Below, piece after piece: positions 1 through 32,745 of a stretch of 32,745 bases of DNA. Below the pieces are notes generated by a model. The model did not search any database. It was not told the origin of the DNA and saw nothing but the letters and a program-made list of their open reading frames with translations. Positions within the stretch are counted from its first letter, which is position 1. The number at the start of each line of letters is the position of its first letter. The DNA is from a virus. Taxonomy: Duplodnaviria > Heunggongvirae > Uroviricota > Caudoviricetes. The translations under genes and the position numbers were made by a program. The stretch lies in IMG/VR virus record IMGVR_UViG_2531839479_000007; one strand, 5' to 3'.

Positions 1-852
1 CTAGGATATCTTTCCATGACATTCTTTGAAGCGTTTTCCACTCCCGCAATGACATAAGGCATTTCTTGACATAGATTGTGGTGGACTCAAGTCAATTTCG
101 CTAAGCATCGAAAGTAATTCCTCTGCTGCAATTGCTTCTCCAATCATAACTTGAGTTAGACTTCTCATATGAATCAATAATTCTGCTACAATTTGAGATT
201 CTACAAAACTTTTAGTTTCTCCAGCGTCATTAGTAGCGGTATAGGTGACGCCACTCATATTTTCAGACAAAGCTTCAATAGCTGATTGATGGTATTGACT
301 GATAGGAGCATGCTTACTCACTACAATACCTATTACTTTATTATCTGAAGCTTTTAAAAGAGCTCCACCAGAATTTCCTGAGTTAAATGCCCCATTTACC
401 ACTAGATGTTTTTTTTGTCCCTTGGCGGTTTGGTATGAGTTAAATCCTGCTAGATAACCAACGGATAGTAACGGTGCAGGACCGTTGTATCCTAATGGGT
501 ATCCCCAAGTTGTTACTGATTCACCAACTTTAAGATCATTATCCTTAACAATACTTAGCCCACCAGTCTGGGTAATGGCAGGTCTCAGCACAGCTAAATC
601 GCGATCAGAATCTATCCATTTTTGAGAAATTGGAATCTTCTGTCCATAAGCTGAAATTGCGAAAATCTGATTTGTAGAGCATCCAGTGATAACATGCTCG
701 TTCGTTACTATTAACCCATTATCTATTAAAAAACCAGATCCTTTCGAGCCTGTCGCAGGACATATAATCATATAAACAGAATTTACTGATGAGCGTCCAA
801 CTTCACCCGTAGCGTCTAAAGTCCATTGAGTAGATATGGGGATATTGTTCAA
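1..852 (-). CDS. Trypsin-like (S1 family) serine protease with C-terminal SEC-C metal-binding motif; flanking gene outside the prophage
   Basis: 283-aa ORF; His/Asp/Ser triad contexts TNEHV, DLAVL, GNSGGAL; C-terminal CHCGSGKRFKECHGK matches the SEC-C motif; TTG start at 850-852 with AAGGAG 8 nt upstream; TAG stop at 1-3; visibly AT-rich. Confidence 0.6.
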   Translation of the reverse strand: MNNIPISTQWTLDATGEVGRSSVNSVYMIICPATGSKGSGFLIDNGLIVTNEHVITGCSTNQIFAISAYGQKIPISQKWIDSDRDLAVLRPAITQTGGLSIVKDNDLKVGESVTTWGYPLGYNGPAPLLSVGYLAGFNSYQTAKGQKKHLVVNGAFNSGNSGGALLKASDNKVIGIVVSKHAPISQYHQSAIEALSENMSGVTYTATNDAGETKSFVESQIVAELLIHMRSLTQVMIGEAIAAEELLSMLSEIDLSPPQSMSRNALCHCGSGKRFKECHGKIS

Positions 853-1010
853 AACTGACTCCTTTATTTATAAACTTTTGTTAAATGGCTTGCAGTCTTA
901 TATTCGTTATTTATAAAAATTTAATTAGCTAGTTTATTTTTTGCCCCCCCAAAAATTTCTCAATTGATTCTCAGTTAATCCAATATGCAATTGCTGTCAT
1001 GGATATATAT

Positions 1011-1024
1011 CCTTCTTATTTTTA
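1011..1024. other. Putative left prophage junction (attL core-like CTTATTTTT); position approximate
   Basis: ccttCTTATTTTTa shares CTTATTTTT with the right-end core; composition turns GC-richer just to the right; a second weaker candidate TTTATTTTTT lies at 943-952. Confidence 0.25.
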
Positions 1025-1120
1025 AGGAATTTTACACATATAACTAACGTTAGTCACTCTCTAGAACCCGCTCCTGGCACTTTGCCGACGGAAATGTACT
1101 TAACATAACTGATCTAAAAG

Positions 1121-1148
1121 TTGCAAAAAGCCCCGCATTCGCGGGGCT
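1121..1148 (-). terminator. Intrinsic terminator downstream of ogr
   Basis: Stem AGCCCCGC / loop ATTC / GCGGGGCT at 1129-1148, followed on the minus strand by TTTT (plus 1125-1128); a T-rich run also follows on the plus strand, so possibly bidirectional. Confidence 0.55.
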
Positions 1149-1158
1149 TTCTCGTTTG

Positions 1159-1380
1159 TCACATCCAGTGAATTTGTTGCTGACCTGATGATGTCGGATG
1201 CGGCGGCGCGGGGACTACTTCCCCCGGCGACACGATAAAACGCTCGACTGTTTCAGTGGTCACAAACGTGCAGCTGCAGTTAATGTTTGTGCACTGGTGA
1301 TACCGCTCTTTTGTGGTATCAGTAAAATAGCGACTCGTGCGGGCGTGGGCGGCATGATGGCATTTCGGACAATGAAACAT
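1159..1380 (-). CDS. ogr: Ogr, zinc-finger late-gene transcription activator
   Basis: MFHCPKCHHAAHARTSRYFTDTTKERYHQC... closely matches P2 Ogr; CxxC...CxxC zinc finger; ATG at 1378-1380 with GGAG upstream; ORF-track start at 1404 is TTG. Confidence 0.9.
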   Translation of the reverse strand: MFHCPKCHHAAHARTSRYFTDTTKERYHQCTNINCSCTFVTTETVERFIVSPGEVVPAPPHPTSSGQQQIHWM

Positions 1381-1460
1381 GATGAGGGTCTCCGGCGTAT
1401 TCAATGTGTTAATTTTACTAATTTTTACTTATAAAACAAACACATAAACAACACACGCCG

Positions 1461-2624
1461 TTAAACTTCCTCGCTTTCATACTCCACATCAGAAACCTTA
1501 ACCTCAAGCTCTAAGCCCGTCGTGAAGCCGCTCCCGTTGAGGCTGTGTACCACACGACTGATTATCCACGCCTGCTCGTCTATAACGCGCTTAAAGCCTT
1601 TCACTGCCACCGGCGTTTCAGGAAATAAATCAGCGCGGCCAGTGGCGAGCGTGATCGAAAACTCCGCCACCCCACGCTGTATCCTGTCCCACTTTGCCTG
1701 AGCTGCGCGCATGGCCTGCGCCTTTGTCGCGTAGATGGTCGTGAGTTCCAGAACATTGTCGGACTCACCGGCCATATACTCACCTTCCCGCGCTTCCTGC
1801 ACCTTCTTCTTTTTAGCCTTTGCCGATGTTTTAGCAACCTTCGGGTGCTGCAGCGCACGCAGGTGCTGCTCTTTGGGTTTGCGCTTGAGCTTCACCTTTT
1901 GCTTTTGCGGTTTCGGGTCTCTGGTGTGCAGCCATTTAGCGGTTACGCCGGAGTATGCCTCGCGGTCGGCTATGGCAAACTGATGCCGGTCGCCGTCGCC
2001 GCGTTCGACGGTCATTTGCGGGATGGCCTTACCACTGGCCGTCATCGCGCTACCGGCTTTCAGGAATAACAATTTCCCGGCCTTGACCGAAACCGTTGCC
2101 CCGTTGCGATCCGCCAGTCGGGACAAAAACGCCGCGTCGGATTCCTGAGACTGGTCAATATGCGGCACAGCAACAGCTTTCAGGGTATCAGCCACGCTGG
2201 CCGTCAGTTTGTTACGCTGCGCGATAGTCTCGACAATCACCCCGAGCGTGGTGTCGTGCCATGACTGCTCGCGGCGCGAGTTCAGCGTCCCGCGAAAATC
2301 CGCACTGCGTCCCCGGATAGTCAGCCTGTCAGGCGCGCCCCGGTGCTCGATTTCGTCAACCGTAAAACTCCCTTTGTTAATCAGCGCCGAGCCCTGCCAG
2401 CCCAGCCACAGGGTCAGCGATGCCCCGCGCGGCGGCAACTCGACCAGTCCATCGGTATCATCGAGCTCGATATCAAGCTGGTCAGCCTCGAATCCGCGAT
2501 TGTCGGTCATGGTCAGCCCGATAAGCCGGTCGCTGAAATTCTGTGTGATATCTGCGCCACCGAGCGTGAGCATAAAATCAGGAGCAATGCGCGCCCCGGC
2601 CTGAATAGTCATTCCCGTTATCAT
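1461..2624 (-). CDS. D: Tail protein D (late control gene D)
   Basis: 387 aa, same length as P2 gpD; ATG overlaps U stop (ATGA at 2621-2624); synteny. Confidence 0.9.
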   Translation of the reverse strand: MITGMTIQAGARIAPDFMLTLGGADITQNFSDRLIGLTMTDNRGFEADQLDIELDDTDGLVELPPRGASLTLWLGWQGSALINKGSFTVDEIEHRGAPDRLTIRGRSADFRGTLNSRREQSWHDTTLGVIVETIAQRNKLTASVADTLKAVAVPHIDQSQESDAAFLSRLADRNGATVSVKAGKLLFLKAGSAMTASGKAIPQMTVERGDGDRHQFAIADREAYSGVTAKWLHTRDPKPQKQKVKLKRKPKEQHLRALQHPKVAKTSAKAKKKKVQEAREGEYMAGESDNVLELTTIYATKAQAMRAAQAKWDRIQRGVAEFSITLATGRADLFPETPVAVKGFKRVIDEQAWIISRVVHSLNGSGFTTGLELEVKVSDVEYESEEV

Positions 2625-3085
2625 CCCGCCAGCCCCCCGAGCCAGTTACCGGCAGACGTGACCAGATTATCAGCCTGCGTTTTCAGGTCGCCGTAGATGG
2701 CCGCGAGGGATTCATCCACCCGCTTAAGCGACAGGCTAAACTCGATTTTTTTAGCCGCGCCGTCGCTGAATAACTCGGTGTGGTTGTGAGTCACTTTATC
2801 GATGACATACATCCCGTGGATCATGCCGGTTCCGTCAATCAGCGGCCATGCGCGCCCCTCATCGGCCATCAGTTCGATGGCCATCAGTGACAGACGCCCG
2901 CCGGTGATTTCAGGGTAAAGCGTGCCCGACAGGGTACGCGAGGTTTCCCCCTCCCCGAGATACTGATAAGCCGGGGGTTTTCCGATACGGTCATTTGACA
3001 CCCAGCGGTAGTCCTTCGAATACTGCATTGACTGATGCGGCAGGGGGCGCCGTTCAAACACGAAAAAGCCCAGCCCCATTAACAT
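2621..3085 (-). CDS. U: Tail protein U
   Basis: 154 aa, gpU-like; GAGGGAGGG RBS upstream of ATG at 3083-3085; synteny. Confidence 0.9.
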   Translation of the reverse strand: MLMGLGFFVFERRPLPHQSMQYSKDYRWVSNDRIGKPPAYQYLGEGETSRTLSGTLYPEITGGRLSLMAIELMADEGRAWPLIDGTGMIHGMYVIDKVTHNHTELFSDGAAKKIEFSLSLKRVDESLAAIYGDLKTQADNLVTSAGNWLGGLAG

Positions 3086-3098
3086 TTTTATCCCTCCC

Positions 3099-5540
3099 TC
3101 AGTCGAGTCTCATACTGGATCGCTGACGCGCACGTTTCTCGCGGTCAAGTTTGTCGACCGCGTCACGGAGCTGGCGGTCAAGGTCACTGCCCGGTGCGAC
3201 TCCGCCCTGCAGGTTGATGTTGTATTCGCTTTTGCTCTGGTCGATATAAGACAGGCCTGCGGGCGCTGTGACCGGCTGATACGCCTGATACCCGCCATAA
3301 CCTGCGGTCGCAGGGATATACCCGCCATTCGGGGACGCCTTATTCGCTTTCGCTGCGGTCTGGTCGAGGTCGCTGGATTCTTTTTTGATAACGCCGAGTT
3401 TCTCCAGCAGCCAGCCGACCTTGCCGCTCAGGCTGTTAAACATCTTGAGCGGCATCATCAGCGCATCAGCCAGCGCCTGGCCAAAAGTAACGCCGACATT
3501 TTTGCAACTGGAGAGCGTGTCCTGCGTGGCTTTCACCGGCGCAAGCAGGTCTTTAAACCACTGGCAGACGACACCCAGCTTTTCAGCGATGGCGTCAAAC
3601 ACCGGCGCGAGCGGGGTAAACATGTCCCCCACCGGTGCAAAGGCGGCTTTCAGTCCCTCCACCACGCCCGAGAAGAATGCACCGAGCGGCTCCCAGTATT
3701 TGCGGATCAGCAATGCACCGGCCACCACTGCACCGGCTACCGCCAGCACCGGCAGGCTGATTGCGCCAATGGCCGTGACAATCGCGCCGCCGACCGTACT
3801 GAAAACCACACCGAGCACGCCAGCCGCCGCAATGATGGCATTAATCCCCATCACCACCGGCCATGCGACAAGGCCAATCCCGCCCATCACACCGATCAGC
3901 GCCAGCGCACCACCAACCACCACGCCGAGGGTGGTCGCCAGCCCTTTATTTTTCTGGATCCAGCCGTCGAGCCTGAGCACATATTGCGTGGCCGTCTGCG
4001 TCAGCTTACGCAGTGAGCCCTCCTGCTGATCAAACAGGTCAGTGCCGACCGCCTCATAGGCTGACTGAAACTCTTTAAAGTCGCCGCCGAGGTTATCCTG
4101 CATAACCTTAACCAGTTCCTCAGTCTTACCGTCTGAGGCTTTAAACGCGGCGGTGAGCTGGTCGAGCTTGCCGCTTGATGCGGCGGCCATCAGCACGGCG
4201 GCCGCCGAGCTGGCCTCTTCACCGAAAATGGTTTTCATGTATTCGGATTTCTGACCCGTTCCGAGATTGTTTTTCTCAAAACTGCGCTGCATTTCTTTCA
4301 GGATGGAAAATATCGGGCGCGTATTGCCTTTGCTATCTGACGTTTTAATACCGAGCTCTTTGATGGCGTCGTACGCTTTACCGGTTGGCGCCTGCAGGCG
4401 ACTCAGAACGGCACGACTCCCTGTACCCGCCATCGAGCCGGTGATTTTGGAATCGTGCAGCGCCCCCACCATTGCGGCGGTTTCTTCGATACTTACCCCG
4501 GCATTTTTCGCCACTGGCGCGGCATAGGTCAGCGCATCACTCATTCCATCAAAGTCGGCGGCGGTTTTGTTCATCGTCATCGAGAGAACATCACCAATAT
4601 GCGCGACTTTATCGTTAGAGAGCTGAAAAGCAGATTTCATGCCTGTCAGCAGCGCAGCGTTTTCTTCCATCGTGCGCTTGTTCGACAGCGCCATATTCAG
4701 TGTGACCGGCGTCGCCGCCTGAATGGCCGCCGCATCGCCGCCGCTTTTGGCAATGATAATCTGCGCACCCGCCGCATCATCGGCAGAGGCAGCGGTATTA
4801 TCACCGAGCTGGCGCGCCTGTTTACGCAGCGCCTGCATTTCAGGCGACTGTTTGTCGACACCGAGCACGGCCTGCAGCTCTGAGTTTTTCTGTGCAAATT
4901 CATAACCAAGCGTCAGCAGCTTAACCCCGGCGAGGGTTCCCGCCGTCGCAATACCAACACCGGCTGCGCCAGCCGCCGCCGCGTTTCCGGCCAGTGATTT
5001 ACCGGCCTGATACCGCGCTTTCACCCGGCTTAACTTCGCCTGCTGTGCGCTGACTTTCGCCAGTGCCTCACGCTGCCGATTAAGCTGCGCGGTAGTCTCA
5101 CTGATGCGCGATTTAAGCCCCCGCTCATCATTTGCCAGATTACGGGTATTAATACCGACTGCACCGAGTTCACGTTGCTGGCGCTTAACAGACTCAGTGA
5201 GGCTGTTGTATTTCGTCTGCAGCCCGTTGGCGGCACGCTTTGCCGATTCAAGCACCTGCGCCTGCGCGCGCGTCGGGCGCTCGGTGTTTTTAAATTGTGT
5301 GGCAAGGGCTTGCGCTTCCTGTTTCGCTTTCTCAAGCGAATGACCGGTCACGGCAAGCTGGGCGCTGGCTTTGCGGAATCCGTCAATACGGGACGCCTGC
5401 ACATTAAGTTCGCACAGGCTTTTTTGTGAATTGCGGATATCACCAGACAGGGATTTGCTGGCGTTCTGAATCGCTTTAAGCGGGCGGCTTGCCCGGTCAA
5501 CTGCGTTCAGCAGCACCTCGATTCTGACGTTATTGCTCAT
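3099..5540 (-). CDS. T: Tail tape measure protein T
   Basis: 813 aa; Ala/Gly-rich central hydrophobic segment and coiled-coil-like N-terminal part typical of tape measure proteins; position between E/E' and U. Confidence 0.9.
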   Translation of the reverse strand: MSNNVRIEVLLNAVDRASRPLKAIQNASKSLSGDIRNSQKSLCELNVQASRIDGFRKASAQLAVTGHSLEKAKQEAQALATQFKNTERPTRAQAQVLESAKRAANGLQTKYNSLTESVKRQQRELGAVGINTRNLANDERGLKSRISETTAQLNRQREALAKVSAQQAKLSRVKARYQAGKSLAGNAAAAGAAGVGIATAGTLAGVKLLTLGYEFAQKNSELQAVLGVDKQSPEMQALRKQARQLGDNTAASADDAAGAQIIIAKSGGDAAAIQAATPVTLNMALSNKRTMEENAALLTGMKSAFQLSNDKVAHIGDVLSMTMNKTAADFDGMSDALTYAAPVAKNAGVSIEETAAMVGALHDSKITGSMAGTGSRAVLSRLQAPTGKAYDAIKELGIKTSDSKGNTRPIFSILKEMQRSFEKNNLGTGQKSEYMKTIFGEEASSAAAVLMAAASSGKLDQLTAAFKASDGKTEELVKVMQDNLGGDFKEFQSAYEAVGTDLFDQQEGSLRKLTQTATQYVLRLDGWIQKNKGLATTLGVVVGGALALIGVMGGIGLVAWPVVMGINAIIAAAGVLGVVFSTVGGAIVTAIGAISLPVLAVAGAVVAGALLIRKYWEPLGAFFSGVVEGLKAAFAPVGDMFTPLAPVFDAIAEKLGVVCQWFKDLLAPVKATQDTLSSCKNVGVTFGQALADALMMPLKMFNSLSGKVGWLLEKLGVIKKESSDLDQTAAKANKASPNGGYIPATAGYGGYQAYQPVTAPAGLSYIDQSKSEYNINLQGGVAPGSDLDRQLRDAVDKLDREKRARQRSSMRLD

Positions 5541-5999
5541 GATGGCTTCCGCTTCGTTGCAGCGCCTTATCGCGCCATGTCAGGAGCTCGGTCACACTCA
5601 GGGAATTTAGCTCTGATGGCGGCCAGTGGAAGATCACCGCAATATCCGCCATCAGGTCATCGACCGACAGTTTTTCCGGGAAGGTCAGCGACCCGAAGCT
5701 GGTGACAAAAAACCGACCACCTTACCGGCCAGTGAAATCAGGTCTGACGCATCCAGACGCGCGAGCTCGTGCTCGGTCAGTGCCGGATATGTCATGCGCG
5801 GCAGCACCTTAATCAGCGCATCAACGTCGGAATTTGCCAGCGACGCCAGCGACACCCCGCGCAGGGTTCCCGCATTCGGTTTGGTTAAGGTGACCTGCTC
5901 AACTTTCTGCTCACCGCGCATCAGCGGGGTGTCAAAAATAACGACATTCGGATTGACGTTCTCAGTGTCAGCAACAGCAGTCTCATTGATATTTTTCAT
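5530..5999 (-). CDS. E: Tail assembly chaperone E+E' made by programmed -1 frameshift (slip at 5706-5712)
   Basis: Zero-frame reads GGT TTT TTG at the slippery heptamer; the -1 frame then stays open to TAA at 5530-5532, overlapping the T start, as in P2 E/E' (about 156 aa total by my count). Confidence 0.7.
5685..5999 (-). CDS. E: Tail assembly chaperone E (zero-frame product)
   Basis: 104-aa ORF, ATG at 5997-5999, TGA at 5685-5687; gpE-like sequence and position upstream of T. Confidence 0.85.
   Translation of the reverse strand: MKNINETAVADTENVNPNVVIFDTPLMRGEQKVEQVTLTKPNAGTLRGVSLASLANSDVDALIKVLPRMTYPALTEHELARLDASDLISLAGKVVGFLSPASGR
5706..5712 (-). other. Slippery heptamer T_TTT_TTG (minus strand) for the E/E' -1 frameshift
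   Basis: Plus-strand CAAAAAA at 5706-5712; in the E frame the codons are GGT-TTT-TTG, matching the X_XXY_YYZ pattern. Confidence 0.7.
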
Positions 6000-6053
6000 G
6001 CGAATTTCTCATCAGGGTAAATGACCGGCCAGCCTCACTGACCGGTTGAAGGA

Positions 6054-6572
6054 TTACAGGCCAATCGCCTTGCGGTGCTCTGCCATACGGTCGACACCGT
6101 CGACTTTCAGCACCATGTTGATCACGTCAATCTCGATGACTTCTTTGCCGTCGATCGTGAGCTGGTAATAGGCGCACTCGGTCGCCATTTTGGTTGTACC
6201 GCTTTCGCCCTGCTTGTTTTCACCGCCGTCGTATTCTTTATGACGGCCACGCATCACCACCTCGACGGCAGAAATCGCGCCGGTGTCGTCACGCTGATAA
6301 GAGCCGGTAAAACGCAGCGGCACGCTGTCAGCACCCGGTGAGGCGTACTGCGCCCACAATTCAATGTCAGGCAGACCGCCGAGCGTCCACTCAAGCGACA
6401 GCGCATCGTCATCGAGGCCAAGGTCAACCGACACCGCCCCCGGCATCCCGCCGCCGCGATATTTCTCCAGCTTGCGGGTCAGTTTTGGCAGGGTGACGGA
6501 TTCAACAACGCCCATATAGCTGAGGCCATCGTTGAACATATTCAGGTATTTCAGTTTGCGGGGTAACGCCAT
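6054..6572 (-). CDS. FII: Tail tube protein FII
   Basis: 172 aa, gpFII-like; ATG at 6570-6572; directly downstream of FI. Confidence 0.9.
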   Translation of the reverse strand: MALPRKLKYLNMFNDGLSYMGVVESVTLPKLTRKLEKYRGGGMPGAVSVDLGLDDDALSLEWTLGGLPDIELWAQYASPGADSVPLRFTGSYQRDDTGAISAVEVVMRGRHKEYDGGENKQGESGTTKMATECAYYQLTIDGKEVIEIDVINMVLKVDGVDRMAEHRKAIGL

Positions 6573-6584
6573 GCTCAGAGCTCC

Positions 6585-7778
6585 TTAGCTGTTGACCGAG
6601 TCCGACAGGTTCGCCAGATAGGTATCGGTGATGCGCTGGCGCAGGGTCAGGTTTTCCAGCGGCGGGACGGGGGTATAGTCGTAATCGATATACAGTTTCC
6701 CCACTTTCAGGGTCGCGGTGTCGTTCGACTCCGGGTCGTACCAGCAGAAGCCGTCAACGATATAACCACTGGTTTTCAGCTCGCGGAATTTGGCATTGAT
6801 ACCGGAAACGATGTCGCGAATGAGGGTCGGGGTAATGGGTTTATCCATCGCCCACGCGTGCGCCTCCGCCATCGTGTCGGCCAGTACCTGCGCGGTGCGG
6901 GTGTAGTTCTCAAACAGGAAAAGCGGATCATCCGAGCAGGTACGGTTTCCCCAAAACTTGAAACCATCATTGCGGATAAGCGTGGTGACACCGGCCTGAT
7001 TCAGCAGGTTGGCGTCGGTCGCCGGTTCCTGCAAATCCCACGATACTGAGGCACTGACGCCGGTCACACCGTTAACGCCAACGTTAGACAGGGTTTTATG
7101 CCAGCCGACCGTCTGGTCGATTTTGGCACGCAGGCCGAGCGCGCGCGCCGTCGCCCAAGCTGTCGCGGTCGCGTTCGCCGTGGTGTCCCATGCCAGAAAA
7201 TCAGGGAAGATGACCATCAGCTCACGCTGGCTGAAATTCTCGCGGTAGTCGATGGCCTCGGAAATGGTTTTACAGCCCCATGCGCTGACATAGCCAAAGG
7301 CGCGCAGGCTCTGACAGGTGGACGCGAGTGCGGTCGCCACCTCCTGTGAATCCAGCCCCGGCACGCCGAGAATCCGTGGCTTAACGCCGGTGACGGTTTT
7401 CGCCGTCAGCAGGGCTTTCAGCCCGGTATATTTGCCGTTTTCGTCGGTGGTGCCGATGATATTAGAAATGGTCTGTTTGTGCGCCGCCTCGGGGTTCTCC
7501 GGATCTTCAATACCTTCGGCCACACGCACGGCCACGATGACCGGCTTGCACTGGTCAGCGATAGCCTGCAGGGACGCCGACAGCGAGCCCTGTTTACCGG
7601 CCTTACCGATAGCGCTCTGCACGTTCGTAATGAGCACCGGCTCATTGAGGGGAAATGTTTTTTCGTCAGCATCGCTGGCCGTGCAGACCATGCCGATGAT
7701 GGCCGTCGAAACGGTGGAAATGGTGCGCACGCCATCGTTAATCTCGATGACCTGCACGCCGTGATGATAGTCACTCAT
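6585..7778 (-). CDS. FI: Contractile tail sheath protein FI
   Basis: 397 aa, gpFI-like; GGAG RBS upstream of ATG at 7776-7778. Confidence 0.9.
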   Translation of the reverse strand: MSDYHHGVQVIEINDGVRTISTVSTAIIGMVCTASDADEKTFPLNEPVLITNVQSAIGKAGKQGSLSASLQAIADQCKPVIVAVRVAEGIEDPENPEAAHKQTISNIIGTTDENGKYTGLKALLTAKTVTGVKPRILGVPGLDSQEVATALASTCQSLRAFGYVSAWGCKTISEAIDYRENFSQRELMVIFPDFLAWDTTANATATAWATARALGLRAKIDQTVGWHKTLSNVGVNGVTGVSASVSWDLQEPATDANLLNQAGVTTLIRNDGFKFWGNRTCSDDPLFLFENYTRTAQVLADTMAEAHAWAMDKPITPTLIRDIVSGINAKFRELKTSGYIVDGFCWYDPESNDTATLKVGKLYIDYDYTPVPPLENLTLRQRITDTYLANLSDSVNS

Positions 7779-7873
7779 CCGTTTAACTCCGTGGTTAAGG
7801 GGTGAGTGATATTTTCTGTTGTGTGGCGGGTGCGGGCTATTTGTCAGGGTTGGCTAAGGTCTGACACAACGAC

Positions 7874-7903
7874 GGGAAAGGAAAAGGCGGGCAACTGCCC
7901 GCC
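7874..7903 (-). terminator. Intrinsic terminator between G and FI (end of the V-G late operon)
   Basis: GGCGGGC / AACT / GCCCGCC hairpin at 7886-7903 followed on the minus strand by TTTTCCTTTC; lies 10 nt after the G stop. Confidence 0.55.
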
Positions 7904-7913
7904 AGATGTCGGA

Positions 7914-8492
7914 TCAGACTGGCAGCGGCGGCCATTCAATATCCGGAGCATCCTCCGGCTGGATGCGGCTCAGTAAAACACGGTATTTTTTCCATGCAAT
8001 GAGGTGCGTTTTTTCATCGTCGGTTGCCATCTCCAGATCAACGGAGTCCTGTAATGTCGCAACCGCAGTATTGGCCTGTTTAAGAAGCCTGTTTTTGTTG
8101 TTTTTCGCAGCCTCTGTCAATGCATTACGTGCAGCATCAGCATCATCAACCCATGTTTTACCATCCCATTTCTGCCACGGGTTTTCCGGCACAACCGGTG
8201 TTGTTCCTGCCGGATACTGACCCGGCTCGGTTATCTCCCTCTCATGACCTGTTTCGGTGTCATAGACAACCTCACCCCGGTGGTCTTCAGTGATAGCCCA
8301 GCAACCATTTTCAGTGTCATAAACCGGAATAAATCCGTCTCGGGTTTCCGGGGGCTTTTCACTGGTGCAGCAGGCGGGCAATCCGGTAAATGCCGGTATC
8401 AGGGCGTCACCTTTTCCAATAAATTCACAGGTGTCTGCACGAAAGTTATACACAGTGATAGTCCGGCTTTCTCCGGTCATTTTAAACGTCAT
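7914..8492 (-). CDS. G: Tail fiber assembly protein G (Tfa-like chaperone)
   Basis: 192 aa; C-terminal ...LIAWKKYRVLLSRIQPEDAPDIEWPPLPV is typical of tail fiber assembly proteins; ATG overlaps H stop (TAATG at 8490-8494). Confidence 0.85.
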   Translation of the reverse strand: MTFKMTGESRTITVYNFRADTCEFIGKGDALIPAFTGLPACCTSEKPPETRDGFIPVYDTENGCWAITEDHRGEVVYDTETGHEREITEPGQYPAGTTPVVPENPWQKWDGKTWVDDADAARNALTEAAKNNKNRLLKQANTAVATLQDSVDLEMATDDEKTHLIAWKKYRVLLSRIQPEDAPDIEWPPLPV

Positions 8493-10177
8493 TATGCGAG
8501 TCTCACGATATAGTTAAATGCGATGTTTTTGATGGTGTTTTCTGCATTACCCGACGCGGCGATCGTAATGGTGTGACCGTGTGCGCCAATAGCAACGGAG
8601 TGCGAGTGTGCGCCAATCCCGACATTATGATTGTGGGCACCAATCGCCACGGTATGCGCGTGATTACCTGCAGTTGATGTTGTTTTCGTTCCCGTCGCTA
8701 TTTCGTTACCGTCGGCGGCCTGTCCCCCGGCCTGATCTCCCCGGTGTACGGTAAAAGTGTGCGCATGGTTGCCGGTTGCATTAGTGGTTTTTGTCCCGTA
8801 GTCAAAGGTCGTGGTGGTTTTCGTTCCGTGGTCAAAAGCACTGGTGGTTTTCGTCCCTAAATCGGTGCTCGATGCGCTGGCACCGTGGGCGTGCGATTTA
8901 ATGCCGTCCTGCTCCTGAGACAAAATAGCGCGCCCACTTGCGGGTTTACCTTTGATTGTCCAGCCCCGCATATCAGGAATAACACCCGATGGGTACACCA
9001 CAGCAAGCAGCGGATACGCGGCTTTATCAAAAGTTTGTCCCTGCATGACGGCATAGCCAGCAGGAACACTGTCAGACGGCCACGCAACGGGAGCGCCTAC
9101 CGGAAAAACATCATCAGGCGTCCACGGTGTCCATGCGCCTGTTGAATACTGACTGCGCGAGTAGCTCCGGGAGCTGTTATAAACCCGGTATACCTGAGTC
9201 ACTCCGGCATTTTTATAAATGACCAGCGTCCCGGCGTTATTTTCAGGGTAATGTCTGGCGGCTGAGGTATTAGAATTCGCTGGCTGAAAGTAAATACCCG
9301 GCGTTTTAAGGGTGTCTAAATCCTCCGTTACCAGCCCAATAGCCTGACCGTCGAAAATATCCTTCGAGGTGACACTGGTGTCAGCATTCAGGGAATGTCC
9401 GTTAATTTTACGCGTGGAGGGAACGCGGCCATTAGCATTATCATTCGCCACTTTGACCGCTTTCGGTGTCGCAGCAAGCACCTCAGACACGCTGTCGGTG
9501 GCGCTACTGAGCTGGACAATCCCCTTCTGTGCCGTGGTCGCGTCCTGAGCCGTATATTTACCTTTCGCAAGGTCATACGCCACCTTGACCGCTTTCGGCG
9601 TTGCGGCGAGCGCCTCAGACGTGCTGTCGGTCGCACTGCTTAACTGCGTGAACCCTTTTTCTTTCAGCGTGGCGTCAGGATGGCGACGGGACTGCTCATG
9701 CTCTGCGAGTTTATCGTCGACATAATCCTGCGTCGCCATCACCAGTGTCGTATCGATGGACAGCTCGACGGTGTCGATATCGCTCACCATGATCACCATG
9801 CGCAGCGTCTGTGCGCGGCCTGACCCTTCCGCCAGTTCGGGCTTATAACTTTCGGCCATATTGCCGACCGCAATCAGCGTGCCGGTGTCATCGTAAAGCC
9901 CCATTTCACGCAGCCAGAAACCGCCGGTCTCCGGGGGGATCACCAGCTCCGCCACGACATAATTTTTATGTTTTTTGTCCAGGCTGATTTTGTTCAGCGC
10001 ATGGCGCCAGACCTCATTGACGAGTTTTGTCTGACTGGCGTCTGGTTCGGGCAGCTTACCGCCACCGTCCCCGACGGCCATCACCGCAAAATTGACTTTT
10101 TTCCCGTTCGGGAGCGTCGCCGCCGCCAGTTTTTCCGCACCGGCTCGGGTGATAACGGTTTTATATTTCACTGTCAT
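8492..10177 (-). CDS. H: Tail fiber protein H: conserved P2-like N-terminal shaft, divergent His-rich C-terminal tip
   Basis: 561 aa; N-terminus [20 protein letters not shown]... and repeated [23 protein letters not shown] motif as in P2 gpH; C-terminal HxH repeats (HAH, HNH, HSH, HGH). Confidence 0.9.
9448..9655 (-). repeat. Intragenic tandem direct repeat in H (two ~76-bp units 132 bp apart) encoding the tail-fibre repeat motif
   Basis: Units at 9448-9523 and 9580-9655 align with few mismatches and encode [25 protein letters not shown] / [25 protein letters not shown]. Confidence 0.6.
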
Positions 10178-10188
10178 TGTGTTCTCAC

Positions 10189-10719
10189 TTATCCGGGGTA
10201 AACCGTGATGATGTCGCCGTCGTAGGTCAGGGCTCCGGTGAAGAGATAACCCGGGATGTCCTGAATAATATTCAGGCCGATAAGATGGCGACTGGCTGGC
10301 TTTGCATCGGCAATCAGCCTTTCCATTTCGTAATACATTTCCTCGGTGATGCCGGTCTTCAGCACGCCGATATCAAGGCGAAACGTGCCCGGCGGGTCGT
10401 TCGTCTCCCACCACTCCGTCACGTTAATCAGATACCCGAGCGGCTCGACCACACGACGCACCGCGCCTATCGTCCCTTTATGCGCATGGATAAACCACGC
10501 GCTGCGGATAACCTCGCGTTTGGTTTCTTCCGGCCAGCTCTCATCCCAGCGATCAACCGAAAACGCCCAGGCCAGCCACGGCAGCAGATTTGCGGGGCAG
10601 TTGTCAGGGTTCCAGAGGTGACGCAGCGGGACAGGGGTATTTTCGATATCCGCGCAGGCGCGCGCCGCCGCCACCTCAAGCGGCGACGAGCCCACCGGCA
10701 GCAAACGGTTATCACTCAT
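10189..10719 (-). CDS. I: Baseplate assembly protein I
   Basis: 176 aa, same length as P2 gpI; overlaps the end of J. Confidence 0.9.
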
Positions 10720-11620
10720 CGTTGCCCCCGATATTTACGCTGTACGCAGTGCAATATGACGCCTGCGTCTCATTGAGTACGATGTCAGCGACCGGCGCGA
10801 CAAGTTCGACACGCTGCACGCCCTCGACGTGAAGCGCGGCATAGATGGCAGACTTGCGGATGTCACGCCCGAGCCGGTGCTGCGCGCTGATATAGGTCTG
10901 CAGCTTCGCTTTTGCCGCACTGAGCACCGGCTCGCTTTCGGGGCCGGGATAAAGATAAAGCGCGGCATCGATGGTGTAGTCGACAATGACCGCCGACTGC
11001 ACGGTCACGCGGTCAGCAACCGGCCTCACATCCTCATCGTTCAGCGCATTACGCACCACGGCGAGCAGCTCCCCGGATGCCGCGCCGTTATTCTCCCGGG
11101 ACAGTACCGACACGGTCACGCAGGCAGGTTCCGGGCTGATAACAGAAATATCGGCGACCCGCCCGTCAGCGCTGCGGCCATGAAACTGATACGCACCGGT
11201 CGACCCGGCCACGCTCATTCCTTCAAAGGCCTGTTGAATACGCAGACGGTAATCGGTGTCCGACTCCATCACAGCAGGTGTCGGCGGCAGCGTGGTTTCA
11301 TCAGCAGGCGTAATAACGAGACGTTCAACGTTGTAATTTGCGCCGATATTGTCGAGGTCGTTTGCGGCAGCACAGGCCAGCATCACCGCCCGTGCCGACT
11401 CATTCACCCGCTGACGCCAGATAACCTCCCGATACGCATTTTCCTGCAGCAGCTTAACAATCGGCTCAGATTCAAGCGTCAGCGTGCGCGCGACCGCGTC
11501 CTGTTGCTCTTCGGGATACAGCGAGACAAGCGTCGCTTTTCGCTCTGTCAGGATGGTTTCATAATCCAGCTCTTCCACAACATCAGGTGCGGCGAGCTGG
11601 CTCAGGTCAACAATAGCCAT
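10712..11620 (-). CDS. J: Baseplate assembly protein J
   Basis: 302 aa, same length as P2 gpJ; ATG at 11618-11620. Confidence 0.9.
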   Translation of the reverse strand: MAIVDLSQLAAPDVVEELDYETILTERKATLVSLYPEEQQDAVARTLTLESEPIVKLLQENAYREVIWRQRVNESARAVMLACAAANDLDNIGANYNVERLVITPADETTLPPTPAVMESDTDYRLRIQQAFEGMSVAGSTGAYQFHGRSADGRVADISVISPEPACVTVSVLSRENNGAASGELLAVVRNALNDEDVRPVADRVTVQSAVIVDYTIDAALYLYPGPESEPVLSAAKAKLQTYISAQHRLGRDIRKSAIYAALHVEGVQRVELVAPVADIVLNETQASYCTAYSVNIGGNDE

Positions 11621-11625
11621 AACGT

Positions 11626-11976
11626 TTAACTCAGTGGAAGGGTGATAGAAAAAGGCTGGCCTGATGCCGAACGCGTGCCGGTCATATCGACGTACATCGC
11701 GCCGTCATCCTCTCCGCGTTCAAAGGTGATGGTCGACAAACTGACGCGCGGTTCCCACTTCTGGATCGCGGAGTAGCACGCGGCCATAATCTGCAGACGC
11801 AGCGCCGGGGTCTGCGGCTGGTCAATCAGTGCAGACAACAGCGAGCCATATTCGCGGCGCATGACCCGCGATCCCACCGGCGTGACCAGAATGTCGCGCA
11901 CGCTTTGCCTGATGTGCTCAACCTCAGAAATACTGAGGCCGGTCTGGCTGTTCATTCCCAGATAACGCACCGTCAT
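11626..11976 (-). CDS. W: Baseplate wedge protein W (gp25-like)
   Basis: 116 aa, gpW-like; ATG overlaps V stop (ATGA at 11973-11976). Confidence 0.9.
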   Translation of the reverse strand: MTVRYLGMNSQTGLSISEVEHIRQSVRDILVTPVGSRVMRREYGSLLSALIDQPQTPALRLQIMAACYSAIQKWEPRVSLSTITFERGEDDGAMYVDMTGTRSASGQPFSITLPLS

Positions 11977-12614
11977 TTGACCCCCTTCGTCCAGTTTCCG
12001 CCTGGCTCCACGCCACCATGATCGTGGTCATCGACCTGCACGCCATTTGAGGTAAATTTCCCGCCGGTGTGCTCGATGTTCCCCGACATCGTCCCGCCTT
12101 TTTTCACTTCGAGCGTGCCGGTTGTCAGCTTGTTGGTACACACCACCTCGGGTGTATCGAGGGTGATGCGGGTGGATGCCTTAACCAGTACCAGCGGCAC
12201 GGTGGCAGTAATGGACTCTGATGCAATGACGTCGGCAGTTTTAATACCGGACACGGTGAGCGCCCCGTTTTCGGGTTCGTACTCAATAACCGCCCCGTCA
12301 GGAAACGAGACATGCAGGGCATCGGGTGAGGCAGACGGCGCGGGATGGTCATCAGAGAAAATACCAGGCAGCACAAAGGCAGTGTCGAGTTCGCCCCCAA
12401 TGGCAAGAATGAGCACCTGCTCGCCAACGGAAGGAGCCCACCACACCCGTGAGCGACCGGCGCGACAGGTCAGCCAGTTAAGCCACGTGGTTTGCATCCC
12501 TCCGGTCTGCACACGACAAAGCCCCTCAACGGGTTCAACGTCTGTCACAACGCCGGTGCGGATAAGGTTGCGGATCGCACGAGCGATTTCCTGCAGAGAA
12601 GTTAAATTGTTCAT
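11973..12614 (-). CDS. V: Baseplate spike protein V
   Basis: Start set at MNNLTSLQEIARAIRNL (ATG 12612-12614), matching the P2 gpV N-terminus; the ORF-track start at 12716 is a longer upstream extension. Confidence 0.85.
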   Translation of the reverse strand: MNNLTSLQEIARAIRNLIRTGVVTDVEPVEGLCRVQTGGMQTTWLNWLTCRAGRSRVWWAPSVGEQVLILAIGGELDTAFVLPGIFSDDHPAPSASPDALHVSFPDGAVIEYEPENGALTVSGIKTADVIASESITATVPLVLVKASTRITLDTPEVVCTNKLTTGTLEVKKGGTMSGNIEHTGGKFTSNGVQVDDHDHGGVEPGGNWTKGVK

Positions 12615-12697
12615 GGGGAAAGGATGCCGCCGGGGAGGGGCAGCAGCAATCGAGCGGGGTTTTATGAGGGATGAAACAACAAACGGCAACTCAGACT

Positions 12698-12715
12698 TGT
12701 CATTACAGACCAACA
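12698..12715 (-). promoter_or_regulatory. Candidate Ogr-dependent late promoter element upstream of V (TGT-N12-ACA dyad)
   Basis: TGTCATTACAGACCAACA: TGT at 12698-12700 and ACA at 12713-12715 separated by 12 nt, about 90 bp upstream of the V start. Confidence 0.4.
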
Positions 12716-13003
12716 CCTCCTTTGAGGGGCTGATTGAAACCTAGTCGAACATCCAGCGTTGTTCCTTAGCTGCGTGACAATGTTTTTGAACACAGTATTG
12801 GCCAAAGCTGAGCCGAAATTGGCATCCTACGAAAAATTCGATTTCTCTAGCCAGTAGTTCGATTTTAGATTTTGTATTACCTTACTCAATGAGTTTTTGG
12901 TCAGATTTTTAACACACTCAACGCCAAAAGCGGGCGCTCACGTAAACATATCCATTTTTGCTTGAGACATATTTACTATTACAGTGAGCAGTTTATCTGT
13001 TTT

Positions 13004-13032
13004 CCAAAAGAGGCAGAGGTATATTTCTGCCT
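13004..13032 (-). terminator. Candidate terminator downstream of the moron gene
   Basis: AGGCAGA / 8-nt loop / TCTGCCT hairpin at 13011-13032 followed on the minus strand by CTTTTGG; starts 14 nt below the moron stop. Confidence 0.35.
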
Positions 13033-13045
13033 AGCGCATGTTGCC

Positions 13046-14032
13046 TTATGGATTTGACTTCCCTGAAGTCTCTTTTTTTATTTCAAATTTCCCACCCTTG
13101 AACATGATATTCGAATCTTTGATTCCATACAAAAGCATTTCATAAGGATGGTTAATTTTTTGTTCTTTTGTAGCGATACTGGAATTCATCAATTGCAACA
13201 AAGCCACATGATGTTCACTCGCCCCTAACTCTACCATTTTGGTAGCCATGTTGCTTATCTGTTCTCGTTTTAAAAAATCTTCCCGGAGAGAAAGTAACGT
13301 TAAACTTCGTGCGTTACAAAACTTTATCATGTAAACAACAAACGCACCTAACCCAATATAGGAAAACGATAATGCTAAATAAATAGACGGTGTGGTTATT
13401 ATGTTTTGCCCAAATATAAGAAAACCCAGCAGGCCAAAAAAATAAAAAACATTCACCAAAATAAACATGTTACTCATCAGAGCCTTTGTACTTCGAGTTG
13501 CATCATATTCTTTCTCCAGATGCTCCAAAAATGATGATATTTTTATTAAATTTAACTTTTCAATTGTTTCCTTCTCTAAAATCTTGAATTGCTCACTCTC
13601 TCTAATTAATTTTTTGGTAGTGTCCTCCACTGTATCATGCAATGATTCAGTGATCGCCTCTTCAATTTTATTTTCAGAAAACACGCTTGTTAAAGCGTAA
13701 TTGGCTAATTCCTTTTGTCTTTTCTCGATTAAACTTTCGACATTTTCTCTGTACGCATCAAAATATTTTTGACCACTCTCGTTTAGCAATATTTTACGAA
13801 TATGAAATTTTATTTTCTCATCTGCCATTGGTTGGCTTTCAGTGTTACCATTCTTCTTTGTGTTATTATCTTTAGTTTCCGCATTATACCTGTCCTTGCC
13901 TGAATCAAGTAAGTTCCGTGAAATGAATTTCACCACAGGACCACGCAGAATAGCTATAGCTATTGCCATTGCAAGAATGAATGGTGAAGCATCAATAAAT
14001 GATCGCGCAAATACGAAAGAGATTTCACTCAT
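13046..14032 (-). CDS. AT-rich moron: predicted membrane protein of unknown function (N-terminal TM helix, charged central region, two further TM helices, soluble C-terminal domain)
   Basis: Start set at ATG 14030-14032 (AGGGA 8 nt upstream); hydrophobic stretches SPFILAMAIAIAIL, MFILVNVFYFFGLLGFLIFG, IYLALSFSYIGLGAFVVYMIKF; sharp drop in GC relative to V and S on either side. Confidence 0.6.
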   Translation of the reverse strand: MSEISFVFARSFIDASPFILAMAIAIAILRGPVVKFISRNLLDSGKDRYNAETKDNNTKKNGNTESQPMADEKIKFHIRKILLNESGQKYFDAYRENVESLIEKRQKELANYALTSVFSENKIEEAITESLHDTVEDTTKKLIRESEQFKILEKETIEKLNLIKISSFLEHLEKEYDATRSTKALMSNMFILVNVFYFFGLLGFLIFGQNIITTPSIYLALSFSYIGLGAFVVYMIKFCNARSLTLLSLREDFLKREQISNMATKMVELGASEHHVALLQLMNSSIATKEQKINHPYEMLLYGIKDSNIMFKGGKFEIKKETSGKSNP

Positions 14033-14075
14033 AAACATTTCCCTATCTAAAATCAAAGAGTTTACTTTTACCCAT

Positions 14076-14104
14076 ATTTTCTACTGACTGAACCAGTTTG
14101 ACAA
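14076..14104 (-). promoter_or_regulatory. Candidate sigma70-type promoter for the moron gene
   Basis: Minus strand TTGTCA (plus 14099-14104), 17-nt spacer, GAAAAT (plus 14076-14081), about 45 nt upstream of the ATG; weak -10, so tentative. Confidence 0.25.
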
Positions 14105-14345
14105 GAGAGATAAGCATCTTTAATATCGATTTTGCCCATTAGGCATGAAAATAAAAAATACCACATGAAATCAATATCATACAATGACCACGCGTTGACC
14201 TCATCCATAACCAATAAATTATCTGATCATGAAATTCTTGATATGCATTGCAGAATTCGATTTCCACCATTTCGCTTTTAGATGTTCATCAAATATCAAC
14301 ACCCCACTATCAGTAGTTGACAGATCAACTCGTAGCTAATTCAAA

Positions 14346-14786
14346 TCAGATGAGTAAAAAAAGATCCTCAATTAATTGTATATCGTTCCTGCTAAATCCG
14401 AGTAACTGGCGTTCTGGATATTGCACGTCCTGAGCATGAGGGTTTGGCCGGTCTTTGAGTCCGAACTGATGAATCTGCGCGATGCGTTGCACCTTGCCAG
14501 TGAATTCCACCACGGCAGTATCATTGCGGCCACTGGCTTTCATGTAGCGACTGGTTCGCAACTTCTGAAACATCGCCCGTTTAATGCGTCCTTTTTTTGC
14601 CCTCAGCGGCTGGCGTTTTCGTGCCTGATACGGCGTGCCATCAGGTGCTTTTTGCTGTTTGATTCGTTGCTGTTGCGATCTGCGCAGTTCCTTCGCAATC
14701 TCAGCGGCCAGCTTGCGCCGACCCACCGGTGATATTGCCGCAATCAGTCCCGCAAGTTTGTCATCAAAAGGTTTAAATTCATTCAT
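14346..14786 (-). CDS. S: Tail completion protein S
   Basis: 146 aa, gpS-like; ATG at 14784-14786 overlapping the R stop. Confidence 0.9.
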   Translation of the reverse strand: MNEFKPFDDKLAGLIAAISPVGRRKLAAEIAKELRRSQQQRIKQQKAPDGTPYQARKRQPLRAKKGRIKRAMFQKLRTSRYMKASGRNDTAVVEFTGKVQRIAQIHQFGLKDRPNPHAQDVQYPERQLLGFSRNDIQLIEDLFLLI

Positions 14787-15246
14787 CCCATTTGCTCACC
14801 AGTTCGCCATTGATATACAGCTCAGTCGGTCGCGTCACCGGCTCGGGTAATGGTGGCTCAGGTGCATAGCTGACATGCAGCGCCCCGTTTTCATCCCTGA
14901 CGAGGGTGCGCTCGGTAAGCTGCAGGCTGATACTGATATCAACATTATCCCCGTCATTTAAATCCATCTGGAATCGATAACCCTTTTTGCGCCCCTCATC
15001 CAGCGTGCAGATGTCCGGCTGGTTCTCACGCAGCCACGCGGCTACCGGCACGAAAATCAGGTCAGGGTCGCCGACAAAATCGCAGACAATCACATTCAGG
15101 GTGTAATTCTTTTCATGAGACAGCGAGGCCGCAAGACGCGCATCGATATTCCCCTCATCGGCAAAGATACGCATCATTTCGGGATTGTTTTTTAACTGCG
15201 GTACAGCGTCAGTAAGCGCCTGGCGCAGGCTTTTCATTTTCTGCAT
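14779..15246 (-). CDS. R: Tail completion protein R
   Basis: 155 aa, same length as P2 gpR; AGGA RBS upstream of ATG at 15244-15246. Confidence 0.9.
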   Translation of the reverse strand: MQKMKSLRQALTDAVPQLKNNPEMMRIFADEGNIDARLAASLSHEKNYTLNVIVCDFVGDPDLIFVPVAAWLRENQPDICTLDEGRKKGYRFQMDLNDGDNVDISISLQLTERTLVRDENGALHVSYAPEPPLPEPVTRPTELYINGELVSKWDE

Positions 15247-15499
15247 CGATTTTATCCTGACAGTCTTTGATGGTTTCGACCTTTATCGCGCAGGCGGTGA
15301 GCGCGTGCTCAAGCCTGCGAATATCGGCACTCAGGTCGCCGTTAGTTGTGGGCTCGCTTCCCGGCATCGGGCAGAGGCTCACCTTCTGGCAGGCGTTGTA
15401 AACAATGACCGGCGGAGGCGCAGCCGGTGCGGGTGTGCAACCGGCGCACAGCATCAGGCAAGTCAGCGCTATACCAGCGGCGCAAATCCTCGTTTTCAT
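15209..15499 (-). CDS. lysC: LysC, o-spanin (Rz1-like outer-membrane lipoprotein) nested out of frame in lysB and overlapping R
   Basis: 96 aa; signal peptide plus lipobox LCAGC; proline-rich mature part (TPAPAAPPPV); starts inside lysB in another frame and ends inside R. Confidence 0.75.
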   Translation of the reverse strand: MKTRICAAGIALTCLMLCAGCTPAPAAPPPVIVYNACQKVSLCPMPGSEPTTNGDLSADIRRLEHALTACAIKVETIKDCQDKIDAENEKPAPGAY

Positions 15500-15767
15500 T
15501 CAGCAGCCTCGTTATGGTTTGTTCACGTCTTACCGCCAGCTCTCCGGCGGCGTTCAGCTCGTCGCTGAGCCTGACCTGCGCGGCTTCATTCGTCCTGGCG
15601 ATGCGCTGCGATACGGCAAACTGATTTTTCAGCATACCAATCGTCGTCTTTTGCTCATTGGCGACCCGGTTCGCCTTTTCAAAGGAGCGGGATAAATTCG
15701 CGTTATCGTGGCGCAGCCACAGCACCACGGCGAGCAGCCCGGCCAGCAGAATAATCAGCACTTTCAT
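15342..15767 (-). CDS. lysB: LysB, i-spanin (Rz-like)
   Basis: Start set at MKVLIILLAGLLAVVLWL (ATG 15765-15767); 141 aa as P2 LysB; N-terminal TM helix plus coiled-coil-like periplasmic part; ATGA overlap with the endolysin stop. Confidence 0.85.
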   Translation of the reverse strand: MKVLIILLAGLLAVVLWLRHDNANLSRSFEKANRVANEQKTTIGMLKNQFAVSQRIARTNEAAQVRLSDELNAAGELAVRREQTITRLLNENEDLRRWYSADLPDAVRRLHTRTGCASAGHCLQRLPEGEPLPDAGKRAHN

Positions 15768-16273
15768 TGCATCCCCTTCACGCAGTAAGCCCACTCCCGA
15801 TCGCGTCGGTTTTCCAGCCCCCGGTTTCGGACACCATTCACGTACACCCAGCGGGTGAGCTGGTCGCACGCCTGCCACCACTGATGACGCTTTATATACG
15901 AGACCAGCGTCGAACGGCAGGCAGCGCCCGTTCCCACGTTAAAGGCAAAACTGACCAGCGTGTCATAGACGCGCGGTGGCATATCCACCGGCACACAGAC
16001 CGCGAGCCGTTGCTCGACGTTGAGCACATCGGCAATGAGATTCTCCGCCGCGCGCTGTTCGGTAATATCCCCTTTCAGGACCACCCCGGCAGTGTGGCCG
16101 ATGCCCGACGTCCACACTCCCGCGCTGCACTGGTAAGGTGTCAGGCGACATCCTTCGAGGTCGGCAATCAGTGCCAGCCCCTCGGGCGAGGTGTTAAGCA
16201 GACGAAAATCAGGCACCAGTGCCGCCAGCGCCAGCACGGCGGCCACACTGCAGCGTTTAATGATTGAGCTCAC
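15764..16273 (-). CDS. SAR (signal-anchor-release) endolysin, lysozyme family, from internal GTG start
   Basis: From GTG at 16271-16273 (AAGGGG 6 nt upstream): N-terminal SAR-like IIKRCSVAAVLALAALV then ...LEGCRLTPYQCSAGVWTSGIGHT..., resembling phage 21 R-type SAR endolysins. Confidence 0.65.
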   Translation of the reverse strand: MSSIIKRCSVAAVLALAALVPDFRLLNTSPEGLALIADLEGCRLTPYQCSAGVWTSGIGHTAGVVLKGDITEQRAAENLIADVLNVEQRLAVCVPVDMPPRVYDTLVSFAFNVGTGAACRSTLVSYIKRHQWWQACDQLTRWVYVNGVRNRGLENRRDREWAYCVKGMQ

Positions 16274-16477
16274 GGGCAGCCCCTTATCGGGTCCAAGTGA
16301 GGTCAGGTAGCGGTAGGTTTTACGCTTAAACCAGTAATTCGTCAGCGCGGTAAAAATGGCGCAGGCACTCCCCACATAGAGCGCCAGCTTTTCGGGGGAC
16401 ATAGCCCCGAAATACGCCAGCCCCACGGCCAGCCAGTAAGCGAAAAACGTCGTGATTTTTTCCACACTCAGTCCCAT
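15764..16477 (-). CDS. Full 237-aa reading frame: phage-21-type pinholin-like N-terminal domain continuing in frame into the SAR endolysin (no stop between them)
   Basis: ATG at 16475-16477 overlapping the end of X; two TM helices and ...FTALTNYWFKRKTYRY resembling S21 pinholin; the frame runs uninterrupted into the endolysin. Confidence 0.5.
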   Translation of the reverse strand: MGLSVEKITTFFAYWLAVGLAYFGAMSPEKLALYVGSACAIFTALTNYWFKRKTYRYLTSLGPDKGLPVSSIIKRCSVAAVLALAALVPDFRLLNTSPEGLALIADLEGCRLTPYQCSAGVWTSGIGHTAGVVLKGDITEQRAAENLIADVLNVEQRLAVCVPVDMPPRVYDTLVSFAFNVGTGAACRSTLVSYIKRHQWWQACDQLTRWVYVNGVRNRGLENRRDREWAYCVKGMQ

Positions 16478-16671
16478 AAATTCACCGTTTCAGTTTTCGG
16501 GGCGCTGTCGGTTTCGGGCAGTTCTATTGTCGTGCCGTGCGGCAGAATAACGCCCAGCTCCGACAGCCCCGGATTCGCCCACAGCACCGTTTCAACGACG
16601 CCCTCAGTGCGCCCGTAATACCGGGCGCAAATCACATCAAGGGTGTCACCCTGCATCGCATAAACCTTCAT
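16468..16671 (-). CDS. X: Tail protein X (LysM-like)
   Basis: Start set at MKVYAMQGDTLDVICARYYGRTEGVVETVL (ATG 16669-16671, ATGA overlap with L stop); 67 aa as P2 gpX. Confidence 0.85.
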   Translation of the reverse strand: MKVYAMQGDTLDVICARYYGRTEGVVETVLWANPGLSELGVILPHGTTIELPETDSAPKTETVNLWD

Positions 16672-17177
16672 CAGATTTGGCCGACAATACAGCGCGGCTT
16701 GTCCTGAATACGCGCCACCGACCAGCGCATATCCCGCCACAGTTCATCGATAACCGCCTCGGCGCTTTCCGCCTTGCGGTCACCTTTCGCCGTCGCATCG
16801 ATGCCGCGATAGCGTTCAAACAGGGTGGCACTGGTCATGGCGCAAACGGCGCGGAAATAGTGGAAACAGCGCACGCTTTCACCGTCGATATCATCGGCAG
16901 GCACATCCGCCAGCGTCTGATGACCTGCAGCCATCTGGTCAGCCCGCCACAGGGCAAGCTCCGCATTGGTTTCGGCCATACCGGCTTTAATCGCATCATT
17001 CAGGCGCAGCGGGGAAACGGTCTGCTCCAGACGCATCAACTCACGCACGCGCTTCGGATCAACATCAGGAAAAAAGAAGGTGTTTTTAATTACCGGCTCG
17101 CTCACGCCCGGTGGCGGTATCACCACGCCCGGCACGTCCTGCGGCTCTTTTTTTGGCTCAATAATCACTGTCGTCAT
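16671..17177 (-). CDS. L: Head completion/stabilization protein L
   Basis: 168 aa, gpL-like; ATG at 17175-17177. Confidence 0.9.
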   Translation of the reverse strand: MTTVIIEPKKEPQDVPGVVIPPPGVSEPVIKNTFFFPDVDPKRVRELMRLEQTVSPLRLNDAIKAGMAETNAELALWRADQMAAGHQTLADVPADDIDGESVRCFHYFRAVCAMTSATLFERYRGIDATAKGDRKAESAEAVIDELWRDMRWSVARIQDKPRCIVGQI

Positions 17178-17276
17178 GACAACCTCGGGTAATGGGTGGG
17201 CGGTGGACGCCGGTCGCAGTCAGGGCAATCAATACCCGCATTGACCGGCGTGCCGCCCGGCTCGGGGAGCGCTCGG

Positions 17277-18032
17277 TTAACCTGCGGCTTTTGCCGCTTT
17301 CGGGGGACGCCCGCGCCGTGCCGCCGGTTTAGCGACAGGTTTGCGCGTGCGCGGTTTATTCTGTTTTGGTGCGGGTTCTGGTTTGGGTTTCAGCGCGCGT
17401 TCAAGCTGCTCAATATCCTTTTTCACACCGATAGCCCGCTCTAACTGGATCGCACGCTGCAGGTGCGCCAGCGCGTCAGTCAGGTTGCCAGCATCACGCA
17501 GCACGTAGCCGGTGATTTTGTGCAGCTTCGCACGCACGATATCGGGCATGTCTGCGCGTTCGGTCAGAGTGATGGTGTCGAGCAGGAGCGACAGCCCGAC
17601 AGGCTGTTTTGCATCAAGCAGGCGCTGTGCTGACAGTGCGACCTCTTCGGCCAGTAAATACGGCGTTGTGCGGCGGTGGCCGCCGGTCGGCATGGTCAGG
17701 CCATACGTCATCGCGTAACGGGCGATCTCCAGCGCACCGGCGATATCATCAGCATCAAGACGCCAGAGCATGACGGTCATGACAATGTCATCCTGCGCCC
17801 CTTTGCCGGAGCTGAGAACACCACCCACCCACGGCAGATAAAACGGCAACAGCTCGCGCTTTTTGTCTGCCTTGCGCTCGTTGGAGCGGATTTGTTTTAA
17901 CGTGCGACAGTCTGCGGCCAGCTTGACGAGCATCTGCTCATAGGCAGTTGCATTACGCAGCGGAGCAGCAGCCCGCCGCGCAGTTTCAGAGGCCGAGACC
18001 CGCATCATGTGACGCGCTGCGGGACTCGTCAT
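17277..18032 (-). CDS. M: Terminase small (endonuclease) subunit M
   Basis: 251 aa, gpM-like with basic Lys/Pro/Ala-rich C-terminal tail; ATG at 18030-18032. Confidence 0.9.
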   Translation of the reverse strand: MTSPAARHMMRVSASETARRAAAPLRNATAYEQMLVKLAADCRTLKQIRSNERKADKKRELLPFYLPWVGGVLSSGKGAQDDIVMTVMLWRLDADDIAGALEIARYAMTYGLTMPTGGHRRTTPYLLAEEVALSAQRLLDAKQPVGLSLLLDTITLTERADMPDIVRAKLHKITGYVLRDAGNLTDALAHLQRAIQLERAIGVKKDIEQLERALKPKPEPAPKQNKPRTRKPVAKPAARRGRPPKAAKAAG

Positions 18033-18035
18033 GGC

Positions 18036-19103
18036 TTATTCCCCGCTTTCCGGTGCGGCAGGTGCGGTGAAGTCACCAAGGTTGATGTTTTCAATCAGGC
18101 AACCGGCTGCGTAAGCCTCGATCACATAGTCAATATTCATTGACTCGTAGTTTTCGATACGGTCTTTTTTCGGCTCTTCAATGATGGCGCGGCGGTGCGC
18201 ATCATCCATGAAGTAAATCGACAGGTTATCAAGACGCGTCACCATCAGGGCATTCGCCGGGAAGTACGGCACGCGCACGGCAGGCAGGTTGCCGATCCGC
18301 TTCTGGCTGATGATGATGTCAGCGGCCAGCGTTTCGCTGTTTTCCTGCGCCTTGTTGACCAGCGGGAAATATTTATCCGCCATAAGCTTACGGCCTGTGA
18401 TAACGACGAGCTCCGGGTCATCCTGATAAATCTCATCAATCAGGTTGGTGGTCGCATCCATGACCAGCGCATCGAGGTTTTCATAGTCACCGTTTTTCCC
18501 CACGCGGATCACATCGGAAATAACCTTGCCGTCTTCGTCGGTGATTTTTGACATCACGCGCGCTGCAGCTTCATTGCGGTACTTTTGCAGCCAGCCCACC
18601 GCGACATCCTGCAGCAGCGGGTTCTGCTTACGGTTGGAGGTCGCCGCACGGGTAATACCGTTGAAACCGGCCATGATGAAATCGAGCGACTGGCGCTTGA
18701 TAATTGCGTCACGGATACGGGTCTGAAAGTCCTGGAATCGCGCCCACAGGTCGAGCTGTTTGTAACGAATATGGAAATCGAAGTTGATTTGCGCGCATTC
18801 GTATTTGTTGGATTCGAGCGCGGTAAAATCAGCGGTCTTACGCTCATCATCAGCGGCGGTATCGGTGGTGCTCGCAATCGTACCGTTAACACCCACCCCG
18901 ACTTTTTCGCCTTTCAGCTCGTCGACCGGCACGATATTCACTTTGGTCAGAAACGCGGATGACGCCTGCAGGGTGGTCATCAGGGTTTGCGTCACCGACG
19001 GCTCGACGGTGAATTTCTTTGCCACATCGTCGGTGTCGACGCCGTTCAGCTCCGCCACGCGGGACAGGTAAGCATTAAATTTAAAGCGGGTATCTTTACG
19101 CAT
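18036..19103 (-). CDS. N: Major capsid protein N
   Basis: Start set at MRKDTRFKFNAYLSRVAELNG (ATG 19101-19103, AGGA 6 nt upstream), matching the P2 gpN N-terminus. Confidence 0.9.
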   Translation of the reverse strand: MRKDTRFKFNAYLSRVAELNGVDTDDVAKKFTVEPSVTQTLMTTLQASSAFLTKVNIVPVDELKGEKVGVGVNGTIASTTDTAADDERKTADFTALESNKYECAQINFDFHIRYKQLDLWARFQDFQTRIRDAIIKRQSLDFIMAGFNGITRAATSNRKQNPLLQDVAVGWLQKYRNEAAARVMSKITDEDGKVISDVIRVGKNGDYENLDALVMDATTNLIDEIYQDDPELVVITGRKLMADKYFPLVNKAQENSETLAADIIISQKRIGNLPAVRVPYFPANALMVTRLDNLSIYFMDDAHRRAIIEEPKKDRIENYESMNIDYVIEAYAAGCLIENINLGDFTAPAAPESGE

Positions 19104-19163
19104 TGTTATTCCTGTTTCTCTAAAAAGGGGCATCAGGCCGGGTGACGCGCACCCGGCGGGTTA

Positions 19164-20018
19164 TCAGCAGTTGGTCAGCAGCTCGTCGCCCGTTCCGCCT
19201 TTCGACTTCTCGCGGCGCGGCTGGCGATGGCTTTCGGTGTTATCGAGGGAACTTTTCAGCGTGGTAAACGCCTGCGCGTTTTCTTCGGTCTGGCGGGTCA
19301 CATCCTGCTTAAACTGCGCAAATGCGGTTTCGAGTTCGGTTAAACGTTTTTCGCTATTGCTCAGGCTGGTCTGCACCTGCTCAGTGACTGTAGTGACCGC
19401 CTCATGCACATCTGCCAGACGCCCGTCATCGCTCGCCTGCTTGCGGCTGAAAATGGCTTTGACCTTGTCGGTCAGGCTGTTGAGGACAGTATCGGGGACG
19501 TCCTCGAATTCCAGCTCAGCCAGCGTGGCAACGGAAAACAGGTCGTCAGGGTGAGCTTTTTTACCGGCCAACGGGTTCTGGGTCGCACGGCTGCAGAATT
19601 CGAGGTATTCGGTGCCGAGGCTTGCCGGGTCATCGGTCACCGCCAGGCCAACGAGATAACATTTGCCGCTGTTGGCGAAGTTAGGGCGGATCTCCATCGA
19701 GGTGTAAACTTTCTGACCGCTGCGCACCATGCTGACCAGTTCGTCCAGCGGTGCGATTTTGCCAAACAGCGCCTTTTTGCCATTCAGGGCAGAGTCATCG
19801 CTGATGATTTCCGCTTTCACTTCGGTCACGTCGCCATAACGTTTGAGCACACTGTCGGGCAGAATGCCGCGCAGGTGTTCGAGGTTGATGCGGCAACCGT
19901 AGACGCGCGGGTCGAAGGAATCCGCCATTTCCTGAATGTCATCACCGCTGATGACACGGCCATCGCAGGTGTCACCCTCGACGCCGATGCGAAACCATTT
20001 AGAAACTTTCTTTGCCAT
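19164..20018 (-). CDS. O: Capsid scaffolding protein O
   Basis: 284 aa, same length as P2 gpO; ATG at 20016-20018. Confidence 0.9.
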   Translation of the reverse strand: MAKKVSKWFRIGVEGDTCDGRVISGDDIQEMADSFDPRVYGCRINLEHLRGILPDSVLKRYGDVTEVKAEIISDDSALNGKKALFGKIAPLDELVSMVRSGQKVYTSMEIRPNFANSGKCYLVGLAVTDDPASLGTEYLEFCSRATQNPLAGKKAHPDDLFSVATLAELEFEDVPDTVLNSLTDKVKAIFSRKQASDDGRLADVHEAVTTVTEQVQTSLSNSEKRLTELETAFAQFKQDVTRQTEENAQAFTTLKSSLDNTESHRQPRREKSKGGTGDELLTNC

Positions 20019-20184
20019 TGTTCAGGTGTCCTGATATTGGGTTTTCGGTTCGGGGGTAGTTTCCCGACTCCGCCCCGCATCAGCCACCGCTTGCGGAAGT
20101 GCAACCCCTGACACAACAGGGGGTTAGCGATAATGCCCGGCTATTTCCTTAGCCTTGCCCCGTATTCACCAGTACGAGGCAACC

Positions 20185-21954
20185 ATGACCATTTCGACTG
20201 ACCTCTCCCTTTTGCATGACCCGCGACGACAGGCGCGGCTGTTGTTCTGGCAGGGATTTTCCGTACCACAAATCGCCGACACACTGCAGGTAAAGCGCCC
20301 GACCGTGCAGAGCTGGAAACAGCGCGACGGGTGGGAGGAAACCGCCCCGCTTAATCGCGTGGAAACGACGCTCGAGGCGCGCCTGATCCAGCTTTATGCA
20401 AAGCCTGACCTGACGCCGCATGACTTCAAGGTCGCTGATTTTCTGTCACGCCAGATGGAGCGATTCGCACGCATCAACCGCTACGGCCAGACCGGTAATG
20501 AAGTGGATTTAAACCCCAACATTGCGAGCCGCAATAAAGGGGATCGCAAAAAGCCGAAACGCAATTATTTCAGCGACGAGGCCATCGAAAAGCTGGAAGA
20601 GATTTTCTTCGATCAGTCCTTTGAGTATCAGCTCAACTGGCACAAGGCCGGTATCGCGCACCGTATTCGCCACATCCTCAAATCACGCCAGATTGGCGCG
20701 ACGTTCTACTTTGCGCGTGAGTCCCTCCTGCGTGCGCTTAAGACCGGGCAAAACCAGATATTTTTGTCAGCCAGTAAGACGCAGGCTTACGTGTTCCGAA
20801 AGTACATCATCGCCTTTGCGCGCATGGTCGACGTCGACCTGTCAGGAGACCCGATTGTCATCGGCAACAACGGCGCAGAGCTGATTTTTCTCGGGACAAA
20901 CTCAAACACTGCGCAGAGCCATAACGGCGACCTGTATGTCGATGAAATCTTCTGGATCCCCAACTTTCAGAAGCTGCGCAAAGTCGCCTCGGGGATGGCG
21001 TCGCAGTCCCACCTGCGCACCACCTACTTTTCAACACCCTCAACGCTGGCACATGGCGCGTATCCGTTCTGGTCAGGTGAACTGTTTAACCGGGGACGCA
21101 GCAACGCGAGCGAGCGCGTCGACATCGATATCAGCCACAAAGCGCTCGCCGGTGGCGTGCTGTGCCCGGACGGCCAGTGGCGGCAGATTGTCACCATCGA
21201 GGACGCACTCGCCGGGGGATGCACCCTGTTTAATCTGGATCAGCTGAAACAGGAAAACAGCGCCGACGATTTTCGCAACCTCTTCATGTGCGAGTTTGTT
21301 GACGATAAAGCGTCGGTATTCCCGTTCGAGGAGCTACAGCGCTGCATGGTCGATGCGATGGAAGAATGGGAGGACTTTGCGCCGTTCTCTGACCGTCCGT
21401 TTAACTGGCGCCCGGTCTGGATTGGCTATGACCCGTCGCACACCGGCGACAGCGCTGGCTGTGCGGTACTGGCTCCACCACTGGTTCCCGGTGGCAAGTT
21501 CCGCATCCTTGAGCGTCACCAGTGGAAAGGGATGGATTTTGCGACGCAGGCCGAGGCTATCCGCGAGCTGACCGGGAAATATTGCGTCGAGTACATCGGC
21601 ATCGATGCGACCGGCATCGGCCAGGGGGTTTACCAGCTCGTGCGCTCCTTCTTCCCGGCGGCGCGTGCCATTCGCTACACGCCGGAAATGAAAACTGCGA
21701 TGGTGCTGAAAGCGAAAGACACCATCCGTCGCGGATGTCTGGAATATGACGCCGGTGCGACCGACATCACACAGTCATTTATGGCTATCCGTAAAGCCAT
21801 GACCAGCAGCGGGCGCAGCTCCACCTATGAGGCCAGCCGCAGCGAAGAGGCCAGCCACGCGGATATTGCGTGGGCGACCATGCACGCCCTGTTAAACGAA
21901 CCGCTTTCCGCCGGTAGCGGCATGCAATCAACCTCAATTCTGGATATTAACTAA
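20185..21954 (+). CDS. P: Terminase large (ATPase) subunit P
   Basis: Start set at MTISTDLSLLHDPRR (ATG 20185, GAGG 6 nt upstream); 589 aa, gpP-like. Confidence 0.9.
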   Translation: MTISTDLSLLHDPRRQARLLFWQGFSVPQIADTLQVKRPTVQSWKQRDGWEETAPLNRVETTLEARLIQLYAKPDLTPHDFKVADFLSRQMERFARINRYGQTGNEVDLNPNIASRNKGDRKKPKRNYFSDEAIEKLEEIFFDQSFEYQLNWHKAGIAHRIRHILKSRQIGATFYFARESLLRALKTGQNQIFLSASKTQAYVFRKYIIAFARMVDVDLSGDPIVIGNNGAELIFLGTNSNTAQSHNGDLYVDEIFWIPNFQKLRKVASGMASQSHLRTTYFSTPSTLAHGAYPFWSGELFNRGRSNASERVDIDISHKALAGGVLCPDGQWRQIVTIEDALAGGCTLFNLDQLKQENSADDFRNLFMCEFVDDKASVFPFEELQRCMVDAMEEWEDFAPFSDRPFNWRPVWIGYDPSHTGDSAGCAVLAPPLVPGGKFRILERHQWKGMDFATQAEAIRELTGKYCVEYIGIDATGIGQGVYQLVRSFFPAARAIRYTPEMKTAMVLKAKDTIRRGCLEYDAGATDITQSFMAIRKAMTSSGRSSTYEASRSEEASHADIAWATMHALLNEPLSAGSGMQSTSILDIN

Positions 21955-21955
21955 G

Positions 21956-22963
21956 ATGAAAAAACGACAAAAGAAACCCGCCAACATGACCGCCAGCACA
22001 CCGCAAAAAATGGAGGCGTTCACCTTTGGTGTGCCTTCCCCGGTTCTGGATCGCCGCGACATTCTCGACTACGTAGAGTGTATCAATAACGGGAAATGGT
22101 ACGAGCCGCCGGTCAACTTCTCGGGGCTGGCAAAAAGCCTGCGCGCCTCCGTTCATCACAGCTCGCCGATTTACGTGAAACGTAACATTCTGGCGAGCAC
22201 CTACATTCCGCACCCGTTGCTGTCACGTCAGGACTTCAGCCGCCTGGTGCTCGATTATCTGGTCTTTGCCAACGGCTATCTTGAGAAGCGCATGAGCGTC
22301 ACCGGCCAGCTCTTAAAACTGGAAACCTCACCGGCTAAATACACCCGCCGGGGTGTCGAAGATGGCGTTTACTGGTACGTGTCGAACTACACCCAGCCGC
22401 ACCCGTTCGCACCCGATTCCGTTTTCCATCTGCTTGAGCCCGATATCAATCAGGAGTTGTACGGGATGCCGGAATACCTGAGCGCACTTAATTCTGCCTG
22501 GCTGAATGAGTCCGCTACGCTGTTTCGCCGCAAGTATTACCAGAACGGCGCGCACGCGGGGTACATCATGTACGTCACCGACGCCGCGCAAAGCAGTACC
22601 GACGTCGAGTCGCTCCGCAACGCGATGCGTGACTCGAAAGGACTCGGGAATTTCAAAAACTTGTTTTTCTACGCGCCCAACGGCAAACCGGATGGCATCA
22701 AGATTGTGCCGTTGAGTGAAGTCGCCACGAAAGATGATTTTTTCAATATCAAAAAGGTTAGTGCAGAAGATTTGTTGAGTGCTCATAGGGTACCACCACA
22801 AATGATGGGAATTATGCCTAACAATGTTGGCGGTTTTGGTGATGTTGTAAAAGCTGCACAAGTGTTTGTCCGAAATGAGTTAACTCCTTTACAGGAACGG
22901 TTCAAAGAACTAAACAACTGGTTAGAAATGGAAGTTATAAGATTTAAAAAATATTCACTTTGA
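21956..22963 (+). CDS. Q: Portal protein Q; last ~75 codons are AT-rich (mosaic 3' end)
   Basis: 335 aa, gpQ-like; ATG at 21956 one base after the P stop; composition drops from about 22735 onward. Confidence 0.9.
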   Translation: MKKRQKKPANMTASTPQKMEAFTFGVPSPVLDRRDILDYVECINNGKWYEPPVNFSGLAKSLRASVHHSSPIYVKRNILASTYIPHPLLSRQDFSRLVLDYLVFANGYLEKRMSVTGQLLKLETSPAKYTRRGVEDGVYWYVSNYTQPHPFAPDSVFHLLEPDINQELYGMPEYLSALNSAWLNESATLFRRKYYQNGAHAGYIMYVTDAAQSSTDVESLRNAMRDSKGLGNFKNLFFYAPNGKPDGIKIVPLSEVATKDDFFNIKKVSAEDLLSAHRVPPQMMGIMPNNVGGFGDVVKAAQVFVRNELTPLQERFKELNNWLEMEVIRFKKYSL

Positions 22964-23026
22964 TTTTCAAAATAAACATCTCAACATTATATTCAGCCCT
23001 GTAACTCAAGAACCACAGATAATAAC

Positions 23027-23055
23027 ATCACAGCCCACTTTATCGGGGCTGTGAT
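23027..23055. terminator. Perfect 10-bp inverted repeat between convergent Q and the cargo operon (candidate bidirectional terminator or structured element)
   Basis: ATCACAGCCC / 9-nt loop / GGGCTGTGAT; 64 nt after the Q stop and 4 nt before the cargo stop codon; no clear U-tract on either strand. Confidence 0.35.
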
Positions 23056-23058
23056 AAT

Positions 23059-24171
23059 TTAACCAACCCTTGCTTTTTTATATGGACCACAACTCCAACT
23101 AAAGAAATTCTTACCTAACTTATACCATTTATCAGAAAGCACTGGTGTTAGGTGAGGATTATATTTTTTTAAACTTCCCTTTTGTATATATTTCAATGTA
23201 TTGCTGAGCAAATTCTCTCCAAAACCATCATAACTTACACAAGCAGCGTTGCAGCTACAACGTTTTGATTCGATATACTCACAATCATATTTTATATCAA
23301 GCTTCTTTAATATCGGACGCCAATATGCACCATGTTTTCGATCGAGTTCAAGGGCTGTTTTAAAATCAAAACCTTTTTTATGGTCAATATAAAATTTTAC
23401 TGATTCATCTACGGAGCAAAGATGCTTAAAGAAAATGAGAGATTTTTCTTTTTGTTGCAATTGACTTTGACTTCTTAATACATCTTCAATTGTCGATAAA
23501 GGAACTAGAGATTCTATTTCATGTACATCTAAAATCTCCACGAAACCTGAGCGAGTAATTTGTGAGCCCAAAAAATGTGAGCAAGTACCTCCGAATGGGG
23601 CTCCAGGATGTTTTTTGTCATTATCCACAATACAAAAAACTATCTCATTATTTTGAATTGCACGCTCGAATATATCCTTAGTACTGCCCCCACCGCCATT
23701 TAGAGCGATAAAACCCATTTCGCAGCGAGATAAGTTAATACCTTCGGCATAATGAGCCGCTATAACCTTAAAAAAATCAGAATCCAAAGGATTTTCACAT
23801 ACTATTTTCGTTTTTTGCAATTGTGCCGAGTCATTAAAATACAATGGACCACAAACAAATTTAAAAGATTCACCGATCTGAACCCATTTAAATGATTTAT
23901 CACTAATATTAAAGTCGACAGATACATAAAATGAGACCTGATCCAAGATAGCATAGTACTCTGTTAGACCCGACAAAGCCTCTTGCGCGTAACTTTTTGA
24001 TGAAAGGCTATAAAGCCCGCTTTGATCATTGATAATAGTTTTAAAAAAAACCCTTGCCCCTATAACCAAGTGTTTTTGTTCAGCGAATGCCCGAAGTATA
24101 TTTTCAACCGCTATGGCAAATGAGTTATTTAGCACCTTCTCAGGTGTCGCATTTTCGATATTAATCAACAT
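23059..24171 (-). CDS. Cargo gene 2: 370-aa partner protein of the ATPase, unknown function (possible Toprim-like E...DxD core; Cys-rich C-terminus)
   Basis: ATG at 24169-24171 only 2 nt after the ATPase TAG stop; AT-rich; ...RCEMGFIALNGGGGS...IVFCIVDNDKK... could be Toprim-like; C-terminal CEYIESKRCSCNAAC cluster. Confidence 0.6.
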   Translation of the reverse strand: MLINIENATPEKVLNNSFAIAVENILRAFAEQKHLVIGARVFFKTIINDQSGLYSLSSKSYAQEALSGLTEYYAILDQVSFYVSVDFNISDKSFKWVQIGESFKFVCGPLYFNDSAQLQKTKIVCENPLDSDFFKVIAAHYAEGINLSRCEMGFIALNGGGGSTKDIFERAIQNNEIVFCIVDNDKKHPGAPFGGTCSHFLGSQITRSGFVEILDVHEIESLVPLSTIEDVLRSQSQLQQKEKSLIFFKHLCSVDESVKFYIDHKKGFDFKTALELDRKHGAYWRPILKKLDIKYDCEYIESKRCSCNAACVSYDGFGENLLSNTLKYIQKGSLKKYNPHLTPVLSDKWYKLGKNFFSWSCGPYKKARVG

Positions 24172-24173
24172 AA

Positions 24174-25730
24174 CTACTTACCCGAGAAAAAGCCAACCGG
24201 CCAATTTTTTAGGAAACCATTCTCGTCAAAATAAGATTTCTTAACTATAGTCTGCTGCTTATCATCTTTTTCAAATACCAGTATTGAAATATCATCCTGT
24301 GAAAGACTTTCATTTTCCTCAATATATTCACCAAGTGCTTCAATCATGGTCTGGCTATGTGTCTCAAAAATTATCTTCAAATCTACATTATTTTCTTTTG
24401 CTTTAGTTACTACTTTTGCAAAAATACTTGCTAAATTATGCTGATATGACGGATGTAAATGCAATTCTGGCTGCTCAATGATAAATGTTATAGGTTTTCT
24501 AACCGTGGTAGCACGACGTTCTGTCTCAAGCCAAATGGCTGTAACTATCGGCAAAACCTGAGAATAACCAAACCCCATATCACTAACATTATAGTTCTCA
24601 CTATTTTCACCGGTGTTTATTAAAATTGCAAAGTGAGAGCCACTTTGTTCAACCTTGATAATGAAATCAAAATTTAACTTTGTCCAATCTTCAAATTTTG
24701 ATTTATCAGCCGGTCTTAATGAATTCAAAAGCATTGCAAGATTGGAACCAGTATGATCTATCTCATTAACCTGTAAATCTTGAAAACGATAAAATCTTTC
24801 TGATGTAGCACGCAGTGGAGCTATGTACTTTACATTTCTGAATGAATCTGACAAGGATGTATTTATTATATCTATAAGATTATTAATATTCCATCCAATT
24901 ATAAATGGATATAACTCATTCATTATTTCATCATGTTGAAATTCAAAGTTTCTACTAAAAACTTTTTGTTCCTTAAATAGAAAAGCAACTAATTTACTAG
25001 CGTACGCTTTGGGTATAAAGCCAATTCTTTTGAATGCCTCTGTCACTTGATTTATATCAGATTTAGTATGGAAATATTTCTTTATATATTTCGCCGCTGA
25101 ATCAATAAATGACAATTCTAACGCCCTGTCATGCCTAGAATGTCTCAAATAGAATGATGTGCTTGGAGGAGGACTGTCTTCCTTACCCTTCAAAATTAGA
25201 TTTGGTATGAACTGCCCAAGATTTTTAGCTATTATCCCATCACGCTCTATTGTTTTATCATCTGATTCAATGAGTAATTTAACATTACTACTCTCATCCA
25301 TTGAAATAAATATTGTTAAATCAGCCAATATAAGCTTAATCGTTTTCGTTTTTGTTTTTTTATCTTTAGAGTAAACAGTTAACTCTGCTTCAATATCTGT
25401 TGGTTGCTTTGCTAAATCAGTAGAACGATAATATGTATATCTTTGTGAAACCTCTGGCGGAATTGAGAGTGAAAAACTAAACGTAATTTCTTTTTTTTCA
25501 GAGTTTCGGGAAAGTACATCTGTAAAATCGCCAAAATCCACATATCTCCCATACCATAGTATTGGGCCAGTAGTATTTTCTTCTACAGATTGACGAAGTA
25601 AAGGAAATGTGCGCAATAGGGAACTTTTACCACTGCTGTTCTTACCAACAAATACTGTAATTGGTTTTAAATCAATAAACGTTTTGTTGACAAAGCTCCT
25701 GAAGTTTTGAAGACCTATACCCTTAATCAT
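24174..25730 (-). CDS. Cargo gene 1: ABC/OLD-family (AAA_15/AAA_21-like) ATPase without a C-terminal Toprim domain
   Basis: Start set at MIKGIGLQNFRSF (ATG 25728-25730, GGAG 6 nt upstream); Walker A GKNSSGKSS, Walker B/D-loop ITFIIEQPELHLHP, H-loop IIFETHS; ORF-track start at 25802 is TTG inside the cos-like sequence. Confidence 0.75.
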   Translation of the reverse strand: MIKGIGLQNFRSFVNKTFIDLKPITVFVGKNSSGKSSLLRTFPLLRQSVEENTTGPILWYGRYVDFGDFTDVLSRNSEKKEITFSFSLSIPPEVSQRYTYYRSTDLAKQPTDIEAELTVYSKDKKTKTKTIKLILADLTIFISMDESSNVKLLIESDDKTIERDGIIAKNLGQFIPNLILKGKEDSPPPSTSFYLRHSRHDRALELSFIDSAAKYIKKYFHTKSDINQVTEAFKRIGFIPKAYASKLVAFLFKEQKVFSRNFEFQHDEIMNELYPFIIGWNINNLIDIINTSLSDSFRNVKYIAPLRATSERFYRFQDLQVNEIDHTGSNLAMLLNSLRPADKSKFEDWTKLNFDFIIKVEQSGSHFAILINTGENSENYNVSDMGFGYSQVLPIVTAIWLETERRATTVRKPITFIIEQPELHLHPSYQHNLASIFAKVVTKAKENNVDLKIIFETHSQTMIEALGEYIEENESLSQDDISILVFEKDDKQQTIVKKSYFDENGFLKNWPVGFFSGK

Positions 25731-25801
25731 TCCTAGCTCCATTAGTTCAATAAAATCAATCGATTTTGAGACAATCTTAATATCTTTGACAGGCGCGCGC
25801 A

Positions 25802-25820
25802 ATGCTTACCCCGCCTCGCC
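25802..25820. other. cos-like site (19-nt cohesive-end sequence)
   Basis: Minus strand reads GGCGAGGCGGGGTAAGCAT, 17/19 identical to the P2 cohesive end as I recall it (GGCGAGGCGGGGAAAGCAC). Confidence 0.55.
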
Positions 25821-26102
25821 TGCCCGCTTTATGGGTCGTTTTTAATGCAGTTGCATGACCACTCTGGATCCGCGCCTGCTCTGGCGGCGCGCGGCCAGAA
25901 CAGGCATCCCCAACGTATGCAAAAAAATGCACCTGTTGCATGCACGGCTAAAAAACCGGGAAATTGTGGGAAAATTGCATAATAAAACCGACTTTAATCG
26001 TGCCGGTTGGGGGTGGTCTCTACGGTGCAGGCTAACGTCTCGCGGGGCTCGTTGCTCAACACCGCTGGCACTGAAAACAAGTTTCAGCACCGGCGGCGTT
26101 TG

Positions 26103-26342
26103 CTATGGTCGACGCGGTGGTGGCTTTGCCATATTTGGTGGCCGAAACGCCTCAATTTTCGGATTGCTGATATCGCTGTATTTGCGGTGATTATCCCGGA
26201 CGACACCGGCACACCCGACCAGTTCGTCAGGGGTCAGATTCTCGTTAATCATAATTTGTTGCAGGCGATGTACGACGGCCATCAGCTTAATGTTTTGCGT
26301 TGAATGTATCGGCGGCACTGGCATCATTCGCATATGACTCAT
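26103..26342 (-). CDS. Small hypothetical protein (79 aa) coupled to the DUF3850-like gene
   Basis: ATG at 26340-26342 overlaps the upstream TGA (ATGA); MSHMRMMPVPPIHSTQNIKLMAVVHRLQQ...; no recognisable family; ORF-track start at 26351 is GTG. Confidence 0.35.
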   Translation of the reverse strand: MSHMRMMPVPPIHSTQNIKLMAVVHRLQQIMINENLTPDELVGCAGVVRDNHRKYSDISNPKIEAFRPPNMAKPPPRRP

Positions 26343-26803
26343 TTTAACCACCCATTTTTTTTAGCATCTGCGACCAACTTGTCGGAATATTGCCAGACAC
26401 CATCATCAGCGATGTAAGCCCTACCAGAAACGCTGTTAAGTGTTTCATATCTAATAGCCAGCCCTAACGGGTGTAGAATTTCGTGATTAACTCTGAAAAC
26501 AAGCCCCTTCTCGCTTAACTCTTTCCAGTTCATTAGGGACATACCGCACTGGACATCTGGCATCATTAACTGAAAACTCAGCATCACATAATTTTCCGCC
26601 CATTCAGATAAATCCGTAACGTTTGTCACCCTCACTGATACACGTTTCCCGGTATATCTGTTTACCGGTTCCCATTCATGCAACCCGAGAATATCACCGC
26701 TAGAATAATCGCGGTCATTGAGACGAAATTCAGCACGTTTTTCCTGAGATATCACAGAGTTAAAATACTCAGGTGCAATTTTTAACTCATGGATTTTGCT
26801 CAT
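26339..26803 (-). CDS. DUF3850-like (ASCH/PUA-like) domain protein with ~75-aa C-terminal extension; accessory gene coupled to A
   Basis: Start set at MSKIHELKIAPEYFNSVISQEKRAEFRLNDRDYSSGDILGLHEW (ATG 26801-26803 overlapping the A stop, TAATG); motif resembles DUF3850 as I recall it; lower GC than A. Confidence 0.55.
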   Translation of the reverse strand: MSKIHELKIAPEYFNSVISQEKRAEFRLNDRDYSSGDILGLHEWEPVNRYTGKRVSVRVTNVTDLSEWAENYVMLSFQLMMPDVQCGMSLMNWKELSEKGLVFRVNHEILHPLGLAIRYETLNSVSGRAYIADDGVWQYSDKLVADAKKNGWLK

Positions 26804-29094
26804 TAATTCTGCTCCTCTTGAATTGAGAATCCCGGCCACTCATCAGCAGCCGCGTATTTGATTTTTTTATCGCCATAAATCACCGTTGCCCCACGCGCCA
26901 GCGCTTCGAGCGCCCACCGTTCCGGGGTAATGCCCTCCTGAGCCAAATCGAAACGAATTTTCGCCACGCGATCCCTTTCTGGTTTTGTCATCCTGGCTGA
27001 TGGAGCTTGCTCGCTCGTTTTGAGTGGCGCATTGCTTCTTTGCTGGCGATTATTGCGAGGTGCGCCAGCTTTTAACGCGCCGTTAAGAACCTTCATGACG
27101 TCTGGCTCATTCCAGCCGATAACCCCGGCCTCAATCAGATTTAACACCGCTGCGGCTTGCTCAGACGGTGTAGGTGTCATAACTGGATCGCCACCGTCGG
27201 CAAGCTTTCCACAGTTATTGACAGGACTCCGAGGCGCGGCAGAGCCGCTTTTTAAGGTCAAAGGCTCAACGGCCAAAACCTTTGGAACTATGCGCCATTC
27301 CGCTGTACGGGTTACATGTACGCGGCTCACCCCAAGATGAGGGGCATAAATACCGACCACTTTCTCGATATCCTCCTCGTATTCGTTTACCTCATCCGTC
27401 ACCTTACGGGCGACCCTGACCGCCTGAGCATCACGCGGCATGTTTGCCCCACCCTGCGCGCTGATGTACAGGTCAAATTCCCCCTCATCTGCAGCAGCCC
27501 GGACGGCCTCGACACGGTCGTCAAACTCGCTGGCGATACTCACCCCGCGCGGCAGCTTACGCAGTTCGCGGTAAGCGCCCATTGTCGGGAGGCCAATCGG
27601 TTTAAACTGAGGGATACGCCATGTAGACGCCCATGCGGTTACGGCTGCGGCCGTATCTTTCAGAGATTTGCCGGTATCGTGATCGAGCTGACCGTCAAGC
27701 GCGTAGCCGTCGATATTTTTGGCAATGTATTTGGCGATATAACCCGCCGCGCCCCCCTGATTAAGGTGACGCGACTCAAAGCGCTGTTTTGCCGCGCCCT
27801 TTTCGTGTCCGTCCTCTTTGAGGGCATAACGACGCATAATTTCGTTGATAGCTTTACGCTGACTGAGTTTGCAAAAAAGCATCATATGCCAGTGTGGCGT
27901 GCCGTCGTGGTGCGGCTCGACAACGCGCATCCCATACACTTCCAAATCGTTATCTTTGAAAGCGGTACGCATCAGGCTCCAGATTCGGCACAGATAGCGC
28001 TGGCCGTTTTTAGGGGTGAATGCGGTTTCGTTCCAGCCGTGATTGAGCTGCACCGTTTTGCTGTCACCTTTGCCGACCTGTCGGGTCGGGTGATACTTCG
28101 ACGGCGTGGTCAGCGTGATAAACATTCCCACATCACCAACGCTGGCCGCATAGCGTTCAATTCCGGCAATGGTGTTCATCAGCTCCATACGGCGTATTTC
28201 AGGGTTTGAAATACTCCCCATGACTTTACTGATGAGGTCGATACGTTCGCCGGTAACTTTGTTTTCCAGCTCACAGGATTTCAGGTATTCGAGATTAGCC
28301 AGCCGGCGCGAGTGAACCTCGCGGATCGCCATTTTGCTGGCGTAAGGTGAACGGTCTTTGTTGACTTCACCGGCAGCGATAAGCAGCGCCTCGCGCCAGC
28401 GCATACGCTGCGCCTTGAGCTGGTTAACCCACCAATCATCTTTTATCAGACGGGAAATAGCGGAAAACGCCATGCGGATCGTCATCTGACCCTTACGGTA
28501 TTTTTTCCAGTAGAGCGGGGTTAAGTTGAACGCGCGTGCAACACCAGCCACCTGACCATATATGTGCACCTGCGCCTCATCGGTGAAAAGGGTCTCTTTA
28601 CCGCCGAATGCCTCAGCCCATTCGTCGCTGAGTTCCTCGTATTTACGCCAGAGCTGCGCGGCAATTCTGGCCGCAAATTTTTTCAGCTCTTTGTCATTCA
28701 TATCAGGCAAGCGCGCATATTCGTCACGCTCAGACAAGAAACCAATCGACGCAGATTCATTCATCCCGCACAGCTCGTTAACGCGCTCAAGACGCGGCAA
28801 CAGCTTCCGCTCAAAGGTGTTTTTCAGGAAATAGAGCGCCCCGGGCGGGCTCTTTGTGCGACGAATGAAGTTATAACGGGAAGTAAACAACGTCTTAAGA
28901 AAGAAAGGCAGGCGGTCAATCCGGTATAAAACACCTTGCACCTGACGGAATTCGGCACGTGTAAGGGGTCTGTCACGGCCAATGGCAGCGCGGGGAGCAT
29001 TCCAGGGATAAGCACCAACGAAAGTATCGCCGGTGCGCTTAGATATTGGCAGGGCTAGCGAGGGGGCAATACGCCCCCGAGTCTCAACGGCCAT
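26803..29094 (-). CDS. A: Replication initiation protein A (rolling-circle nickase)
   Basis: Start set at MAVETRGRIAPSL (ATG 29092-29094); 763 aa; extensive identity to P2 gpA as I recall it, including ...VVEPHHDGTPHWHMMLFC... Confidence 0.9.
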   Translation of the reverse strand: MAVETRGRIAPSLALPISKRTGDTFVGAYPWNAPRAAIGRDRPLTRAEFRQVQGVLYRIDRLPFFLKTLFTSRYNFIRRTKSPPGALYFLKNTFERKLLPRLERVNELCGMNESASIGFLSERDEYARLPDMNDKELKKFAARIAAQLWRKYEELSDEWAEAFGGKETLFTDEAQVHIYGQVAGVARAFNLTPLYWKKYRKGQMTIRMAFSAISRLIKDDWWVNQLKAQRMRWREALLIAAGEVNKDRSPYASKMAIREVHSRRLANLEYLKSCELENKVTGERIDLISKVMGSISNPEIRRMELMNTIAGIERYAASVGDVGMFITLTTPSKYHPTRQVGKGDSKTVQLNHGWNETAFTPKNGQRYLCRIWSLMRTAFKDNDLEVYGMRVVEPHHDGTPHWHMMLFCKLSQRKAINEIMRRYALKEDGHEKGAAKQRFESRHLNQGGAAGYIAKYIAKNIDGYALDGQLDHDTGKSLKDTAAAVTAWASTWRIPQFKPIGLPTMGAYRELRKLPRGVSIASEFDDRVEAVRAAADEGEFDLYISAQGGANMPRDAQAVRVARKVTDEVNEYEEDIEKVVGIYAPHLGVSRVHVTRTAEWRIVPKVLAVEPLTLKSGSAAPRSPVNNCGKLADGGDPVMTPTPSEQAAAVLNLIEAGVIGWNEPDVMKVLNGALKAGAPRNNRQQRSNAPLKTSEQAPSARMTKPERDRVAKIRFDLAQEGITPERWALEALARGATVIYGDKKIKYAAADEWPGFSIQEEQN

Positions 29095-29359
29095 CAGCAC
29101 AAAACGCGGTCTGACATTGCAGTCCCAACTGCTCGACCTGCTCACCCAACGCCGCAAAACTATCAGCACCGCCATTTAAAAGGTCATGTAGCACCAGACC
29201 AGAAATCAGTTTTTGAATCGTCGGGTAATCCCCGACAGTATCAAGCCATTCGCTACCTTTATTTTTTCCAGCAGTCGCCACTTTCTTTTCCTGCAAAATG
29301 AACTGGTAGCGATCGCTTGTAACTACATACTGATGATTTATCTCGATACGGATACTCAT
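29084..29359 (-). CDS. Hypothetical early protein (91 aa), P2 orf82/83-like position
   Basis: ATG at 29357-29359 with AAGGAG 6 nt upstream; TGA at 29084-29086 just before the A start. Confidence 0.6.
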   Translation of the reverse strand: MSIRIEINHQYVVTSDRYQFILQEKKVATAGKNKGSEWLDTVGDYPTIQKLISGLVLHDLLNGGADSFAALGEQVEQLGLQCQTAFCADGR

Positions 29360-29381
29360 TTTTGTCTCCTTCTAAAATTGA

Positions 29382-29600
29382 TTAGCAAGCACAATGAAAA
29401 ATTGAGTTGTGCAATTTTTCGGACTCTTGCCCCAATAGCTCGATGATCTCGGTGCGGTTGAGTTCTAACTTACTGATGTGCGCAATTAGGCGATCAAAAT
29501 GAGAGGATAAACGGGTCGCGGTATCGAGCTGCGCATCGCGCAACGCTTGCGCCAGATGTACCGAGAGCACACACGTCGGCACTTTATTTTGTTTATGCAT
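29382..29600 (-). CDS. Hypothetical early protein (72 aa)
   Basis: ATG at 29598-29600 with GGAG 8 nt upstream; ORF-track start at 29618 is TTG. Confidence 0.5.
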   Translation of the reverse strand: MHKQNKVPTCVLSVHLAQALRDAQLDTATRLSSHFDRLIAHISKLELNRTEIIELLGQESEKLHNSIFHCAC

Positions 29601-29666
29601 TTGCCTATCTCCAGACAAAAGGAATCCCCACGCAGTAAGGCGTGTAATAAAACGAATCCAGATTAA

Positions 29667-30167
29667 TTAATGTAAATACTGCTCAGGCTTTACCGAGGTT
29701 AATATCGTTGGCGCGTGTTCAAATAACCCAAAAAGCTCACGCAAAGCGCGGAATAGTTTCTCTCGCCAATAACAAACATCTTCGTCAATGCGCCAGTAAG
29801 GCTGATTGAACTCGACCTCACTCAATCCCGCGTGTAGAAATAAAGAGCGGCGCTGACCCACCGTTAGAAAACTAATATATGCAGATTCACTTGCGCCAAC
29901 CTGACGACGTTTTGAAAAAGCAGCGCGCAGCTCATCGATAGCACAAGCCAGACGTTCGCGGTCGACATCATTCATTTCTTCAAAGCGCATTACTGCGTGA
30001 CGCTGTTTTAACCGAGCATGAAAACAGACAGTCAAGCGGTCACGCTCCATCATCTGATTATAAAAATCACAGGTATCGTGCCAGCGAGGTTCCGCAAGAT
30101 GCTTTCCTATAACGACGCGTAGAGCTGCAGGTTGTTTTTGAACTAATGCAAGAGTCATAACCGTCAT
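29667..30167 (-). CDS. B: Replication protein B
   Basis: 166 aa, same length as P2 gpB; MTVMTLALVQKQPAAL...ILTSVKPEQYLH closely matches P2 B as I recall it. Confidence 0.9.
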   Translation of the reverse strand: MTVMTLALVQKQPAALRVVIGKHLAEPRWHDTCDFYNQMMERDRLTVCFHARLKQRHAVMRFEEMNDVDRERLACAIDELRAAFSKRRQVGASESAYISFLTVGQRRSLFLHAGLSEVEFNQPYWRIDEDVCYWREKLFRALRELFGLFEHAPTILTSVKPEQYLH

Positions 30168-30334
30168 AACGATATCCCTCGGGATTTCATAAAGCGTTTA
30201 GCCATAGCAATAAATCCAGGCTTGCGAGTGCGGATGATGATGCCTTTACGCCCTTTACCATGAGTGATGTTGAACTTCATCGGGCGTGGACTTTCGTTAC
30301 GCAGTAACTGAGCTATACAACGTGGCTCTTTCAT
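30164..30334 (-). CDS. Small basic hypothetical protein (56 aa), P2 orf78-like position between cox and B
   Basis: ATG at 30332-30334 with AAGGAG 6 nt upstream; stop overlaps the B start (ATGA); ORF-track start at 30358 is GTG. Confidence 0.5.
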   Translation of the reverse strand: MKEPRCIAQLLRNESPRPMKFNITHGKGRKGIIIRTRKPGFIAMAKRFMKSRGISL

Positions 30335-30344
30335 TTCTGGCTCC

Positions 30345-30620
30345 TTATGCTGGTTCACCTAATCCCAACCACATCAACCAACCATCCCGAATTTCTTTAG
30401 GGCGACTGTCATAGGCCATCTTCATGCCTTTGTTCCATGCTGGCAGATATACCCAGTATTCCCCTGCTCTCCCACTTGTAGACTGCGGATCAGTCATCTC
30501 AACTATCGGTAGTTTGCCTTTCTCAATCATCCCTTTGACAGCAGCAGGGGTTTTACCAATAAGACGCGCAAACTCCTGATACGGAACCGCGTCGCTCGCG
30601 CTCTCAATGACCCTATTCAT
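30345..30620 (-). CDS. cox: Cox (excisionase / lytic-lysogenic switch protein)
   Basis: 91 aa; ...PYQEFARLIGK...DPQSTSGRAGEYWVYLPAWN...SRPKEIRDGWLMWLGLGEP closely matches P2 Cox as I recall it. Confidence 0.9.
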   Translation of the reverse strand: MNRVIESASDAVPYQEFARLIGKTPAAVKGMIEKGKLPIVEMTDPQSTSGRAGEYWVYLPAWNKGMKMAYDSRPKEIRDGWLMWLGLGEPA

Positions 30621-30755
30621 TTGTGACTATTCCTCGTTAGTGTTTTAATTGCTCCTAATGGCTTTTAATTGCCATATTGGAGCCATAAATCTGCGGTAAC
30701 GAAGCGAAGACTACTCCGTTATCGTTTTTCTATCAATAGTGGAGTGTTAATTACG
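30621..30755. promoter_or_regulatory. Divergent early (Pe) / repressor (Pc) promoter region with direct-repeat operator half-sites
   Basis: Intergenic between divergent cox and C; direct repeats TTTTAATTGC at 30643-30652 and 30663-30672, 20 bp apart, consistent with a P2-type C operator. Confidence 0.5.
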
Positions 30756-31052
30756 ATGATACCCGTCAACGAGAAGCTGGCCATCATGCGTGAGTCGGAA
30801 CGTATGAATAGAAAAGAATTCAGTGACTTAACTGGAGTTCCGTATAGCTCTCTTTCTAGTTATGAGAAGGGAGTAAAAGATATGGGCATACAAGCAGTGA
30901 TGAAGATTTTGAATCATCCACAGTTCAAAAAATATACCATGTGGTTCATGACTGAGACGATATCACCAGAAGCTGGGCAGATTGCACCGGCTCTCGCGCA
31001 CTTTGGGCAGCAGACAACAACGTCACCCCACTCAGACCAGAAAACTGGCTAA
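30756..31052 (+). CDS. C: Immunity repressor C
   Basis: Start set at MIPVNEKLAIMRESER (ATG 30756); ...DLTGVPY...QIAPALAHFGQQTTTSPHSDQKTG closely matches P2 C as I recall it. Confidence 0.9.
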   Translation: MIPVNEKLAIMRESERMNRKEFSDLTGVPYSSLSSYEKGVKDMGIQAVMKILNHPQFKKYTMWFMTETISPEAGQIAPALAHFGQQTTTSPHSDQKTG

Positions 31053-31148
31053 CCATTTACGGTGCTTATCTGTGCAGTAAATGCACGGTGAGTTTTTGTT
31101 ATTTAAATCAGGAAATTGAAGTACGCAGTAACATCATCGGGAGGCTTT

Positions 31149-32162
31149 ATGTCTGTTAAAAAGCTCGATGATGGTCGTTATGAAGTGGACATTAGACCTG
31201 CAGGGCGCAACGGAAAGCGCATCCGCAGGAAATTTGACAAGAAAAGCGAAGCTATCGCTTTCGAGAAGCATACCCAGTACAACCATCACAACAAAGAATG
31301 GTTGGCGAAACCGACAGATAAGCGGCATCTGTCAGAGCTAACAAAAATCTGGTGGGAGCTGAAAGGCAAGTATGAAACTCACGGCCGAGATTACCTGGGC
31401 AAGTTAGAGTTGTTCACAAAGATAACCAGTGACCCTTGTGCCTTTCAGATTACTAAGTCATTGATAAGCCAATACAGCACTGTGCGGCGTTCTCAAGGCA
31501 TCAAGCCATCGAGTATAAATCGTGATTTAACGTGTCTTAGCGGGATGTTTACCGCGTTGATAGATGCGGAGCTATTTTTCGGGGAGCATCCTTTCCGAGG
31601 TCTTAAAAGACTCAAAGAGGATAAGCCAGAAACCGGCTACCTGACGCAAGAGGAGATCGCGCTTCTGCTGTCAAAAGTGGACGGTGATAATAAAAAAATT
31701 GCGATTCTTTGCCTTAGCACCGGCGCGAGATGGAGTGAGGCAGCAAAACTGAAAGCGGAAAATATCATTCAAAATCGCGTCACTTTCGTTAAGACAAAAA
31801 CCAACAAGCCGCGAACCGTTCCTATATCCGAGGAACTGGCAACAATGATCACAACGGGTAAGCGTGGCTATCTGTTCACTGATGCTAACTATCCCGCGTT
31901 CAGACGGCTAATGAAGGAGCTGAAACCCGACCTACCACCGGGTCAGGCTACGCACGCATTGCGGCACAGCTTCGCCACGCACTTTATGATAAACGGAGGC
32001 AACATTATCACGCTTCAGAGAATACTTGGGCATTCAAGAATTGAGCAGACAATGACATATGCGCACTTCGCCCCTGAGTACCTACAGGACGCGATAACGC
32101 TTAATCCTCTACGTGGTGGTGTTGGCTCTCAGAGTGTCCACACAGTGTCCACAGTAGGGTAG
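31149..32162 (+). CDS. int: Tyrosine integrase
   Basis: Start set at MSVKKLDDGRYEVDIRP (ATG 31149, GGGAGG 4 nt upstream); 337 aa as P2 Int; C-terminal ...HALRHSFATHFMINGGNIITLQRILGHSRIEQTMTYAHF catalytic region. Confidence 0.9.
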   Translation: MSVKKLDDGRYEVDIRPAGRNGKRIRRKFDKKSEAIAFEKHTQYNHHNKEWLAKPTDKRHLSELTKIWWELKGKYETHGRDYLGKLELFTKITSDPCAFQITKSLISQYSTVRRSQGIKPSSINRDLTCLSGMFTALIDAELFFGEHPFRGLKRLKEDKPETGYLTQEEIALLLSKVDGDNKKIAILCLSTGARWSEAAKLKAENIIQNRVTFVKTKTNKPRTVPISEELATMITTGKRGYLFTDANYPAFRRLMKELKPDLPPGQATHALRHSFATHFMINGGNIITLQRILGHSRIEQTMTYAHFAPEYLQDAITLNPLRGGVGSQSVHTVSTVG

Positions 32163-32246
32163 TTTATTATGGCTTTCAGTGGTCTTGCGTGCCGCGCAAA
32201 CCCGCATTGCACCGCTGAAAGCCCCTGTTGTAAGGGTATATAAACG

Positions 32247-32269
32247 CCCTTACACGGGCTTATTTTTTT
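32247..32269. other. att core (right prophage junction), P2-type
   Basis: CCCTTACACGGGCTTATTTTTTT; reverse complement AAAAAAATAAGCCCGTGTAAGGG matches about 22 positions of the P2 27-bp core as I recall it; 85 bp downstream of int. Confidence 0.55.
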
Positions 32270-32332
32270 ATGCATAAGCCCTATCTCTGGTAACCGTCTT
32301 CCATTGACCACATCGATAGAATCTCCCTTCAT

Positions 32333-32365
32333 AGCACGATGCCTTTCACGTAACGGCATCGTGCT
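32333..32365. other. Perfect 11-bp inverted repeat (stem-loop) in the right flank
   Basis: AGCACGATGCC / 11-nt loop / GGCATCGTGCT; no adjacent U-tract; about 60 nt downstream of the lipoprotein gene stop. Confidence 0.3.
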
Positions 32366-32427
32366 CGCACAGGTTCCGGCTAAGCACAACCAGAACGCGC
32401 ATGTTTGACGCTTACCAAAAAATATTC

Positions 32428-32745
32428 TCACTCTCCACATTTGAATGTCAGACGAGCGACGCCATGTAATCCTGCACCTTCTGTCTTCAGGTCAACTATC
32501 TGCATTTTTTTGCCCTGAGTAACACAGAAATGGGCTGCATCATTTTTTACTATATTTTCTGCACCAGATATTCTGCCCCTGGCTAAAGAAGCTTCGGCTT
32601 CGGTGTAGTATTGGTTATCGAGTTTACGCTGAATATTACTTTTATATGCAAGACCAAATTTACCGATACTTGTCTCATCATTATGCACAGCACAACCAGA
32701 CACAATAAAAATACTAATTAATGATATAGCAGCTATCTTTTTCAT
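32428..32745 (-). CDS. Small lipoprotein (flanking gene outside the prophage)
   Basis: 105 aa; ATG at 32743-32745 (window edge); signal peptide MKKIAAISLISIFIVSGC with lipobox; AT-rich. Confidence 0.6.
   Translation of the reverse strand: MKKIAAISLISIFIVSGCAVHNDETSIGKFGLAYKSNIQRKLDNQYYTEAEASLARGRISGAENIVKNDAAHFCVTQGKKMQIVDLKTEGAGLHGVARLTFKCGE

Follow-up and report, generated by a model that had tools for sequence, protein, structure and literature searches.

A single-gene cassette between ogr and the att site of a P2-like Escherichia coli prophage encodes a predicted HtrA-type protease with a SecA-like metal-binding tail

The window analysed here, the whole 32,745-nucleotide stretch of IMG/VR record IMGVR_UViG_2531839479_000007, corresponds to a P2-like prophage situated between cyaR and yegR in E. 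coli. Between the terminator of the ogr gene and the att site this prophage carries a cassette of about 1.27 kb, an AT-rich moron that contains a single gene. Judged from its sequence, the encoded protein is probably a catalytically active, cytoplasmic serine protease of the HtrA type, and it ends in a tail related to the metal-binding tail of SecA. The first-pass annotation of this DNA had mentioned that cytoplasmic trypsin-like proteases serve as effectors in some defence and toxin systems. Because the gene is also carried by other prophages and by Vibrio integrons, it is a plausible candidate anti-phage gene.

The protease gene is complete and occupies positions 1–852 on the minus strand, so that its stop codon forms the first three bases of the window. 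It encodes 283 amino acids (WP_001059829.1), in which an HtrA-type (S1C-like) protease is followed by the C-terminal SecA-type tail. The TTG start codon and canonical AAGGAG ribosome-binding site described earlier are both present on the minus strand, at 850–852 and 860–865 respectively, separated by a 7-nt spacer as read from the sequence, and RefSeq annotates the identical TTG start. This start is credible because residues upstream of Met-28 are conserved across the protease family; within the 27 N-terminal residues that precede it, Thr-8, Asp-13, Gly-16 and Arg-20 are conserved in the homologues of a 25-sequence alignment. The N terminus contains no hydrophobic stretch, in agreement with the earlier reading that a signal peptide is absent, and it coincides with the conserved mature N terminus of the family in the same alignment. 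The AT-richness that had been remarked upon is pronounced, with a GC content of 0.36–0.39 for the gene and the cassette DNA against 0.55–0.62 for the prophage backbone and about 0.57 for the phage genes next to it.

The protease domain is matched by Pfam Trypsin_2 over residues 38–176 (positions 325–741, minus strand) with an E value of 1e-19 and a score of 72.1 bits, the cut-off being 27.6; Pfam Trypsin also matches (E 5e-8), and the HtrA-type protease-domain fold was matched as well. The S1 catalytic triad is intact, as had been claimed, and consists of His-53, Asp-85 and Ser-161, the last in the motif GNSGG. On the minus strand, the corresponding codons are read at 694–696, 598–600 and 370–372. 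All three residues are invariant in the 25-sequence alignment, which contains both bacterial and archaeal members, and about 55 columns besides the triad are invariant across it. The core continues into a family-specific C-terminal part (residues 181–252, positions 97–312, minus strand) that was delineated from conservation in the alignment and from the secondary structure of a model. The model places a helix/hairpin insert first, followed by the last barrel strand and a helix, and the conserved motifs VESQ.VA..L and TQVMIGEA fall in this part. No separate family or fold in Pfam or the PDB was matched by it, and no PDZ domain was detected in the protein with Pfam at E values up to 1.

The C-terminal tail is matched by the SEC-C profile (Pfam PF02810) at residues 263–281, RNALCHCGSGKRFKECHGK, which are encoded at positions 10–66 on the minus strand. 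With an E value of 3.6e-7 and 30.4 bits against a Pfam cut-off of 20.4, the SEC-C motif proposed in the first-pass annotation is significant at the profile level. The tail CHCGSGKRFKECHG retains the CxCx8CH ligands as well as the conserved serine and the aromatic residue (Cys-267, Cys-269, Ser-271, Phe-275, Cys-278 and His-279). Ligands of the form CxCx8C[HC], together with such a serine and aromatic residue, are the defining features of SecA-like MBDs (10.1101/613315). When the tail was compared with solved structures using phmmer, the best matches were the SecA zinc-binding domain structures 1tm6, 1sx0 and 1ozb (E 6e-6 to 4e-5), among them a peptide crystallised with SecB, and a match to the YchJ C terminus was also obtained. 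The tail is identical to that of E. coli SecA at 12 of 20 positions and to that of B. subtilis SecA at 13 of 19. It belongs to the SEC-C/MBD family on sequence grounds and, by analogy with SecA and YecA, may bind Zn or Fe. It shares with SecA, YecA/AscA and YchJ the pattern RN..CxCGSGK+[FY]K.C[HC]G, with the four metal ligands, the conserved serine and the aromatic residue. As in SecA, it stands at the extreme C terminus after a flexible linker. The MBD of SecA sits on a translocation ATPase and that of AscA on a chaperone, whereas here it sits on a protease, a fusion for which no description was found in the searchable literature.

The position of the gene relative to the prophage was resolved by the att core, a 22-bp sequence, CCCTTACACGGGCTTATTTTTT, which is the longest word common to both prophage ends. 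One copy lies at 32247–32268 on the plus strand, directly after the integrase gene (31149–32162, plus strand), at the end of the element opposite to the cassette. The second copy is the 3' end of cyaR and lies 238–259 bp to the left of window position 1 (L001 19741–19762); the cyaR sRNA gene itself covers the bases 241–326 bp to the left of the window (Rfam, 100.7 bits). The DNA to the left of the window was taken from NZ_AP021944.1, and its junction with the window is common to all 35 E. coli genomes that carry the cassette. The protease gene is the last one before the host gene yegQ, and the att core stands between the two. With one core at the cyaR 3' end and the other after int, the protease gene is inside the prophage, between ogr and att. 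It is prophage cargo and not flanking host DNA, which overturns the earlier placement of the gene next to att on the host side. The possibility of an att site separating the protease gene from ogr was also considered and rejected, as no core is shared other than the one present at cyaR and after int. Of the E. coli genomes with a match, all 5,424 align up to the att core, and only 35 run on into the cassette; in non-carriers, the match to the flank stops either exactly at the core or approximately 100 bp further on, in an old P2 remnant.

The phage core gene adjoining the cassette is the late-gene activator ogr (1159–1380, minus strand; RefSeq annotation of the identical region). The extra DNA of the cassette extends from window position -139 to about 1126. 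Related P2-like prophages, 85–86% identical, cease to match at 1124–1127, which together with the empty-site alignment puts the right boundary of the cassette at the 27-bp hairpin of the ogr terminator (1124–1150, minus strand). The empty site is found in strain UTAK-6, where a related prophage occupies the same cyaR site without the protease gene; cyaR, the att core, approximately 100 bp, the hairpin and ogr are contiguous there, and 257 of 269 bases match. A duplicate of the hairpin, identical at 26 of 27 positions, lies 146–172 bp to the left of the window (L001 19828–19854) as the terminator of the protease gene. Both copies are GC-rich and are followed by a T-run on the minus strand, so that ogr and the protease gene each own a terminator. 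The suggestion that the gene lies on an island was thus right as to a foreign, AT-rich insertion, but the UTAK-6 empty site identifies this insertion as a 1.27-kb phage moron rather than a host island.

The cassette has its own ribosome-binding site, its own terminator copy and its own upstream region, an AT-rich segment of about 270 bases (853–1123, minus strand) in which a promoter is only presumed. Two weak sigma-70-like matches, each with 9 of 12 positions, are TTGAGA-16-AAAAAT at 963–936 and GTGACT-17-TAAAAT at 1057–1029, and the count of such matches upstream of the gene is no higher than in shuffled sequence. The tract of seven cytosines at 944–950 has this length in 34 of the 35 genomes and is C6 in one. 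Phase variation through this tract, in the presumed promoter spacer, was considered and dropped, as an error in assembly could account for the lone C6 genome. The P2 hotspots that PMC13586616 lists from 1,511 P2-like prophages do not include the ogr-att junction, and megablast of the ogr region against 50,697 GenBank phage records gave no match.

Window bases 1–1,150 are 99.9–100% identical in 35 of 5,426 complete E. coli genomes, mostly NDM/ESBL-type clinical isolates. The carriers are nearly identical to one another and many bear the same strain names, and they therefore probably represent few independent acquisitions.

The protease has at least 1,402 relatives by a word-indexed search. When 1.84 billion cluster representatives were searched exhaustively with HMMER, only 140 clusters were returned at E values up to 1e-30, against 13,541 generic trypsin-like matches at E values up to 1e-3. 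Counted in this way, as approximately 140 clusters at 50% identity, the family is small and sharply delimited. It has members in numerous bacterial phyla as well as among archaea (Nitrosocosmicus, Pacearchaeota and Methanosarcinales) with 48–57% identity to the E. coli protein, a spread that suggests extensive horizontal transfer. The SEC-C tail is restricted to a part of the family. Members that have it share 65% or more identity with the query, and their named hosts are all gamma-proteobacteria; relatives at about 70% identity without the tail also occur, as do a few members with other helical tails. Relatives with signal peptides are located among ordinary chromosomal genes. Because the distant members mostly have signal peptides and are chromosomal, the whole family does not qualify as one of defence.

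The close relatives, at 70–90% identity, are found in different surroundings. They are single-gene cargo of lambdoid, P2-like and another myovirus-type prophage and of Vibrio superintegron cassettes, so the neighbourhood survey called for in the first-pass annotation places close homologues in cargo positions of mobile elements and not in conserved housekeeping operons. Two are carried by lambdoid prophages: the Klebsiella michiganensis homologue (90%) is located at one end, with umuDC and a gene for a TIR-domain protein next to it, and the Yersinia homologue (82%) lies between the region for replication and the lysis genes. On three IMG/VR contigs (89%), the gene is the terminal gene of myovirus contigs of 17 to 40 kb, those of 39 kb among them, whose flanks are unrelated to this phage. 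A Vibrio parahaemolyticus homologue, 72% identical, is a single-gene cassette of the chromosomal superintegron with repeats of 125–130 nt directly on either side; these attC-like copies, at L004 9858–9982 and 10849–10978, bracket the gene within an array of short genes that all lie on the same strand. With its lone open reading frame, attC-like repeats and same-strand array, the Vibrio homologue is an integron gene cassette. In one other V. parahaemolyticus genome the gene adjoins the integrase of a P2-like prophage. It is found beside a fragment of an integron-type integrase in Pseudoalteromonas, beside a reverse transcriptase and a DUF2971 protein in Pseudidiomarina, and in an array of small same-strand genes in Microbulbifer.

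No neighbouring gene is conserved across 80 genome loci. All-against-all clustering of five open reading frames on each side of the gene at about 85 loci showed no recurrence apart from integrases (7 loci) and a single further family, and Pfam analysis of 144 upstream open reading frames revealed no enriched family. No partner gene for an MBL-fold protein, a nuclease or another pro-effector was present, the E. coli cassette containing a single gene. Searches with tblastn gave no match to the protease in 50,697 GenBank phage records or in 72,556 PLSDB plasmids. As judged by these comparisons, the same gene moves on its own among integron cassette arrays and the cargo positions of temperate phages that are unrelated to one another.

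The likeness of the protein to known defence proteases is, at the level of sequence, one of domains only. In PADLOC-DB v2 the partial matches were RT-Protease_XI (E 7e-21), PDC-M35A (6e-13), LmuA (5e-7) and HamA (8e-7), all at the domain level, with neither a full-length match to a system component nor partner genes; the profile closest to the protease domain is that of the retron type XI protease, and the SEC-C tail matches E2. Across PADLOC, PHROGs and NCBIfam, only generic matches to the protease domain or the SEC-C tail were obtained, and no named system. The trypsin modules of defence systems (retron XI, the protease versions of Lamassu, Hachiman and Avs, trypsin-MBL and nuclease-protease) are, like the prophage protease, of the Trypsin_2 type and located in mobile or defence contexts. 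Such defence proteases come with a sensor and/or a pro-effector, either as a fusion or from a neighbouring gene (10.1101/2025.09.03.673762; PMC12799240), whereas the prophage protease has neither a partner gene nor a sensor domain.

Other points of comparison are single proteins and cargo loci. The exclusion cargo of P2 (old, tin and fun/Z) and of P2-like hotspots is, as here, AT-rich accessory DNA variably present in a conserved genome, but the protease gene is at a different locus, ogr-att, and the proteins are unrelated. A SEC-C motif on a stand-alone defence protein is also seen in DS-23 (DefensePredictor, WP_020231147.1) and in the lactococcal Rugutis, although neither has any sequence relationship to the protease beyond this motif. 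Lit of prophage e14, a zinc metalloprotease, cuts EF-Tu in response to a T4 capsid peptide. As a single, prophage-encoded protease of abortive infection it offers a functional analogy to the protease without homology. No link between the family and defence was found in the literature, nor was the accession found in defence screens, with the DefensePredictor supplement covered in part.

The structural and genomic part of our explanation, the cassette and the architecture of its protein, is close to certain. For the function, we propose that the gene would be expressed from the prophage in the lysogen, that the MBD would anchor the protease at ribosomes or at the point where the Sec pathway is entered from the cytosol, and that the anchored enzyme would cleave unfolded or nascent client proteins. 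This mechanism is the simplest because the corresponding tails of SecA and YecA/AscA bind SecB and ribosomes (10.1101/613315; 10.1101/2020.07.21.215244); for the protease tail, such binding is extrapolated from an identity of 60–68% to the SecA MBD. The pay-off would most likely be that exclusion or abortive infection shields the lysogen, or the integron host, from other phages, in the manner of old, tin and fun of P2. Several observations make protection of the lysogen the most likely role. The cargo of P2-like prophages is largely defence-related (PMC9122126; PMC13586616), and the cassettes of chromosomal integrons often are as well (10.1101/2024.07.02.601686). Trypsin-like domains are common defence effectors (10.1101/2025.09.03.673762; PMC12799240), and SEC-C recurs on defence proteins. 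The same prophage also has an NsnB/PDC-M55A-like ATPase pair at a classical hotspot, GpA-GpQ. Taken from expression to protection, the whole chain is tentative, and we give it somewhat less than an even chance.

A more specific version of this proposal starts from the signal peptides of the relatives. A single, tightly conserved family of envelope proteases may have exchanged the signal peptide for a SecA-type docking tail and so been retargeted to the cytosolic mouth of the Sec pathway, giving a new single-gene immunity of prophages and integrons that acts on SecB-held or nascent secretory proteins. Cleavage of, for instance, outer-membrane phage receptors or exported phage proteins would then block or abort infection. 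Stated this precisely, the idea is unlikely to hold in full.

The strongest alternative to lysogen protection is a role in proteostasis of the Sec pathway, in which the protease would clear jammed or mislocalised precursors at SecB or at the ribosome and contribute to fitness under stress, unrelated to phages. It would then be a counterpart, with protease activity, to the MBD-bearing chaperone YecA/AscA. The protein resembles AscA in its layout, a client-binding domain followed by a SecA-like MBD (10.1101/2020.07.21.215244). It also shares its fold with the HtrA-type proteases, which are classical quality-control enzymes, and unfolded proteins of the envelope are the probable targets of the relatives with signal peptides. 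From HtrA, DegP, DegQ and DegS (MEROPS S1C) the protease differs in several respects: it has no PDZ domain and no signal peptide, has an insert of about 50 residues after the catalytic-serine strands in addition to the SEC-C tail, and belongs to the separate family of approximately 140 clusters at 50% identity. It does not reach the NCBIfam cut-offs for HtrA/Deg proteins (MarP, 60.4 bits against 250; HtrA, 54.9 against 470; Do family, 50 against 416). A proteostasis role does not account for the restriction of the SEC-C clade to integron cassettes and the cargo sites of prophages, or for the presence of the gene in as few as 35 of 5,426 E. coli genomes. We regard it as possible, though rather improbable.

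Carriage by several unrelated temperate phages could also be read as a sign that the phage itself benefits, with the protease degrading host defence proteins or remodelling secretion during induction or infection, as counter-defence or host takeover. Host immune proteins could indeed be inactivated by cytoplasmic proteases. In the chromosomal integrons of Vibrio, however, the gene is a promoterless-type cassette with no phage to profit from it, and in the prophage it is part of neither the early nor the late operons, follows the ogr terminator and has a terminator of its own. Anti-defence genes are moreover rare in P2-like phages (PMC13586616), and a benefit of this kind seems distinctly unlikely.

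Export of the protease by a non-classical route, as a factor in lysogenic conversion or surface remodelling, is suggested by its relatives. Among 72 full-length genomic homologues, 45 have a signal-peptide-like N terminus, 3 have SEC-C, 24 have neither and none has both, and the mature parts of the relatives with signal peptides are 40–58% identical to the E. coli protease. The same separation was seen in the 120 closest cluster representatives (26 with SEC-C, 10 with a signal peptide, none with both). The E. coli protein, however, begins at the conserved mature N terminus without a hydrophobic stretch, and the tails of SecA and YecA/AscA work in the cytoplasm, where they bind SecB and ribosomes (10.1101/613315; 10.1101/2020.07.21.215244), which leaves export very unlikely.

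The weak promoter evidence would fit a captured gene in decay, hitch-hiking without a function. Against this, the open reading frame is intact and 99–100% identical in the 35 E. coli genomes, the triad and some 55 alignment columns have stayed invariant from bacteria to archaea, and capture on separate occasions, at a number of different sites in mobile elements, implies selection, so that functionless DNA is equally hard to credit. A host island gene merely flanking the prophage beside att, as the AT-rich composition and the place of the gene as the last before yegQ might suggest, is refuted by the att core between yegQ and the protease gene at the cyaR end and by the lack of the gene both in prophage-free genomes and in the related prophage at the same site.

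If lysogens that carry the cassette are protected, a compact single-protein protease system of 0.85 kb would be added to the anti-phage repertoire, and the ogr-att junction would be a further cargo site in P2-like phages. The protein could also offer a first functional handle on the recurrence of SecA-like metal-binding tails among defence proteins. It makes a simple test case, since separate mutations can be made in the catalytic serine and in the four metal ligands, and since E. coli can do without secB. Most of the carriers being clinical E. coli of the NDM/ESBL type, resistance to phages, should the gene confer any, would bear on the choice of therapeutic phages. For the family itself, the mutual exclusion of signal peptide and SEC-C tail amounts to a natural experiment in the re-addressing of an enzyme between compartments.

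The prophage is inserted in the 3' end of cyaR, within the terminator, and its own att core rebuilds the sRNA gene. The Rfam match to CyaR is still full-length (100.7 bits) and lies 241-326 bp to the left of window position 1, at 19674-19759 of L001, the locus of NZ_AP021944.1 that supplied the DNA on this side. Towards yegR, the DNA just beyond the att core (window 32269-32330) has a 17-mer, CATTGACCACATCGATA, in common with the phage arm that adjoins the other copy of the core, to the left of the window (L001 19763-19830). Beside cyaR, K-12-like genomes keep about 100 bp of that arm as well as the hairpin (91% identical). Judged from the shared 17-mer and from this arm and hairpin remnant, the cyaR site appears to bear the scars of earlier P2-like integrations.

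The first 1150 nucleotides of the window are 100% identical to strain WP2-S18-ESBL-07 (NZ_AP021944.1, loci L001 and L002). Scattered substitutions begin at position 1213, and the two sequences lose register near 16.28 kb, probably through an indel. These differences indicate that the window comes from a carrier strain other than WP2-S18-ESBL-07. Many of the 35 carriers of the protease cassette are NDM/ESBL clinical isolates that are near-identical in sequence and probably represent one lineage.

Upstream of the protease gene, the better sigma-70-like match (TTGAGA-16-AAAAAT, 963-936, minus strand) contains a C7 homopolymer within its spacer, at window 944-950. The only indel in this region is found in one carrier genome of the 35 (NZ_OZ282453.1), where C6 replaces C7; either misassembly or rare slippage may account for it. 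With the shorter tract confined to this single genome, regular phase variation through the C7 tract is unsupported.

At the GpA-GpQ (old/tin) site, a classical P2 hotspot, the prophage also contains an AT-rich island (GC 0.32-0.37; window 23059-25802, minus strand), which encodes a 542-aa ATPase with AAA_15, AAA_21, and DUF3696 domains, for which PADLOC returns NsnB (E 5e-55), PDC-M55A (8e-46), and AriA (7e-31). The sole match of the adjoining 370-aa protein is a weak one to PDC-M55B (2e-4), and together the two genes probably make up an ATPase-type defence system. Yet another AT-rich island, the third (GC 0.33-0.38; window 13046-14032, minus strand), has the baseplate gene V on one side and tail-completion genes on the other. 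Its 328-aa product is without a match in Pfam or PADLOC. The island occupies the position of orf30 in P2, which makes this another cargo gene.

The copy of the protease gene in a Yersinia lambdoid prophage (L091) is flanked by genes for a 560-aa protein with a sub-threshold match to an nSTAND1 NTPase (E 1e-4) and for an ORF6N-domain protein (7861-9543, minus strand, and 11228-12154, plus strand). Set between the replication module and the lysis module, these genes may form a small cluster with an accessory or defence role. In Pseudidiomarina gelatinasegens, the genes directly upstream of the protease homologue (L012 7059-9817, plus strand) encode a reverse transcriptase of 592 aa (RVT_1, E 4e-19) and a protein with DUF2971, and they may constitute a defence-type RT locus.

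Follow-up and report, generated by a model that had tools for sequence, protein, structure and literature searches.

Tail-fibre modularity among P2, Mu, P1, lambda and T-even phages has long been recognised, and the fibre gene of the P2-like E. coli prophage analysed here (IMG/VR record IMGVR_UViG_2531839479_000007; the window, that is, the whole stretch of DNA that was analysed, has 32,745 nucleotides) raises the question of where its histidine-rich distal end comes from and whether that end sets the receptor specificity of the phage. An earlier note, made from the letters alone, had described a P2-like shaft ending in a T4-like, metal-binding needle. The reading that best explains our results, and very probably the correct one, is that the product, H, is a mosaic P2-type fibre whose distal 205 residues form a receptor-binding tip of the T4 gp37 / lambda Stf type.

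A P2-type fibre gene with a separate distal half

The tail-fibre ORF lies at 8492-10177 on the minus strand and encodes a 561-aa protein of the P2 H type. It is intact, sits within a complete P2-type late-gene set and occurs in the order I-H-G, between baseplate and sheath genes, as in P2. The RefSeq label of the product (WP_000216933.1) reads only "phage tail protein". We divide H and the gene that follows it into these segments:

9725..10177, minus strand: H aa 1-151, P2-type N-terminal baseplate-attachment domain (Pfam PF12571 Phage_tail_fib, E 4.3e-56), inside the P2 H-like region aa 1-253
9419..9670, minus strand: H aa 170-253, two "phage tail fibre repeat" units (Pfam PF03406, two stretches, E 1.3e-35)
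9110..9418, minus strand: H aa 254-356, middle module with a knob domain (~aa 276-353; weak R2 pyocin Knob2 match; phrog_8239)
8897..9109, minus strand: H aa 357-427, collar, equivalent to T4 gp37 D10 residues 811-881 (54/71 identities to T4)
8759..8896, minus strand: H aa 428-473, descending stem strand with HxH at 429-431 and 471-473 (27/46 identities to T4 882-931)
8681..8758, minus strand: H aa 474-499, hypervariable tip loop (2/26 identities to T4 tip subdomain 932-959)
8546..8680, minus strand: H aa 500-544, ascending stem strand with four HxH at a 9-residue period (29/45 identities to T4 960-1009, with a 5-residue gap)
8495..8545, minus strand: H aa 545-561, C-terminal strand running back to the collar (15/17 identities to T4 1010-1026)
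7914..8492, minus strand: tail fibre assembly chaperone, 192 aa, lambda Tfa / T4 gp38 type (Pfam Caudo_TAP, E 4.6e-36)

Pfam thus places Phage_tail_fib at aa 1-151, two Phage_fiber_2 repeats behind it and Collar at aa 361-408. The P2-like character of the N-terminal shaft is borne out by blastp, with 76% identity between P2 H and aa 1-253 and 80% between PSP3 gp19 and aa 1-251; past aa 253, blastp aligns H with neither of the two, and the C-terminal receptor-binding region of P2 gpH is absent from H. The repeats at aa 170-253 are the last segment held in common with P2, PSP3 and Mu S (5YVQ/8JU3, matching aa 203-256 in a phmmer search of PDB sequences) and are likely to have served as a recombination linker.

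The middle module is carried by only a subset of homologs and matches phrog_8239 (1.2e-35). The knob fold of R-type pyocin fibres is a trimeric five- or six-stranded antiparallel sheet. H aa 276-353 resembles Knob2 of the R2 pyocin fibre (6CT8/6CL6) by a weak sequence match (E 7.5e-4), a likeness of sequence only, with low confidence in our AlphaFold2 model at this point.

The distal module is a homolog of the T4 gp37 tip

A phmmer search of PDB sequences aligns H aa 357-561 with 2XGF (T4 gp37 785-1026) at E 1.4e-73, and blastp gives 60% identity between the C-terminus and T4 gp37 813-1026 (E 4.5e-81). Judged by sequence, the relation of H aa 357-561 to the crystallised T4 receptor-binding tip is one of direct homology, more than analogy, and the T4-like needle tip proposed earlier is supported. 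The domain limits of gp37 (D10 collar, D11 needle) are taken from PMC6957217; in H the Collar domain (PF07484) scores 37.7 bits (cut-off 24; E 2e-9). The last 11 residues form the same ending in T4 gp37, lambda Stf and ev239. The PDB search also links H aa 357-464 to a short tail fibre, 9CUY (E 8.6e-6).

The stem departs from that of T4 in its length. The descending strand consists in part of three 10-aa (D/F)xGTKTT repeats, seen by TRF as a 30-nt period at 8784-8857, and has a 4-residue gap at the position of T4's HxH 915-917, where H carries a second FDYGTK repeat instead. A 5-residue deletion in the ascending strand matches the 4-residue one in the descending strand, making the stem about one layer shorter than that of T4. 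The module itself is mounted on a 561-aa P2-type fibre here and on the 1026-aa gp37 in T4.

An AlphaFold2 monomer of H aa 254-561, built on a 59-sequence alignment, reached only low confidence (pLDDT 50, pTM 0.20), a presumed obligate intertwined, metal-bound trimer having been modelled as a single chain. Its only significant Foldseek match in the PDB is 2xgf_A (E 4e-10), at a TM-score of 0.2-0.26 and an rmsd of 18 Å, so that this match reflects the sequence and not the predicted geometry and is not independent structural evidence.

Six conserved HxH motifs line the stem

The last 133 residues of H contain six HxH motifs, all encoded on the minus strand:

aa 428 onwards: SHAHG, HxH 429-431 (window 8885-8893)
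aa 469-474: GNHAHT, HxH 471-473 (8759-8767)
aa 504-509: GNHAHT, HxH from aa 506
aa 513-518: GAHNHN, HxH from aa 515
aa 522-527: GAHSHS, HxH from aa 524
aa 531-536: GAHGHT, HxH from aa 533

The five motif strings quoted in the earlier note are all present, but the sixth, SHAHG, had been missed. The placement of the motifs at 8492-8700, within the last ~60 residues, also needs correction: that range corresponds to aa 493-561 and holds four of them, and the five quoted span the last 93 residues. The six align with T4 HxH at 883, 929, 966, 980, 989 and 998, that is, with six of the seven in gp37. We considered whether six instead of seven motifs makes H unusual and rejected this, six being the commonest count in the family (128/237 complete modules).

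With its bias towards Gly, Ala, Thr and His, the repeat region might be a chance low-complexity tail or a functionless remnant of a decaying gene, the more so in a prophage known from genome sequence only. Composition-preserving shuffles of the whole of H reached at least six HxH in just 7 of 200,000 cases (mean 0.67), and shuffles restricted to the last 140 residues, which hold 14 of the 20 histidines of H, did so in 62 of 200,000. All 12 motif histidines are kept in 119-120 of 120 homologs, the conservation check that the earlier note had set for its reading and which leaves that reading standing; they sit among the invariant columns of the 59-sequence alignment, whereas conservation does not extend to histidines 450 and 478, which lie outside the motifs. 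In 36 E. coli genomes the cassette recurs at 99% identity or more. Together with the match to the solved structure 2XGF, the shuffles and the histidine conservation refute the chance or decayed-gene reading, to which the intact ORF and its complete late-gene surroundings are also opposed and which we regard as scarcely credible.

Apart from the 30-nt GTKTT repeat, the only repeat that TRF reported in 8400-9200 is a short one attributable to chance. No 27-nt tandem array underlies the four HxH units spaced at 9 residues, so these are not recent DNA duplications.

A probable metal-bound needle

The T4 needle holds ferrous ions at its HxH motifs, and alanine substitution of His929 and His931 is lethal (PMC6957217); octahedral Fe sites of the HxH type also occur in pyocin fibres and the P2 gpV spike (PMC6116203). 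For the H tip we infer the trimeric needle, the identity of its metal, the receptor and the chaperone requirement. By homology to 2XGF, three H chains would form the collar domain, from which a six-stranded antiparallel needle would project. Each HxH, contributed by three chains, would place six imidazoles around a single buried metal, probably Fe(II), in octahedral coordination, and six such sites stacked along the fibre would zip and stiffen the stem. Given the missing 915-917 motif and the matched 4- and 5-residue stem deletions, the number of metal sites in H is an extrapolation. At the far end the chain would turn back in the 26-residue loop aa 474-499, forming the apex and most likely the receptor contact; its partner may be either a porin in the E. 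coli outer membrane or the LPS core.

The near-absolute conservation of the motif histidines fits a ligand role, and the metal that they would bind is probably iron. The motifs could instead bind another metal, zinc or nickel, or none, packing as a histidine ladder: T4 gp12, which has the collar fold in common, was crystallised with zinc at HxH (PMC6116203), and H also matches the short tail fibre 9CUY. We consider this very unlikely. The closest solved homolog, 2XGF, holds ferrous iron at the very same motifs (PMC6957217), pyocin fibres and P2 gpV bind Fe with the same geometry, and the zinc of gp12 may be a refolding artefact (PMC6116203).

The tip and its chaperone, a probably exchanged cassette

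The gene downstream of H overlaps it, the chaperone start codon sharing the sequence TAATG with the H stop codon, and a dedicated chaperone gene likewise lies directly downstream of gp37 in T4. Full-length blastp alignments of the chaperone give 46% identity with lambda Tfa and 63% with that of ev239; identity to T4 gp38 is 26% (E 1e-14), and to P2 G only 29% over aa 57-191 of the chaperone, so that what it has in common with P2 gpG is the C-terminal portion. With the Tfa adjoining the closest tip, found in a Mu-like prophage, it has 49% identity, and it co-varies with the tip. The combination of a P2/Mu/P1-type C-terminal region with a gpG/U-type chaperone is thus not found here. The chaperone gene is translationally coupled to H, and its product would be needed for folding and trimerisation of the tip.

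That the tip was acquired by C-terminal exchange, as the earlier note had suggested, is supported at the sequence level: the P2 and PSP3 match ends at aa 253, the downstream chaperone is of the Tfa/gp38 type and co-varies with the tip, and a sister prophage has 0 differences from ours over 7914-9299 and 56 over 9300-10177, which indicates a breakpoint inside H. GC content is 0.569 in the N-terminal part of H, 0.498 in the middle module and 0.50-0.54 in the distal part, and similarity begins only at aa 340-359 in 141 of 267 homologs. Tip and chaperone move together as a cassette that recombination very probably joined to the P2-type N-terminal half.

A family on several phage chassis

The module matches 451 phage records, 1175 proteins at E<=1e-5 and 1616 clusters at 50% identity, on proteins of 214-1599 aa, and is present in T4-like, lambda-like, P1-like (JL22), Mu-like and P2-like (SEN1, ev239) phages. 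The family is already described, P2-like phages (SEN1) included, and is widely exchanged. In the T4/lambda receptor-binding-protein family as characterised earlier, the specificity region diverges and a gp38/Tfa chaperone is conserved alongside (Magaziner and Salmond, 2022, PMC9659904); this description fits H, with its last ~215 aa homologous, its specificity region divergent and its chaperone immediately downstream.

The closest parallel in architecture is SEN1_19 of Salmonella phage SEN1 (Peduoviridae, Eganvirus), with a P2-type N-terminus, a gp37-type C-terminus and a Tfa: it aligns with H over its full length at 57%, and the SEN1 Tfa is 50% identical to our chaperone. The fibre of Evevirus ev239 has a C-terminus 60% identical to that of H and an N-terminal part that does not align with it. 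The tip loops of SEN1 and ev239 differ from that of H, as do the hosts and presumably the receptors. Lambda Stf and ev239 have the same stem variant as H (FDYGTK duplicated, the 915-type HxH missing and the 5-residue deletion present), but the tip insertion of lambda Stf is much longer, with two extra HxH, and its N-terminal part is unrelated.

The same tip-plus-chaperone cassette on five phage chassis is a clean natural example of tail-fibre modularity. Little of this is new beyond a precise, structure-backed annotation of WP_000216933.1 (collar, six-site HxH needle, tip loop and cognate Tfa), and in practice it is useful only for predicting host range and for engineering, where the module boundaries at aa 253/254 and ~356/357, together with the specificity loop, mark the places to cut and swap.

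The tip loop as the probable specificity determinant

The earlier note had let the HxH tip itself define receptor specificity. The HxH stem is a conserved scaffold and not itself specificity-defining; the likelier determinant is the variable 26-residue loop. Between the second and third HxH, conservation falls to 0.16-0.24 over aa 474-499 (120 homologs), and the median identity of this loop is 15%, versus 72-74% for its flanks (237 modules). In T4 the equivalent loop is the LPS/OmpC binding surface mapped by mutagenesis (PMC6957217). The loop aa 474-499 is almost certainly what sets specificity in H, as far as sequence comparison can indicate.

Alternatively, the needle could be mainly a structural spacer, with specificity coming from the knob or from a Tfa chaperone bound to the mature fibre. 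Pyocin Knob2, which the knob of H resembles, is the most diverse region of its fibre and is believed to influence the killing spectrum (PMC6116203); for Ur-lambda and Mu, retention of the chaperones in mature virions is reported (PMC9608196), and the N-terminal half of Tfa varies along with the tip type. However, the sharpest drop in conservation inside aa 357-561, the module that the comparison covered and which lies outside the knob, is the loop, the mutagenesis in T4 points to the same place, and the knob is missing from many members, as the late onset of similarity in more than half of the homologs indicates and as in the 328-aa fibres of Mu-like prophages. We therefore judge a spacer role rather unlikely, while the pyocin knob and the virion-retained chaperones suggest that the tip loop, our preferred determinant, may not be the sole one.

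Receptors known in the family are OmpC and LPS for T4 and LPS GlcII for PhiNP (PMC6957217, PMC9659904). We considered carrying T4's OmpC/LPS specificity over to H and rejected this step, its tip loop being unrelated to that of T4 at 2/26 identities. The loop also differs from the lambda and ev239 tips and recurs, at 70-77% identity, only in the 328-aa fibres of Mu-like E. coli prophages; it could accordingly target a receptor other than the family's OmpC/LPS sites, and we tentatively raise the possibility, with some doubt, that it represents a receptor-specificity class so far uncharacterised. If so, the cassette might be used as it stands to give P2-, Mu-, lambda- or T4-based particles a new target.

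The tip loop contains an RGD tripeptide, at which the nearest tips have QGD or RGD; its occurrence is most likely a coincidence.

Tail fibre gene and HxH motifs

The window is a P2-like E. coli prophage inserted beside yegQ, with the following fibre features.

8492-10177, minus strand: H tail fibre ORF, 561 aa, HxH region at its 3' end
H aa 1-151: P2-type N-terminal fibre domain (Pfam PF12571, E 4.3e-56)
H: two 'phage tail fibre repeat' units (Pfam PF03406)
H aa 361-408: Collar domain (Pfam PF07484)
7914-8492, directly downstream of H: Tfa, tail-fibre assembly protein, 192 aa (Pfam Caudo_TAP)

The Tfa ATG overlaps the H stop codon (TAATG). In several complete E. coli chromosomes both genes (7914-10177) recur at 100% identity, with H labelled only 'phage tail protein' (WP_000216933.1).

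H contains six HxH motifs, starting at aa 429, 471, 506, 515, 524 and 533. All five motif strings quoted in an earlier note are found, and a sixth, SHAHG (from aa 428), lies upstream of them. Their placement in that note was too narrow: the five extend over 93 residues rather than the C-terminal ~60, and 8492-8700, which encodes only aa 493-561, contains only four of the motifs. Composition does not explain the pattern: at least six HxH arose in 7 of 200,000 shuffles of the whole protein, and in 62 of 200,000 when just its last 140 residues were shuffled.

Homology to the T4 needle

[quoted passage not shown] At the level of sequence, the H C-terminus is the T4 needle module itself, beyond mere resemblance. 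Identities were counted per segment using the T4 domain limits (collar D10, 811-881 and 1010-1026; stem, 882-931 and 960-1009; tip, 932-959; PMC6957217).

Identities between H and T4 gp37
Collar: 54/71
Descending stem: 27/46
Tip: 2/26
Ascending stem: 29/45
C-terminal strand: 15/17

Of the seven gp37 motifs, those at 883, 929, 966, 980, 989 and 998 align with the six in H; in place of the other, at 915-917, H has a second FDYGTK repeat. H also has a 4-residue deletion in the descending strand, matched by a 5-residue deletion in the ascending one; the same stem variant occurs in lambda Stf and in ev239, a P2-like phage. By inference, the stem would be shorter than that of T4 by about one layer and hold six metal sites instead of seven. 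The descending stem includes three 10-residue GTKTTxxFD(Y/H) units, encoded by a 30-nt tandem repeat (8784-8857, minus-strand coding, H aa ~441-465; 2.5 copies, 81% matches). In the alignment T4 carries an HxH opposite the third unit, so gain or loss of such repeats may alter the number of stem layers.

Conserved scaffold and variable tip

Of 120 homologs, 119-120 retain each of the 12 motif histidines, which fits the metal-binding role suggested for them; the region's other two histidines, 450 and 478, are not conserved. Conservation in this set falls to 0.16-0.24 over aa 477-496, and median identity across 237 complete modules is 15% in the tip and 74% and 72% in its flanks. These figures make the HxH ladder the invariant scaffold of the module and its apex loop the variable part. 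T4 has the same split: alanine scanning mapped the patches that contact LPS and OmpC to the tip subdomain, and found the iron-binding histidines next to it to be essential (PMC6957217). The proposal that a metal-binding tip sets receptor specificity is supported as to a T4-type module, but scaffold and specificity determinant are different parts of it.

Evidence for C-terminal exchange

The N-terminal part of H is P2-like, as the earlier note held: aa 1-253 are 76% identical to P2 H and 80% to PSP3, and beyond aa 253 there is no similarity to either at the DNA or protein level. Between this point and the collar boundary (aa 340-359, the first point of similarity in 141 of 267 homologs) lies a 103-residue module that only some homologs carry and whose knob domain is a weak match to Knob2 of the R2 pyocin (E 7.5e-4). 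GC content is 0.57-0.59 in the H N-terminus and genes I and J, and 0.50-0.54 in knob, tip and Tfa. Tfa similarity tracks the tip, not the chassis.

Identity to the window Tfa
ev239 Tfa: 63%
Tfa of Mu-like prophage: 49%
Lambda Tfa (full length): 46%
P2 G: 29%, only aa 57-191 of the window Tfa
T4 gp38: 26% (E 1e-14)

This pattern agrees with the modular design of Tfa proteins, which combine a variable fibre-binding N-domain with a conserved trimerising C-domain (PMC9608196).

Compared with a related prophage of strain WCHEC005784, the window has 0 differences over 7914-9299 and 56 over 9300-10177. All 56 H differences fall within aa 1-292, and the tail regions are otherwise near-identical; divergence is much higher in the baseplate genes that follow downstream of H (~83% identical). 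The two difference counts and the divergent baseplate genes point to a recent recombination breakpoint inside H. With P2 similarity ending at aa 253, Tfa following the tip, this putative breakpoint and the GC drop, the suggested C-terminal exchange is well supported.

Spread of the module

The 205-residue C-terminal module of H matches 451 phage records, 1175 proteins in a collection clustered at 90% identity and 1616 representatives at 50% identity (248 at E<=1e-30), in which it forms the C-terminal end of proteins 214-1599 aa long. Modules carry 4 to 9 HxH, most commonly six (128/237). They are found on T4-like phages, lambda (HK630, Ur-lambda Stf) and P1-like phage JL22, and the tip closest to that of H, 70-77% identical in its loop, belongs to a Mu-like prophage of E. 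coli. The P2-like SEN1 shares the overall architecture of H (57% identity over the full length), whereas ev239 has only the C-terminal part in common (60% over H aa 312-561); P2-like phages with the HxH tip module were known before. A published description of the family covers its divergent specificity region and co-conserved downstream gp38/Tfa chaperone (PMC9659904), and the H tip is an ordinary member of this large, structurally and bioinformatically characterised family.

Proposed assembly, metal and receptor

An AF2 monomer prediction of H aa 254-561 had pLDDT 50, and its Foldseek match to 2xgf_A was sequence-driven (TM-score 0.2-0.26). The tip is homologous to a solved iron-containing needle, and it has invariant histidines, a variable apex and a linked chaperone. 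Three H chains would form a collar and a six-stranded needle, in which the six imidazoles supplied by each HxH layer would bind one octahedral Fe(II). The precedents are 2XGF, the P2 gpV spike and the fibres of R-pyocins (PMC6116203). Loops of aa 474-499 from the three chains would build the receptor-binding apex, and folding of the tip would need Tfa. Within the family, T4 binds OmpC and the LPS core, and PhiNP binds LPS GlcII (PMC6957217, PMC9659904); the H loop is unrelated to characterised loops, so a receptor cannot be carried over to H by homology.

The ORF of V, the central spike protein (11973-12716, minus strand), has one HxH near its C-terminus (…VDDHDHGGV…, aa 231-233 of the listed ORF), which corresponds to the buried Fe site described at the P2 gpV apex (PMC6116203). 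With HxH in both V and H, one and the same metal-clamp motif would serve two separate trimeric proteins of the phage.

Other prophage loci

Between V and the tail-completion gene S, a 328-aa ORF (13046-14032, minus strand) without a match in Pfam or PADLOC occupies the position of the P2 non-essential orf30; the WCHEC005784 prophage has a HEPN-domain protein instead, in the adjacent slot. Directly after the portal gene, in the accessory ('old/tin') slot of P2, lies a two-gene cassette (23059-25730, minus strand), a likely candidate for an anti-phage defence system carried by the prophage. The product of its first gene, 518 aa, is an ABC-type ATPase (Pfam AAA_15, AAA_21, DUF3696; best PADLOC matches NsnB 3.7e-55, PDC-M55A 6.9e-46, AriA 3e-31); the partner from the second gene, 370 aa, lacks any Pfam domain and matched only weakly in PADLOC (PDC-M55B 2e-4). 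At the prophage end, near an ogr-like regulator and yegQ, an ORF reaching the window edge (1-852, minus strand) encodes a trypsin-like peptidase of 283 aa that carries a SEC-C motif at its C-terminus and matches in PADLOC the protease part of RT-Protease_XI (7e-21) and PDC-M35A (6e-13).

Follow-up and report, generated by a model that had tools for sequence, protein, structure and literature searches.

Prophage cargo genes for membrane defence proteins are well established, and the closest described counterpart of the gene analyzed here is AbiZ (Pfam DUF6161), encoded on the Lactococcus lactis plasmid pTR2030. AbiZ is a single-gene, membrane-anchored system carried on mobile DNA, and it was reportedly described with two helices by Durmaz and Klaenhammer in 2007. 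It is proposed to act together with the holin of the phage, leading to higher membrane permeability and premature lysis (PMC13064643). Membrane collapse after infection has been sensed is also brought about by lambda RexB and by the 2TM/4TM effectors of CBASS, Pycsar and type III CRISPR, all of which need a separate sensor (RexA, a cyclase or Cas10), and transmembrane proteins encoded in P2/P4 hotspots have been read as membrane-collapsing effectors (PMC9122126). Superinfection-exclusion proteins such as lambda/P22 SieB, lactococcal Sie2009 and HK97 gp15 are prophage-encoded inner-membrane proteins, often encoded beside the integrase or repressor gene, and protect the lysogen. The minor defence hotspots of P2 include the integrase-att interval and also the tail-gene region (PMC13586616).

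We analyzed a 32,745-nt stretch of viral DNA (IMG/VR record IMGVR_UViG_2531839479_000007; hereafter the window), in which a P2-like (Peduoviridae) prophage carries an AT-rich insert among its tail genes. RefSeq annotation of the identical E. coli locus places the tail completion (virion morphogenesis) gene S at 14346..14786 (-) and the baseplate spike gene V at 11973..12614 (-), the latter with the RefSeq start of the identical E. coli record; their products are 52% and 73% identical to P2 gpS and gpV, respectively. Because S and V occupy these positions, the insert lies exactly between them, where the first-pass annotation had reported about 1.6 kb of AT-rich DNA. The G+C content was 0.354 for the insert (12717-14345) and 0.342 for its open reading frame (ORF), compared with 0.569 and 0.560 in the late genes on either side. 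The AT-rich cargo island as a whole (12700..14345, no strand assigned) extends from S to the late promoter of V. Its V-side edge falls at about 12,690-12,700, just upstream of the conserved TTGT of the retained late promoter region (12615..12690, - strand), which holds a TTGT...ACA-type activator element with TTGT at 12679-12676. This TTGT was invariant in an alignment of the sequences preceding V in P2, 186, ENT4 and three homologous loci, and in the P2 record a binding site for the activator is marked ahead of V. An identical copy of the 1,629-bp insert was present in only 5 of the 5,426 complete E. coli genomes, and searches of the insert for non-coding RNA and of its borders for flanking repeats found neither.

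The same junction was compared in other Peduoviridae. It is empty in phage 186 (69 bp), and S and V are spaced by about 60-70 bp in 186, PSP3, SEN1 and others. Four different, unrelated genes occupy it in P2 (Orf30, 261 aa, on the strand opposite to the late genes), ENT4 (a PIN_12 protein), vB_EcoM-613R3 (a pentapeptide-repeat protein) and Klebsiella phage ST147-VIM1phi7.1 (a 347-aa protein with a weak LmuA-like N-terminus). The window gene resembles Orf30 and these other occupants in being non-essential single-gene cargo inserted at the same site before the V late promoter. The first-pass annotation had named P2 orf30 at this variable site; the shared position was borne out, and any kinship was ruled out by opposite orientation and the lack of sequence similarity (best BLASTP E-value 1.0). 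The occupants of ENT4, 613R3 and ST147-VIM1phi7.1 are likewise unrelated to the window protein. With a variable site between core genes and a composition unlike that of the host phage, the insert is best explained as a horizontally acquired single-gene cargo module (moron).

The cargo gene lies at 13046..14032 (-), stop codon included, as given by both ORF calling and RefSeq annotation, and encodes a 328-aa protein (WP_001290067.1). It is the only long ORF in the insert and shares the strand of the late genes, which the first-pass annotation had left unstated. A Shine-Dalgarno-like TAGGGA lies 7 nt before the ATG, and dN/dS was 0.12 and 0.11 against two relatives. It is a real gene under purifying selection, and it is mobile cargo. 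Hydropathy analysis identified three hydrophobic segments (residues 13-35, 187-207 and 217-237) and a Lys/Glu-rich middle (20 K/R and 24 D/E in residues 71-186), in agreement with the arrangement first read from the ORF: one N-terminal membrane helix, a charged middle and two adjacent membrane helices.

Conservation divides the protein into two unlike halves. TM1 (residues 13-35; 13928..13996, - strand) is its fastest-evolving part, with 60% identity to an 89%-identical allele (L013) compared with 80-96% over the rest of the protein, and dN/dS reaches 0.78 over residues 1-40 in the same comparison. The charged helical region that follows (residues 36-164; 13541..13927, - strand) is predicted to be cytoplasmic, and we propose it as the sensor or regulatory part; its identity is just 27-66% among close relatives, and the AF2 model places helices at residues 87-117 and 120-145 and a further one from 147 that continues into TM2. 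The juxtamembrane segment and TM2-TM3 hairpin (residues 165-237; 13322..13540, - strand; TM2 187-207, TM3 217-237) are nearly invariant in 23 relatives, including the intrahelical polar residues N188, N194, S222, S224 and Y225; residues 165-237 as a whole have pLDDT >= 83 and dN/dS of 0.04-0.05. The polar residues and a G-x-G motif conserved in the hairpin helices suggest helix packing or pore lining. The C-terminal domain (residues 238-328; 13049..13321, - strand), also conserved and predicted to be cytoplasmic, has dN/dS of 0.03-0.04 and carries the signature R242, E251, E290, H295-P296-Y297-E298, S307 and G313-G314-K315, whose columns are invariant or near-invariant across 70 family representatives 15-74% identical to the query. 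Residues 304-317 have low confidence in the monomer model. Such a contrast between the halves, the N-terminal one variable and the C-terminal one near-invariant, is the pattern expected of a sensor joined to an effector. The predicted topology is an N-terminus outside, TM1, about 150 variable helical residues in the cytoplasm, the TM2-TM3 hairpin and a 90-residue cytoplasmic C-terminal domain. It is supported by the positive-inside rule and by one family member whose TM1 is preceded by a signal peptide and a DUF882 (Peptidase_M15) domain taken to be periplasmic.

The first-pass annotation had recognized no homolog; the protein in fact has many, in an unnamed family that comprises at least 87 clusters at 50% identity. 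Close relatives form 23 clusters, and full-length homologs reach 57-89% identity. Of 70 family representatives, 68 have the layout of one plus two membrane helices, N-terminal helix included. Enterobacter and other prophages carry divergent alleles (64-89% identity) at the S-V site, and in several Enterobacter ludwigii assemblies an intact copy is kept in a decayed prophage remnant whose V is frameshifted and J truncated. In 186-like prophages, other alleles lie directly after or overlap the integrase gene on the same strand as CI (CI-int operon), a position that should be transcribed in lysogens. tRNA scans for att sites that would place these integrase-adjacent copies inside the prophage borders located none. 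Distant members adjoin AbiEi/AbiEii, OLD-TOPRIM and HNH genes, or IS110/IS91/rve transposases and a group II intron, or lie within a lambdoid prophage near xis-int; some neighbours of family members are ordinary genes. Across these contexts, the family is found repeatedly at defence hotspots of prophages as well as in mobile islands. The G+C content of the homologs was 0.29-0.36 against 0.47-0.56 for the surroundings in all enterobacterial contexts, and no partner or antitoxin gene was conserved across the contexts compared. Homologs were absent from 50,697 sequenced phage records and from 72,556 plasmids. A word-indexed protein search to widen the family added few members, and a genome scan with close-family patterns returned chance matches only.

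Profile and structure comparisons were run for the window protein and its relatives. Scans of the window protein and 70 family members against Pfam, PADLOC, PHROGs and NCBIfam gave nothing significant for the window protein, which had 0 matches in PADLOC-DB v2.0.0 even at E <= 5. Across the 70 members, PADLOC matches were scattered and weak, LeoBC being the commonest (5/70, best E = 7.6e-5), and 2TM or CARF-TM models gave sporadic non-significant matches. A degenerate fragment of a structural gene, which the first-pass annotation had named as the outcome that would overturn its proposal, and membership of a phage structural or lysis family were rejected, since PHROGs, Pfam and NCBIfam matches were all sub-threshold (DUF2852, 19.6 bits against a cut-off of 22.5; phrog_10554, E = 0.019). 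A profile search of PDB sequences found nothing significant (best E-value 0.076), and structure searches returned generic helical hairpins only. Homology to RexB and to lambda SieB was ruled out by hhalign of the family profile (probabilities 0.2% and 0.1%). No demonstrated function of the window protein was found in the literature searched, and a published supplementary table had flagged it computationally: DefensePredictor Table S10 includes exactly this protein among its predicted novel defence genes, with a mean log-odds of 5.29 against a cut-off of 4 and a partial HHblits match, covering 19% of the query at a probability of 78.9, to a cluster of AbiZ/DUF6161. We did not reproduce the AbiZ match: the window protein had no DUF6161 match at E <= 5, and 2 of the 70 family members matched DUF6161 weakly (best E = 1e-4).

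These results allow a comparison with AbiZ and the other membrane systems. Like AbiZ, the window protein has a pair of membrane helices (the TM2-TM3 hairpin) and acts, if it acts in defence, as a single-gene system with no conserved partner, and AbiZ likewise has no recognizable domain or fold match. The family differs from AbiZ in an extra N-terminal membrane helix, in its own C-terminal signature HPYE...GGK and in its hosts, which are Proteobacteria rather than Bacillota. A sequence link of the family to AbiZ/DUF6161 is weak. With RexB and the CBASS, Pycsar and type III CRISPR effectors it would share membrane collapse after infection is sensed, but in the absence of a conserved partner gene the protein would have to do its own sensing.

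The cargo gene is most likely an anti-phage defence or exclusion gene, as its genomic context and the published machine-learning prediction suggest, and of the roles raised in the first-pass annotation this is the best supported. We consider it a self-contained inner-membrane anti-phage protein of the abortive-infection type, with a probability of roughly 0.45. The fast-evolving N-terminal part (TM1 and the helical region) would keep the protein in an inactive state and would react to some cue that the infecting phage provides. Oligomerization of the conserved hairpin and C-terminal module would follow, compromising the inner membrane by depolarization or by premature holin-like lysis, and death or lysis of the infected cell would come ahead of progeny production. 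More tentatively, the family may represent a new class of self-contained sensor-effectors, in which the N-terminal module detects a membrane event made by the phage (holin accumulation or insertion of ejection proteins) and the hairpin and HPYE...GGK domain form a lethal pore or cause premature lysis. As part of this same tentative proposal, the family would be the functional equivalent of AbiZ in Proteobacteria, and its effector domain, not described before, would be carried by phages at several genome sites. The case for defence is built on context and on a score only modestly above the cut-off, and rarity counts against it: the gene is in 5 of 5,426 E. coli genomes and in none of the phage or plasmid records searched. 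Also against it are the lack of a significant PADLOC match, the weak AbiZ/DUF6161 link, the generic hairpins from the structure searches and a promoter match no better than chance. If the prediction is true, the gene would encode a compact, single-gene membrane defence whose family has no name, domain assignment or structural relative, and it would add a new effector module to the membrane-acting abortive-infection proteins; the S-V junction, which with the integrase-att interval is among the minor, little-studied cargo sites of P2-like phages, would be a genuine hotspot of defence. Natural alleles, in which the N-terminal half varies and the C-terminal half is near-invariant, lend themselves to mapping what determines phage specificity.

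Superinfection exclusion, in which the inner-membrane protein interferes with the tape-measure or channel proteins ejected by incoming phages and so blocks genome entry while the cell survives, is an unlikely explanation, although the strongest of those weighed here against abortive infection. The protein is a prophage-encoded inner-membrane protein with relatives adjoining integrase and repressor, the position in which lactococcal Sie and streptococcal Ltp genes are found, and its fastest-evolving part, TM1 with the short external N-terminus, could keep pace with differences among phages in their membrane-inserting proteins. However, the topology prediction puts nearly the whole protein in the cytoplasm, both strongly conserved parts included, and leaves just about 12 N-terminal residues and an uncharged 9-residue loop exposed outside. 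At 328 aa it is also large for an exclusion protein, it lacks similarity to lambda SieB or RexB, and the family occurs outside prophages beside Abi-type and nuclease genes. A lysogenic-conversion or selfish membrane gene unrelated to defence, such as an envelope-stress or colonization factor or a hitch-hiking toxic addiction-type protein, appears somewhat less probable still. It would fit the lack of a known defence domain, the ordinary genes beside some members and the non-defence genes at prophage cargo sites, where cytolethal distending toxin and tail-fibre swaps have been noted for P2 hotspots (10.1101/2024.10.15.618418). Arguing against it are the repeated proximity to Abi, OLD-TOPRIM, HNH and PIN-type cargo sites, the lack of a partner or antitoxin conserved across contexts and the positive DefensePredictor score.

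The least probable of the alternatives, and improbable in our view, is a late accessory membrane protein serving the phage's own lytic cycle (lysis timing or competitor exclusion) by read-through from the O-to-S operon. The gene has the late-gene strand, its site is two genes downstream of the lysis cassette, and the member fused to DUF882 (Peptidase_M15) carries what is taken to be a cell-wall peptidase. No terminator-like structure was seen after S at the locus, a position at which the P2 record annotates a terminator. With S co-oriented and no such structure between the two genes, the cargo gene may be transcribed late in the lytic cycle of its own phage, which is awkward for a suicide effector of the abortive-infection type and so counts against that reading. 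Against a lytic-cycle role, the family sits in the CI-int lysogenic operon of other prophages, occurs in non-phage islands and stays intact in a dead prophage remnant; the gene is absent from the 50,697 phage records and from the empty site of 186, and is thus dispensable for the lytic cycle. 

The first-pass annotation had the gene expressed independently of the late operons, with its own candidate promoter and terminator. Candidates for both are present and partly conserved, but promoter-like sites in the region are at chance level (8 compared with 6.3 +/- 2.7 in shuffled sequence), and together with the orientation of S and the lack of a terminator-like structure after it this leaves independent expression unestablished. 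The sigma-70-like promoter candidate TTGTCA-17-GAAAAT (14076..14104, - strand; 9/12 in a consensus scan) lies about 45 nt upstream of the start codon and is kept in L013, and its TTGTCA hexamer is also found in two further S-V loci (L003 and L014). A terminator-like hairpin, AGGCAGA-N8-TCTGCCT followed by CTTTTGG (13004..13032, - strand), lies 14 nt after the stop codon, with a 7-bp stem kept in one relative (L013), a fold energy of -13.2 kcal/mol (z = -2.2) and a T-run below the threshold of the terminator scan. AT-rich DNA is often silenced by H-NS in E. coli, a further point against the abortive-infection reading. Two small upstream ORFs (43 and 48 aa, 14068-14270) showed no in-frame conservation and were rejected as genes; at the other S-V loci, just 115-145 nt lie upstream of the cargo gene.

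Along the window, G+C content falls from 0.55-0.64 to 0.31-0.40 over approximately 12,700-14,350 and then recovers, and the stretch 12717-14345 has 35.4% G+C versus 56-57% in the late genes that flank it. The window is a P2-like (Peduoviridae) prophage whose late genes lie on the minus strand. The annotation of the identical locus in E. coli WP2-S18-ESBL-07 places the virion morphogenesis gene S at 14346-14786 (minus strand) and the baseplate gene V at 11973-12614 (minus strand), with a gene for a 328-aa hypothetical protein (WP_001290067.1; 13046-14032, minus strand) between them. S, V and this cargo gene share a strand, and a TAGGGA ribosome-binding motif stands 7 nt 5' of the cargo gene's ATG. 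Kyte-Doolittle analysis of the protein gave three hydrophobic segments (residues 13-35, 187-207 and 217-237), the first two separated by a Lys/Glu-rich stretch. The AT-rich insert between S and V and the layout of its 328-aa protein had been described, with correct coordinates, in the first-pass annotation. The insert is a single-gene cargo coding for a conserved, uncharacterised inner-membrane protein.

Alignment of the region upstream of V with P2, 186, ENT4 and three homologous loci showed that V keeps its late-promoter element (TTGT, 12679-12676) and leader, and the cargo therefore ends at ~12,690-12,700. Neither repeats flanking the insert nor Rfam matches in the insert region were found. 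The earlier proposal gave the gene its own candidate promoter and terminator. A promoter-like match, TTGTCA-17-GAAAAT at 14104-14076, is kept in the 89%-identical allele, and its TTGTCA hexamer was also found in two Enterobacter loci; 3' of the stop codon lies a 7-bp hairpin with CUUUUGG (z = -2.2), and one relative keeps the hairpin. However, promoter-like matches are not enriched in the insert region (8 versus 6.3 ± 2.7 in shuffled sequence). P2 has an annotated terminator after S, whereas no terminator-like structure was found 3' of S in the window (z = -0.46). Expression independent of the late operon is therefore plausible at most, and late read-through from the S side is possible.

No homolog had been recognised at first reading; a word-indexed search nevertheless returned 23 clusters of full-length relatives (58-99% identity), and an exhaustive HMMER search extended the family to 87 representatives (50% level), almost all of them 290-360 aa long. 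Named members come from Pectobacterium, Enterobacter, Serratia, Dickeya and one Rhodospirillaceae MAG, and loci in species-representative genomes added Marinomonas, Vibrio, Thaumasiovibrio, Arcobacter and Desulfotalea. Nei-Gojobori dN/dS, calculated against the 89% allele (0.12) and the Pectobacterium copy (0.11), drops to 0.03-0.05 in the C-terminal half and reaches 0.4-0.8 over residues 1-40. Close relatives are almost unchanged over residues 165-325, whereas their N-terminal halves share only 27-66% identity. In a set of 70 distant representatives, F231, R242, E251, E290, H295 and P296 are invariant and Y297, E298, S307, G313 and G314 nearly so; 68 of them share the layout of an N-terminal membrane helix, ~150 residues and a helix pair. 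The cargo gene is a real gene of a real family. Three distant members (P0043, P0061 and P0109) carry two or three additional membrane helices at the N-terminus in place of the single first helix; the N-terminal membrane module is variable and the C-terminal module constant. One metagenomic member (P0075, 550 aa) alone has a signal peptide and a DUF882/Peptidase_M15_2 domain (4e-49) before the equivalent of that helix; this may be a true fusion, pointing to a link with the cell wall, or an error of gene calling.

Of the 5,426 complete genomes of E. coli, only 5 carry the gene, each with the identical sequence, and searches of 50,697 phage records and 72,556 plasmids found no homolog. Homologs do recur at S-V junctions of other P2-like prophages, as alleles of 89% and 64% identity. 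In Enterobacter ludwigii (L004-L007), a ~4-kb P2-like remnant among host genes (about 6,700-10,650 in L004) reads lysC-R-S-gene-V'-W-J', with V frameshifted, J truncated and the 330-aa homolog intact; as this arrangement was found again in several assemblies and metagenomes, it suggests that the host has retained the gene. In 186-like prophages, other alleles lie directly 3' of the integrase on the same strand as CI, with a 4-nt integrase overlap in one, and by analogy with 186/P2 biology, transcription of the lysogenic operon should include them. The family gene lies in a small chromosomal island in Pectobacterium; of the distant members, one was found near xis-int in a lambdoid prophage, and others have as neighbours AbiEi/AbiEii (Dickeya, tmRNA locus), a group II intron and transposases of the IS91, IS110 or rve kind, or OLD-TOPRIM and HNH genes adjacent to a filamentous prophage. 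Across the compared loci no partner gene is conserved, and the family gene is AT-rich (0.29-0.36 G+C) in every enterobacterial context. An Exo_endo_phos (endonuclease/exonuclease/phosphatase) protein is encoded within a few kb of the family gene in Pectobacterium (L002:6161-7776, accompanied by an ASCH protein) and in the unrelated genome of Marinomonas MED121 (L029:13534-14883), perhaps by chance or perhaps through a loose association.

The S-V junction is variable among P2-like phages, as the first-pass annotation had stated. It is empty (~70 bp) in phage 186 and many relatives, and in P2 it holds orf30, which is unrelated to the cargo gene and on the opposite strand. Other occupants are a PIN_12 protein in Enterobacter phage ENT4 (L024:1308-2372), a pentapeptide-repeat protein annotated 'YjcF' in phage vB_EcoM-613R3 (L025:1307-2143) and a 347-aa protein with a weakly LmuA-like N-terminus (2e-6) in Klebsiella phage ST147-VIM1phi7.1 (L026:1428-2471). 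A 2026 survey counts two places in P2-like phages, the integrase-att interval and the region of the tail genes, among the minor defence hotspots (PMC13586616); earlier P2 hotspot papers do not treat the S-V site. The S-V junction of Peduoviridae seems to be a hotspot for defence cargo that has received little study.

WP_001290067.1 had no significant match in Pfam, PADLOC v2, PHROGs, NCBIfam or PDB sequences, and domain and defence-model scans over family members gave scattered weak matches only. Kinship with lambda RexB and SieB was rejected, the family profile being unrelated to both. The protein and its locus are listed as a 'predicted novel defense gene' in DefensePredictor Table S10 (mean log-odds 5.29; cut-off 4), the only one of the supplementary files searched as text that contains it, with an HHblits match to an AbiZ/DUF6161 cluster (probability 78.9, 19% of the query) (PMC13092281). 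AbiZ, a membrane protein of Lactococcus lactis, is considered to bring about premature lysis together with the holin (PMC13064643). The AbiZ link was not reproduced: only 2 of 70 family members matched DUF6161 and none matched an AbiZ model, so membership is not established; action like that of AbiZ would be a reasonable model.

Given the genomic context, the modular conservation and the independent published prediction, an anti-phage role is the best explanation. We favour abortive infection by membrane disruption (probability about 0.45) over three rivals: that the protein blocks entry of incoming phage seems unlikely, a function apart from defence somewhat more so, and a part in the late cycle of the phage itself is the most doubtful. 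The protein family is new, the kind of system is well known, and the protein has already been flagged by computation.

The window holds other cargo. A second AT-rich island (23059-25802, minus strand, G+C 0.338) occupies the classical P2 old/tin hotspot between portal and replication genes. It encodes an AAA_15/AAA_21/DUF3696 ATPase matching PADLOC NsnB (3.7e-55), PDC-M55A (6.9e-46) and AriA-like models, together with a 370-aa partner weakly matching PDC-M55B (2e-4), and is probably a two-gene defence system. At 1-852 (minus strand, G+C 0.388), an AT-rich gene for a trypsin-like peptidase domain protein, as annotated in the identical E. coli record, sits between ogr and the end of the prophage that adjoins host yegQ, and this position makes it a third cargo site.

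What the first reader, a model, noticed from the sequence alone, without database searches (positions are those of the whole stretch)
15764..16477. Lysis cassette differs from P2: phage-21-type pinholin-like domain runs in frame into a SAR endolysin, with no stop codon between them
Seen: a single 237-aa frame begins right after X, where a holin is expected. Its first ~68 residues look like a two-TM pinholin and the rest is a SAR-type lysozyme. A GTG with AAGGGG RBS at 16271-16273 would give a separate 169-aa endolysin. P2-type Y, K and lysA are absent, while lysB/lysC are retained. Established: pinholins pair with SAR endolysins in lambdoid phage 21, normally as separate overlapping genes. Inference: a module swap plus a genuine fusion, a nested-start arrangement, or loss of the pinholin stop by mutation.
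Basis: partly seen in the sequence, partly recalled or inferred. Interest (0 to 1): 0.55.

Follow-up and report, generated by a model that had tools for sequence, protein, structure and literature searches.

The report
Holin–endolysin fusion from one-base deletion
The 237-codon "holin fused to endolysin" reading frame is real, but it is an ordinary two-gene phage lysis cassette in which one E. coli lineage lost a single G from a run of five, so it is a recent frameshift mutation, not a new protein architecture.

Summary
Window 15764-16477 (-) is one 237-aa ORF: a two-TM holin segment, then a SAR-type GH24 lysozyme, with an internal GTG (16273-16271) behind AAGGGG.

The cause is a single-base deletion. 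The window is a P2-like prophage at yegR/yegQ in E. coli. It is 99.95% identical over all 32,745 b to prophages in complete E. coli genomes. Those carry GATAAGGGGGCTGCCCGTG (G5); the window has G4. With G5 there is a separate 73-aa holin overlapping a 169-aa endolysin by 17 nt in another frame.

G5 was found in every other carrier of this junction allele that I examined:
- 41 of 41 complete E. coli genomes
- 9 viral contigs
- 4 metagenome contigs

G4 occurs only in near-identical sequences: three draft GenBank assemblies (six contigs carry the same endolysin allele) and independent read-level assemblies of three SRA runs. So it is probably a real inherited mutation, not an assembly artefact.

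No full-length fused homologue exists among billions of proteins. The underlying cassette (HP1-type class II holin, P1-Lyz-type SAR endolysin, LysB/LysC) is known and common in Peduoviridae. Interest is low.

The parts
15764..16477 (-). Fused 237-aa ORF (about 26.2 kDa): holin codons 1-66, then Leu-Pro, then the complete SAR endolysin
   Evidence: The exact protein is UniParc UPI00039BF1EE and is encoded in Logan assemblies of SRR446896 and SRR446908.
16274..16477 (-). Holin-derived segment. Residues 1-66 are identical to the 73-aa holin WP_000524521.1 of near-identical prophages. The native C-terminal AARELNH is lost. TMD1 is at about aa 8-26 and TMD2 at about aa 30-50.
   Evidence: PHROG 20 holin E 3e-19. 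Pfam HP1 holin 19.9 bits and P21 S 18.4 bits, both below cut-off. Hydropathy. Alignment.
16280..16283 (.). Site of the mutation: a G4 run on the coding (-) strand, C4 on +, where every other carrier examined has G5. It lies in holin codons 65-67 and in the Shine-Dalgarno sequence of the endolysin.
   Evidence: It is the only homopolymer of 5 or more within the 30-nt stretch in which a 1-nt deletion would fuse the frames.
16271..16273 (-). Conserved GTG start of the endolysin, 6 nt after the G run; now in frame with the holin
16257..16259 (-). Ancestral holin stop codon TAA (…CAT TAA), now out of frame
15764..16273 (-). SAR endolysin, 169 aa (about 18.7 kDa), GH24, P1-Lyz type. SAR-like N-terminus with Cys8. 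Motif E40-G-C42 … C49 … T55. Carries the lineage-specific substitution P66L.
   Evidence: Pfam PF00959 E 4e-36. Best solved relative is P1 Lyz 1XJT, E 3e-21, with the EGCR…C…GVWT motif aligned. Pro at position 66 in 117 of 120 homologues. Cys positions.
16468..16671 (-). Gene X (tail protein X, 67 aa) immediately upstream; its stop overlaps the holin ATG
15342..15767 (-). LysB (i-spanin, 141 aa). Its start overlaps the endolysin stop (ATGA). Carries lineage-specific T36A.
   Evidence: 59% identity to P2 LysB. TIGR03495 and PHROG 89. SNP effect.
15209..15499 (-). LysC (o-spanin lipoprotein), 96-aa ORF; PGAP calls an 81-aa version at 15209-15454
   Evidence: NCBIfam P2_Rz1 E 1e-35. Pfam LysC. 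Annotation.

Best explanation
The window is a P2-like (Peduoviridae) prophage integrated between yegR and yegQ of E. coli.

Its lysis cassette is the common HP1-type arrangement: a 73-aa two-TM class II holin whose last 17 nt overlap, in a different frame, the GTG start of a 169-aa P1-Lyz-type SAR endolysin, followed by LysB/LysC spanins.

In the lineage sampled here, one G was lost from a G5 run, most simply by replication slippage. That run forms holin codons 65-67 and also the endolysin's Shine-Dalgarno sequence.

Shown:
- The deletion moves the holin frame into the endolysin frame two codons before the GTG.
- It removes the holin's native seven C-terminal residues and its stop codon.
- It creates the 237-aa ORF.

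Inferred:
- Ribosomes starting at the holin ATG now make a three-TM chimera.
- The lysozyme domain of that chimera cannot be released from the membrane, because its SAR helix is tethered to holin TMD2.
- The free endolysin is still made from its own GTG, because the SD (UAAGGGG) and the 6-nt spacing after the run are preserved.
- No normal holin is made, so holin-triggered lysis is probably impaired or mistimed.

The allele is a recent, lineage-restricted and probably neutral or degenerative mutation of a resident prophage. It is not an evolved fusion.
For: (1) The whole window aligns to E. coli WP2-S18-ESBL-07 at 99.948% identity, with 15 substitutions and two 1-nt indels. One indel is in an intergenic T/A run (about 32263-32267). 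The other is the missing G at the holin/endolysin junction. A viral contig, L020, is 99.957% identical over 13.9 kb with this G as the only gap.

(2) G5 and two separate genes are seen in all other carriers: 9 viral contigs, 4 metagenome contigs, and four complete genomes examined in full. All 41 complete E. coli genomes holding this junction allele lack an exact G4 match; 36 of them match at 70/71, i.e. one gap. More distant phages (Midge, EtG, Yersinia and Klebsiella phages) also annotate a separate holin and SAR endolysin overlapping by 17 nt.

(3) The 120 best of 629 homologues are all 158-171 aa. No representative in 1.84 billion proteins spans the full fusion. The five that cross the junction are truncated ORFs ending in out-of-frame sequence.

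(4) The deletion is present in independent data. The exact 237-aa protein is encoded on Logan read-level assemblies of three SRA runs, which are 100% identical to the window. G4 is in all three GenBank draft assemblies shown (APYC01, APYF01, APYB01); these leave the holin interval unannotated. Six contigs in all carry the same endolysin allele.

(5) There are signs of unconstrained change in this lineage. Of 11 window-private changes relative to four complete genomes, 7 are nonsynonymous, 3 are synonymous and 1 is the frameshift. Three fall in the 1.27-kb lysis cassette (expected 0.43; post hoc P = 0.008). One of these is P66L at a Pro kept in 117 of 120 endolysin homologues.

(6) Background from the literature: in the P2-like phage HP1, the homologous type of cassette is a pinholin overlapping a SAR endolysin. 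The endolysin lyses E. coli on its own, but deleting hol blocks phage release (PMC7312051).
Against: No reads were inspected directly. All G4 carriers have adjacent accession numbers and may come from one project, so a project-specific systematic error is not formally excluded. The three GenBank assemblies each carry a private A-to-C difference next to C runs, which suggests some base-call error in that data set. Every functional consequence (chimera made, tethered and inactive; free endolysin still made; holin function lost) is inferred from sequence and from established SAR-endolysin/pinholin biology, not measured. The clustering of private changes in the lysis genes is a post hoc observation on 11 events.
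Confidence: 0.88

Rival explanations
1. Sequencing or assembly artefact: the strain really has G5 and two normal genes, and a homopolymer under-call produced the apparent fusion.
For: The difference is a 1-nt length change in a homopolymer. All carriers appear to come from one group of accessions (APYB/APYC/APYF; SRR446896/SRR446908). Those GenBank assemblies show private A-to-C differences that look like base-call errors.
Against: G4 appears in three separately deposited assemblies. It also appears in Logan contigs built independently from the raw reads of three runs, which are 100% identical to the window over 4.3-6.3 kb. It is the only coding indel in 32.7 kb, which does not fit a homopolymer-error-prone assembly. 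The errors that are seen are substitutions, not indels.
Confidence: 0.07
2. Genuine functional fusion or nested-start gene: the 237-aa holin-SAR-endolysin chimera and the internally initiated 169-aa endolysin are both used, and the arrangement is maintained by selection.
For: The topology is compatible. A class II holin with a cytoplasmic C-terminus can be followed by an N-in/C-out SAR helix that places the lysozyme in the periplasm (inference). The internal SD and GTG are intact. Natural holin-endolysin fusions have been reported for a TpeE-family holin in six Clostridium sporogenes genomes (PMC9527704).
Against: The allele is absent from every diverged relative and from all 41 complete E. 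coli genomes with this junction allele. It differs from the two-gene state by one base, on a background of about 10 private SNPs per 32.7 kb, so there has been no time for selection to be visible. It is accompanied by a substitution at a nearly invariant endolysin residue. A P1-Lyz-type enzyme needs its SAR helix, with its Cys, to leave the membrane for activation (established for P1 Lyz). A tether to holin TMD2 would prevent that.
Confidence: 0.03
3. Slippage-based recoding or switch: the G run acts as a contingency tract, or allows -1 ribosomal slippage, so some normal holin is still produced.
For: On AAG GGG C, a -1 re-pairing of tRNA-Gly on G GGG would read GCU GCC CGU GAG CUC AAU CAU UAA. 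That regenerates exactly the wild-type tail AARELNH* (read directly from the sequence).
Against: Four or five G is short for a phase-variable tract. There is no canonical X XXY YYZ heptamer and no evident downstream stimulator. There is no evidence of G-length heterogeneity: all relatives are G5 and all members of this lineage are G4.
Confidence: 0.02

Closest known systems
Lysis cassette of Haemophilus phage HP1 (P2-like): pinholin Hol plus SAR endolysin Lys plus a LysB-like protein (PMC7312051)
   Same: A P2-like phage with a small two-TM class II holin. The window's best Pfam hit is the HP1 holin family, and NCBI names orthologues 'HP1 family phage holin'. The holin sits immediately upstream of, and overlaps, a SAR lysozyme related to P1 Lyz, followed by a LysB-like gene.
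   Different: The window's holin scores below the Pfam cut-off (19.9 bits against 28.8). The overlap in its relatives is 17 nt, not 7 nt. In the window the two genes are joined by a frameshift. Pinholin behaviour has not been tested for this enterobacterial holin.
Holin / SAR-endolysin pairs annotated in enterobacterial Peduoviridae (Escherichia phage Midge, Erwinia phage EtG, Yersinia phage vB_YpM_MDG94-186, Klebsiella phage RCIP0057) and in E. coli prophages such as that of strain WP2-S18-ESBL-07
   Same: Same gene order (L, X, holin, SAR endolysin, [LysA], LysB, LysC, R, S). DNA identity is 77-83% to the phages and 99.95% to the E. coli prophages. The endolysin has the same GTG start.
   Different: They have two separate overlapping genes (73 aa and 169/170 aa). 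The window lacks one G and has one 237-aa ORF. Midge, EtG and L057 additionally carry a LysA-like gene that the window and the Yersinia phages lack.
Phage 21 S21 pinholin with R21 SAR endolysin
   Same: A two-TM class II holin paired with a SAR GH24 lysozyme. There is weak similarity over TMD2 (…TALTNYWFKRK; Pfam PF04971 E 2e-3). R21 (3HDE) is a clear endolysin homologue (E 1e-19).
   Different: The P21 S profile is below its cut-off and aligns over only about 22 residues. The endolysin has the Cys-containing E-x-C…C…T motif of P1 Lyz; R21 has an Asp at the corresponding position, which I state from prior knowledge and from reading the alignment. The phage background is lambdoid, not P2-like.
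Phage P1 Lyz (PDB 1XJT/1XJU), a SAR endolysin activated by disulfide isomerisation
   Same: Best solved relative (E 3e-21). The aligned motif EGCR…C…GVWT gives E40, C42, C49 and T55, plus a Cys in the SAR helix (Cys8).
   Different: Identity is only moderate. The SAR Cys is not in the same column as P1 Cys13. The activation mechanism is inferred, not tested.
Natural translational holin-endolysin fusion in Clostridium sporogenes (TpeE-family holin, WP_163247266.1; PMC9527704)
   Same: A holin ORF reads directly into its endolysin, and it is found in a handful of related genomes.
   Different: The holin family, endolysin and host are unrelated. In the window the fusion is demonstrably a one-base deletion of a two-gene cassette, and the endolysin keeps its own start.

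Membership tests
HP1-family class II holin (Pfam PF16080, TCDB 1.E.7) | Profile match at or above the curated cut-off | tested here: not met
   19.9 bits against a cut-off of 28.8 for the window segment, and 19.6 for the intact 73-aa allele. Phage orthologues score 27.8-28.0, just below cut-off. NCBIfam has no hit. PHROG 20 'holin' is matched strongly (E 3e-19), and NCBI names orthologues 'HP1 family phage holin'.
HP1-family class II holin (Pfam PF16080, TCDB 1.E.7) | Small protein (about 70-80 aa) with two hydrophobic helices and a charged C-terminal tail | tested here: met
   Hydropathy peaks at aa 8-26 and 30-50, followed by KRKTYRY…. The ancestral length is 73 aa.
HP1-family class II holin (Pfam PF16080, TCDB 1.E.7) | Gene lies directly upstream of, and overlaps, a SAR endolysin gene in a late operon of a P2-like phage | tested here: met
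   Met in all relatives. In the window the overlap has become an in-frame junction.
Pinholin (functional class) | Forms small, non-protein-permeable lesions that depolarise the membrane; TMD1 leaves the bilayer | not testable with these tools
   Only an inference from pairing with a SAR endolysin and from the HP1 experiments (PMC7312051). TMD1 is only moderately rich in Gly/Ala/Thr (8 of 19 residues; my count on the sequence).
Phage 21 S21 holin family (Pfam PF04971) | Profile match at or above the curated cut-off | tested here: not met
   18.4 bits against a cut-off of 26. Only residues 35-56 (TMD2) align.
Phage 21 S21 holin family (Pfam PF04971) | Dual-start motif giving a holin and an antiholin | tested here: inconclusive
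   The window has M1-G-L-S-V5 (GTG) and more distant relatives have M1-G-L-S-M5. No extra charged residue distinguishes the two possible products. Start usage is not testable here.
SAR endolysin, GH24 (P1 Lyz / R21 type) | Phage_lysozyme (GH24) catalytic domain | tested here: met
   PF00959 E 4e-36. P1 Lyz E 3e-21 and R21 E 1e-19.
SAR endolysin, GH24 (P1 Lyz / R21 type) | N-terminal weakly hydrophobic, uncleaved signal-anchor helix rich in Ala/Gly/Ser/Leu | tested here: met
   VSSIIKRCSVAAVLALAALVPD gives a hydropathy peak at fusion residues about 70-88. It aligns to the SAR region of full-length P1 Lyz 1XJT.
SAR endolysin, GH24 (P1 Lyz / R21 type) | Catalytic motif E-8aa-(D/C)-5aa-T, with regulatory Cys residues for the P1 type | tested here: met
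   E40, C42, C49 and T55 align with the P1 Lyz EGCR…C…GVWT motif; Cys8 is in the SAR helix. These positions are conserved in 107-120 of 120 homologues where checked.
SAR endolysin, GH24 (P1 Lyz / R21 type) | Sec-dependent insertion and holin-triggered release from the membrane | not testable with these tools
   Requires experiment.
Evolved translational holin-endolysin fusion protein | Fused frame conserved across diverged homologues | tested here: not met
   There are 0 full-length fused homologues among 629 hits (best 120 listed, all 158-171 aa) and among representatives of 1.84 billion proteins. There are 0 of 41 complete E. coli genomes, 0 of 9 viral contigs and 0 of 4 metagenome contigs with the fused frame.

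The most novel reading that the evidence does not exclude
The most novel reading not excluded: the G4 allele is expressed as a 26-kDa three-TM holin-SAR-endolysin chimera that alters lysis control. It might act as a membrane-tethered dominant-negative (antiholin-like) partner of the pinholin/endolysin system. Alternatively, low-level -1 slippage on the G run might supply a trickle of normal holin, giving a delayed-lysis or lysis-silenced prophage that is favoured in this E. coli clone.
Probability: 0.05. Interest if true: 0.4.

Novelty: already known. Interest (0 to 1): 0.1.

Why it matters
As biology it matters little. It is one more example of a resident prophage picking up a disabling or neutral mutation in a lysis gene.

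It has some practical value:
- It shows how out-of-frame overlapping holin/endolysin genes turn into an apparent 'fusion protein' after a single indel. Fusions seen in only a few closely related genomes should therefore be checked against near-identical relatives before being read as architecture.
- The fused ORF has bridged 73-aa holins and 169-aa lysozymes into one 90%-identity protein cluster. That can propagate wrong names; some of those holins are called 'primosomal protein'.
- The G4 and G5 lysogens form a natural isogenic pair. They could be used to test how much this HP1-type holin contributes to lysis by a P1-Lyz-type SAR endolysin in E. coli.

Tried and rejected
- An alignment to 77%-identical phages placed the missing base at GTG-A-CCC. 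Closer relatives showed this was misleading and that the real event is G5 to G4.
- The exact-pattern scan of one-genome-per-species genome contigs found nothing. The species representative does not carry this allele, so it gave no host title. The host was identified from E. coli genomes instead.
- NCBIfam gave no holin family for either the fused segment or the intact holin.
- A paper search for the assembly and run accessions (APYB/APYC/APYF, SRR446896) found nothing, so the strains and sequencing platform remain unidentified.
- The representative search turned up five proteins crossing the junction (P0162, P0168, P0178, P0179, P0185). On inspection they are truncated ORFs ending in out-of-frame sequence, so they are sporadic frameshifts or errors and not a conserved fusion.
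- I considered an origin by recombination or module swap at the junction. I rejected it because flanking sequence on both sides is 99.95% identical to G5 prophages.
- I considered G4 being ancestral. I rejected it because all diverged relatives (90-96% and 77%) have separate genes.
- Structure prediction was not run, because it would not bear on the question.

Full report
**Observation**

Window 15764-16477 on the minus strand is a single 237-codon ATG ORF. Its ATG overlaps the end of gene X (Phage_tail_X).

- Residues 106-228 match Pfam Phage_lysozyme (E 1e-35).
- Residues 1-62 match PHROG 20 'holin' (E 3e-19).
- The two class II holin Pfam families are hit only below their cut-offs: HP1 family 19.9 bits against 28.8, and P21 S 18.4 bits against 26.
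- Hydropathy shows two helices in the first 50 residues and a third at residues about 70-88.
- The GTG at 16273-16271 behind AAGGGG is present.

**What the surroundings are**

The whole window is a P2-like prophage sitting between yegR and yegQ of E. coli. It aligns end to end with the chromosome of E. coli WP2-S18-ESBL-07 at 99.948% identity. Near-identical copies occur in strains SFE8, GPEC1222 and GXU-23-25-310.

In all of these, PGAP annotates two genes after X:
- a 73-aa 'phage holin family protein' (WP_000524521.1)
- a 169-aa 'lysozyme' whose GTG start lies 17 nt before the holin stop, in another frame

These are followed by lysB and lysC. More distant phages (Escherichia phage Midge, Erwinia phage EtG, Yersinia and Klebsiella phages, 77-83% DNA identity) have the same two overlapping genes, annotated 'holin class II' / 'HP1 family holin' and 'SAR endolysin' / 'lysozyme R'.

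**The cause of the fusion**

Alignment with the closest relatives shows that they read GATAAGGGGGCTGCCCGTGAGC and the window reads GATAAGGGGCTGCCCGTGAGC. One G of a G5 run is missing; on the plus strand this is the C run at 16280-16283.

In the G5 state the holin ends …GPDKGAARELNH-TAA, while the endolysin starts at the GTG inside CCC GTG AGC. In the G4 state the holin frame becomes …GPDKG-L-P-V-S-S…, which is the endolysin frame, entered two codons before its start. The old TAA (16259-16257) is now out of frame.

Across 32.7 kb the window differs from WP2-S18-ESBL-07 by 15 substitutions and two single-base indels. The second indel is in an intergenic T/A run near the attachment end. A viral contig, L020, is 99.957% identical over 13.9 kb with this G as its only gap.

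The G5 run is the only homopolymer of five or more inside the 30-nt interval in which a 1-nt deletion would fuse the frames. That fits simple replication slippage.

**How widespread the fused allele is**

It is not widespread.
- The 120 best of 629 homologues in the 5.8-billion-protein set are all 158-171 aa.
- A full HMMER scan of 1.84 billion cluster representatives found no full-length fused protein. The five hits that cross the junction are truncated ORFs ending in out-of-frame sequence.
- A degenerate junction pattern found 51 viral contigs. Nine share the window's allele family and all nine are G5.
- Four metagenome contigs are all G5.
- A 70-nt junction query found 41 complete E. coli genomes and none was an exact match. 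Thirty-six match at 70/71, i.e. with the extra G.

**Is the deletion real?**

The exact 237-aa protein exists in UniParc (UPI00039BF1EE). It is encoded on Logan contigs assembled independently from the raw reads of three SRA runs, including SRR446896 and SRR446908. Those contigs are 100% identical to the window.

The window's 169-aa endolysin (WP_024203075.1) occurs on six GenBank contigs. The three shown (APYC01, APYF01, APYB01) all have G4, and no holin is annotated in the interval.

The allele is therefore reproducible at read level and shared by several near-identical assemblies, which points to an inherited mutation. There are two caveats. These data seem to come from one project. And each GenBank assembly has one private A-to-C difference next to a C run, so some base-call error exists there. 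I put the artefact explanation at about 7%.

**Context of the mutation**

Relative to four complete genomes, the window has 11 private changes: 7 nonsynonymous, 3 synonymous and the frameshift. That ratio is expected without purifying selection.

Three of the 11 lie in the 1.27-kb lysis cassette (expected 0.43; post hoc binomial P = 0.008):
- the holin frameshift
- LysB T36A
- endolysin P66L, at a position that is Pro in 117 of 120 homologues and in P1 Lyz

This is consistent with a resident prophage drifting, perhaps with lysis function relaxed. The sample is small and the test was chosen after seeing the data.

**Likely mechanism**

Shown: the holin loses its seven native C-terminal residues and its stop. 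The endolysin ORF, its GTG, and a UAAGGGG Shine-Dalgarno with unchanged spacing after the run all remain.

Inferred from established SAR-endolysin and pinholin biology:
- Ribosomes starting at the holin ATG make a 26.2-kDa protein with holin TMD1-TMD2, an approximately 20-residue cytoplasmic linker, the SAR helix and a periplasmic lysozyme domain.
- The SAR helix is tethered to TMD2, so it could not leave the bilayer. For a P1-Lyz-type enzyme, activation needs the SAR Cys to reach the periplasm. The enzyme here has E40, C42, C49 and T55 plus Cys8 in the SAR helix, so the chimera should be inactive as a lysin.
- The 18.7-kDa endolysin should still be initiated at the GTG, possibly less efficiently because elongating ribosomes now traverse the site.
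- No normal holin is made, unless rare -1 slippage on G GGG restores the AARELNH tail, which the sequence would allow.

In phage HP1, the characterised P2-like phage with this type of cassette, the SAR endolysin lyses E. coli by itself but deleting hol blocks phage release (PMC7312051). The expected phenotype here is therefore delayed or defective lysis on induction.

**Comparison with known systems**

Relative to P2, the holin and endolysin are indeed different proteins: there is no BLASTP similarity to Y or K, and there is no lysA. LysB is 59% identical to P2 LysB and LysC matches P2_Rz1. This 'swap' is the standard cassette of a large branch of Peduoviridae. It is present in 182 of 5,426 complete E. 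coli genomes, and its HP1 counterpart has been characterised experimentally.

'Phage-21-type' is imprecise. The holin is nearer to the HP1 family than to S21, though below both Pfam thresholds. The endolysin is nearest to P1 Lyz (1XJT, E 3e-21), with R21 next.

A natural holin-endolysin fusion has been reported in Clostridium sporogenes (PMC9527704). It involves unrelated proteins. The present case shows how easily such fusions arise by a single indel in overlapping genes.

**Verdict**

The feature is an ordinary, already-known lysis cassette carrying a lineage-specific one-base deletion. Interest is low (0.1).

The most novel reading still open is that the chimera or the G run has a regulatory role in lysis. 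I put its probability at about 0.05.

Noticed in passing
window 23059-25730 (-): Cargo genes at the P2 'old/tin'-type variable spot between the replication genes and the portal gene. The first is a 518-aa AAA_15/AAA_21/DUF3696 ATPase (PADLOC NsnB 4e-55, PDC-M55A 7e-46, AriA 3e-31). The second is a 370-aa partner with only a weak PDC-M55B hit (2e-4) and no Pfam domain. This is probably a two-gene anti-phage defence candidate.
   Followed up: partly
window 13046-14032 (-): A 328-aa ORF between tail genes S and V, which is the second variable spot of P2-like phages. It has no Pfam or PADLOC match.
   Followed up: partly
window 1-852 (-): A 283-aa trypsin-like peptidase with a C-terminal SEC-C motif, just beyond ogr at the prophage end. 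Its protease domain resembles that of PADLOC RT-Protease_XI (7e-21), but there is no reverse transcriptase.
   Followed up: partly
window 16077 (endolysin codon 66) and 15662 (LysB codon 36): Two lineage-private nonsynonymous changes sit next to the frameshift. P66L is at a Pro conserved in 117 of 120 homologues and in P1 Lyz. The other is T36A in LysB. Three of the 11 private changes in 32.7 kb fall in the 1.27-kb lysis cassette (post hoc P = 0.008).
   Followed up: yes
window 16465-16477 (-), holin codons 1-5: Possible dual-start motif: M1-G-L-S-V5 (GTG) here, and M1-G-L-S-M5 in the Yersinia, Klebsiella and Erwinia phages and in Midge. Midge annotates the holin from Met5 (69 aa). Whether two products are made is unknown.
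   Followed up: no
L066 2926, L067 2340, L068 167 (window 14848, 15434, 17607): Each of three GenBank draft assemblies of the G4 lineage has one private A-to-C difference from the window, directly before a C or C run. This looks like base-call or consensus error rather than real variation.
   Followed up: partly
protein cluster of P0121: The 90%-identity cluster holding the fused protein mixes 73-aa holins with 169-aa lysozymes, apparently bridged by the fused ORF. Several of the holins are named 'primosomal protein' in NCBI and UniRef, which is probably a propagated misannotation.
   Followed up: no
window about 32263-32267 (intergenic, between yegR and the integrase gene): This is the only other indel relative to near-identical prophages: a one-base length difference in a T/A homopolymer near the attachment site. 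It is shared with strain GPEC1222, so it is polymorphic.
   Followed up: partly
L071 32078-33240 (E. coli GXU-23-25-310): In another carrier of the same prophage, the late control gene D is annotated as frameshifted. This is a separate example of single-base decay in this prophage family.
   Followed up: no

Follow-up and report, generated by a model that had tools for sequence, protein, structure and literature searches.

The left genome end of a 186-like prophage of Escherichia coli has very probably been replaced by homologous exchange with another phage of the P2 family. The stretch of DNA analyzed, called the window throughout, is 32,745 nucleotides long and corresponds to a complete 186-like (P2-family) prophage. 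The exchanged cassette would measure about 3.03 kb (22759 to about 25791) and would comprise the final 68 portal codons, a short spacer and a 2.8-kb two-gene candidate anti-phage system. On its left side, the crossover would have occurred within portal gene Q, in the conserved DDFFNIKKV codons (22733-22758), which are AT-rich whatever the GC content of the genome. On its right side, the exchange would end in the conserved cos core, at most 10 bp from the cut, and would require just 7 bp of conserved DNA on the Q side. The product would be an in-frame chimeric portal protein, of the 186 type over residues 1-267 and of the P2 type over residues 268-335, and this chimera is presumably functional, to judge from its intact reading frame. 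The donor was probably an AT-rich P2-like phage, encountered during what would have been co-residence in the same cell or co-infection.

The prophage keeps the P2/186 order of head, lysis, tail, replication and lysogeny genes and ends with an integrase adjoining yegR. Gene P, identified by Pfam matches to Terminase_6N, Terminase_6C and Terminase_5 and by the PGAP annotation of an identical prophage, shares 86-93% identity with its counterparts in ENT4 and A15. Gene Q matches the Pfam family Phage_portal (PF04860) over residues 85-323 (E=2.5e-16, 60.2 bits for a cut-off of 39.1), carries the annotation 'phage portal protein' in 39 complete E. coli genomes and occupies the placement of P2-family portal genes, directly 3' of P and transcribed away from the scaffold/capsid operon (O/N/M), which the other strand encodes. 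A sequence search of this portal against solved structures gave no match. Downstream of Q, two AT-rich genes of the minus strand are followed by cos, a few small ORFs and replication gene A. Among 5,426 complete E. coli genomes, 35 carry the segment 22700-25830 at an identity of at least 99.9% and four others at about 97.7%; since so many complete genomes carry it, the sequence is no assembly artefact. Most of the 35 carriers at 99.9% or above may be clonal. WP2-S18-ESBL-07 is one strain carrying the prophage. The features of the region are the following.

20185-21954, plus strand: terminase ATPase subunit gene (homologue of P2 gene P), directly 5' of Q and wholly of the backbone type
21956-22963, plus strand: portal gene Q (homologue of 186 gene W), an intact, chimeric ORF of 335 codons
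21956-22732, plus strand: backbone part of Q (186/ENT4/A15 type), GC3 about 0.70
22733-22758, plus strand: crossover interval, codons 260-268 (DDFFNIKKV), where the window equals A15 over 26 nt
22759-22963, plus strand: putative donor-derived 3' end of Q, codons 268-335 and stop, GC 0.37, GC3 0.27, with the P2-type C-terminus HRVPPQMMGIMPNNVGGFGD
22964-23058, no strand: intergenic spacer between the convergent Q and cargo genes, assigned to the transferred block
23059-24171, minus strand: cargo gene 2, 370 aa, predicted TOPRIM-like (OLD/AriB-like) nuclease fold
24174-25730, minus strand: cargo gene 1, ABC-type ATPase of the NsnB/AriA-like kind, start according to PGAP
25792-25801, no strand: right edge of the AT-rich block, where homology to A15, ENT4 and 186 resumes
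25802-25820, no strand: 19-nt cohesive-end sequence of cos, ATGCTTACCCCGCCTCGCC, matching the annotated 186 cos, ATGCTTTCCCCGCCACGCC, in position and sequence
25821-25860, no strand: conserved right arm of the cos core (TGCCCGCTT...TTTTAATGCAG), kept in all compared loci
26803-29175, minus strand: replication gene A

The composition of the DNA breaks inside Q. In 200-nt windows, GC content falls from 0.575 at 22500-22699 to 0.33 at 22800-22999 and then stays between 0.27 and 0.40 as far as about 25700. The maximum-likelihood change-point of GC3 in Q lies after codon 258, at nt 22730, with a GC3 of 0.717 to its left and 0.273 to its right. The likelihood ratio at this point was reached by none of 5000 permutations of codon order (p<2e-4), and a Fisher test on the GC3 split at codon 267/268 gave p=6.5e-11. 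With 0.27 and 0.25, the cargo genes match the GC3 of the 3' part (0.27); the corresponding codons of the relatives have values of 0.69 in A15, 0.72 in ENT4 and 0.83 in phage 186. The frame is open to the stop codon at 22961-22963 and the C-terminus that it encodes is homologous to portal C-termini. The original prediction, made from the sequence of the window, had described the last ~75 codons of Q, from about 22735, as being as AT-rich as the adjacent cargo, with reading frame and portal-like C-terminus preserved. These results bear it out: the drop in GC and codon usage down to the stop is significant, the GC3 of the tract equals that of the cargo, the frame and the portal character are kept, and the change-point coincides with the start coordinate then given (22730). 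The extent, in turn, has to be reduced. The nine first AT-rich codons (KDDFFNIKK, 22730-22756) are AT-rich across all relatives, because these amino acids use AT-rich codons; the compositional change-point therefore stands nine codons before the true junction, and the heterologous tract is made of 68 codons from 22759. An ORF of the opposite strand (22328-22861, 177 aa, TTG start) was considered as a cause of the composition and rejected, since it spans both sides of the break and replacement suffices.

The junction itself is located by sequence divergence. Strain A15 is the closest E. coli relative without the cargo of the window, to which it is 93% identical through P and Q. In a base-by-base alignment of the two, divergence jumps from 7.1% to 37.6% at 22759, and megablast similarity ends at nt 22758 of the window. 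The last difference before the junction is found at 22732 and the first donor-type base at 22759, which places the crossover within 22733-22758. Upstream, the 5' part of Q shares 93% of its nucleotides and 96% of its amino acids with A15, and 87-89% of its nucleotides with ENT4; downstream, identity to A15 drops to 62% in nucleotides and 75% in amino acids while the alignment stays in frame. Expressed along the protein, identity to A15 is 96% over residues 1-267 and 75% over the final 68. The C-terminal motif changes from HRVPFQLMGGKPENIGSMGD in 186, ENT4 and A15 to the P2-type portal form HRVPPQMMGIMPNNVGGFGD in the window.

The two parts of Q also have different nearest relatives. When the first 774 nt of Q were compared by blastn, Enterobacter phage ENT4 came first (88.8%), with the 186/PSP3 group at about 82%; the last 234 nt gave no match above 75% in INPHARED, the best ones being P2-like phages of Yersinia enterocolitica, Klebsiella and Mannheimia. 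The 3' tract is 98.5-99% identical in nucleotides to a lineage represented by E. coli genome EC11, with a single amino acid difference in the 68 C-terminal residues. The best other portal gene reaches 71-79% in nucleotides and 85-87% in amino acids, the tract being equal in length to P2-type C-termini. The original prediction had proposed one crossover within the conserved 3' end of Q and a separate BLASTN comparison of its two halves as a check; the halves do part company, and the crossover can now be assigned to 22733-22758. The DDFFNIKKV patch where it lies was considered as the main run of identity between divergent portals and rejected in that role: it comes only tenth when the 24-nt windows of Q are ordered by conservation in 59 diverse P2-family portal genes, and is thus not a uniquely favoured crossover site. 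The longest identical runs between divergent portal pairs fall mostly near 22530-22560 and 22140-22170. The patch is retained as a weak contributing factor.

Related lineages provide a second view of the same exchange. The EC11 lineage consists of four E. coli genomes (EC11, HYM1, T-HYM1 and UTAK-6) and of some IMG/VR and metagenome contigs. Its cassette is about 98% identical to that of the window; its backbone is about 92% identical overall, about 86% in the 5' part of Q and about 86-92% across P, Q and A. Divergence between the window and EC11 amounts to 14.6% up to 22747 and to 1.4% from 22748. Compared with S42, its own nearest relative, EC11 becomes more divergent at nt 22603 (from 4.9% to 24.2%), and its GC3 over 22601-22747 is 0.37, the window, S42 and A15 having 0.63-0.67 there. 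The left junctions of the two lineages are therefore nested about 150 bp apart, that of EC11 being further upstream (~22603), and their right edge is common, at cos. Nested left junctions with a common right edge are the pattern expected of homologous exchange in which the crossover point varies. An immediate donor resembling EC11 would narrow the crossover of the window to 22748-22758. With such a donor, the identity shared around it comes to 11 bp only, which is below the usual minimum for RecA-dependent exchange; an EC11-like donor would thus call for mismatch-tolerant exchange or for later conversion.

A further case is found in S42 and in an IMG/VR contig, L021. The 5' part of their Q is 186/ENT4-like, with about 90% amino acid identity to the window, and turns P2-type from codon ~268 with a 3' tract only 78% identical to that of the window; their Q-side cargo encodes a DUF262/GmrSD_N protein and a HEPN protein. 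They form a third chimera, in which the C-terminus was switched independently at the same patch as in the window. The search for relatives with related junctions, which the original prediction had suggested, was thus fruitful in two ways: EC11 has the cassette in common with the window and a more upstream junction, and S42/L021 have the patch in common and another cassette. Other close relatives differ in their cargo: A15 carries a reverse transcriptase and a nuclease, located on the A side of cos, and ENT4 lacks cargo on the Q side.

Of the two parents, the recipient-like one is represented by A15 (93%), and no donor turned up in five collections. Searches of INPHARED phages, IMG/VR, GTDB species representatives and JGI metagenomes revealed none above 80% nucleotide identity. 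INPHARED was queried by blastn with the 234-nt tract and with the 361-nt tract of EC11, IMG/VR with an amino-acid-level degenerate pattern (FGDVVKAAQVFVRNE), the GTDB species representatives with an AT-restricted pattern and then an unrestricted one, and the JGI metagenomes with the AT-restricted pattern. These searches returned just both E. coli lineages or GC-rich relatives at 79% nucleotide identity or less. A protein search with the 68-aa C-terminus of Q returned fragments shorter than 120 aa alone, and the portal of the window itself was not among them. The cargo family has a GC content of 29-34% in E. coli, Pectobacterium, Providencia and Klebsiella aerogenes alike. Since it is AT-rich in every examined host, cargo composition is uninformative on the donor, and the AT-rich synonymous sites of Q are therefore the sole evidence for a low-GC donor phage. 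The original prediction had the cargo arrive by homologous exchange with a different, AT-richer P2-like phage; the exchange has held firm, and the AT-richness of the donor is a suggestion drawn from those synonymous sites.

The right boundary of the block, which the original prediction did not include, is set by cos. Foreign DNA spans 22759 to about 25791 and reaches within 10 bp of the cohesive-end cut; being bounded by cos, the block is the terminal ~3 kb of the packaged linear genome. In 186, cos is annotated about 180 bp 3' of the portal gene. Among some 55 P2-family loci of IMG/VR, the sole conserved box on the Q side of cos, with or without cargo, is GCGCGCA (25795-25801 in the window), and the conserved arm is longer on the far side of the cut than on the Q side. 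The right arm corresponds to the 55-bp cos core of Ziermann and Calendar (1990), in the form in which that core is cited in PMC5694545. The window and EC11 remain identical as far as position 5 of the 19-nt cos sequence, differ for the first time at positions 6-7, and are 8-14% diverged over the next 200 bp. Two sublineages of EC11 are likewise 99.7% identical to the left of cos and 95.6% identical to its right, and their 19-mers differ at position 15.

This boundary could also have been produced with the help of the cohesive ends: those of two P2-family genomes would anneal and be ligated, and one homologous crossover in Q would then swap the cassette; in a variant, terminase-cut ends would act as recombination substrates. 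Several facts agree with such joining. The cassette coincides exactly with the end segment of the packaged genome, the lineages stop being identical within the 19-nt overhang (positions 6-7), the contrast between the EC11 sublineages across cos comes with 19-mers that differ at position 15, and every examined cargo-bearing locus is variable up to the 7-bp box by the cut. P2, however, packages from monomeric circles and recombines poorly, which speaks against joining. Moreover, the cos core is the most conserved non-coding DNA that these phages share, so ordinary crossovers are expected there too, and a boundary at the cut site and a crossover in the flanking conserved bases fit the data equally. 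The model has been stated in the literature (PMC9122126), and we hold it to be possible but rather doubtful in the present case. The same tentative standing applies to its general form, in which the cohesive ends of the P2 family would be one arm of cassette exchange and a single portal crossover would swap the terminal 1-3 kb. If this were true, the 3' end of the portal gene, for example the DDFFNIKKV codons, would be a portable homology arm travelling with defence cargo. We lean towards an ordinary crossover in the cos core as the origin of the right boundary.

The polarity of the event may be questioned as well, the AT-rich end being in that case the older resident and the 186-like backbone having replaced the rest by successive exchanges. 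The backbone is itself mosaic, identity between the window and EC11 ranging from 77% to 99% per 100 nt. Yet such a history describes one recombination viewed from the other parent, the minor parent gives 3 kb of about 31 kb, and two entries or re-entries of a small block explain the nested junctions (22603 and 22748-22758) more simply; we consider it unlikely, and it would leave the nature of the junction unchanged.

Illegitimate insertion, by which non-homologous recombination or a mobile element would have truncated Q and the cargo would have supplied a new end to the frame, is very improbable at the Q-side junction. Hotspot cargo does occur in unrelated contexts such as chromosomal islands and P4-like satellites, and Moura de Sousa et al. 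(2026, PMC13586616) list this route among the possible ones for exchanges with other mobile elements. The new C-terminus is nonetheless truly that of a portal protein, 85-87% identical in amino acids to the P2 type and of equal length. No direct or inverted repeats flank the block other than chance AT-rich ones, and the interval 22700-25830 contains no recombinase ORF, transposase and integrase being absent. The homologous C-terminus, the divergence step and the lack of flanking repeats refute this explanation for the Q-side junction; illegitimate insertion is possible for the older event that first placed the cargo beside the portal gene in the donor. Change in situ, by which a mutational bias, or selection favouring for instance silencing or a regulatory element, would have made the 3' end of Q AT-rich without exchange, has nothing more than the composition itself in its favour and is hardly credible, being refuted by the change-point and discordance analyses: over a few bases, divergence from A15 rises from 7% to 38%, the protein takes another widespread C-terminal type (HRVPPQMMG... 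against HRVPFQLMGG...), and the tract has 98.5% identity to a lineage in which the preceding part of Q reaches only 85%.

The replacement of portal 3' ends together with Q-side cargo extends beyond these lineages. In a sample of IMG/VR loci sharing one portal motif and having a detectable cos, the interval from Q to cos was short (150-227 bp) in 36 loci and measured 0.5-3.4 kb, mostly of AT-rich DNA, in about 30. After dereplication, the GC3 of the last 40 portal codons was lower in loci with Q-side cargo (median 0.525 vs 0.625, Mann-Whitney p=6e-5). The fall in identity from the 5' to the 3' part of Q, measured against the nearest 5' neighbour of each gene, was larger in these loci (median 0.097 vs 0.019, Mann-Whitney p=4e-6). 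Lower 3' GC3 and a larger fall in identity indicate that intra-portal junctions are a recurrent by-product of cargo exchange. The onset of the GC3 drop varies between loci, from roughly codon 262 to codon 322, and the cassette of the window shows the largest drop of the IMG/VR sample (0.30). The window is the most extreme case seen of intra-portal junctions from Q-side cargo exchange.

The cargo of the window is a pair of genes separated from Q by a spacer that has 98% identity to its EC11 counterpart and no relation to the sequences of A15, ENT4 or 186. Direct reading reveals a GC-rich hairpin at about 23020-23045; lacking a T-run, it was left uncalled by the terminator scan, and consensus promoter and terminator scans of 22900-26400 gave nothing above shuffled expectation. 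The product of cargo gene 1 matches Pfam AAA_15 (4e-27; AAA_15/AAA_21) and has a DUF3696 tail (4e-7); in PADLOC, its scores are 5e-55 for NsnB, 8e-46 for PDC-M55A and 7e-31 for AriA. The product of cargo gene 2 has no Pfam domain, DUF4435 included, and its predicted fold is closest to the TOPRIM regions of the OLD family and to AriB. From profile and fold resemblance, the pair may be regarded as a candidate defence system of a split OLD/PARIS-like kind. Homologues with 58-72% amino acid identity are found in chromosomal islands and in Pectobacterium P4-like satellites, and in the latter the pair shares both its side of cos and its orientation with that of the window.

The pair resembles several known systems in part. 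It has in common with PARIS (AriA/AriB) an ABC ATPase of the AAA_15/AAA_21 type, but NsnB scores above AriA, and the partner of the window differs by the absence of DUF4435; without this or any other Pfam match, the partner is not AriB and the pair not PARIS. The NsnB-type ATPase with its DUF3696 tail recalls Menshen (NsnABC; PMC12065111), but a two-gene cassette without a DUF262 NsnA is not canonical Menshen. OLD and GajA differ in that the ATPase and the nuclease of the window are separate proteins.

Among the main vehicles of anti-phage systems in enterobacteria are P2-like prophages and their satellites, and the locus of the window constitutes a base-resolved footprint of the movement of a cassette, from an essential structural gene to the packaging site. 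The scar left by the exchange, an AT-rich and discordant portal 3' end, could be used to map swaps across thousands of prophages, and chimeric portal proteins are a by-product of such cassette exchanges. In E. coli alone, the P/Q region of the window has matches in more than 1,300 genomes.

The hotspot to which this locus belongs is two-sided, since cargo lies on the Q side of cos in the window and on the A side in A15, as do old and tin in P2. Homologous recombination among P2 relatives and the resulting mosaic core genes have reportedly been described by Nilsson and Haggard-Ljungquist, and the likeness with the window resides in core genes made mosaic by exchange between related phages. The closest precedent is that of retrons Ec67 and Ec86, reported to replace the cos-to-tW interval of 186-related prophages (Dodd & Egan 1996, Virology 219:115, as cited in PMC5694545 and PMC6868368). 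The phage group, the portal-cos interval, the replacement of resident by foreign DNA and the cos boundary are the same in both cases. The left boundary differs: in the retron case it is reportedly the transcription terminator 3' of the portal gene, whereas in the window the replacement takes in the last 205 nt of the portal coding sequence (in EC11, about 360 nt) and yields a chimeric protein.

The cos-proximal hotspot of P2-like phages (PMC9122126, PMC13586616) is alike in its variable genes between gpQ and gpA, by cos, and in its defence-like cargo; defence systems turn over faster than the phage core (PMC13586616). These papers give gene content and turnover, to which the window adds boundaries at base level. 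Rousset et al. (2022; PMC9122126) speculated that the cos ends provide one substrate and that one homologous event completes the exchange, and Moura de Sousa et al. (2026; PMC13586616) wrote that the recombination processes "still need to be elucidated". The present result fits both that speculation and the case reported by Dodd and Egan (1996). The junction of the window is a well-resolved, clean instance of a known and expected event rather than a new kind of system.

At cos, the cohesive-end site at 25802-25820, the 19-mer of the window reads ATGCTTACCCCGCCTCGCC, with TTA at positions 5-7; this TTA is absent from the approximately 55 other P2-family loci compared, which carry TAT or TTT. 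The EC11-type prophages, E. coli elements bearing the cassette of the window on another backbone, fall into two sublineages (L005/L007/L105 and L006/L059/L010) whose cos 19-mers differ at position 15. From the portal gene Q through the cargo, these sublineages share 99.7% identity, a value that drops to only 95.6% just right of cos. This drop is a second recombination breakpoint, located at cos itself.

The A side of cos, to its right, carries the following genes in the window:
25842-26839, GC 0.42-0.57: the whole set, comprising small ORFs and the gene listed next
26339-26839, minus strand: gene for a DUF3850/ASCH protein

This set, 93-98% identical to that of EC11, is common to the EC11 lineage and to that of S42, a relative switching portal C-terminus type at the same patch of Q. 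In A15, an E. coli relative devoid of the cassette, it is replaced by a reverse transcriptase and an ATP-dependent nuclease. Kept in EC11 and S42 and exchanged in A15, the set therefore indicates that the hotspot between Q and A has two sides, which vary independently. On the Q side, the interval from the portal gene to cos in S42 and in L021, which switches at the same patch, encodes a DUF262/GmrSD_N protein and a weak HEPN (RiboL-PSP) protein:
L021, 359-2107: DUF262/GmrSD_N and weak HEPN (RiboL-PSP) cargo
L107, 6994-8742: the same cargo

One further reading frame, probably spurious, spans the crossover junction within Q:
22328-22861, minus strand: 177-aa ORF with a TTG start, antisense to Q

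The window is AT-rich elsewhere as well, namely in a second island within the tail/baseplate region (12700-14500, GC 0.33-0.38) and at its left end beyond gene D (1-1450, GC 0.36-0.45):
13046-14032, minus strand: 328-aa ORF, hypothetical in RefSeq
1-852, minus strand, running off the window: trypsin-like peptidase whose C-terminus carries a SEC-C motif

The former ORF has no significant match in Pfam or PADLOC, and its island may be another cargo site. The peptidase hits PADLOC model RT-Protease_XI over the protease portion of that model (7e-21).

According to a recent survey, P2 and P4 have almost no defence genes in common (PMC13586616). The cargo of the window is a gene pair:
23059-25730, minus strand: ABC ATPase and predicted TOPRIM-like partner

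A homologue of this pair, 74% identical at the nucleotide level, resides in a Pectobacterium P4-like satellite (L011, 4235-7113), in the same orientation and on the same side of cos.

Follow-up and report, generated by a model that had tools for sequence, protein, structure and literature searches.

A P2-like E. coli prophage carries two coupled genes on its minus strand, encoding proteins of 518 aa (gene 1) and 370 aa (gene 2), which as judged from their sequences probably form a two-gene 'split OLD' anti-phage cassette, carried by the prophage as cargo in inter-viral competition. We put the probability of this reading at about 70%. The pair lies within a 32,745-nt stretch of viral DNA that was analysed at its full length and is called the window below.

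A cargo block between cos and the portal gene

The cassette is located in the cos-to-Q part of the A-to-Q variable region, where the order is A, a DUF3850 gene, a small ORF, cos, the pair, and Q. One border of the cargo block lies at most about 10 nt from cos and the other is the portal gene Q, in agreement with the preliminary description, which had placed the genes in the portal-cos variable locus of the P2 A-Q hotspot. The features by which Rousset 2022 characterizes the P2/P4 cos-proximal hotspot, namely a position between gpA and gpQ, adjacency to cos, and variability among related phages, are all found here. GC content is 0.32-0.37 over 23001-25500 and 0.55-0.60 in the flanking phage genes, bearing out the earlier impression of an AT-rich block inside a GC-rich P2-like prophage. 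The main elements of the locus are:

25802..25820, minus strand: cos cohesive-end 19-mer GGCGAGGCGGGGTAAGCAT, the left edge of the cargo
25731..25801, minus strand: AT-rich leader of 71 nt from cos to the ATG, with the ribosome-binding site GGAGCTAGGA, read from the sequence
24174..25730, minus strand: gene 1, an ATPase of 518 aa and OLD-ABC (AAA_15) type that ends in a DUF3696 tail and that profile matches assign to the NsnB/PDC-M55A clade
23059..24171, minus strand: gene 2, a candidate effector of 370 aa, built of an alpha/beta domain at the N-terminus, a Toprim core of OLD type and a Cys-knuckle domain at the C-terminus
23028..23054, minus strand: terminator-like hairpin 3' of gene 2, followed by a U-rich tract, from the RNA fold

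At the junction, the TAG of gene 1 (24176-24174) is followed by TT and by the ATG of gene 2 at 24171, so that the two minus-strand ORFs are separated by 2 nt, as had been noted for this tightly coupled pair. Chance is ruled out for both ORFs, since they are long in AT-rich DNA and have conserved relatives as far apart as Enterobacterales, Cyanobacteria and Bacillota. The span first proposed for the operon, 23059-25802, does contain both genes, but its upper limit is the most upstream TTG, which overlaps the cos 19-mer; gene 1 starts instead at the ATG at 25730 (MIKGIGLQNFRSF, with GGAGCTAGGA just before it), and the RefSeq call is identical (518 aa, WP_000589623).

The cos 19-mer differs from P2 cosR (GGCGAGGCGGGGAAAGCAC) at 2 positions. 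A consensus promoter scan of the leader returned no sigma-70-like promoter upstream of gene 1; by eye, the leader shows a single weak promoter candidate, TTGTCT...TATTGA. The hairpin beyond gene 2 faces the converging portal gene Q and has a G+C-rich core stem of 9 bp, the computed fold being slightly longer, with an RNA folding energy of -19.5 kcal/mol (z = -4.8) that was equalled by 0 of 200 shuffles.

Gene 1 encodes an OLD-type ABC ATPase with a hypervariable insert

Among the PADLOC models, gene 1 matched defence ATPases only (NsnB, PDC-M55A, HEC-03, AriA, GajA and Old). NsnB was best (4e-55, residues 3-517), followed by PDC-M55A (6.6e-46), HEC-03B (1.4e-37) and AriA (2.6e-31). In Pfam, the protein matched AAA_15 (2.8e-27, 96.8 bits against a cutoff of 32.1), AAA_21 (8.4e-19, 69.2 bits, cutoff 27) and DUF3696 (PF12476; 3.6e-7, 30.7 bits, cutoff 22), and RefSeq names the product 'DUF3696 domain-containing protein'. 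The earlier view of an ABC ATPase of the OLD/AAA_15 type that lacks Toprim thus holds: the ABC motifs are in place, and the protein ends in DUF3696 with no Toprim domain. Its parts are:

25623..25646, minus strand: Walker A P-loop GKNSSGKS, residues 29-36, from a five-sequence alignment
24846..25460, minus strand: hypervariable insert, residues 91-295, from pairwise identity
24354..24581, minus strand: signature-like SDMGFGYSQ, Walker B IIEQPELHLHP and H-loop ETHS, residues 384-459, from the alignment
24186..24302, minus strand: DUF3696 C-terminal tail, about residues 477-515, FDENGFLKNWPVGFFSG, from PF12476

All ABC motifs are invariant across five distant homologues: in the alignment of five sequences the unchanging columns include G29, N31, G34, K35 and S36 of Walker A, together with D384, G386-G388, I418-P427 and E456-S459. 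Mean pairwise identity falls to 21% in the insert, as against 50-59% in the ATPase core, and the insert is a candidate sensor region; remodelled inserts have been proposed as sensors by Payne et al. The DUF3696 tail motif is kept in all partner ATPases, and four distant partner ATPases likewise have NsnB as top model and a DUF3696 score above the cutoff.

Gene 2 has an OLD-type Toprim core and no Pfam, PHROGs or NCBIfam match

Searches of Pfam, PHROGs and NCBIfam with gene 2 gave nothing meaningful, the one sub-threshold match (PurQ) being due to chance, and gene 2 with its 64 relatives yielded no Toprim, DUF4435 or OLD_TOPRIM (PF20469) match in Pfam at E<=10. Family profiles compared with PDB sequences gave chance matches only (TGF-beta receptor, NDUFA10), and aligning the family profile to the lone P2 Old sequence with hhalign gave nothing; when homologues of the C-terminal part of P2 Old were sought, just 3 near-identical fragments came up, from which no OLD profile could be built. 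The PADLOC GajA model matched 1 of the 64 relatives weakly (0.0032).

Structure places the protein. The core of gene 2 has an OLD-family Toprim nuclease fold with a conserved set of acidic and lysine residues, and its best structural matches are the Toprim and helical regions of BpOLD and TsOLD. Toprim domains are recognized by a conserved Glu following strand 1 and a DxD following strand 3, joined in OLD by a second metal site and a helical-domain Lys; gene 2 displays these hallmarks of the Toprim superfamily (OLD-type nuclease fold), and its residue set parallels the two-metal set plus lysine of OLD. The domains are:

23812..24171, minus strand: N-terminal domain, residues 1-120, a family-specific alpha/beta fold
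23323..23811, minus strand: Toprim core and helical region, residues 121-283
23062..23322, minus strand: C-terminal region, residues 284-370, with the Cys knuckle C297/C305/C307/C311

The characteristic residues of the Toprim and helical region are E126, D130, GGG159-161, D183xD185, E218xE220 and D263/K265/G267. Across 64 diverse family members, E126, D185 and E220 never vary, and conservation is 94% or more at D130, D183 and K265, so the E...DxD core and Cys cluster that had been glimpsed in the single sequence prove to be family features, the cluster being C297/C305/C307/C311 here. Whether gene 2 was DUF4435/Toprim, HNH or novel had been left as a question; by structure it has a Toprim core, with no DUF4435 match at the sequence level. 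Three columns of the knuckle are 89-95% conserved and the fourth cysteine shifts position; the knuckle, which presumably binds a metal, sits in a loop of low pLDDT (68-69), and the C-terminal region also contains the conserved W349, W359 and C361. For the N-terminal domain we found no clear relative, and it is not detectably PIN-like.

The pair is conserved and travels on diverse mobile elements

An ATPase homologue (32-100% identity) lies directly upstream of the gene 2 relative in 26 of 26 loci examined, with gaps of -1 to +9 nt and one exception of 48 nt. The gene 2 family comprises thousands of members in Proteobacteria, Cyanobacteria and Bacillota, and its full-length proteins fall into 1,866 or more clusters at 50% identity. 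The cassette occurs in 39 of 5,426 E. coli genomes, and in 39 of the 136 E. coli genomes with the shared cos flank; P2 itself and most P2-like phages do not have it, from which it follows that the cassette is dispensable.

The same A-cos-[pair]-Q slot is used in P2-like phages whose A protein is just 35% identical. In P4-like satellites of Pectobacterium, as at 7 P2-like loci, the cos 19-mer is found 72-252 nt upstream of the ATPase ATG, and sequence conservation between loci ends about 7 nt past the 19-mer. Copies in P4-like satellites occupy the hotspot between psu/delta/sid and int. Other carriers are a Pf inovirus and a lambdoid prophage, plasmids on which the copies adjoin AbiG and DUF4297 genes, and small chromosomal islets in which they adjoin BrnTA or IS elements. 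The Pf phage record labels its copy 'DNA double-strand break repair rad50 ATPase'.

The gene 2 protein (WP_000906719) is listed in Table S5 of Rousset 2022 (PMC9122126) and is absent from the table that covers the systems tested; when that study cloned 8 new systems from the P2 A-Q hotspot, 3 of them gave defence. A 2026 P2/P4 hotspot preprint and a paper on Pf-phage defence do not mention the pair.

The cassette is a sister clade of PDC-M55 and distinct from named systems

The closest relative is PDC-M55, a PADLOC candidate from the guilt-by-embedding set of Payne et al. 2024, which likewise consists of two genes, an ATPase and then its partner; our search of the literature for 'PDC-M55' found no paper. 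PDC-M55A is homologous to gene 1, DUF3696 tail included, the match being in two stretches and second to NsnB, and PDC-M55B has a Toprim core homologous to that of gene 2, with E, DxD, ExE and D-K-G motifs common to both. The PDC-M55B model matched 53 of the 64 gene 2 relatives (best 6.4e-13), but gene 2 itself only weakly (2e-4, 19 bits, profile positions 100-255 of 315). In a PDC-M55 pair from a Bacillus pacificus plasmid, the A model matched over its full length (8e-80) and the B model at 2.5e-26, and the partner shows the Toprim motifs. The PDC-M55 partner is about 350 aa, without a Cys knuckle in the Bacillus copy, whereas gene 2 has 370 aa and the knuckle; PDC-M55A is about 50 aa shorter than gene 1, which scores higher on NsnB. 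Because the PDC-M55B match is weak and covers half of the profile, sizes differ, the knuckle sets gene 2 apart, and NsnB outscores PDC-M55A, the cassette is, by sequence comparison, a sister clade of PDC-M55, in which gene 2 and PDC-M55B are homologous but belong to separate subfamilies; PADLOC would probably not call it, judging from profile scores rather than from PADLOC calling rules. The HEC-01 models (ABC ATPase and TOPRIM) matched gene 1 only, with a best E of 1e-17 and best stretches within residues 3-176, and gave no match to gene 2, which leaves the pair outside HEC-01. This ATPase and TOPRIM system gave no protection in Payne et al.

PARIS (AriA/AriB, 'class 4 OLD') is also a split ABC ATPase and Toprim nuclease of similar sizes, and is also found in P4/P2 hotspots beside cos; its ATPase is a scaffold that controls the nuclease, a logic that this pair likely shares. 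Gene 1 fits the rule by which Rousset 2022 detects PARIS/AbiL, an AAA_15/AAA_21 gene beside an effector. However, the PARIS partner is a DUF4435 (PF14491)/AriB/AbiLii protein, whereas gene 2 has no DUF4435 or AriB sequence match and has an extra N-terminal domain and the Cys knuckle, and the PARIS ATPase belongs to a different clade from gene 1, which carries the DUF3696 tail. With Menshen NsnB, gene 1 shares this tail, a GxG signature and an Arg that replaces the Q-loop Gln, and the effector gene again follows the ATPase directly. Menshen nevertheless has three genes, including the sensor gene NsnA (ParB-DUF262 and ParBDB) directly upstream of NsnB, which is absent from our two-gene pair, and its effector NsnC has an N-terminal inactive PIN-like (inPIN) domain, whereas gene 2 has neither an NsnC match nor a detectable inPIN.

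Members of the OLD family (P2 Old in class 1, GajA in class 2, effectors of retrons Eco8 or Ec67 in class 3) have an OLD-ABC-type ATPase like gene 1, but classes 1-3 fuse it to Toprim, whereas here the two are separate polypeptides. P2 Old comes from the same A-Q hotspot, yet P2 old and tin are on the other side of cos. WonAB, which is prophage-borne like this pair, and HEC-03, whose ATPase model has its C-terminal half and tail in common with gene 1, are validated two-gene systems of an OLD-ABC ATPase and a nuclease in which neither gene suffices alone and the nuclease is under the control of the ATPase; in WonAB, nuclease activity requires the ATPase. Their effectors differ from the Toprim of gene 2, HEC-03 having a PIN domain and WonB being a PD-(D/E)xK nuclease, for which reason we rejected WonAB as a validated homologue. 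By their defining features, PARIS, AbiL, Septu, Gabija and Menshen are all distinct from the pair.

Proposed mechanism and competing explanations

The defence role that had been suggested from the two genes alone is strengthened by the defence-only ATPase models, the obligate pairing, the occurrence of the same cassette in varied mobile carriers, the record of the hotspot, and validated analogues, namely the ATPase-controlled nucleases PARIS, Septu, HEC-03 and WonAB; it is on these grounds that we infer it. In such a role, a homo-oligomer of the ATPase would hold or silence the Toprim nuclease, probably via the DUF3696 tails and the fast-evolving N-terminal domain of gene 2, by analogy with Menshen, whose tails are predicted by AF3 to clamp the effector NsnC (PMC12065111). 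The ATPase would sense a phage-derived cue, with its variable insert probably acting as the sensor; we assign sensing to this protein since the pair lacks a DNA sensor like NsnA. Binding or hydrolysis of ATP would then release or activate the nuclease, which would cut nucleic acid by two-metal catalysis with the Cys4 metal knuckle aiding substrate binding, and infection would be stopped, with growth arrest or abortive infection as the most likely route. We lean slightly towards DNA as the target (as for OLD and GajA) over tRNA or RNA (as for AriB), since OLD is the nearest match in both fold and residue set.

Several other explanations were weighed against this one. The pair might be a selfish addiction module resembling a toxin-antitoxin system, in which the ATPase neutralizes a toxic nuclease and there is no anti-phage role; a potentially toxic nuclease with a partner, carriage by prophages, satellites and plasmids, and the TA systems that adjoin some loci would all suit this, but every close ATPase model comes from a defence system, a simple TA mechanism has been experimentally excluded for the analogous PARIS and WonAB, and the hypervariable insert fits an arms-race sensor better than an antitoxin, so we regard it as unlikely. 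Rather less plausible is a divergent PARIS/AbiL (AriA and AriB), in which the scaffold frees a DUF4435 Toprim tRNase upon binding of a phage anti-restriction protein: the split architecture and location are shared, but gene 2 has no DUF4435 sequence match and the ATPase is of another clade.

Two further readings seem very improbable. A remnant of Menshen (NsnABC) that has lost NsnA and is decaying or non-functional would account for NsnB as top model of gene 1 and of every partner ATPase tested and for the DUF3696 tail; NsnC effectors can carry Toprim-fold nucleases, as some NsnC proteins do, and Menshen is known from E. coli P4 hotspots. Yet the two-gene form is intact, tightly coupled and conserved in 26 loci from Cyanobacteria to Bacillota, and the 1,866 full-length clusters of the gene 2 family are unlike decay; no NsnA/DUF262 gene was seen among the Pfam-annotated neighbours of the looked-up loci, nor in the window upstream of gene 1, a part occupied by cos and P2 backbone genes; and gene 2 matches no NsnC model and has an N-terminal domain that is not PIN-like. 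Similarly doubtful is a function in the phage's own DNA metabolism, with an SMC/Rad50/RecF-like ATPase and a nuclease acting in recombination, repair or cos-end processing, or else in countering host defence. Weak N-terminal matches to SMC_N, RecF and Rad50, the position directly beside cos and the rad50 label of the Pf record point that way, but these matches span only the P-loop region of about 40 residues, far under curated cutoffs, the absence of the cassette from P2 and most P2-like phages shows it to be dispensable, and the same cassette is present in non-phage islets and plasmids.

Implications for phage-borne immunity

Reading the pair as an anti-phage cassette introduces no new principle, ATPase-controlled nucleases in the P2/P4 hotspot being well established. 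A wider interpretation, which we hold tentatively and at somewhat less than even odds, is that the pair is the founding example of a widespread defence family that has so far gone unannotated (1,866 clusters or more), in which an NsnB-type ATPase without NsnA might itself sense infection via the insert and control a Pfam-less Toprim nuclease with a Cys4 knuckle, and that the cassette, anchored within about 10 nt of cos, is exchanged at this point between P2-like helpers and P4-like satellites. If this is true, the ATPase-plus-effector pair would be an autonomous core module, and three-gene Menshen would have been elaborated from such a core.

If functional, the cassette would extend the known ABC-ATPase/Toprim immune systems by a large family, borne by myovirus, satellite, inovirus and lambdoid prophages, whose nuclease, in the copies searched, has no model in Pfam, PHROGs or NCBIfam and is matched weakly by PADLOC. 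It would also inform the question of how infection is sensed by ATPases of the Menshen type, as the presumed sensor NsnA is missing here. The occurrence of one cassette right after cos in both a helper phage and its satellite is a clean natural example, relevant to the movement of defence cargo between helper and satellite.

Genes and genomic setting of the cassette

The two genes form a compact minus-strand operon in the cos-to-Q part of the P2-like E. coli prophage:

25820-25802: P2 cohesive-end 19-mer (cos), with two mismatches to P2 cosR
25730-24174, minus strand: gene 1, 518-aa ATPase
24171-23059, minus strand: gene 2, 370-aa Toprim-protein partner

ORF reading recovered both genes where the preliminary description had placed them, and direct reading showed its 2-nt spacing to be exact (G-K-TAG, TT, ATG on the strand). 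Its upper end at 25802 had to be revised, since it marks no more than the first TTG in the open frame; the gene actually starts with the ATG at 25730, which reads MIKGIGLQNFRSF and is preceded by GGAGCTAGGA. RefSeq uses the same ATG in identical E. coli prophages, where the genes are annotated as a 518-aa 'DUF3696 domain-containing protein' followed by a 370-aa 'hypothetical protein'. The block is indeed AT-rich within a GC-rich prophage (GC 0.32-0.37 over 23001-25500 versus 0.55-0.60 in flanking phage genes). The gene 2 stop is closely followed by a strong hairpin (-19.5 kcal/mol, z = -4.8) with a U-rich tract behind it, facing portal gene Q, which converges on the pair. At the other end, only 71 nt (25731-25801) separate cos from the gene 1 ATG, and a promoter scan of this leader found no consensus promoter. 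Gene 1 transcripts may begin inside the leader or on the far side of cos, the latter being workable in circular or integrated DNA only.

Neighbour annotation gives the order integrase, cox, B, replication endonuclease A, DUF3850 (orf91-like), the pair, portal Q, terminase P and capsid/tail genes, which confirms the suggested location in the A-Q variable region, with A/DUF3850 and Q as flanks. Given the cos 19-mer at its upstream side, the cargo is therefore bounded by cos and the end of Q, whereas P2 has its old and tin genes on the opposite side of cos. This cos-proximal hotspot was described by Rousset et al. 2022 (PMC9122126), whose supplement already contains the gene 2 protein, absent from the table of tested systems. 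Between A and cos (26103-26839, minus strand) we also observed a DUF3850/ASCH + DUF7415 gene, a P2 orf91 homologue longer than in P2, and a small ORF of 76-82 aa without a family match; both are conserved with the P2-like backbone, not with the cargo.

Two further AT-rich genes were seen elsewhere in the prophage. At its opposite end, between ogr and the host gene yegQ, a minus-strand gene (1-852, GC 0.36-0.39) encodes a 283-aa trypsin-like peptidase with a C-terminal SEC-C motif, matching the PADLOC models for the protease part of RT-Protease_XI (7e-21) and PDC-M35A (6e-13), possibly a second piece of cargo or a gene connected with defence. A third variable locus, the P2 orf30 slot between tail-completion gene S and baseplate gene V, holds a 336-aa orphan ORF (13046-14056, minus strand; 328-aa hypothetical protein WP_001290067 in RefSeq) in an AT-rich island (13000-14500, GC 0.33-0.38); this ORF had no PADLOC match and just a sub-threshold Pfam hit to DUF2852.

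An OLD-ABC ATPase paired with a Toprim-fold partner

The gene 1 product is an OLD-ABC ATPase whose catalytic motifs are intact and which combines a hypervariable insert with a DUF3696 tail. Pfam matched AAA_15 (2.8e-27), AAA_21 (8.4e-19) and, above its cutoff, the C-terminal DUF3696, while NCBIfam and PHROGs searches returned nothing specific. The top PADLOC model was NsnB, the Menshen ATPase (4e-55, full length), followed by PDC-M55A (6.6e-46), HEC-03B (1.4e-37), AriA (2.6e-31), HEC-01A, GajA, AbiLi and Old. Alignment with four distant partner ATPases (33-74% identity) bore out the ABC motif set: Walker A (GxNxxGKS), Walker B (IEQPELHLHP) and the H-loop (ETHS) are invariant, as are a GFG signature-like motif, the tail E-x-G-x-L-x-x-W-P-x-G-F-F and PLRAxxERxYR, which carries Arg at the expected Q-loop Gln position, a replacement also described for NsnB. 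Mean identity over residues 91-295 is just 21%, versus 50-59% in the ATPase core; the variable part is therefore the type of insert for which Payne et al. propose a sensor role.

The gene 2 product, encoded by an obligate neighbour of the ATPase gene, has an OLD-type Toprim fold and conserves a set of metal-binding and lysine residues. As anticipated, it has no nameable family: Pfam, PHROG and NCBIfam gave no match, PADLOC gave PDC-M55B alone (2e-4), and 64 diverse relatives had no match to Toprim-type Pfam models even at E<=10. A word-indexed homologue search found just 31 clusters, and an exhaustive profile search found 1,866 clusters (50% identity) at E<=1e-3, 354 of them at E<=1e-30; the family is therefore large and outside Pfam coverage. 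The best 150 clusters are mostly full-length proteins of about 340-396 aa. Structure comparison placed OLD nucleases first, and Foldseek likewise returned GajA and Ec67 as weak top matches.

Structure comparison of gene 2 (match: score)
Burkholderia OLD C-terminal region, 160 residues aligned: 8.7
Thermus OLD: 8.4
AriB: 6.8
Retron Ec67: 6.5
GajA: 6.3
Small Toprim protein: 6.2

The suspected Toprim-like E...DxD core was borne out by this fold and by conservation across 64 members 19-43% identical to the window protein, in which E126, G161, D185, E220 and G267 are invariant and D130, D183, E218, D263 and K265 are 92-97% conserved. The resulting spacing (E-x3-D, 57 residues, DxD, 35 residues to ExE, 45 residues to K) parallels the two-metal site of BpOLD (E400/E404, D455xD457, T506xE508) with its catalytic K562, to which the gene 2 residues would be equivalent. 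The Cys cluster (C297, C305, C307, C311) lies in the C-terminal region; three columns are 89-95% conserved among the 64 members and the fourth wanders. This knuckle sits in the sole low-confidence loop of the model, as expected of a putative metal site invisible to the model. The N-terminal 120 residues, the least conserved part of the protein, fold confidently in isolation (pLDDT 94), with no convincing structural relative and no detectable PIN-likeness.

Pairing, carriers and exchange at cos

By tblastn, an ATPase homologue lies upstream of the gene 2 relative in 26/26 loci, and the relative directly follows the ATPase homologue in looked-up loci, IMG/VR loci and annotated plasmid and phage records. 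At every compared locus the partner is less conserved than its ATPase relative to the window proteins (for example, 71 versus 80%, 62 versus 74%, 38 versus 50% and 27 versus 33% identity).

The pair is swappable cargo of several kinds of mobile element. Seven P2-like loci hold it in the same A-cos-pair-Q slot, even with A just 35% and Q just 73% identical, and in P4-like satellites of Pectobacterium and Pantoea it occupies the satellite hotspot between psu/delta/sid and int. Other carriers include a lambdoid prophage, a Pf-like inovirus of Pseudomonas (annotated 'rad50 ATPase' + 'putative OLD family nuclease'), plasmids of B. thuringiensis (near a DUF4297 gene), Planococcus and Ruegeria, and small chromosomal islets of Providencia, Klebsiella aerogenes, Thiothrix and Geitlerinema, some of them with IS elements or BrnTA as neighbours; a further pair, more distantly related, adjoins AbiG on a B. 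pacificus plasmid. No DUF262 gene was found among annotated neighbours. In the Thiothrix unzii chromosome (locus L002, 3338-6001), just upstream of a BrnT/BrnA pair, a transposase pair (HTH + DDE_3) splits the ATPase gene into 313-aa and 199-aa pieces and leaves the nuclease gene intact, an example of cassette inactivation.

The exact 2.9-kb segment occurs in 39/5,426 complete E. coli genomes, always chromosomal and in one copy each; 97 further E. coli genomes share just its first ~100 nt (the cos flank), as do isolated P2-like phages of Yersinia, Salmonella, Escherichia and Erwinia. In all seven P2-like loci and the Pectobacterium satellites the cos 19-mer precedes the ATPase ATG by 72-252 nt; between-locus conservation ends ~7 nt past cos, which makes the cos site essentially the edge of the cargo. 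Variable cargo starts within ~7-10 nt of the 19-mer (window 25795-25830; compared loci L015, L021-L026) in P2-like phages and Pectobacterium P4-like satellites. Helper and satellite have the same cassette (65-80% identical) next to cos, which suggests cassette exchange via the shared cos region.

Relationship to known defence systems

Gene 1 lacks a Toprim domain, as had been noted, the Toprim being encoded separately by gene 2; a classical OLD nuclease is ruled out because ATPase and Toprim are on separate proteins. PARIS, itself proposed in the literature as 'class 4 OLD', and AbiL need a DUF4435 partner (Rousset 2022, PMC9122126) and are ruled out since neither DUF4435 nor any AriB model matches gene 2. 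Menshen shares the NsnB-type ATPase, yet is excluded by the lack of NsnA, of an NsnC match and of an inPIN domain. The closest catalogued entity is PDC-M55, one of 145 'guilt-by-embedding' candidates in PADLOC (Payne et al.), whose PDC-M55B model matched 53/64 gene 2 family members (best 6.4e-13). A Bacillus pacificus plasmid pair matches PDC-M55 strongly (A 8e-80, B 2.5e-26) and has the same catalytic motifs, but its ATPase is shorter and it lacks the Cys knuckle; the window pair is therefore a sister subfamily of PDC-M55. Separately, the C-terminal half of a different ATPase in P2-like variable-region DNA (AM157364.1, Enterobacteria phage P2-EC5 fragment, 3,023 bp) is 29% identical to gene 1; DUF3696-type ATPases of at least two lineages thus seem to be present in such DNA.

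Functional analogues include PARIS, Septu, HEC-03 and WonAB. HEC-03 is an ATPase + PIN system in which both genes are required, and the ATPase+TOPRIM candidate HEC-01 gave no protection in the assay (Payne et al.). WonAB, a prophage-borne OLD-ABC ATPase with a PD-(D/E)xK nuclease whose action needs the ATPase, shuts down translation. We predict, with a probability of about 0.7, that the pair is a functional anti-phage system with ATPase-controlled nuclease logic, and hold any single mechanistic detail with much less confidence. An ATPase oligomer would keep the nuclease in check, possibly by its DUF3696 tails; a DUF3696-tail contact was predicted by AlphaFold3 for NsnB-NsnC (PMC12065111). The ATPase itself would sense a phage cue, ATP binding or hydrolysis would release or activate the nuclease, and nucleic-acid cleavage would abort infection. 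In PARIS, AriB is reportedly released from AriA upon trigger binding and is said to cleave tRNA. DNA is the substrate of OLD and GajA, and we slightly favour DNA as the gene 2 target, since the fold is nearest to that of OLD.

The architecture, the hotspot and the defence inference are all familiar to specialists, and a sister clade of the pair is already a PADLOC candidate. What is new is the fold assignment for the large, Pfam-less gene 2 family, the stable pairing of an NsnB-type ATPase with a Toprim nuclease without NsnA, the distinction of the pair from PDC-M55, and its cos-anchored occurrence in P2-like helpers and P4-like satellites alike.

Follow-up and report, generated by a model that had tools for sequence, protein, structure and literature searches.

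Results and Discussion

A Predicted P2/186-Type Cohesive End Lies Beyond the Cargo

The 19-nt sequence at positions 25802-25820 (minus strand) of the 32,745-nucleotide stretch of DNA analyzed here (the window) is very probably the genuine P2/186-family cos site of a 186-like (P2-family) prophage of Escherichia coli, and two cargo genes separate it from the portal gene Q. The arrangement has been known since 1996 and is frequent among relatives; it is real but ordinary. We assign the site on three independent lines of evidence: the ends of related phage records, the conservation of the flanking bases and the occurrence of a single such site in related loci.

The prophage belongs to the P2 family and lies reversed relative to the P2 map. 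On the plus strand, the gene for the terminase large subunit (20155-21954; Terminase_6N, 3e-59, with Terminase_6C and Terminase_5), a gpP homologue and the expected cos-cutting enzyme, precedes Q (21956-22963; 335 aa, Phage_portal). The minus strand carries the replication initiator gene A (26803-29175; Phage_GPA, 6e-109) and, directly after it, a DUF3850/ASCH gene (26339-26803; DUF3850, 2e-18) that is the counterpart of P2 orf91, whose product is likewise a DUF3850 protein. Between this gene and the putative cos are a small hypothetical ORF of 76 aa annotated by PGAP (26103-26333, minus strand), which had no family match in profile searches, and a non-coding region resembling the right end of phage 186 (25821-26102, minus strand). 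Identical or near-identical copies of the region 22900-26400 are present, with the same layout, in 39 complete E. coli chromosomes.

The plus strand at 25802-25820 reads atgcttaccccgcctcgcc, the reverse complement of which, GGCGAGGCGGGGTAAGCAT, is the predicted 5' overhang of the virion DNA. It contains the cohesive-end motif GGCGNGGCGGGGNAAGCAN of P2/186/P4-type cos sites. Its resemblance to the P2 cohesive end, proposed in an earlier note on this DNA, was borne out: GGCGAGGCGGGGTAAGCAT matches the P2 end (GGCGAGGCGGGGAAAGCAC) in 17 of 19 bases, with two differences, and the phage 186 end (GGCGTGGCGGGGAAAGCAT) also in 17 of 19, the substitutions relative to 186 being A5 and T13. This was the only match with up to 3 mismatches in the 32.7-kb window, against a chance expectation of 0.02 (the mean number of matches in dinucleotide-preserving shuffles), and a 26-mer scan with a tolerance of 6 mismatches detected neither a second cos nor a remnant of one in the window.

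The 19-mer sits within an intact 55-bp core (25795-25849, minus strand) composed of a 29-bp A-side flank (TGCATTAAAAACGACCCATAAAGCGGGCA), the 19-mer itself and a 7-bp Q-side flank, TGCGCGC. A core of this length common to P2 and P4 is attributed to Ziermann and Calendar (1990) in the account given in PMC5694545. The core of the window is identical to that of 186 in 51 of 55 positions, to that of P2 in 48 and to that of P4 in 47. Aligning the window with the circularised P2 and 186 junctions, the comparison that the earlier note had proposed, revealed conservation of both the A-side flank (TGCATTAAAA.CG.CCC....AAG.GGGC.) and the Q-side TGCGCGC. A small hairpin with a T-run behind it (GCCCGCTTTATGGGT CGTTTTTAAT; 25822-25836, plus strand) can also form in the A-side flank of the core; it was flagged by the terminator scan and may be no more than a by-product of the conserved core sequence.

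The ends of related phage records place the site at the same base. A BLAST search of positions 25700-26400 against phage genomes aligned 25821-26102 to positions 30342-30624 of 186 (85.5% identity over 282 bp), and for 186, PSP3, EtG and SEN1 alike the alignment extended to the final base of the linear record, which corresponds to base 25821 of the window. This base adjoins the 19-mer, and homology to the right ends of the four phages breaks off there. Bases 1-19 of the 186 record are annotated as the cohesive end, and the P2 record carries annotated cohesive ends as well. The same site recurs in bacterial loci that encode a relative of the portal protein of the window: of 80 such loci, each from a different bacterial species, 77 have a single such 19-mer in the Q-A interval, without exception in the same orientation, and the 19-mer of the window lies between A and Q in the orientation of its relatives. 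Two loci from Yersinia alsatica and Y. frederiksenii (L064 and L067) contain both genes, Q and A, and lack a 19-mer with 2 or fewer mismatches to the motif, which suggests that this lineage has a divergent cos variant. Phage 186 (Eganvirus) is the closest model for the site, with the same position between A and Q, the same orientation, the 29-bp right flank and the TGCGCGC left flank; it differs in having a left spacer of ~176 bp and the tW terminator, both missing from the window, where cargo is found instead.

Cargo Occupies the Interval Between Q and cos

The distance from the Q stop (22963) to cos is 2838 bp, in agreement with the 2.8 kb given in the earlier note, and is occupied by two AT-rich cargo genes. 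The corresponding gap is 176 bp in 186 and 167 bp in P2 (Q stop at 187, cos at 1-19), where it contains the tQ terminator; the earlier note's figure of about 100 bp for P2 is corrected here. On the opposite side, the 982 bp between cos and the A stop hold only the DUF3850 gene, the 76-aa ORF and 282 bp of 186-like right-end DNA, much as the earlier note had described, and the P2 record confirms that old and tin of P2 lie on that other, A side of cos. Going by the P2 map, which is all that speaks for it, one might expect the true cos to be beside Q and the 19-mer to be a chance resemblance. This reading is effectively refuted by the expectation of only 0.02 matches, the conservation of the 36 flanking bases, the break in phage right-end homology at the 19-mer and the lack of a second site or remnant throughout the window, the 95 bp that follow Q included.

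The two cargo genes lie on the minus strand, reading away from cos and convergent with Q. The first (24174-25730, PGAP coordinates) encodes a 518-aa ABC-type ATPase (AAA_15, 4e-27, and AAA_21) with a DUF3696 tail (4e-7) that resembles NsnB and AriA. Its ORF can be extended to a TTG (24174-25802, minus strand), which the earlier note had placed inside the cos-like sequence; the overlap exists but is limited to the final base of the 19-mer. In the long ORF, the matches to Pfam AAA_15 and PADLOC NsnB both start from residue 25, an AGGA motif lies directly upstream of the ATG at 25730, and the RefSeq PGAP annotation starts at this same codon. The ATPase start is, then, the ATG at 25730, as already favored in the earlier note, which had pointed to the ATG 72 bp further in. 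The AT-rich spacer of 64 bp between the cos core and this ATG (25731-25794, minus strand) includes the ribosome-binding site GGAGCTAGGA and presumably carries the cargo promoter; a scan of the minus strand between cos and the ATG found no consensus sigma-70 promoter. The cos-to-ATG spacing is the same in a P2-like copy from Cronobacter (counted as 65 there).

The second cargo gene (23059-24171, minus strand) encodes a 370-aa partner with a predicted OLD-type Toprim nuclease fold and a cysteine-rich C-terminal part. Beyond it, a hairpin at 23026-23056 (-19.5 kcal/mol on the minus strand, -17.8 kcal/mol on the plus strand) lies between the convergent cargo operon and Q. The region after Q has no homology to the 186 or P2 terminators, so that tW/tQ is missing, and the hairpin is a probable bidirectional terminator in place of the canonical one. 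On the A side, a t95b-like intrinsic terminator (~25978-26007, minus strand; fold -11.2 kcal/mol), t95b being annotated at positions 30436-30463 of 186, should halt A-side transcription ahead of cos. The same region contains a GC-rich palindrome (~25869-25906; consensus CGCCAG..CTGGCGCGG) that can form a hairpin of -34.3 kcal/mol (~25873-25906) ~50-85 bp to the A side of the cohesive end. The palindrome is conserved in 186-like loci whether or not they have cargo on the Q side, but is lacking in P2; it may serve as a terminator or as an additional site for the terminase.

The Cargo Resembles a Split OLD/PARIS-Like Pair

The ATPase scored best against the PADLOC model for NsnB (5e-55), followed by PDC-M55A (7.5e-46) and AriA (7e-31). 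NsnB has the architecture of an ABC ATPase with DUF3696 and belongs to Menshen, a system of three genes that include the ParB/DUF262 sensor NsnA (PMC12065111). We considered Menshen (NsnABC) because NsnB was the best match for the ATPase, and rejected it: the region 23059-25730 contains two genes only, with no NsnA and no DUF262 match, and the 370-aa partner is not an inPIN effector. The comparison with PARIS (AriA/AriB) is mixed. The ATPase matches the AriA model, though less well than the NsnB model, and the partner has a predicted fold of the OLD/AriB Toprim type with no sequence match to DUF4435. For the two genes as a pair, the best PADLOC match is PDC-M55, an untested candidate system.

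Profile searches found no Pfam domain in the partner, which belongs to a small unannotated family from mostly Enterobacterales. The family has invariant acidic motifs (E126, D130, D183-x-D185, D215 and H217-E218-x-E220) and a conserved cluster of cysteines (C299, C305, C307 and C311). Its structure is predicted with a pLDDT of 90, and the best matches of the predicted fold are OLD-type Toprim nucleases and AriB. On the strength of this model, the cargo reads as a split OLD/PARIS-like pair composed of an ABC ATPase and a putative Toprim nuclease, for which a role in defence would be expected.

The Q Side of cos Is a Regular Cargo Slot

Comparing the side of cos that carries cargo across many P2-like loci, as the earlier note had suggested, showed that both sides are used and that the Q side is common in 186-like loci. 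The distance from the Q stop to cos was bimodal in 77 species-level loci (median 178 bp, longest 3962 bp): 42 had the canonical distance (<250 bp), 31 had at least 900 bp and 4 were intermediate. Among the 79 IMG/VR loci closest to the Q of the window, 61 were canonical, 7 intermediate and 11 had at least 900 bp. A further 79 loci with a Q ~99% identical to P2 gpQ included 77 canonical and 2 with Q-side cargo, a sample that selects for a P2-identical 3' end of Q and may under-count swaps that replace that end. The share of loci with Q-side cargo is, therefore, ~40% of the species-level 186-like loci, 14% of the close viral relatives and 2.5% of the P2-proper loci. The Q side is a regular slot that is little used in P2 proper and common in 186-like and other Enterobacterales lineages, and the novelty that the earlier note implied for it does not stand: the slot was already published and is frequent in the survey.

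The A-side interval had a median length of 1435 bp in loci with Q-side cargo vs. 2546 bp in those without, and many loci were loaded on both sides. Other Q-side slots carry known defence systems, namely Avs5 (L018), Lamassu LmuA/LmuB (L061 and L077), Olokun OloA/OloB (L080) and a GmrSD-type protein (L152). The ORFs of at least 90 aa in these other slots read mostly from cos towards Q (51 of 64), as do those of the window. One Enterobacteriaceae prophage (L008) was the sole surveyed locus with a cos remnant at the canonical distance from Q (11089-11114). The remnant consists of GCGCGCA and the first 11 nt of the 19-mer (with one mismatch) and is divergent thereafter, and the complete cos is located 2.4 kb further on (13515-13540), past cargo of the opposite reading direction. 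It looks like the scar of an insertion within cos.

Several known systems have a comparable layout. Retrons Ec67 and Ec86, inserted in a 186-related prophage, take the place of ~180 bp between its cos and the terminator of its portal gene (Dodd and Egan, 1996, as relayed in PMC6868368). As in the window, a 186-type E. coli prophage has kept its cos intact, and foreign defence cargo has displaced the DNA that separates this site from the portal gene; the cargo is a retron rather than an ATPase/Toprim pair, and the retrons stop at the packaging-gene terminator, whereas the swap in the window also takes the terminator and the last ~228 nt of Q. The Pseudomonas phage phiCTX (NC_003278) has cosL at 1-21, a promoter, ctx at 362-1222 (plus strand), two terminators and Q at 1417-2469 (minus strand). 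The order is that of the window, with cosL followed by cargo that points away from it, then terminators and a portal gene in convergent orientation. The ends of phiCTX have been mapped; it differs in its 21-nt cohesive end, its host, its toxin cargo and the repeats R4-R6, which reach ~200 bp to the left of cos. In P2-like phages of Ralstonia, extra ORFs have been described between cosL and the gpQ homologue (Askora et al., 2017; PMC5694545).

The interval between gpA and gpQ, "adjacent to the cos site," is also a recognized defence hotspot, described from 18,150 E. coli loci (Rousset et al., 2022; PMC9122126). The cargo of the window occupies this same A-Q interval beside cos, which holds anti-phage cargo, and is even OLD-like in its combination of an ABC ATPase and a predicted Toprim domain. 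The old and tin genes of P2 are, however, on the A side of cos, whereas the cargo of the window is on the Q side, with the OLD-like functions split over two proteins.

The Portal Gene Is a Mosaic

The GC content falls from ~0.55 in the phage genes to 0.26-0.40 from ~22700 on, with ~0.33 in the cargo, and the drop begins inside Q. Over its first 780 nt, Q shares 86-89% identity with three Enterobacter-type loci (L005, L006 and L015). The 3' end (~228 nt; 22736-22963) is AT-rich (GC 0.26-0.41), at most 67% identical to the same three loci and 73-75% identical to loci of the PPQMMG type. Because its AT-rich 3' end is of another lineage, Q is a mosaic, with the swap boundary inside the gene and not after the terminator. 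A clean exchange of the stretch from cos to the terminator, of the kind that Dodd and Egan described, does not fit, since the change extends to the terminator itself and to the 3' end of Q. Given the mosaic Q, the absence of tW/tQ and the presence of a replacement hairpin, the most likely origin of the module is a recombination event between P2-like phages in which the crossovers fell within Q on one side and at the cos core, or close to it, on the other. The allele of the Q C-terminus (PPQMMG vs. PFQLMG) was associated with Q-side cargo (20 of 29 vs. 7 of 39), an association that is confounded by lineage and that we, therefore, set aside as mechanistic evidence.

Conservation Around cos and a Proposed Packaging Model

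In an alignment of 78 cos regions, the conserved block comprised the 19-mer with ~36 bp of A-side flank and just 7 bp (TGCGCGC) of Q-side flank. The core was equally conserved in canonical loci and in those with Q-side cargo, and the Q-side limit fell at 7 bp in both. Past TGCGCGC, there was no conservation at all in loci with Q-side cargo; canonical loci had weak extra conservation over ~15 bp, which could reflect relatedness alone or an auxiliary element missing in the window. P4, which is packaged by P2 proteins, has only 7 bp ([T/C]GCGCGC; CGCGCGC in P4) in common with P2 on the Q side. From this comparison we infer that recognition by the terminase would need nothing further to the left of the 7-bp flank, and the spacer could, therefore, be freely replaced without harm to packaging. 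In the model that we propose, the terminase (the small subunit and the gpP homologue encoded at 20155-21954) would recognize the core and introduce nicks 19 nt apart. The virion DNA would then start with GGCGAGGCGGGGTAAGCAT-TGCGCGC, with the ATPase gene of the cargo 64 bp further on, and its other end would be at base 25821. The cargo would fill the left-end slot that is normally taken by the ~170-bp spacer between cos and the portal-gene terminator.

An alternative that we consider improbable is that the cos core is intact while the prophage is defective or poorly packaged, an auxiliary packaging or expression element having been lost when all that lay left of TGCGCGC, the portal terminator and the 3' end of Q included, was exchanged, so that the site is now a relic in a domesticated defence island. 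The mosaic Q is compatible with such a history, as are the ~15 bp of conservation past TGCGCGC that canonical loci have and loci with Q-side cargo lack, and the cargo was found in no isolated phage of the phage collection. Yet 31 of the 77 species-level loci repeat the arrangement with the core intact in each, and phiCTX, a viable phage, has it too. The P2 machinery packages P4 despite a common Q-side sequence of just 7 bp, and none of the P2-type terminase, portal and A genes is missing from the window. A cos that is still serviceable, with cargo in a replaceable spacer, is the reading that we prefer.

Related Cargo in P4-Like Satellites

Relatives of both cargo genes (72-81% amino acid identity for the ATPase, 56-71% for the partner) were found in three contexts. 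P4-like satellites of Pectobacterium and Pantoea and of an unassigned metagenomic contig (L167-L169, L175 and L176/L177) carry them between psu/delta and int, 181-243 bp past the satellite cos on its TGCGCGC side and reading away from it. A Cronobacter P2-like prophage (L178/L179) has the order A, cos, cargo and Q, as in the window, and chromosomal islands of Klebsiella aerogenes and Providencia (L170-L174) have the cargo without a cos. Wherever the cargo is linked to a cos, it occupies the TGCGCGC side and is directed away from the site. The gop, beta and cII genes of P4 are on the same side of cos as the cargo of the window. In satellites and window alike, the cargo is on one and the same side of cos, starts just past the [T/C]GCGCGC flank and is directed away from the site; the two differ in the far boundary, which is int in the satellites and Q in the window, and in the distance from cos to the ATG (181-243 bp vs. 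64 bp).

The ATPase of the window is 77-81% identical to the satellite copies vs. 73% to the Cronobacter copy, the only other P2-borne copy found. In a 2026 study, defence genes with >85% identity were reported to be almost never shared between P4 and P2 (PMC13586616). Such a cut-off misses older exchanges, and the sharing of cargo described here would, therefore, be older than the threshold detects. A tentative interpretation of these sequence comparisons is that the Q-side slot is the positional homologue of the P4-satellite hotspot, and that the shared cos core might serve as a common anchor for the exchange of defence modules between helper phages and satellites.

The finding overturns nothing and opens no long-standing question; its value is in annotation. 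The 7-bp conservation on the left provides a precise limit by which cargo can be delimited and cos-based packaging vectors designed, and it helps gene prediction to avoid a start inside cos for the first cargo gene. The A-Q defence hotspot of P2/186-like prophages in fact consists of two slots, one on either side of the 55-bp cos core, whose use depends on the lineage.

Follow-up and report, generated by a model that had tools for sequence, protein, structure and literature searches.

In P2-type phages the replication gene A is followed by orf91, for which our literature search found no function. In the Yersinia phage L-413C and in P2-type phages this gene lies directly after A with an overlapping stop and start codon, and the L-413C protein combines a DUF3850 domain with a DUF7415 domain. 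DUF3850 is part of the ASCH/PUA-like superfamily, whose enzymes include the E. coli N4-acetylcytidine amidohydrolase YqfB, the RNase ZmASCH, which acts on single-stranded RNA, and an ASCH-like 5hmC glycosylase; no DUF3850 member has a known activity. The domain, which is enriched in phages and prophages, also forms part of their ParB-CTPase-DUF3850 fusions, where an RNA or nucleic-acid role is predicted for it (PMC12704722). For Clp unfoldases, a partial copy or a ligand of the N-domain can redirect proteolysis, as illustrated by SPO1 Gp53, which acts on ClpCP (PMC6873191), and by ClpC2, a decoy of ClpC1 (PMC10030653). Phage proteins that copy or address the N-domain of ClpX are not described in the searchable literature.

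We analyzed a stretch of 32,745 nucleotides (the window) from the IMG/VR record IMGVR_UViG_2531839479_000007, where positions 26103 to 26803 carry the two genes that close the early (replication) operon of an E. coli prophage of the P2 family. Both genes are new members of already known, uncharacterised families. The explanation that we think probably holds is a dispensable pair at the end of the early operon, gene 1 being an intact orf91 and putative nucleic-acid binder and gene 2 being linked to ClpX. The features of the locus are as follows.

26803..29094, minus strand: replication gene A (P2 gpA family, rolling-circle initiator; Pfam Phage_GPA, E 5.7e-109)
26812..26817, minus strand: Shine-Dalgarno-like GAGGAG within the 3′ end of gene A, 8 nt before the gene 1 ATG, read from the sequence
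26339..26803, minus strand: gene 1 (154 aa), assigned as a full-length P2 orf91 orthologue with DUF3850 and DUF7415 (ORF, Pfam, PHROG 1812)
26573..26794, minus strand: DUF3850/ASCH (PUA-like) domain of gene 1, residues 4-77 (Pfam PF12961 and PF04266; PDB 3IUW)
26363..26542, minus strand: DUF7415 domain of gene 1, residues ~88-147 (W..EL...GL..R.N.EILHP.GLA....S....DG.W.Y)
26348..26353, minus strand: Shine-Dalgarno-like GGGTGG, 5 nt before the gene 2 ATG, formed by the Gly-Trp codons that end gene 1
26103..26342, minus strand: gene 2 (79 aa), of the PSP3 orf37 (gp37) family (PHROG 11386, homologues, dN/dS, AF2)
26058..26100, minus strand: conserved RNA-type hairpin with a stem of ~18 bp, beginning 5 nt past the gene 2 stop codon (fold z-score -2.7)
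25977..26008, minus strand: terminator-like hairpin and U-run AACCGGCACGAUUAAAGUCGGUUUUAUUAU, counterpart of the phage 186 terminator t95b
25802..25820, minus strand: cos cohesive-end 19-mer GGCGAGGCGGGGTAAGCAT, end of the virion chromosome, 283 bp past gene 2

Gene A, which PGAP annotates as "replication endonuclease" with the same start, is 73-74% identical to P2 A. Its stop codon (TAA, 26805..26803) and the start codon of gene 1 (ATG, 26803..26801) have A26803 in common, giving TAATG on the minus strand, and the stop codon of gene 1 (TGA, 26341..26339) overlaps the start codon of gene 2 (ATG, 26342..26340) as ATGA on the same strand. Both overlaps had been recognized in the original prediction, as had the GC content below that of gene A, which we found to be 42-44% in gene 1 vs 52-60% in gene A. 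The proposed survey of synteny downstream of gpA showed both ORFs to be conserved in related loci: the order A, DUF3850-DUF7415 gene, small ORF was found in 39 of 80, and all 39 have the 1-nt overlap between A and the DUF3850 gene. A and orf91 of P2 and L-413C likewise overlap, as ATGA or TAATG. Because the overlap recurs in the 39 loci and in these two phages, it is not a product of chance, and the coupling of gene 1 to A is real and conserved. Being translationally coupled to A, gene 1 would be made alongside the replication initiator in lytic growth, and the translation of gene 2 is in turn coupled to that of gene 1.

Gene 1, annotated by PGAP and named "DUF3850 domain-containing protein" in RefSeq, matches PHROG 1812 over its full length (E 4.5e-51). 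Pfam membership was defined by a score above the curated gathering cut-off, and gene 1 belongs on this basis to DUF3850 (PF12961, E 1.4e-18, 67.2 bits vs a cut-off of 22.9, profile positions 1-77 of 77) and to ASCH (PF04266, E 5e-6, 27.5 bits vs a cut-off of 21.2), which confirms the DUF3850/ASCH-like start first noticed by eye. Residues 3-79 also align with residues 8-82 of the Enterococcus faecalis DUF3850 structure PDB 3IUW (phmmer, E 1.7e-7), and PHROG 986, named "RNA-binding protein", matches residues 1-85. Iyer et al. 2006 reportedly describe a K-x-x-E-x-R motif of ASCH, followed by (R/K)-x-N-D. Gene 1 contains K22-x-x-E25-x-R27-x-N29-D30 (reading E-K22-R-A-E25-F-R27-L-N29-D30-R), and the same region reads EFRKNDR in L-413C and in the P2-type phage NC_070904 and EFRKKDR in canonical P2. 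The predicted DUF3850 beta-barrel of gene 1 would bind RNA or modified or single-stranded nucleic acid and, since ASCH proteins include enzymes, "binding" may understate its activity. Unlike the characterised ASCH proteins, gene 1 carries an additional DUF7415. The ParB-CTPase-DUF3850 fusions have the DUF3850 domain in common with it, whereas gene 1 has no ParB domain and no parA neighbour.

The C-terminal part of gene 1, originally described as an extension of unknown function, is instead a separate Pfam domain, DUF7415 (PF24187, residues 91-130, E 2.2e-8, 34.6 bits vs a cut-off of 27). This domain of ~50 residues, at times tandemly repeated, occurs in ~800 phage genomes, including T5 and T4-like phages. 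All of its family-invariant residues (N, H, G, A, S, G) and near-invariant residues (W, R, E, P, D, W, Y) are present in gene 1, which has the invariant W, N, H, G, S and D-G-W positions in common with the proteins of T5 (T5.106, T5.107), T4-like Klebsiella phages and Vibrio phage nt-1. In those phages, however, the domain stands alone or tandemly duplicated, and the genes, all of them uncharacterised, lie near nrdD, Sir2 and HAD_SAK_2 and not near gpA. The annotation "T5.106 similar to ORF91" had raised the idea of a conserved DUF3850 and DUF7415 gene pair in T5, which we dropped because T5.106 and T5.107 each consist of two DUF7415 repeats without DUF3850 in Pfam. The seemingly stand-alone DUF7415 proteins P0021-P0025 and the Cox-DUF7415 fusion P0145 were also rejected as new architectures, being frameshift or deletion products of decaying prophages. 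No fold relatives of DUF7415 were detected, the named BFVD Foldseek matches being DUF7415 proteins only; PDB profile searches with our alignments A4 and A1 gave no matches, and the literature search on the domain returned nothing useful. We infer that DUF7415 is a dimerisation or partner-binding module, and gene 1 would then join a nucleic-acid-binding beta-barrel of ASCH/PUA type to a domain that engages a partner.

Across 99% of its length, gene 1 shares 53-54% identity with orf91 of L-413C and the P2-type phages, as well as the place after A and, with the L-413C protein, the domain architecture; by homology it is a full-length orf91 orthologue and not an orf91 replacement. The idea that the two genes sit where P2 carries orf91, tin and old was imprecise: they do not stand in for those genes, gene 1 itself being orf91, and the slot for tin/old-type cargo comes after the small ORF and holds nothing in this window. 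The difference from the described genes is one of identity (only ~53%) and, for canonical P2, of integrity. The P2 Orf91 (109 aa) consists of DUF3850, ~10 residues encoded in frame by the start of the small ORF and then cargo-derived sequence, DUF7415 and nearly all of the small ORF having been lost. It is a truncated chimera that arose at the site of the tin/old cargo, so that P2 orf91 is better annotated as what is left of a two-domain gene. The small ORF of L-413C breaks off after 13 codons. P2 and L-413C are viable despite these disruptions, so gene 1 and gene 2 are dispensable, and their distribution is patchy.

Gene 2 has no Pfam match. It does match PHROG 11386 (E 1.1e-29), and we found 116 homologues. 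It carries the family core KLMA.VHRLQQIM.NENLTP.ELVGCA..VRDN and has the family position between gpA and cos or the portal gene. An AF2 model contains helices at residues 15-33 and 38-59, with pLDDT ~90 over residues 21-50; the predicted protein is thus a helical hairpin (residues 15-59) followed by a disordered tail that ends in PPPRRP. PPPRR[PR] forms the end of 43 of the 73 distinct coding sequences, and near variants end about a dozen more. An annotated relative is gp37 (orf37) of Salmonella phage PSP3. It shares ~62% identity with gene 2 as well as the hairpin core and the terminal PPPRRP, and each is the last conserved gene before the cos-proximal region. PSP3 gp37, however, comes after tumA/tumB rather than orf91 and is shorter (69 aa, with a shorter linker).

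Gene 2 is truly coding and under strong purifying selection. The dN/dS of its core is ~0.08 vs 0.4-0.5 in the head and tail, with synonymous change saturated, and the tail is conserved in its amino acids while its codons vary synonymously. A Shine-Dalgarno-like sequence lies 5-9 nt before the start in all homologous contexts, the first ATG is kept, and both are retained behind at least five unrelated upstream genes. These observations, together with the confident AF2 core and the homologues that are joined in frame to a zinc finger (see below), speak against the ORF being no gene at all and owing its conservation to an overlapping RNA or DNA element near cos. Its shortness, its lack of a Pfam family, the conserved RNA hairpin that adjoins it and its absence from the annotation of several phage records could be read in that sense, but we give this reading next to no probability and regard it as effectively refuted already. 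Purifying selection thus acts strongly, among the P2-like prophages of E. coli and its relatives, on a gene of 70-80 aa that often goes unannotated. A ribbon-helix-helix antitoxin or repressor was also considered for gene 2 and rejected, as neither this fold nor a profile match to it was found.

Beyond gene 2, the transcript would enter the conserved stem-loop and the terminator just before cos. In the stem-loop, compensatory double changes occur at 9 of 18 pairs among 25 distinct homologous sequences, and G-U pairs form on the mRNA-sense strand only; Rfam has no match to it. The terminator assignment comes from the alignment of phage 186 positions 30342..30624, where t95b is annotated, to window positions 26102..25821; the t95b-like hairpin escapes a simple terminator scan, which does not accept so long a loop. 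The 19-mer at 25802..25820 is one that we take to resemble the P2/186 cos sequence. The distance from the small ORF to cos, 283 bp here, ranges from 210 to 3560 bp across homologous loci.

ClpXP controls many phage and host regulators, such as lambda O, MuA and HsdR in restriction alleviation. An exhaustive profile search with the gene 2 family gave only 31 cluster representatives, six of which (E 3e-12 to 2e-6, with the match confined to the hairpin) carry a C-terminal zf-C4_ClpX domain (E 5e-11 to 6e-19). In P0278, the one finger homologue compared, this finger aligns with structures 2DS5 and 1OVX of the E. coli ClpX N-domain (E ~1e-15) and is ~75-80% identical to the ClpX N-domain, as counted from the printed alignment. 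The C4 finger of these distant homologues thus resembles the N-terminal zinc-binding domain of ClpX (PDB 1OVX, 2DS5-2DS8), with a near-copy in P0278. In ~45 P2-like contigs and in phage P88 (AIZ95127), the zinc-finger homologues occupy the interval from gpA to the portal gene, and the finger replaces the PPPRRP tail. Gene 2 itself has no zinc finger: the ClpX C4 finger (PF06689; four Cys, CxxC...CxxC) is absent from its sequence, which contains one Cys. Its link to ClpX is therefore one of homology through the other domain only. The PPPRRP tail does not resemble the LRVVK tail of SspB. Some family members (P0269, P0271 and P0272) lack both the tail and the finger, so that the main function may rest with the hairpin and not depend on ClpX.

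Because homologues at the same gpA-to-portal position carry a ClpX-type finger, we infer that the host ClpX unfoldase is the target or the means of this family, whose members would be decoys, adaptors, anti-adaptors or short-lived factors under ClpX control. More tentatively, the apparently captured N-terminal zinc-binding domain of one branch could serve as a decoy or a heterodimerising mimic, and the branch of this window would offer ClpX its conserved basic Pro/Arg peptide, the C-terminal PPPRR[PR], in place of the finger. In both cases the shared hairpin would be delivered to ClpX, or a client would be protected from ClpX, in the lytic growth of P2-like phages. Our literature searches on zf-C4_ClpX in phages and on ClpXP with phage 186 returned nothing useful, and no study of this architecture was found. 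The ClpX connection is the one new lead from this locus and the part that could matter more, and the prediction is cheaply testable.

How the two genes relate to A and to host defence was weighed against their distribution. A survey anchored on gpA found any of the three modules (DUF3850, DUF7415 or the small ORF) in 12 of 80 species-level loci, the other 68 having none of them; this rarity led us to reject a tight link of A to the modules. Absence from most gpA loci, disruption in viable P2 and L-413C, and the lack of a promoter-like site within 25700..27000, including between gene A and both genes, agree with the accessory early-operon status originally predicted. It is unlikely, in our estimate, that both proteins assist replication in physical partnership with gpA, for example by binding the displaced single strand or the nicked origin. 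Such a partnership would explain the translational coupling to A, and gene A has DUF3850 and/or DUF7415 as immediate neighbours in several independent arrangements: fused and downstream of A in P2-type phages; as a DUF3850-only gene that overlaps the A start in 186-type phages such as Midge; as a DUF5405(orf83)-DUF7415 fusion, or DUF7415 alone, immediately upstream of A; as DUF7415 10 nt past A in Pseudoalteromonas; and as separate DUF3850 and DUF7415 genes after A in Aeromonas. The 68 loci without modules count against physical work with gpA, and P2 replicates without DUF7415 or the small ORF. Moreover, both domains are common without gpA (T5, T4-like, many Klebsiella, Enterococcus and Listeria phages), so their coupling to A may reflect only spare coding room in a compact operon, and hardly any early gene of a 30-kb phage is far from A.

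The anti-host or anti-defence role that the original prediction had raised found no direct support, and we hold it to be possible but doubtful that both proteins are anti-defence or host-takeover factors. An ASCH barrel might, for example, recognize or erase a modification on nucleic acid, or a nucleotide signal, that serves host immunity, and the small protein might disable a host factor. The patchy, accessory distribution, the low GC content and the early-operon place, adjoining the gpA-gpQ diversity hotspot, would suit such a role. PUA/ASCH domains are modification readers, ASCH being often linked to DNA methyltransferases (PMC4738411, PMC7641849), and DNA methyltransferase genes were found beside the modules in Wphi and in a P2-type phage, as well as in Aeromonas, Pseudoalteromonas and a Bacteroidales phage; the ClpX link would also fit host manipulation. 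Against this, no methyltransferase lies nearby in the window, and neither protein is similar to any characterised anti-defence protein in Pfam, NCBIfam or the PHROGs names. The search of the PADLOC-DB defence models gave no match for gene 2 and a single insignificant one for gene 1 (PDC-M11B, E 0.0027, 15.7 bits). DefenseFinder anti-defence genes, of the Anti_RM and Anti_CRISPR types only, are rare among P2-like prophages (28 of 1511; PMC13586616). A combination, in which the small-ORF family is an unrecognised ClpX-aimed module and DUF3850 with DUF7415 is separately a modification reader or eraser in counter-defence, can be entertained only tentatively. Far less probable still is lysogenic-conversion or exclusion cargo like tin and old, expressed by the prophage against other phages. 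The genes do lie inside the gpA-gpQ interval, the P2 defence hotspot (Rousset et al.), with a GC content below that of gene A, but they have the orientation of the early operon, overlap its genes without a promoter-like site or a PADLOC match, and are conserved as backbone at a fixed position. The true slot lies downstream of the small ORF or beyond cos, and in this window the ATPase pair at 23059..25730 (30-37% GC) is the likely cargo.

Regarding the dispensable pair of orf91 and the ClpX-linked gene 2, a few points of nomenclature should be noted. The properly annotated namesake of the small ORF is PSP3 gp37. Its equation with "orf92" of Wphi was rejected, Wphi gp92 being mainly the DUF7415 part of a frameshifted orf91 (BFVD Q7Y4B6, coordinates), and the 76-aa and 111-aa neighbours in Aeromonas, taken up as possible relatives of the small ORF, proved unrelated. 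Finally, PGAP annotates gene 2 from Met4 (26333), whereas the homologues conserve Met1, not Met4.

The two genes downstream of the P2-type replication gene A (gpA) are arranged as follows, gene 1 being the ORF directly behind A and gene 2 the small ORF after it.

26803..29094, minus strand: gene A (PGAP start), Pfam Phage_GPA, E 5.7e-109
26805..26803, minus strand: TAA stop of gene A, whose final A is the first base of the gene 1 ATG (TAATG)
26339..26803, minus strand: gene 1, 154 aa, an ORF opened by the ATG inside TAATG
26341..26339, minus strand: TGA stop of gene 1, overlapping the gene 2 ATG at 26342..26340 (ATGA)
26103..26342, minus strand: gene 2, 79 aa, an ORF starting in ATGA

Both overlaps described in the original prediction were read in the sequence as claimed, as was the lower GC content of gene 1 (42–44% vs 52–60% in gene A), and all checkable details of that observation were correct. 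GAGGAG lies 8 nt ahead of the gene 1 start and GGGTGG 5 nt ahead of that of gene 2, both resembling Shine-Dalgarno (SD) sequences. Both genes are real, coupled to the replication gene and drawn from known but uncharacterised families, the RefSeq labels at the locus being 'DUF3850 domain-containing protein' and 'hypothetical protein'. Judging from synteny and P2 biology, the early promoter would drive them, and only in the lytic phase. A prophage adjoining yegR in E. coli WP2-S18-ESBL-07 is 100% identical to the region; among 5426 complete E. coli genomes, 51 contain 80% or more of the query.

The DUF3850/ASCH assignment of gene 1, made from a recognised motif, was borne out by Pfam (DUF3850 at residues 4–77, E 1.4e-18; ASCH, E 5e-6) and by a match of the N-domain to PDB 3IUW. 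The C-terminal extension also exists, but it turned out to be a Pfam domain of its own, DUF7415 (residues 91–130, E 2.2e-8, above cut-off); PHROG 1812 spans the entire protein. The notion that gene 1 stands in place of P2 orf91 had to be abandoned, as a tblastn search of phage genomes returned full-length matches with 46–54% identity in 25 phage records, and those in annotated records, including L-413C 'orf91' and P2-type phages, all lie directly after gene A. Hence, gene 1 is orf91 itself and no substitute for it. From what is known of the family, its ASCH/PUA barrel would be a nucleic-acid binder, perhaps one that recognises modified bases (PMC4738411, PMC7641849); enzymes are also found among ASCH-like proteins in the literature.

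An alignment-based search recovered 262 DUF7415 proteins, mostly of 55–135 aa and standing alone, with a core of ~50 residues in which N, H, G, A, S, and G are invariant and W, R, E, P, D, W, and Y near-invariant. The AF2 model of the domain is confident and small (helix-helix-hairpin-helix, pLDDT 86). DUF7415 is present in 802 phage records. In T5, T5.106 and T5.107 each carry two tandem repeats (2895..3725) and share an operon with nrdD, Sir2, and HAD_SAK_2 (RNA-repair type), while in T4-like Klebsiella phages a 77-aa DUF7415 gene overlaps the 3′ end of nrdD (KPV15, 2486..2719). In P2-like layouts, the domain is either fused to DUF3850 downstream of A or placed just upstream of a 186-type A, alone or fused to orf83-type DUF5405; such DUF5405-DUF7415 fusions sit immediately upstream of A in some 186-type prophages (loci L078, 1551..2024, and L080, about 700..1178). 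The orf83 homologue of the window (29084..29359) is without DUF7415. A lone DUF7415 follows A by 10 nt in Pseudoalteromonas, a separate DUF7415 gene lies two genes ahead of a separate DUF3850 gene in Aeromonas, and 186-type phages such as Midge have a DUF3850-only gene overlapping the A start. No mention of DUF7415 was found in the literature searched, and that it is without structural or functional assignment though carried by T5 and T4-like phages would surprise specialists.

A 129-aa Cox-DUF7415 fusion was also observed in decayed prophages of the P2-like type that occupy the same site at yegR (L177, L178 5001..5596), in which the early region from cox to mid-orf91 is deleted entirely. We take the 68-aa gene right after this fusion, present in one of the two loci, to be a putative small ORF.

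Orf91 of reference P2 measures just 109 aa. When its DNA (NC_001895, 3817..4146) was aligned with that of L-413C (2498..2990), the two orf91 genes were near-identical to about codon 76, past which P2 Orf91 resembles the opening codons of the small ORF in frame (HRILGEILPL vs MHRIPGEIP) and then runs into sequence adjoining tin. P2 Orf91 is a chimera of DUF3850, ~10 first small-ORF codons in frame and cargo-flank sequence, and this alignment means that DUF7415 and nearly the whole small ORF were lost from P2. In L-413C, orf91 is intact and only 13 codons of the small ORF are left; the junctions with cargo are thus located within the 5′ end of this ORF. As P2 and L-413C are both viable, all three modules (DUF3850, DUF7415, and the small ORF) are dispensable for plaque formation. 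In Wphi, 'orf91' (93 aa) and 'gp92' (64 aa) are one frameshifted DUF3850-DUF7415 gene (3498..4166), and the small ORF is likewise broken into two pieces, through either sequencing error or decay.

Gene 2 is a real gene, with 116 homologues in Enterobacterales prophages, one cluster being found on at least 999 contigs. Its core (residues 11–53) has a median dN/dS of 0.08, with synonymous sites near saturation, and its head and tail 0.4–0.5. Homologues keep their first ATG, and an SD-like sequence 5–9 nt ahead of it, behind differing upstream genes (orf91, a 61-aa hydrophobic ORF, a 90-aa ORF, and tum/dinI-type genes), which favours Met1 over the Met4 of PGAP. AF2 predicts helices at 15–33 and 38–59 (pLDDT about 90), then a disordered tail, whose length in the family is 18–32 residues. 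In 43 of 73 distinct CDS the last residues of this tail are PPPRR[PR], and about a dozen others have a near variant there; its Pro/Arg codons differ synonymously, indicating that selection acts on the peptide. No relative was found in Pfam, NCBIfam or PDB searches.

An exhaustive HMMER profile search gave only 31 matches among 1.84 billion cluster representatives, so the family is narrow. Six more distant matches (101–122 aa, E 3e-12 to 2e-6) are similar in the hairpin core only, and all six carry a C-terminal ClpX C4-type zinc finger (PF06689, E 5e-11 to 6e-19). The one finger compared, that of the homologue P0278, matched the E. coli ClpX N-domain (2DS5, 1OVX) with E about 1e-15 and ~75–80% identity, counted by hand on the printed alignment. 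Relatives of the finger-bearing proteins occur on ~45 P2-like viral contigs, downstream of gpA on the same strand and ahead of the oppositely oriented portal gene. Phage P88 also encodes a hairpin-plus-finger homologue (4983..5315, misannotated 'carboxylate-amine ligase'), as does the P1-like plasmid prophage D6 ('orf93 hypothetical', 3522..3842); the family is thus not restricted to P2-like phages. Beyond the common core (KL..I..RLQ..M.NENITP.ELV.CA..VR), members of the family end in one of three ways: with the ClpX finger, with a Pro/Arg tail, or with no further element. The N-domain of ClpX forms dimers and is a docking site for adaptor tails and for some substrates. Given this and the domain fusion in homologues, the simplest reading would be that ClpX is what the family acts on or through; the protein of the window lacks the finger, and some members carry no C-terminal addition of any kind. 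For ClpC, phage or cellular proteins redirect Clp unfoldases via N-domain ligands or partial copies (PMC6873191, PMC10030653), and no comparable precedent for ClpX was found in the literature searched. Apart from the missing assignment of DUF7415, the zinc-finger relationship of this small-protein family is the only element that would surprise specialists.

The tie to gene A was surveyed in two samples. Among 80 IMG/VR loci picked for holding the small ORF, 39 share the order A > DUF3850-DUF7415 > small ORF. Neither domain is found in 32, one or both lie upstream of a 186-type A in five, a DUF7415-only gene is downstream of A in one, and gpA is absent in three (contig ends). In an unbiased gpA-anchored sample of 80 loci from species-representative genomes, DUF3850 occurs within 5 kb in eight, every time upstream, DUF7415 in one and the small ORF in two. 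The modules recur next to A but are by no means obligatory there, and the two genes are dispensable and patchy in distribution. Because the neighbourhood is not obligatory and DUF3850 and DUF7415 are common in phages without gpA, we rank a dedicated gpA cofactor below an accessory early protein that makes use of coding space around A.

Genes for DNA methyltransferases (N6_N4, Dam-type or C5) were also seen beside DUF3850/DUF7415 genes in several unrelated phages (L089–L091 in Aeromonas, L176 in Pseudoalteromonas, L001/L002, the latter being Wphi, and L093); the window has none. Their recurrence is consistent with the two genes being anti-defence factors, as had been proposed, but no positive test supports this idea, which we regard as possible. 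The original prediction was therefore confirmed as an observation and supported only in part as an interpretation; both genes are additions to known, uncharacterised families.

Beyond gene 2, the following features were found.

26058..26100, minus strand: RNA-type hairpin with an 18-bp stem, starting 5 nt past the gene 2 stop
25820..25802, minus strand: cohesive-end 19-mer GGCGAGGCGGGGTAAGCAT, which we take to be cos
23059..25730, minus strand: two-gene cassette of 30–37% GC between cos and the portal gene

The hairpin is kept in 25 distinct homologous sequences, with compensatory double changes in 9 of 18 pairs and G-U pairs in the mRNA-sense strand only. A U-tract is lacking and Rfam gave no match; the hairpin might stabilise the 3′ end, mark a processing site or respond to the ribosome as it terminates. 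A t95b-like terminator lies ~50 nt beyond it, and window positions 26102..25821 align with the final 283 bp of phage 186, a stretch that contains the annotated terminator t95b. Together with the 19-mer, this alignment places both genes last at the right end of the virion chromosome. The gap between small ORF and cos, 210–3560 bp among homologous loci, is the classic slot for the P2 cargo genes tin/old, empty here (283 bp, 25821..26102). The cassette encodes an AAA_15/AAA_21/DUF3696 ATPase (PADLOC NsnB 5e-55, PDC-M55A 7.5e-46, AriA 7e-31) and a 370-aa partner with no Pfam match (PDC-M55B 2e-4), and is probably the defence cargo of this prophage, carried on the portal side of cos and not on the gene A side.
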